Of a DNA stretch of 20,000 nucleotides, positions 1 through 20,000 are shown piece by piece. Below the pieces are notes generated by a model. It saw nothing but the letters and a program-made list of their open reading frames with translations, searched no databases and was not told the DNA's origin. Numbering within the stretch: position 1 is the stretch's first letter; every line of letters starts with the position of its first letter. Origin of the DNA: Chiloscyllium plagiosum (taxonomy: Eukaryota); contig NC_057757.1 of assembly GCF_004010195.1 (NCBI RefSeq), forward strand, positions 9,967,385-9,987,384, written 5' to 3'. Made by a program: the position numbers and the translations under genes.

Positions 1-17
1 TTAGATACCAGACAAAC

Positions 18-99
18 GGGAGGCTGGAAGAACACAGCAAGCCAGGCAGCAGCAGGAGGTGGAGAAGTCAACGTTTCAAATATAACCCTGCTTCAGGAC
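18..99 (-). mobile_element. Penelope-like element terminal (pLTR) fragment with degenerate hammerhead motif at 67-99
   Basis: Minus strand reads gtc-CTGAAGC-agggttatattt-GAAAC-GTT-gac followed by ttctccacctcctgctgctgcctggcttgctgtgttcttccagc, similar to the termini at 3202, 4811, 7878 and 10742. Confidence 0.75.
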
Positions 100-738
100 C
101 TGGAGAACAAATTTCAGAGTTAAATGGAGAGCTGATTTCAGCTTTCAGCTTCAGGTAGACTCTTGAGATGGTGATCTAACTGGTTTGACATTGGAGTTGA
201 TTAGTCTGCGATTTGAATGCTATAGCAAATAGTCACACTAATTATATTCACATAAAGAACGCCATATTTTAGACATGCAATTCAGCCCATCCTCAAAAGT
301 AAAATGTTTACAATGCTTGACTAAACCATTTACAAGTTTTTTTACTTTCATCCTTCATTAAGTTTTTCAGAGGAATGGTTTGGAATTGTTATTTTTCCTG
401 GTCACTGTTATTCCTGAAAATTGGACAGAATATCTGTTGCTGCCCATCTAATAATTGTCTTATGACAAAATGGAGATGCATACAGTTCCTCACGGACAGA
501 GTTTGCATTGTTTAATCATTGCCATATGTTGGGTTGGAAATTATATCCAACCGGCCTTTGAAAATATGTGACACTGATCAGTTACACATCTCATTCTAAT
601 CAAGTCAACCTTCCTATGTAATTCACTGCCTTTCTCATGTTGTATGTCATCCTCTGTGATATCCCTTCATTCTGGAACTCTTCAAAGTATCTTCAAGAAT
701 TGTGGAGGAGCAATTTACTGCAGTTGCTGGAATCTGTT

Positions 739-929
739 CTGAAAACATGAAATGCTGGGGATCACAGGGGGTCAGGCAGCATCCACGGAGAGAGAGCAAG
801 CTAACGTTTGAGTCTAAATGACTCTTCATTAAGGCTTCATCTAGAGTCATCTATACTTGAAAAGTTAGCTTGCTTTCTCTCCATGGATGCTGCCTGACCT
901 GCTGTGATCTCCAGCAATTTTGTTTTCAG
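739..929. mobile_element. Fold-back Penelope-like mini-element (two pLTR ends back to back)
   Basis: 739-825 is an imperfect reverse complement of 843-929 (gtcaggcagcatccacggagag / ctctccatggatgctgcctgac). Each arm has a decayed hammerhead; the left arm keeps a perfect stem II (gagtc/gactc). Confidence 0.8.
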
Positions 930-1419
930 TTCAAATATTATGGGCCTGAATCAGTTCACTCAACTTGATATCTGCAGAAATATTGACTTCATTCCAAAAA
1001 GAATTTGAGGGTTTTTTTTTTGGTTAGTTTTAGAGTATGATAGATTAATAAATGTCACAGGAGACAAATTAAATGTCAGTTTTTGGTGTTATTAAGAGGT
1101 GGAGGAATGATTGCGTGTGGAAATGGTGGCACAGCTGTTTAAGTTTTCCTCTTGTCTTGGTTGCTGTTGCTGATGACTGTTGCTGATTGTTGTACGGCAA
1201 TCACTGGTTGTAGATGATTTTTTAAAAAACCTGATTAAATTCAATTTAAACTTAGGTTAGCACTGATCAGTTGGCGACAGTCTAGCTTTTACTGTTGGAA
1301 GGCTCTAGGTCCAACTCACTCTAAACATCAGCATCCTAGAATGATACTGAATAAATGTTTTTTGAGGTGCAACGTCTTGATTTATTTCTTGTTTGCCCTT
1401 ATTTACCCTCCCCCTTAAG

Positions 1420-1675
1420 GTATAATTGTAGAAGATGCATCACCTGCCCTTCGACCTCCCGTCTTCTCACTAGTCAAGGCCCCAAGTATTCCTTTTAAGT
1501 GATTAAATTGTACTTCTTTCAATTTAGTACACTGTATTCATTGCTCACAATGTGGATTCCTCTGTAGACCAAACACAGGCAAGGTAACTGCTTTCAGAAT
1601 CACCTCAGGTTTGTTGACAAGCGCAACTCCAAGGTTCTGATCATTCGTCAGTTTAGTCCTCCATCTTGTTAAGAT
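1420..1675 (+). mobile_element. Old Penelope-like GIY-YIG endonuclease fragment
   Basis: tgtacttctttcaatttagtacactgtattcattgctcacaatgtggattcctc translates CTSFNLVHCIHCSQCGFL, resembling the PLE GIY-YIG N-terminal pattern; frameshifted. Confidence 0.6.
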
Positions 1676-1684
1676 GCTGACTTT

Positions 1685-2680
1685 AAGGACATTGTTGCAT
1701 TGGTGTTGTAGTTCAGAGAAGATTCACTTGGCTGATTCCTGGAAACAACCACATATGCACAGGTTGAACATGTTGTGCCTATACGCACTAGCATTTAAAA
1801 TAATATGAAGTAATCTTGTTTGAACATAGAAAATTTCTATTAGGATGCTGATTTGCTCATAAGGCCTTAATCTAGAGTACTATTTACAGTTTTGGTTTCC
1901 TTACTTGAGAAAGGATGTATTGGCACTGGAGGGGGTGCAGACAGGTTCACTAGGTTGATCCTGGAGTGGAGAGAGTTGGCATGTGAGGAGCAATTCATTG
2001 GAACTTAGAAGAATGGGGGAGGGGGGGATCTCATAGAAACATATAACATTATGAAGGGAATAGATAAGATAGAAGCAGGGAGGTTGTTTGCACTGGTGCG
2101 TGAAAATAGAAGTAGGGAGCATAGCCTCAAAATAAGGAGGATCAGATTCAGAACTGAGTTAAGGAGGAATGTCTTCACCCAAAGGGTTGTGAATCTGTGG
2201 AATTTCCTGCCCAGAGAAGCAGTTGAGACTACTTTATTGAATGTTTTTAAGGCAAAGATAGATAGATTTTTGAACAGTAAAGGAATTAAGGATTACTGTG
2301 AGAGGGCGGGTAAGTGGAGCTGAGTCCAGGAAAAGATCAGCCATGATCTTATTGAATGGTGGAGCAGGCTCAATGGGCCAGATGGCCTACTCCGACTCTT
2401 ATTTCTGATGTTTTTATGTAGATCTAGTTGTTTCAAATAAGGGGTTCCCTACATAAGAAGGGGATGAGGAGGAATCTCATCTTTCAGAGGGTGATGAATG
2501 TTTGGAGTTTAGTCCCCCATTACGCAGTGCAGGATGGACCATTGAAATGTTAAAGACTGAGTTAGATGGAGTTTTGATTGACAAGGAAGTGAAGGGTATG
2601 AAGGCCAGACAGGCCCTAAGGCCTCAATTAGAATTACCTGGGGCCTACCTCTGTCCCCATTTCCTATCTTCTTATGTAAT
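1685..2680 (+). mobile_element. Old CR1-clade LINE 3' fragment, interrupted by a younger CR1 at 1880-2418
   Basis: gttcagagaagattcact... precedes the insert; aaataagggg...gatgaggaggaat...cagagggtgatgaat... resumes after it and ends in cttcttatgt. Confidence 0.6.
1880..2418 (+). mobile_element. 5'-truncated CR1-clade LINE (ORF2 C-terminus and 3' UTR)
   Basis: ORF 2051-2323 has the HSLKI..FRTELRRNVFTQRVVNLWNFLP..FKAKIDRFL CR1 C-terminus; tail gatggcctactcc...tttttatgt. Confidence 0.9.
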
Positions 2681-3201
2681 GCCTATTATCTGAAAATGGT
2701 GCAATGGACAATTACTCAAATATATTAGAAGCAAATGCTATTGACACCTTGTCTCGACATTATCTGAGCATCTAATTTAATCATCTCTGGTACCAATTTA
2801 GTTTCGCCTGATTAAATGTTGACTGAAATCTCATTCTAAATCTTAGTATCCCCATGAATTTGAATATTAAAACTTGTCCAATCTAATAGTTATTGACTAA
2901 CTATATTGCAGACAGTTGTTAAGATGTATCATTCCTTGCCATGTAACTATTATACCTGTCTATTTTGTTTATCCTGTGTTCCAGATAATTGATTTGTTCT
3001 TTGAAGCTCGATTGATTCATTTCAATTGCGTTTATAGATTCACTGGTATGTAATGGAAGGCTGGAGTGTGTATACTGTTTGTATTGTCTTCTGAAAACTG
3101 TCGATTGTTAGCACTTTTCTCACCTGTGACACTCAAACCAACAACTTCAAACAGCAAGGCCTACAAACCTACAAACTCAAATAGCCTTCAAAACTCTTGA
3201 C

Positions 3202-3416
3202 CTGAAAATGTGTTGCTGGAAAAGCGCAGCAGGTCAGGCAGCATCCAAGGAACAGGAGAATCAATGTTTTGGGCATAAGCCCTTCTTCAGGAATGAGGAA
3301 AGTGTGTCCAGCAGGCTAAGATAAAAGGTAGGGAGGAGGGACTTGGGGGAGGGGCGTTGGAAATGTGATAGGTGGAAGGAGGTCAAGGTAAGGGTGATAG
3401 GCCGGAGTGGGGTGGG
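3202..3416 (-). mobile_element. Penelope-like pLTR fragment with mutated hammerhead (3260-3293)
   Basis: Near-identical to 4387-4522 (direct) and overlapping 4724-4902 (inverted). Minus strand: ttc-CTGAAGA-a-gggc-ttat-gccc-AAAAC (GAAA lost). Confidence 0.85.
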
Positions 3417-4247
3417 CACGAAGAGGGCTAAAAAGGGTCATGAAATAGCTTTAGCAAACAGAGTTAAGGAAAATCCCAAAGCCTTTTATTCATATATAAG
3501 GATCAAAAGGGTAACTGCTGAAAGGGCTGACCCACTCAACGACAAAAGAGGAAAGATATGCGTAGCCTCAGAGAAGATTGATGAGATTCTTAATAAGTAC
3601 TTTGCATCGGTATTCACCAAGGAAAGGGACATGGCAGATGGTGAGGTTAGGGATAGGTGTTTGATAACTCTAGGTCAAGTCAGCATGAGGAGGCAGCAAG
3701 TGTTGGTCTGGTCGCCACATTACCAAAAGGATGTAGATGCTTTGGAGAGGGTGTGGAGGAGGTTCACCAGGATGTTGCCTGGTATGGAGAGCACTAGCTA
3801 TGAAGAGAGGTTGAGTAGATTAGGATTATTTTCATTAGAAAGACAGAGGTTGAGGGGGGACCTGATTGAGGTCTACAAAATAGTGAGAGGTAGAGACAGG
3901 GTGGATACCAAGAAGCTTTTTCGCAGAGTTCGGAACTCAAATTACTAGGGGTCACGAGTTCAAGGTGAGAGGGTAAAGGTTTAGAGGTGATATACATGGA
4001 AAGTTCTTTATGCAGAGGGTGCTGGGTGTCGGGAAAGCATTGCCAGAGGAGATGGTAGAGGTGGGCTCGATAGCGTCATTTAAGATGTATCTAGACAGAT
4101 ACATGAATGGACAGGGAGCAAAGGGATACAGATCCTTAGGAAATATGTGGCAAGTTTACCTCAAGGATTTGGATCAGTGCAGGCTTGGAGGTCTGAAGGG
4201 CCTGTTCCTGTGCTGTAATTTTCTTTGTTCTTTGTTCTTCTTGTTCT
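3417..4247 (+). mobile_element. CR1-clade LINE ORF2 3' portion with the RT domain deleted
   Basis: KRAKKGHEIALANRVKENPKAFY..EILNKYFASVFT (pre-RT) joins at ~3706 to WSPHYQKDVDALERV..LRGDLIEVYKI (post-RT); (ttctttg)n tail. Confidence 0.9.
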
Positions 4248-4248
4248 A

Positions 4249-4303
4249 TACAGACAGTTGCCCGTGGCTTGAATTGAACCCAGGTCTGTGAGGCAGCAGT
4301 GCC
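4249..4303 (-). mobile_element. HE1-like SINE head fragment
   Basis: Reverse complement gcactgctgcctcacagacctgggttcaattc...caactgtctgt resembles the head of the 9757 SINE. Confidence 0.7.
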
Positions 4304-4386
4304 ATCCCTGACTGATATCTTCCCTCATTTTCTACCTTTAAGGCACTTCTTAAAGCTTAGTCCCCTTTGACCAAGCTTTTGATCAT

Positions 4387-4939
4387 CCCTTCTTCAGGAA
4401 TGAGGAAAGTGTGTCCAGCAGGCTAAGATAAAGGTAGGGAGGAGGGACTTGGGGGAGGAGCGTTGGAAATGCGATAGGTGGAAGGAGGTCAAGGTGAGGG
4501 TGATAGGCCGGAGTGGGGTGGGAGCGGAGAGGTCAGGAAGAAGATTGCAGGTTAGGAAGGCGGTGCTGAGTTCGAGGGATTTGACTGAGACAAGGTGGGG
4601 GGGGGGGGAAATGAGGAAACTGGAGAAATCTGAGTTCATCCCTTGTGGTTGGAGGGTTCCTAGGCGGAAGATGAGGCGCTCTTCCTCCAACCATCATGTT
4701 GCTATGGTCTGGCGATGGAGGATCCTCCTTCCACCTATCGCATTTCCAACACGCCCCCCCAAGTCCCTCCTCCTACCTTTTATCTTAGTCTGCTTGGCAC
4801 ACTCTCCTCATTCCTGAAGAATGGCTCATGCCCGAAACGTCGATTCTCCTGCTCCTTGGATGCTGCCTGACCTGCTGCGCTTTTCCAGCAACACATTTTC
4901 AGCTCTGATCTCCAGCATCTGCAACCCTCACTTTCTCCT
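4387..4939. mobile_element. Penelope-like element: minus-strand GIY-YIG C-terminus and 3' region (4387-4722) joined to an inverted pLTR (4723-4939)
   Basis: ORF 4394-4690(-) EEERLIFRLGTLQPQGMNSDFSSF is a typical PLE endonuclease end. The inversion junction is the palindrome ggaggatcctcc (4717-4728). Confidence 0.9.
4811..4844 (+). ncRNA. Minimal type I hammerhead ribozyme motif (PLE-associated)
   Basis: ttc-CTGAAGA-a-tggc-tcat-gccc-GAAA-C-GTC-gat. Core intact; first stem II pair mismatched; helix I only 2 bp. Confidence 0.6.
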
Positions 4940-5500
4940 TTCCCCAATTTAGCAAATTTCCTTTTGGGTCACTCTTGTCTTTGTCCATGAGTATTCTAAA
5001 ACTTACAGAATTGTGATCACTATTCCCAAAGTAATCCTGTACTGAAACTTCAACCACCTTGCCGGGCTCATTCCCCAATACCAGGCCCCTTTCCAAATTG
5101 GGCTATTTACATACTGCTCTAAAAAAACGCTCCTGGATGCTCCTTACAAATTCTGCTCCATCCAGACCTCCAACACTAAATGAATCCCAGTCTATGTTGG
5201 GAAAATTAAAATCTCCCATCACTATCACCCTATTGCTCCTACATCTTTCCATAATCTGTTTACATATTATCTCAAGTTCGCTGCTGGGAGGCCTGTAGTA
5301 CAGCCCCAACATTGTTACCACGCCCTTCTTCTGCCCATATTGTTTCACTTCTGAGTCCTCCATAGTGCTCTCCTTCAGCACAGCTGTGATATCCTCTCTG
5401 ACCATTAATGCAACTCCTTCACCCCTTTTACCTCCGTCTCTATCCAGCCTGAAGCATCTTTATTGTTATATTTAGTTGTTAATCTTGCCCTTCCCTCAAG

Positions 5501-5725
5501 ACATGGGTTCAATTCCCACCTCAGGCAACTGTGGAGTATGTACATTCTCCCTGTGTCTCCGTGGGTTTCCTCCCACAGTCCAAAAATGTGCAGGTTCGAT
5601 GAATTGGCCATGCTAAATTGCCTGTAGTGTTAGGTGTAGGGGAATGGGTCTGGGTGGGTTGCTCTTCAGAGAGTTGGTTGGGCTGAAGGGCCTGTTTTTA
5701 CACTGTTGGGAATCTAATCTAATCT
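5501..5725 (+). mobile_element. HE1-like SINE, 5'-truncated with internal deletions, inserted in the CR1
   Basis: gggttcaattccc B box, core gtgggtttcctcccacagtccaaa, aatctaatctaatcta tail. Confidence 0.85.
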
Positions 5726-5849
5726 ATTCCCCTTGGTCACGCTGACTTTATTATCTAGTCCCTTACAGACTTTAGTTATTACCTCCTTACTATCCACTAA
5801 CCTCCTCATTTGGTTCCCATCCTCCTGCCACATTGGTTTAAACCCTCCC

Positions 5850-6755
5850 CAACAACGTTAGCAAATGTGCTCCCAAGGACATTGGTTTCAGTCCGGCTCA
5901 GGTGTAGACCATCCAATTTGTAATAGTCCCACCTCCCCCAGAACCGGTTGCCATGTCCCAAAAATCTGAACCTCTTCCTCCTGCACCGTCTCTCAAGCCA
6001 CACAATCATCCTGTCTATTCTTTCATTTCTACTCTGACTAGCATGTGGGACTGGTGGTAATCCTGAGATTGCGACCTCTAAGGTCCTACATTTTAACTTG
6101 ATTCCGAACTCCCTAAATTCTGCTTGTAGGACCTCATCCCATTTGTTTATCTATATCATTTGTGCCTTTATGCACCACGTCAACTGGCTGTTCACCCTCC
6201 CCCTTGAAAATGTTCTGAAGCTGATCTGAGACATCCCTGACCTGTGCCCCTGGGCGGCAACATACCATACGGGAGTCTCGTTTTCGACCACAGAATCATC
6301 TATCCATTCCCTTTACAATTGAACCCCTCTGACTCTCGCCCTTCCACTCTTTTTCCTGCCCTTCTGTACAGCAGAGCCAGCCAGCTACTGCTGCCTTCCC
6401 CTGGTGAGCCATCTCCCCCAGCTATGTCCAAAACCGGATACCTGTTTTGGAGGGAGATGACCACAGGGGACACCTGCACTGCCTCCCTGGTTTTTCTCTG
6501 CCTTTTGGTCACCCATTCCCTTTCTCCCTCAGCAATCCTAATCTGCAGTGTGACCAATTCACTAAATGTGCTATTTCTGACCAACTCAGCATTGCACATG
6601 CTCCAAAGTGAGTCCATTTGCAGCTTCAGAGTCATCATGCGGTCTAACAAGAGCTGCAGCTGGACACACTTCCTGCACGTGAAGGAGTCAGGGACGTCCC
6701 TGAGCTCCCACATTGAGCAAGAGCAGCATAACACAGGTCTGAGATCTCCTGCCAT
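5850..6755 (-). pseudogene. CR1 ORF1 (zinc finger/leucine zipper plus SGNH esterase), frameshifted and partly deleted
   Basis: CCSCSMWE..FTCRKCVQLQLLLDRM (6300-6755) and WLERRCRRKRFRFL..YKLDGLHL (DxxH esterase block; 5806-6009). Confidence 0.85.
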
Positions 6756-7013
6756 TTTTACACTTAAGCTTAACTTAGTCCAACCATAATATCAATCAAT
6801 AGATAAATGAAAAAGGAAAATAAAGAAAAAAATGTTTACCAATCACATGAGAAAAAAAGAAATAGAAAAGCCTTACATTATCAACACACCATTTAGTTTT
6901 TTTGGTCAGAGGAGGAGGTTGGTTGGGAGACTCCACATGTGTTGTGTCTCGGGTTCAGCTGCTGCTGAAATGTATCAGGTCACTCACCTTCCCAGAGCGC
7001 AATTCGACTGGTA

Positions 7014-7129
7014 CCACTCAGCTCCTCACTCTCCCTGCTCCCACTCAGCTCCTCACTTTCCCCACTCCCACTCAGCTCCTCACTCTCCCCGCTCCCACTC
7101 TGCTCCTCACTCTCCCTGCTCCCACTCAG
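7014..7129. repeat. 27-bp tandem repeat, about 4.3 copies
   Basis: Unit ccactcagctcctcactctccctgctc starting at 7014, 7041, 7068, 7095 and a partial at 7122. Confidence 0.95.
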
Positions 7130-7877
7130 ATTACCTGGAGCCTTAATCTGTAATTCTTTATAAGCACTGCCCTCTCTTCCTATTCCCTGTAAATAGTGAT
7201 GAATAATGAAGCCTGCTAAAGCTCATTGCAAACATATAAGCCTCACATTCCTCCATGCTAGAGCAATGACTGGATCCATGGCACCAGAAGCAAAATGGCA
7301 GGAAAGGCCTGAGTGAAGCCCACAGATGGTACAGTGATATAGGGAAATAGGAGTCAGCCCAATGATCCACCCCAAAAGTGCAGGGTGGGGATAGCACCTG
7401 ACAAGAAGCTCATTGGTGATAGGGATCAAACTGCAGAGAGCAAAAGCCCATGCAAAAGCTGGGAGACCACAGCAGAAGGAACAGAGCAGGGAGTGTGAGA
7501 AACGACAAGTAAACAAGACATACAAAACCTAACTCAGCCTCTGAGAGTAAATGATTAGAGTGAATTGAAGGAACTTTCAGTGGTGGGGTAGGGACATAAA
7601 ATCAGAAAATCCACCATCTATACGACAAGGCACGGCCGATTCCATTAAAGAATCCCTTTGGCAGGAAAGCAGCCAAGTCAATTTTAGAGAGAGTCTCAAG
7701 TGCAAAGAGAGACACCAGAGCATAGATGCAGCAGCTACGTAGAAAATTAACCACAGCAGTCTGTGGGCACCCTGGCAGCAGGAGGCACCCAAGAGCTGGA
7801 TGAAGTCTTCCTGGGGAAGGTGGCAGGTCCACCTGAACTCTCTGACTTGGGAAGACCCATAGAATGAGCTCTTGTAT

Positions 7878-8290
7878 GCTGGAGTGGATAAAGCGTGGCG
7901 CTGGAAAGCAGAGCAGGTCAAGCAGCATCTGAGGAGCAAGAGAGTCAACATTTCAGTCTTACCCCTTCATCAGGTCTGGGAAGGGGGAAGGTGGCTGAGA
8001 GATAAGTGGGAGAGTGGGTATAGGTCTACGGGAAAAGTAGTTGGGATGGCGATAGTTGGGTGAAGGTAGATGAGGTGTTCCTCCTCCAGTTGGGGGTGGT
8101 GTTGGGTAGGTGGTGGAGGAGGCCCAGAATGGACATGTCTTCAGGGGAGGGGGAGGGGGAATTTGAAATGTATGGCTACAGGAAGGTGGGGTCGGTTGGT
8201 GCGTATGGACTAGAAATATTCCCTGAAATGTTTCATGGGACAAGTTTGTGTCCGGTCTCTCCGATGTAGAGGAGACCACATTGCTAGTAA
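7878..8290 (-). mobile_element. Penelope-like fragment (GIY-YIG remnant plus pLTR with degenerate hammerhead at 7944-7976)
   Basis: Minus strand encodes GLLYIGETGHKL near 8243-8278 and reads gac-CTGATGA-aggggtaagact-GAAA-TGTT-gac. Confidence 0.8.
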
Positions 8291-8402
8291 TGGATGGAGT
8301 GAATGAGATATGTTGGGAAAAACTAACTCGCAATAATATTGTGGAGGCTGAATTTGTGTATTAGTTTCTTAGAGCTATACAGGGCAACCACTTTATCTGT
8401 TG

Positions 8403-8899
8403 TGGTTCTGTTCGCCGAGCAGGAAGTTTTTGTTGCAAACGTTTCGTCCCCTGGCTAGGCGACATCATCAGTGCTTGGGAGCCTCCTGCGAAGCGCTTCT
8501 TTGATGTTTCCTCCGGTGTTTATAGTGGTCTGTCCCTGCCGCTTCGGGTTGTCAGTTTCAGCTGTCCGCTGTAATGGTTGGTATATTGGGTCCAGGTCGA
8601 TGTGTTTGTTGATGGAATTTGTGGATGAATGCCATGCCTCTAAGAATTCCCTGGCTGTTCTCTGTCTGGCTTGCCCTATGATAGTAGTGTTGTCCCAGAA
8701 GGCAAATGTGCTAAACCCCACTACATTCGTCTTGCTCATGTTGGGTATCGGGTCCTTCGTTCTGGTGAGTTGTTGTCTGAGCAACATGAATTCGACTGGG
8801 ACAACAACTGGGACGAAACGTTTGCAACAAAAACTTCCAGCTCGGCGAACAGAACCACAACAACGAGCACCCGAGCTACAAATCTTCGCACAAACTTTG
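8403..8899. mobile_element. Young rearranged Penelope-like element (second subfamily) with inverted termini and 17-bp TSD
   Basis: aaccactttatctgttg at 8386-8402 and 8900-8916. 53-bp inverted repeat 8398-8450 / 8810-8862 with one mismatch. GIY-YIG remnants RQQLTRTKDPIPNMSKTNVV and WDNTTIIGQARQRTAREFLEAWH. Confidence 0.9.
8435..8474 (-). ncRNA. Minimal type I hammerhead ribozyme, best-preserved copy
   Basis: gca-CTGATGA-t-gtcgcc-tagcca-ggggac-GAAA-C-GTT-tgc. Complete core, helix I gca/tgc, helix II with one mismatch; predicted GUU cut between 8438 and 8437. Confidence 0.75.
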
Positions 8900-9129
8900 A
8901 ACCACTTTATCTGTTGGTATGGTTACCACGATTTCATGTTACCTATGGTTTACTGCAGCCTGAACATATTACATGAAACATTCTAGAACCAGGGACAACT
9001 GGGGGCTGCCAGGGAGGTAAATTTCCCATTTAAATGAATGGGTTTGCTCCTATCCATGGTTTCGGGCATCCGCAGTGGGTCTTGAAATGTAGCCCCTGTG
9101 GATATGGGGGACTACTCTACATTGAGGAA

Positions 9130-9450
9130 ACAAACAGGGATTGGGCTATTTTATGTCTAATATTATGCAAAATGGCTGATTAATAATCCTGATGTAATAG
9201 ACCCCTTAGGAAAAGGTGAGCATAACATCATTTATTTTACATTGTAAAAGTTTGCAAATACTTGAAAAACACAATTGAAAACTAGGAAAGTATGATGCTA
9301 TAGGGGACAAAATGGCTATTGTGACTTCAAAAAGTACAAATTTGATGTATGATGCTAAATTGGCAATTTAATAAATTAATTGTGTAAAATGAAAATATAT
9401 TCCCTTAATGCACAAAAATCTGGCAAGAGGTGTTCCAACTGTGGCTAACA
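9130..9450 (+). mobile_element. Highly decayed CR1 ORF2 fragment (end of APE domain)
   Basis: gaccccttaggaaaaggtgagcataac = DPLGKGEHN (SDHN-like motif); caactgtggctaaca resembles the PWLT motif. Confidence 0.55.
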
Positions 9451-9466
9451 ACAACAAAAAGGCAGT

Positions 9467-9690
9467 TGTGTTCCTCCAGGTGCTCTGGTTTCCTCCCATG
9501 ATCCAAAGATGTGCAAGTTAGGTGAATTGACCATGCTAAATTGCCCCATGGTGTCCAGAGATGTGCAGGCTAGGTGTGTTAGCTATGGGAAAAATGTAGG
9601 ATTGTAGGGGGATGGCTTTGGGTAGGATACTCTTCGGAGGGTCAATGTGGACTTGTTGGGCCAAATGGCCCGTTTCCACACTGTAGGGAT
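9467..9690 (+). mobile_element. HE1-like SINE, 3' two-thirds
   Basis: ttcctccaggtgctctggtttcctccca core and ttgggccaaatggcccgtttccacactgtagggat tail. Confidence 0.85.
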
Positions 9691-9699
9691 TCCAAAGTA

Positions 9700-10195
9700 T
9701 TCATAATCCACCTAAACATCTTTAGACTGTGGGAGGAAGCCGGAAAATGTATGTGTGGGCGGCATGGTGGCACAGTGGTTAGCACTGCTGCCTCACAGCG
9801 CCAAAGACCCAGGTTCAATTCCCGCCTCAGGCGACTGTCTGTGTGGAGTTGGCACATTCTCCCCGTGTCTGCGTGGGTTTCCTCTGGGTGCTCCGGTTTC
9901 CTCCCACAGTCCAAAGATGTGCAGGTTAGGTGAATTGGCCATGCTAAATTGCCCGTAGTGTTAGGTAAAGGGGTAAATGTAGGGGTATGGGTAGTTTGCA
10001 CTTCGGCGGGTCAGTGTGGACTTGTTGGGCTGAAGGGCCTGTTTCCACACTGTAAGTAATCTAATCTAAAATCTGGAGGAAACCCACATAGACACAGGGA
10101 GAATGTGCAAACTCCACACAGTCATCGGAGGGTGCATTTGAACCCAAGTCCCTGGCCCTCTGAAGCAGCAGTGCTAACCACTGAGCCCCCTGCCA
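9700..10195 (-). mobile_element. HE1-like SINE interrupted by an opposite-strand SINE
   Basis: acatctttagactgtgggaggaagccgg (to ~9748) resumes as ctggaggaaacccacatagacacagggagaatgtgc...gtgctaaccactgagcc (10071-10195). Confidence 0.8.
9757..10069 (+). mobile_element. Full-length HE1-type tRNA-derived V-SINE
   Basis: A box tggcacagtgg at 9768-9778, B box ggttcaattcc at 9812-9822, central conserved domain, CR1-like tail ending taatctaatctaa. Confidence 0.92.
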
Positions 10196-10429
10196 CTCTT
10201 CAGATCTTACATAAACAATATGAATCAGTATTCTGTTGGATGCAAGAGAAAAAGGAATGGATTGTCTTGGTGGTTGATGCTGCAGTGAAGAAAATTCTTC
10301 AACCTCCCTTCATTGAATGTTGGGGCAGAGCAGATATTAAAGTCTAACTGAGAGGAGAAATGCTTGCTACCCATTGTTACATTGAAAGAGAGATCACAGA
10401 GACCCTGTCTATGTTTCCTAACCACTATT

Positions 10430-10598
10430 CATCATTTTATTCTTACATGGGATGTAGGTGTCACATGTTTCCCTTCGCTAACTGAAATATTCCAGAGTGC
10501 CATTCTGTTCAAGAAGGCAGTCAACAGTTAACCACATTTCCTAGGTGTGGAGTCACCAGACTAGGGAAGGATGGCAGATTTCCTTCCCTAAAGGACAG
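10430..10598 (-). mobile_element. Short non-autonomous element sharing both ends with the 15525-19000 LINE
   Basis: ttttattcttacatgggatgtagg resembles 15525-15550; aaccacatt..ggagtcac..cagatttccttccctaaaggaca resembles 18914-18972. Confidence 0.6.
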
Positions 10599-10741
10599 TA
10601 CTCCATATAAGGTAGCAGTGGTGCCAGTATGTCTGACAAACCACCATGACACCTCCCTTATTTGGTCAATGCAGGAGGCTGCAGGTTACAGGTTACAGGA
10701 CAGCTCACACAATTTTTAATCTAGGTCAGAGTTTAAACTAG

Positions 10742-10918
10742 AGCTGAAATTGTGTTGCTGGAGAAGAGCAGCAGGTCAGGCAGCATCCAAGGAGCAGGAG
10801 AATTGACGTTTCAGGCATGAGCCCTTCTTCAAGAATTCCTGAAGAATTCGTGCTGCGCTTTTTCAGCAACACATTTTTCAGCTCTGATCTCCAGCATCTG
10901 CAGTCCTCACTTTCTCCC
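10742..10918. mobile_element. Fold-back Penelope-like mini-element with 15-bp TSD
   Basis: TSD cagagttta(a/g)actag at 10727-10741 and 10919-10933. Arms meet at gaattc (10833-10838). Minus-strand hammerhead ttc-TTGAAGA-a-gggc-tcat-gcct-GAAAC-GTC at 10802-10835. Confidence 0.88.
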
Positions 10919-11089
10919 CAGAGTTTAGACTAGCTTAACCAAAGTCTGTAGCAGATTCGATTGTATCACTTAACCAGCGTCCTAGCTATTTCCCCTGCTG
11001 GCCACCTGACCGCATCCCCATTGTCTTTCCTGAGTGAACGTTCCTTTTCTTAAAGGAAGTAAAGCTGAGGTAAAATAGTTTACTTATTG

Positions 11090-12280
11090 CATAGAATCTA
11101 CCAACAACAACTCTGGAGACTGTCTGATGAAGAGGCTCCTTGCAGTGTAGGAAGTCAGACCACTTACAGAGAAGCAGGAACAAAACTTCATTCTAGTTCA
11201 ATCATCAGTGGATGTAAATGAGGCTCAAAGTAATCCTGCAGCTCAACAAATTGGCCACAGTATGAGATCTCTTGGATTATGGAGTTAGAGACAGGTCTTC
11301 AATTACAAGACAGTGGTCTCACAGCTCTGACGTAGATTCATGAACACGGATGCTTTGAGCAGGGTGGAAAACACCTGACCTGCATCAACGGAAGGTAAAC
11401 TTTCTGCAACCTATCTTTCCAATCATGGAAAGAAAGCATTAATACAAATTTGATATATTTGGAGAATTACTTTAAACTTCAGGAAAGACCCATCAAGAAG
11501 AAATCAATGACTACAAGGAGAAAGGAAGTGGCTAAACAAGATACAGGACATGCTCAAGTCCAAATTTGGATCATGGGGTTGGGACAGTGGCTTAGTGGTT
11601 CACATTGCTGCCTCACAGCGCCAGGGAGCCGGGTTCTATTCCACCTTCAGGCTACTGTCTGTGTGGAGTTTTTGCACATTCTACCCATGTCTGTGTGGGT
11701 TCCTTCTGGATGCTCTGATTTCCTCCCACAGCCTAAAGATGTGCAGGTTAGGGTGGATTGACCATGGTTAATTTGTCACATTGTGTCCATGGACGTGCAG
11801 GTGAGATGGATTGGCCATGGGAAATGCAGAGTTACAGGTATGAGTATGGGTGGGGTGCTCTTTGGAGGGTCAGGGTGGATTCGATGGGCTGAATGGCCTG
11901 CTTCCATGCTGTAGTGATTCTTCGAAACAGCCAACATTTAGAAAATCAATAAGCAGTGTAACTGGCAGCCATCACATTAACAGGGTATTTACCCACCTGG
12001 GACTTTTTAAAAAGCTGTCAAACTGGGGGAGCACGTTATCAAGCTTCAGGGGTGCACAATGCCTTTTTGGAGACTAGATTTGTGTATCTGAAAGAGCTTG
12101 ATTTGACATAGTTTTAACAACTGAAGTAGGCTAACCACGTTAAAGGGAGTGCTGATCACAAAAGCCCCACTCGCTGCCCTCTCACAACGCAGCAAACCAT
12201 GGGCACTTCACAAAAAGAAGCTTCCAAGTTGAATGTCACAGATATCTGACAGACATCATCAATGTTCTCATGCAATTAAT
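11090..12280 (+). mobile_element. Possible very old Gypsy LTR retrotransposon pol relic (RNase H end, integrase start)
   Basis: WIMELE (11273-11290), FNYK..MNTDALSR (11298-11363), KAPLAALSQRSKPW (12161-12202) and HRYLTDII in the expected order; many stops and frameshifts. Confidence 0.35.
11575..11920 (+). mobile_element. HE1-related SINE, older and longer subfamily
   Basis: gtggcttagtggttcacattgctgcctcacagcgccaggg..gggttctattcc head, conserved core, gggctgaatggcctgcttcca tail. Confidence 0.85.
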
Positions 12281-12394
12281 ATCACAAAGAGACACAAAGA
12301 GATGGATGATTGATGGATGACATGGAAATGTTCAGATCTCTAAAGGGGGGTGAAATTTTCCCTCAGGTAATGGCTTACAGCGATTTTAGAGAGT

Positions 12395-12728
12395 CACAGA
12401 GTACTAGAGTCCTACAGCACAGAGACAGGCCCTTCAGCCCAAACTGGTCTACGCTGGCCAAAATATCCATTCACACTAAACCAATTTCTCTGCTGGCTCA
12501 TATTCTTTTAATCCTTTCCTATCTATGTATTTGTCCAAATGCCTTCGAAATATTGTTAATGTACCCCCGCCTCAACCACTTCCGCTGGCAGCTCAGTCGA
12601 TGTGCGTACCACCCTCTTTGTAAAAAGTTGCCCCTCAGGTTCCCTTTTATTCTCTCCCCTCTAACCTTAAACTGATGCCCCCTAGTACTCAAACCCCAAC
12701 CCTGGGGAAAAGACTGAGTGCATTCACT
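12395..12728 (-). mobile_element. CR1-clade LINE 3' end
   Basis: ORF 12519-12773: TRGHQFKVRGERIKGNLRGNFLQR; tail reverse complement gggctgaagggcctgtctctgtgctgtaggactcta. Confidence 0.88.
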
Positions 12729-13182
12729 CCACTGTTTTACTCTACAAGGAGTAATTAACACTTCATACTCCATTTAACTATTAACGTTTATCCACTAACA
12801 TTTAACTTTTTACACTGACTTCCACTCCCAGCTAAAAATATCTCTGACTTTATTTGTTCACCTCCAGTAGGATTATCAATTCTCTTTGAGGATGTATCTG
12901 ATGTATTAGCTCCCTTCTCCCATTCTCGGGAAGATTGAACATAGATGCCGTGAGATACCAGCTTCTCGACAGACAAGGGCCAGAATGCCAACAAAAAGTG
13001 CAGGTGTATTACCACATGGGACAATGGGGTTCTATTAGAAGTTCCTACTTAGCAATGTGGTCTGCACTGTGTGGCAAATTGGGTTACTTCCTCTCATTTC
13101 TAAACCTTTTGCTTATCAAAAGACTATCCTCATTCTGCAGACAATCTCCTCTGTCAGGGGTTTGCTTATCTCTGATCATTAC

Positions 13183-13391
13183 TGTTTCACATAGAGGATG
13201 GTGTGGGTATGGAATGAGCTGTCTGAGGAAGTGGTGGAGACTGGTACCATTACAACATTTAAAAGGCATCTGGTTGGCTATATGAATAGGAAGGGGTTTA
13301 GAGGGATATGGGCCAAGCGCTGCCAAATTGAACTAGGTCAGATTAGATGTTCTGGTTGGTGCAGATGAGTTGGATCGAAGGGTCTGTATCA
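13183..13391 (+). mobile_element. CR1 3' end fragment abutting the next CR1 copy
   Basis: Similar to 14582-14788 (tggaatgagctg..acaacatttaaaaggcatctgg..gagttggatcgaagggtctgt). Confidence 0.85.
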
Positions 13392-14818
13392 TTGATAGTC
13401 ACAGGTGAGGTGCCAGAAGAACTGGAGGTTGGCTAATGTGGTACTACTATTTAAGAAAGGTGGTTAGGACAAGCCAGGGAACTATAGACCAGTGAGCCTG
13501 ACGTCGGTGGTGGGCAAGTTGTTGGAGGGAATACTGAGTGACAGGATTTACACATATTTGGAAAGGCAAGGACTGATTAGGGATAGTCAACATGGCTTTG
13601 TGCGTGGGAAATCATGTCTCACAAACTTGATTGAGTTTTTTGAGGAAGTAACAAAGAGGATTGATATGGATTTTAGTAAGGTGTTCAACAAGGTTCCCTG
13701 GGAGACTGGTCAGCAAGGTTAGATCTCATGGAATACAAGGAGAACTAGCCATTTGGATACAGAACTGGCTCAAAGGTAGAAGACAGAGGGTGGTGGTGAA
13801 GAGTTGTTTTTCAGACTGGAGGCCTGTGACCAATGGAGTACCACAAGGATCGGTGCTGGGTCCACTCCTTTTTGTCATTTCTATAAATGATTTGAATGTC
13901 AACAAAGGAGGTATAGTTGTTAAATTTGCAGATGACACCAAAATTGGAGGTGTAGTGGACAGCGAAGAAGGTTACCTCAGATGACACCAAGATCTTGATC
14001 AAATTGACCAATGGGCTGAGCAGTGGAAGATGCAATTTAATTTAGATAAATGCAAGGTGTTGCATGACTTATACATTTAATGGTAAGGTCCCAGGGAGTG
14101 TTGCTGAACAAAGAGACCTTGGAGTACAGCTTCATAGCTCCTTGAAAGTGGAGTCGCAGGTAGATAGGATAGTGAAGAAGGCATTTGGTATGCTTTCCTT
14201 TATTGGTCAGAGTATTGAGTACAGAAGTTGAGAGGTCATGTTGTGGCTGTACAGGACATTAGTTAGGCCACTGTTGGAATATTGCATGCAATTCTGGTCT
14301 CCTTCCTATCGGAACAATGTTGTGAAACTTGAAAGGGTTCAGAAAAGATTTCCAAGGATTTTGCCAGGGTTGAAGGATTTGAGATATAGGGATGGTTGAA
14401 TAGGGTGGGGCTGTTTTCCCTGGAGCAATATAGAGATGATCTTATAGAGGTTTACAAAATTTTGAGGGGCATGGATAGGATAAATAGGCAAAGTCTTTTC
14501 CCTGGGGTGGGGGAGTTCAGAACTTGAGGGCATAGGTTTGGGGTGAGGGGGAAAGATATAAAAGAGACCTAAGGGGCAACTTTTTCATGCAGAGGGTGAT
14601 GCATGTATAGAATGAGCTACCAGAGGAAGTGGTGGAGTCTAGTACAATTGCAACATTTAAAAGGCATCTGGATGGGTATGTGAATAGGAAGGATTCAAAG
14701 AGATATGTGTCGGGTGCTGGTAGGTGGGACTGGATTAGGTTAGCATATCTGGGTTGGCATGGATGAGTTGGACCGAAGGGTCTGTTTCTGTGCTGTACAT
14801 CTCCATGATCAATGACTC
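13392..14818 (+). mobile_element. 5'-truncated CR1-clade (HER1-like) LINE with frameshifted RT
   Basis: SLTSVVGKLLE, SQHGFVRGKSCLTNL, MDFSKVF, GVPQGSVLGPLLF, KFADDTKIGG; 3' UTR ends ctccatgatcaatgact. Confidence 0.93.
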
Positions 14819-15524
14819 CTGACTTGTTCCTTGTAGATGGATGACAGGAGTCAGATTGTGAGTTACAATGCCTTGCGTGTAAATAGTTAAGATTGATTAA
14901 GCCCGTTAATTTTTATTCAGGTAAGTGAAGACCTCAAATTACTGAGATAGCTGAAGATATGAATACCAAAGGAGGGACAGTAAAAATTGGGCATGAATAA
15001 CAACATTCAGAAGGAGGGGACTCAGCAGAAAGAAGTAAAATGCATACTTTTTTTTAAAAACAAAGTTTATTGAGCTCACCAATAATTCTAAAGCTTGCTT
15101 CTGTCCAAATGACACATTCAAGATACAAAATACTTCAGTTTCTTAGGACCTACCATTAAAATCACTAGCACAGTACAACAGTTAACTTCACTAAATCAGG
15201 CATATTATTCCTAACAATTAATAACAAAGTTATTCTGGAAACAATCATTCAGACAATCATTAGCAGTGCTGTTTAGAGTCAGTTTACATCTTGTTAGGGA
15301 AAGCTCTATTTACACATAGTCACCTTTTTTGTTTCTCAATGCAGATTTCCACGAGGATACTGCGTTCTCCAACATGGGATTTCAGATTCTCAATATGATG
15401 GAGTTAACTTGAACTCAATTCAGTCCTTTTTTTGTCTCTGCTTCATCTGATGATGTCCCGTACTGAGCTGATTGCAGCCATCGACACAAATGGAGAGTCC
15501 AGAGGCCACTCAATCACAAGTTTG

Positions 15525-18500
15525 TTTTATTCATTTGTGGGACTTGGGCATTGCTGTCTGGCCAGCATTGACAGCCCATCCTTATTTGCCCTTGAGAAGG
15601 TGGTGGTGAGCTGCTATCTTGAATCGCTGCAGTCCACTTGAATCGCTGCATTGACCCACAATGCCAGTAGGAAGAGGATTCCAGGATTTTTACCCAATGA
15701 TTGTGAAGGAATGGTGATACATTTCCATGTCAGGCTGGTGAGCGGCTTAGAGGGGAACTTGCAGGTGGTGGTGTTCCCAAGTACCTGCTGCCCTTGTCCT
15801 TCCAGATGGAAGTGGTCATGGGTTTGGAAGGTGCTGTCTCAGGATCTTTGGTGAATTTCTGCAGTGCATCTTGTAGATAGCACACACTGCTGCCACTGGG
15901 CACCGGTGGTGGAGGGGTTGAATGTTTGTAGATGTGATGCTAATCAAGCGGGCTGCTTTGTCATGGATGGTTTGATTAGATTAAATTAGATTCCCTACAG
16001 TATGGAAACAGCCCTTCAGCCCAACAAATCCACACCGACCCTCCAAAGAGTAATCCACCCAGACCCATTCCCCTATCCTATATTTACCCCTGACTAATAC
16101 ACCTATCACTATGGGCAATTTAGCATGGTCAATTCACCTGACCCGCACATCTTTGGATTGTGGGAGGAAACCGGAGCACCCAGAGGAAACCTATGCAAAC
16201 ACGGGGAGAATGTGCAAACTCCACACAGACAGTCACCTGAGGAGGCAGGAATTGAACCTGGGTCCCTGGCCATGTGCTAACCACTGAGCTACCGTGCCGC
16301 CCCAATGGTGTCAAGCTTCTTGAGTGTGGTTGGACCTGCATCCATCCAGGCAAATGGGGAGTGTTCCATCACACTCCTCATTTGTGCCTTGGAAATGGTG
16401 GCTAGACTTTGGGGTGTCAGGAGATGAGACTCGCTGCAGTATCCTCGTCTCTGACTTGCTCTTGTAGCCACTGTGTTCATGTGGTGAGTCCAATTGAGTT
16501 GCTGGTCAATGGTAACTCCAAGGACGTTGACAGTGGGTGATTCAGTAATAGTAATACCATTAATTGTCAAAGGGTAGTGGTTCAAGTGTCGCTTATTGGT
16601 GATGGTCATTGCCCGGCATTTGTGTGCCGTGAATGTTACTTGGCACTTGTTGGCCAAAGCCTGGATATTATCCAGATCTTGTTGCAATTGAGCACGGATT
16701 GCTTCAGTATCTGAGGAGTCGCGAATGCTACTGAACACTGTTCAATTATTTGCGAGCATCCCTAATTCTGATCTTATGACAGAGGGAAGGTAATTGATGA
16801 AGCAGCTGAAGATGTTTGGGCCTAGGACACTACCCTAAGAGACTCCTGGAACTGAGATGACTCACCCTCCATAACCACAACCATCTTCCTTTGTGCCAGG
16901 TATGACTCTAACCAATGGATGTTGCCCCCCCATACTCATTGATTCTAGTTTTGCCAGGGCTCCTTGATGCCATACCCGGTCAAATGCAGCCTTGATGTGA
17001 GGGTCTGTCACTCTCCCCTCCACTCTGGAATTCAGCTCTTTTGTCCATGTTTGAACCGAGGCTGTAATGAGGTCAGGAGCTGAGTGACCCTCGTGAAACC
17101 CAACCTGGGCATCACTGAGCAGGTTATTGCTGAGCAGGTGCTGTTTGATGGCCCTGTTGATGACTTTACTGATGAAGGAGCATAGACAGATTAGGCAATA
17201 ATTGGCCGGGTTGGATTTCTCCTGCATTTTGTGTACAGAACATACCTGTGCAATTTTCTGTTCACTGATGTGTTCAGCACAGTGTTCAGCACCATTCATG
17301 ACTCCTCAGATACCGAAGCAGTCTGTGCACAAATGCAACAAGATGCCAGGGTAGATGTCAGTGTTAAAACTTTACTGGAAGAGCTTGGTTTGGGGATCAG
17401 AAAGTTCTGGAGTTCACGTCTTCAGTACTATTGCCAGAATGTTCTCAGGGCCCATTGCCTTTGCAGTATCCAGTGCCTCCAGCCATTTCTGGATATTTCG
17501 GGGAGTGAATGGAATTGCCTGGAGACTGGTATCTGTGAGGCTGGGGACCACTGTAGTAGCCTGAGATGGATCATCTACTCAGCACTTCTGACTGAAGATT
17601 GTTGCAAATGCATCAGCCTTATCTTTTACACTGATGTGCTGGGCTCCTCCATCATTGAGGATGGGGATATTTGTGGAGCAGCTCCTCCAGTGAGTTGTTA
17701 AATTGTCCAGCACCATTCACGACTGGATGTGGAAGGACTGCAGAGCTTAGATCTGATGTGTTGGTTGTGGGAGCACTGAGCTCTGTCTATCACTTCCTGT
17801 TTATGCCTATTTAGTACCTTCACCAGGTTGACACCTCATCTTTAGATCTGCCTGGTACTGCTCCTGGCACGCCCTCCTGCAGTTTCCTTTGAGCCAAGGT
17901 TGATCCTCTGGCTTGATGGCAATGGTTGAGTGGGCGATGTACCAGGCCATGAGGTTACAGATTGTGCTGGAGTACAATTCTGCTGCTGTTGATGACCCAC
18001 AGCGCCTCATGAATGCCTAGTCTTAAACTGCTAGATCGGTTCGAAGTCTGTCCCATTTAGCACAGTGATAGCACCACACAACAAAATGGAGAGTATTCTC
18101 AATGTGAAGGCGGGACTTTGTTTCCATAAGGACAGTGCGGTGGTCACTTTTATCTATACTGTCATGGACAGATGCTCCTGAAGCCAGCAGATGATTATGG
18201 ATGATGTCCAGTATGCTTTTCCCTCTTGTTGACTCCTTCACCACCTTCCACAGACCCGGTCTAGCAGTTATATCCTTTAGCGCCCGACAAGCTCGATCAG
18301 TAATGCTGTTGCTGAGACACTCTTGGTGGTGAACATTGAAATCCCCCACCAAGAGTACATTCTGTGCCTTTGCCACCCTCAGTGTTTCCTCCAAGTGTTG
18401 TTCAACATGGAGGAGCACTGATTCATCAGCTGAAGGAGGACAATACTTGATAACCAGTAAGAGGTTTCCTTGCCCATGTTTAGCCTGAAGCCATGAGACC

Positions 18501-19000
18501 TCATGGGGTCCAGAGTCGACGTCAAGGACTCCTGGGGCAACTCCCTCCTGACTGCATGCCACTGTGCAGCCACCTCGGCTGGGTCTGTCCTGCCAGTGGG
18601 ACAGGCCATATAGAGGGATGGTAAAGGTGGTGTCTGGGGTGTTATCTGGAAGGAATGATTCTGTAAGAATGACTACATCAGGCTGTTGCTTGACTCGTCT
18701 GTGAGACAGTTCTCCCAATTTCAGCATGTGCTCCCAGATTTCAGTGAGGAGAACTTTGCATGGTCAACAGAGCTGTTTGTGTTTTTGCCGTTGTATTTTC
18801 TGGTTCCAAGGTCAATGCCAGGTGGTCCAGGGTTTCATTTCTTTGTTGTGAGTGTCTAGCGATTGATACGACTGAGTGGCCTGTGAGGCCATTTCAGAGG
18901 GCAGTGGAGAATCAACCACATTGCTGTGGCTCTGGAGTCACATGGAGGCCAGATTTCCTTCCCTAAAGGGCATTAGTGAACCAGCTGGGCTTTTCTGATA
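15525..19000 (-). mobile_element. Near full-length degenerate APE-RT LINE (CR1/L2 group); 5' end runs into the gap
   Basis: APE in 18023-18727 (PDVVILTES, YCPPS, VGDFNVHH, SDH); RT in 16862-17299 (NPANY, LSDAQVGF, IKAAFDRVWH) and 16289-16738 (LQQDLDNIQ, LGVTIDQQLNW); 3' end atgaataaaa on the minus strand. Confidence 0.9.
15974..16303 (-). mobile_element. Full-length HE1-like SINE inserted in the LINE
   Basis: Head gggcggcacggtagctcagtggttagca and (aatct)n tail on the minus strand; atggt occurs on both sides (possible short TSD). Confidence 0.9.
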
Positions 19001-19500
19001 NNNNNNNNNNNNNNNNNNNNNNNNNNNNNNNNNNNNNNNNNNNNNNNNNNNNNNNNNNNNNNNNNNNNNNNNNNNNNNNNNNNNNNNNNNNNNNNNNNNN
19101 NNNNNNNNNNNNNNNNNNNNNNNNNNNNNNNNNNNNNNNNNNNNNNNNNNNNNNNNNNNNNNNNNNNNNNNNNNNNNNNNNNNNNNNNNNNNNNNNNNNN
19201 NNNNNNNNNNNNNNNNNNNNNNNNNNNNNNNNNNNNNNNNNNNNNNNNNNNNNNNNNNNNNNNNNNNNNNNNNNNNNNNNNNNNNNNNNNNNNNNNNNNN
19301 NNNNNNNNNNNNNNNNNNNNNNNNNNNNNNNNNNNNNNNNNNNNNNNNNNNNNNNNNNNNNNNNNNNNNNNNNNNNNNNNNNNNNNNNNNNNNNNNNNNN
19401 NNNNNNNNNNNNNNNNNNNNNNNNNNNNNNNNNNNNNNNNNNNNNNNNNNNNNNNNNNNNNNNNNNNNNNNNNNNNNNNNNNNNNNNNNNNNNNNNNNNN
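19001..19500. other. Assembly gap (500 N)
   Basis: Run of N; the round length suggests a placeholder size. Confidence 0.99.
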
Positions 19501-19784
19501 CATAGAATTATAATGTGCAACATTCACTTAGAATCGAAAGGAAATATGCTACAGAGAACATCATTTATCATATCCAGTCCGAGTTGGTGCAGCTATGAAT
19601 ATGAACTCTCATATCTTATTAATATATTGCATTCCTATATATTGCTTGCATTTTAAAACTGGACAATACCTGTCCTACATATTGACCAAATAGTCTGTTT
19701 GCATTATTTCAACTGTTTCACATTCTCCCAAAGATTATAATCCTGTGTTGGGATTAACTCAATCTTTCTTCAATTTTGAAACAG

Positions 19785-19985
19785 TAATAAACTGGAAATA
19801 CTTAGCAGATCAGGGAGCATCAGAAACAGCTAATGTTAATGATTTTTCCTGAAATTGTCAGAGTTTAAATGGCCTGGTAGGCGAACTCTGTTTGTCTTGC
19901 CACAGATGCTGTCAGACCAGCTCAGTTTCTCCAGCAATTGACTTCTTATTTCAGATTTCCAGCATTTACAGTATTTTACTCTTGT
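19785..19985. mobile_element. Old fold-back Penelope-like terminus
   Basis: ctggaaatacttagcagatcagggagcatc is loosely inverted to gatgctgtcagaccagctcagtttctccag; it ends atttcagatttccagcatttacagta like the other pLTR ends. Confidence 0.55.
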
Positions 19986-20000
19986 TCATTTCTTTCTTAG

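What the first reader, a model, noticed from the sequence alone, without database searches (positions are those of the whole stretch)
8435..8474. Minimal hammerhead ribozyme family repeated across PLE subfamilies, with covarying helix I
Seen: the motif NNN-CTGANGA-x-stemII-GAAA-CG-TH-N'N'N' or decayed versions occur at 67-99(-), ~799-835(-), 3260-3293(-), 4811-4844(+), 7944-7976(-), 8435-8474(-) and 10802-10835(-). Helix I changes sequence but keeps pairing in the best copies (gtc/gac, gca/tgc). Helix II also varies (gggc/gccc, gagtc/gactc, gtcgcc/ggggac). Helix III is reduced to the palindrome ACGU with no loop, and there is one extra nucleotide after A9. Established: PLEs carry minimal type I hammerheads thought to cleave as dimers. 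Inference: this genome holds a dense, diversified set, and the 8435 copy may still be active through intermolecular or tandem pairing.
Basis: partly seen in the sequence, partly recalled or inferred. Interest (0 to 1): 0.75.

Follow-up and report, generated by a model that had tools for sequence, protein, structure and literature searches.

The report
Known Penelope hammerheads in shark genome
These are real copies of the tiny "hammerhead" self-cutting RNA motif already known from Penelope-like jumping genes, with an intact core about 168,000 times in this likely shark genome; the 8435 copy keeps a perfect core and carries the element's start and stop codons, but it sits in a broken, truncated insertion and is predicted to cut weakly if at all.

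Summary
Confirmed and largely known. All seven sites are the top seven hits of a covariance model; only 8435 has both an intact core and intact helices I/II. The core pattern occurs 167,934 times genome-wide versus 1,403 for the reversed control. Helix I covaries across 12 subfamily representatives (33 of 36 Watson-Crick cells, permutation p about 1e-4 within clades); one subfamily swaps ACGU for AGCU. These features match the published PLE minimal hammerhead (PMC4209133). The 8435 copy ends a dead, inverted Penelope/Poseidon-type insertion; the other six are Neptune-like. In the 8435 family A9-U-G10.1 is the ORF start codon (as in Anolis PAc, PMC11167929), the stop lies in loop II and a TATA box lies upstream, so cutting would remove cap and start codon. 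Neptune-like stubs stop just upstream of the motif with an extra G (12 of 17), so their templates were likely capped and uncut. No clear genomic trace of cleavage. This scan found the same class many times before, including in this genome.

The parts
8435..8474 (-). Minimal type I hammerhead of a Penelope/Poseidon-type family (P1): helix I 8474-8472 with 8437-8435, core 8471-8465, extra U 8464, helix II 8463-8458 with 8451-8446, GAAA 8445-8442, predicted cut between 8438 and 8437
   Evidence: exact 34-mer present 3,714 times genome-wide
8463..8465 (-). ATG formed by A9, the extra U and G10.1; start codon of the family's RT-endonuclease ORF
   Evidence: the frame opened here runs into the RT in locus L108 and in P0010
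8455..8457 (-). TAG stop codon of the family ORF, in loop II
   Evidence: ORF 8455-8922(-) ends here; same end in L034, L035
8519..8524 (-). TATAAA box 48-53 nt upstream of C3; predicted pLTR promoter
   Evidence: present at -48 to -53 in all 5 P-type subfamilies examined; function inferred
8398..8698 (-). 5'-truncated element end: C-terminal part of the GIY-YIG endonuclease, pLTR with hammerhead, short 3' end 40 nt after the cut
   Evidence: (84% identical to P0001)
8719..8782 (-). Displaced ORF fragment from just upstream of the GIY-YIG motif
8780..8806 (+). Short inverted ORF fragment
8810..8901 (+). Inverted partner copy: 3' half of the hammerhead (8810-8822) and long 3' end with the ~38-nt tail
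   Evidence: (I12)
8386..8402 (.). Left copy of a 17-bp direct repeat flanking the insertion (target-site duplication, partly overlapping element ends)
   Evidence: sequence
8900..8916 (.). Right copy of the same direct repeat
   Evidence: sequence
4811..4844 (+). Neptune-like subfamily N1 hammerhead, core intact, G10.1 changed; inverted partner of the 4387-4693(-) copy
4387..4693 (-). Neptune-like element end: endonuclease C-terminus, ending inside the 5' half of a hammerhead (4387-4400)
3260..3293 (-). N1 hammerhead, decayed (G12, G16.2)
10802..10835 (-). N1 hammerhead, decayed (C3, helix I); fold-back partner starts at 10835(+)
7944..7976 (-). Decayed hammerhead at the end of an older Neptune-like GIY-YIG remnant (7959-8340); nearest same-strand motif to 8435
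67..99 (-). Subfamily N4 hammerhead, decayed
799..835 (-). Subfamily N5 hammerhead, decayed; inverted partner at 835-919(+)
   Evidence: (I11)

Best explanation
The seven motifs are copies of the known minimal type I hammerhead carried in the terminal repeats of Penelope-like retrotransposons, left behind in truncated, often inverted insertions of two lineages, and the ribozyme likely sits at the very front of the parent element's transcript, where it would cut slowly and likely only as a dimer or with the element's protein. Shown: the motif, its covariation between subfamilies, its link to RT and GIY-YIG coding sequence, the start codon (A9-U-G10.1) and stop codon (loop II) inside the 8435-type motif, and that nearly all genomic copies run through the cut site. 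Inferred: a promoter just upstream (TATA box in the Poseidon-type, initiator and extra-G stub ends in the Neptune-like N1 family); reverse transcription starting 40-97 nt downstream of the cut on mostly uncut RNA; cutting as an occasional step that would remove the cap and, in the Poseidon-type, the start codon. Selection acts on rare source elements; the window's copies are passengers, and 8435 is intact because its family is young.
For: 167,934 intact-core matches versus 1,403 reversed control; 80 model hits in 565 kb of 60 arbitrarily placed 10-kb stretches, 7 of them training sequences. Helix I 33 of 36 Watson-Crick cells in 12 subfamily representatives versus 13.4 permuted, 21.1 permuted within clade (p 1.1e-4), 4-7 of 36 when slid; structure 93.3% paired, covariation 0.788 versus 0.296 shuffled, 0 of 500; N7 varies (T 18, A 16, G 3 of 37); subfamily N6 has AGCU in place of ACGU. 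[quoted passage not shown] Start codon frame runs into RT. N1: 75 of 100 intact-core copies end within 17 nt upstream of C3, mode at the first base of helix I, next base G in 12 of 17 (p 0.002; 9 of 14, p 0.017, after removing one duplicate and two fold-backs; G at other end points 14 of 51). Published parallels: PMC4209133, PMC11167929, PMC8557442.
Against: No cleavage or transcription start was observed directly: the RNA run laid showed reads on both strands, 73-96% running on into unrelated sequence, and no start or end pile-up. Read-through of the cut site cannot separate uncut from cut-and-religated RNA. Subfamily representatives are single decayed copies, are related, and were picked by a descriptor that required helix II pairing, so helix II covariation is partly circular (helix I was not required). 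No RT was recovered for the Neptune-like families and no tree was built. The extra-G sample is small and comes from one 6-Mb stretch of one contig.
Confidence: 0.85

Rival explanations
1. Cut-and-circularise model: two hammerheads in a tandem transcript cut out a unit-length RNA that is ligated into a circle; the circle restores the start codon to the ORF and is the template for long copies.
For: Proposed in PMC4209133 (discussion read). The ORF (about 837 aa, unit about 2.5 kb) overlaps itself by 11 nt in the motif, so a cut-to-cut linear monomer lacks its AUG while a circle would have it. Near-full-length copy L108 runs from 3-4 nt before the cut to the long tail of the next unit.
Against: N1 stubs ending at a predicted cap site with an extra G point to capped, uncut templates. 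In Anolis PAc, ribozyme mutants insert normally in vitro and no RNA reads begin or end at the cut (PMC11167929). A tandem linear transcript explains L108 equally well.
Confidence: 0.2
2. The 8435 copy itself is an active ribozyme in the animal, transcribed from its own TATA box or inside a host RNA and dimerising with another copy or with the 7944 motif 460 nt downstream on the same strand.
For: Intact core and helices; TATA box retained; 3,714 identical 34-mers could pair in trans; a predicted 8-bp outer extension of helix I (z -1.83); the AUGU of 7944 could pair with ACGU with one G.U (inference).
Against: ACGU duplex -1.7 kcal/mol, and the predicted monomer and dimer folds pair the core instead; adjacent P-type motifs are divergent in 25 of 30 pairs (some loci overlap); monomers inactive and dimers weak in PMC4209133; 1 of 9 Xenopus dimers cleaved (10.64898/2026.07.22.740005); no RNA read could be assigned to this locus.
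Confidence: 0.12
3. The motif is kept for reasons other than cutting (protein-binding fold, promoter and coding constraints), or merely rides along as a parasite of the elements.
For: PLE clades without hammerheads spread well (PMC8557442, passages); no clear cut-site footprint here; in P-type the 5' core is also coding sequence.
Against: The full catalytic core, the H17 rule (C, U or A, never required to pair) and the palindrome are kept in both lineages with different coding overlaps; the PAc motif does cleave in a C3/G8-dependent way (PMC11167929).
Confidence: 0.2
4. Chance matches in repeat-rich DNA.
For: The loose pattern alone is at chance level in the window; no Rfam hit.
Against: 120-fold excess over the reversed control, 37 versus 0-3 hits in shuffles, covariation.
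Confidence: 0.01

Closest known systems
[quoted passage not shown]
   Same: Type I, no helix III loop, palindromic 15.2-16.2, extra base between 9 and 10.1, G10.1-C11.1, many consensus families with compensatory changes, mostly solo copies, nearby pairs on opposite strands.
   Different: Main text has no occurrence of 'shark' or 'Callorhinchus' and reports about 4,000 (coelacanth) and 9,000 (Xenopus) motifs versus 167,934 here (different descriptors, so not directly comparable); no mention of start codon.
PAc, Poseidon element of Anolis carolinensis, Frangieh et al. 2024, PMC11167929 (parts 1-2 of 4 read, main text; supplements not seen)
   Same: RT plus C-terminal GIY-YIG; ORF starts at the start of stem II; cut 26 nt after the start codon (28 here); two 3' ends defining a 30-40-nt tail downstream of the motif.
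   Different: PAc cleavage was measured (needs the protein, not needed for insertion); nothing was measured here. 'Stop codon' and 'TATA' do not occur in its main text.
EN+ PLE insertion structure and clades, Craig et al. 2021, PMC8557442 (passages)
   Same: 5'-truncated copies, adjacent inverted copy, one-sided tail; CX2-5CxxC linker before the endonuclease marks Neptune and Nematis and is present in the N-type (L033) and absent in the P-type (L035).
   Different: Clade placement here rests on motifs, not on a tree.
Lunse, Weinberg and Breaker 2017, small PLE hammerheads that cleave as dimers (not held; title seen in the reference list and summarised in passages of PMC6765202)
   Same: Dimer cleavage of short-helix-III PLE hammerheads.
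   Different: Could not check whether shark sequences are included.
Animal non-LTR retrozymes, bioRxiv 10.64898/2026.07.22.740005 (parts 1-2 of 5 and passages)
   Same: PLE-derived type I hammerheads, reported in one chondrichthyan genome.
   Different: Retrozymes are head-to-tail arrays; the window's copies are solo or inverted element ends.

Membership tests
PLE minimal hammerhead (min-HHR) | Core CUGANGA, GAAA, UH in type I order | tested here: met
   8435 and 4811 intact; 167,934 genome matches versus 1,403 control
PLE minimal hammerhead (min-HHR) | Loop-less palindromic helix III | tested here: met
   15.2-16.2 is CG 21, its CpG-decay forms TG 7 and CA 6, GC 2, other 1 of 37 unconstrained hits
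PLE minimal hammerhead (min-HHR) | Extra base after A9 and G10.1-C11.1 pair | tested here: met
   12 of 12 representatives have the extra base and G10.1; C11.1 in 10, U in 2
PLE minimal hammerhead (min-HHR) | Compensatory changes in helices I and II across families | tested here: met
   helix II partly selected by the descriptor; relatedness only roughly controlled
PLE minimal hammerhead (min-HHR) | Located in the terminal repeat of an RT plus GIY-YIG element | tested here: met
PLE minimal hammerhead (min-HHR) | Self-cleavage as dimer or with protein | not testable with these tools
   indirect genomic footprint weak
Rfam hammerhead families | Match to an Rfam hammerhead model | tested here: not met
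   9 hits at E up to 10, none a hammerhead
Penelope/Poseidon clade (8435 family) | Single ORF, RT then C-terminal GIY-YIG, no Zn-finger linker | tested here: met
   L034, L035, L108, L120 translations; Pfam RT significant, GIY-YIG weak at E 0.067; pieced from broken copies, no intact copy seen
Penelope/Poseidon clade (8435 family) | Inverted truncated partner and one-sided 30-40-nt tail | tested here: met
   ends at +40 and +76 to +79
Penelope/Poseidon clade (8435 family) | RT phylogeny | not tested
   no reference set of clades was on hand
Neptune clade (other six motifs) | CX2-5CxxC linker before GIY-YIG | tested here: met
   L033 CX4CxxC then GIY-YIG (E 1.8e-4), DNA-linked to window copies 4381-4700 and 7941-8340; shared with Nematis; coding link not shown for the 67 and 799 subfamilies
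Neptune clade (other six motifs) | RT phylogeny | not tested
   no N-type RT recovered
Non-LTR retrozyme | Head-to-tail array with a hammerhead in each unit | tested here: not met
   none in the window; 5 of 30 adjacent P-type pairs same-strand

The most novel reading that the evidence does not exclude
The PLE hammerhead is a 5'-end switch, not a multimer-resolving tool: both lineages place it within the first 30-55 nt of a capped transcript, and in the Poseidon-type the newly made protein triggers a cut that removes cap and start codon, shutting off translation, while reverse transcription runs mainly on uncut RNA. The half-million shark copies record where the RNA starts and that it was mostly uncut when copied.
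Probability: 0.3. Interest if true: 0.6.

Novelty: new member of a known kind. Interest (0 to 1): 0.27.

Why it matters
What the hammerhead does for Penelope-like elements is still open (PMC8557442 says so). This genome offers a young family with thousands of near-identical copies and at least 12 covarying subfamilies, a ready panel for cleavage and translation assays, and its insertion ends give indirect evidence on transcript start and on whether templates were cut. The motif itself, its odd features and its link to PLEs are published, and the window's copies are passengers.

Tried and rejected
Cut-site footprint, Neptune-like N1 (1,032 copies ending within 7 positions around the cut after filters; hand count of the first 100 listed, one hypermutated row dropped, ambiguous rows split): 18, 15, 19 (cut), 7, 9, 13, 14; p 0.08 for the cut bin, and CpG decay and microhomology inflate that bin. 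Poseidon-type (all 89 rows): non-fold-back 7, 9, 14 (cut), 6, 13, 12, 2, p 0.06; 4 ambiguous rows set aside; 22 rows (about 18 events) are fold-backs centred on the TGCA palindrome at the cut, which would raise the excess to roughly 2-3 fold but are equally explained by palindrome microhomology (fold-backs also occur at the 10-nt palindrome upstream); the control at the ACGU palindrome could not be run. 0 of 100 P1 rows and 2 of 81 N-type copies end exactly at the cut. Verdict: inconclusive, under 1% of copies. One search was meant to test the extra G but excluded the wrong letter and is uninformative. One search showed no sharp 5' pile-up for the P-type. RNA: no RNA holder listed for the stretch; of two same-species raw-read runs one gave 411 and 2,557 reads without start or end peaks, the other 0 reads; reads cannot be assigned to a locus. 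One search used a structure string off by one column and was redone. N6 was left out of alignment A2 because MAFFT shifted it; it is included. protein comparison failed because L033 is frameshifted; DNA comparison used instead. Candidate same-strand pairs 2.4-3.7 kb apart (L022, L023, L025) held no PLE ORF of 150 aa or more. The N1 stop codon at the core UGA was seen in 1 of 4 copies only. Single-motif folding z-scores are unremarkable. Literature searches listed no paper on shark PLE hammerheads; subscription papers and supplements were not searchable.

Full report
Observation. All seven motifs are present as stated. A covariance model built from 10 subfamily representatives ranks them first to seventh in the window, E 1.5e-13 to 5.4e-4, followed by partial copies at 835-874(+) and 4377-4405(-) and then noise (17 hits at E up to 5); only 8435 was in the training set. 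Only 8435 keeps both a full core and helices I and II; 4811 keeps the core but not G10.1; the other five have core changes. Rfam has no matching family.

Scale. The window lies at the end of contig C48 of a 3.56-Gb assembly; the closest named protein is from Chiloscyllium punctatum at 89% identity, so the host is likely a related shark. CTGANGA-N11-22-GAAACGTH occurs 167,934 times versus 1,403 for the reversed pattern. The exact 8435 34-mer occurs 3,714 times and the main N1 28-mer 41,780 times, controls 0. Sixty arbitrarily placed 10-kb stretches (565 kb without N) gave 80 model hits, 7 of them training sequences, which extrapolates to about half a million whole or decayed motifs. The window has 2 strict matches where 0.9 are expected, so it is not a special locus.

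Covariation. Clustering of hits in these stretches, one window-adjacent stretch and the window and earlier loci gave 12 subfamily representatives, five P-type and seven N-type. The first three pairs of helix I are Watson-Crick in 33 of 36 cells, versus 13.4 under permutation, 21.1 under within-clade permutation (p 1.1e-4) and 4-7 when slid. On the 10-row alignment all 3 helix I pairs and 3 of 4 helix II pairs change on both sides; score 0.788 versus 0.296, 0 of 500 shuffles. The variable core position N7 takes U, A or G, and one subfamily replaces ACGU by AGCU. Caveats: representatives are single decayed copies, related by descent, and helix II pairing was part of the descriptor.

What carries them. 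The 8435 motif ends ORF 8455-8922(-), whose C-terminal 77 residues are 84% identical to the end of P0001, an RT-containing protein. [quoted passage not shown] The window copy is one dead insertion, 8386-8916, bounded by a 17-bp direct repeat and made of 8398-8698(-), 8719-8782(-), 8780-8806(+) and 8810-8901(+); it has no RT. Its two ends, +40 and +79 from the cut, reproduce the one-sided tail; the 100 listed of 2,030 tail copies diverge into unrelated flanks at about that point. The other motifs belong to N-type families; those at 3260, 4811, 7944 and 10802 are linked by DNA similarity to a remnant with a CX4CxxC linker before GIY-YIG (L033), i.e. Neptune-like; no tree was built.

Anatomy of the 8435 family. 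A9, the extra U and G10.1 spell ATG (8465-8463). The frame opened there continues into the RT in near-full-length copy L108 and in P0010. The ATG is present in 5 of 5 P-type representatives and 0 of 7 N-type. The ORF's TAG lies in loop II (8457-8455) in 4 of 5. A TATAAA box lies 48-53 nt upstream of C3 in all five P-type subfamilies despite divergent surroundings. The cut falls 28 nt after the A of ATG. This parallels Anolis PAc, whose ORF starts at stem II with the cut 26 nt downstream (PMC11167929). Inference: cutting would remove cap and start codon from the mRNA.

Insertion ends. In N1, 75 of 100 intact-core copies (the first 100 listed on C1; one lies against an N gap) stop within 17 nt upstream of C3, 63 within 5 nt; the mode is the first base of helix I, inside a TCATTCC initiator-like sequence (consensus recalled), and the next base is G in 12 of 17, versus 14 of 51 at other end points (9 of 14 after removing one duplicate and two fold-backs). 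An unbiased sample agrees: 13 of 27 high-identity copies end 16-40 nt upstream of the cut. So these templates were likely capped and uncut. Ends exactly at the cut show at most a weak excess in both lineages (p 0.06-0.08) and are under 1% of copies; 22 of 89 P-type rows are fold-backs at the palindrome on the cut, which fit either cleavage or microhomology. I therefore could not confirm the earlier claim (e1-8023442) that such copies show cleavage in the animal.

Is 8435 active? For: intact core, retained TATA box, thousands of identical partners, a predicted outer extension of helix I. Against: predicted folds pair the core, the ACGU duplex is -1.7 kcal/mol, its own partner is a half motif on the other strand, adjacent P-type motifs are divergent in 25 of 30 pairs, and published monomers are inactive, dimers weak (PMC4209133) or protein-dependent (PMC11167929). 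RNA reads show only passive transcription of family copies, both strands, no end peaks.

Verdict. New here are the host group and scale, as far as four literature searches show (Lunse 2017 and all supplements unseen), and indirect evidence that the motif heads a capped transcript and overlaps start and stop codons. The scan has reported the same class 770 times in at least 36 genomes. New member of a known kind; interest 0.27.

Noticed in passing
G000:C17:1792888-1792955: A P-type copy with a run of about nine T inserted exactly at the predicted cut site; would fit a cut RNA that was tailed and rejoined, but it is a single case.
   Followed up: no
L041:8128-8172(-), L095, L079, L098: Subfamily N6 has the palindrome AGCU and cuts after UA instead of ACGU with UC/UU; a compensatory change in the dimer helix.
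   Followed up: partly
G000:C1:6645565-6645632: An N1 copy in which runs of A on the sense strand read as G, resembling A-to-I hyper-editing of the template.
   Followed up: no
window 750-919 and 10740-10918; L031, L032, L178: Short fold-back insertions made of two head-to-head pLTR stubs joined at or inside the 5' half of the hammerhead; these account for the weak miRNA-precursor hits in Rfam.
   Followed up: partly
window 8419-8426 and 8482-8489 (-): This copy has a point change that perfects a predicted 8-bp outer extension of helix I (family majority has one mismatch there).
   Followed up: partly
P0003: A Chiloscyllium punctatum MAP3K7 isoform model contains about 160 residues 90% identical to this PLE ORF; either an exonised copy or an annotation artefact.
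   Followed up: no
window 5103-5459(-), 13468-14700(+), 16289-18763(-), 2009-2323(+), 3325-4290(+): Fragments of ordinary LINE elements (AP endonuclease and RT Pfam hits for three of them).
   Followed up: partly
window 5498-5730, 9470-10070(+), 11574-11915(+), 15974-16290(-): Abundant SINE-like repeats with a tRNA-like head; ARAGORN found no tRNA.
   Followed up: partly
window 7014-7127 and 19001-19500: A 27-bp minisatellite of about four copies, and a 500-N assembly gap.
   Followed up: no
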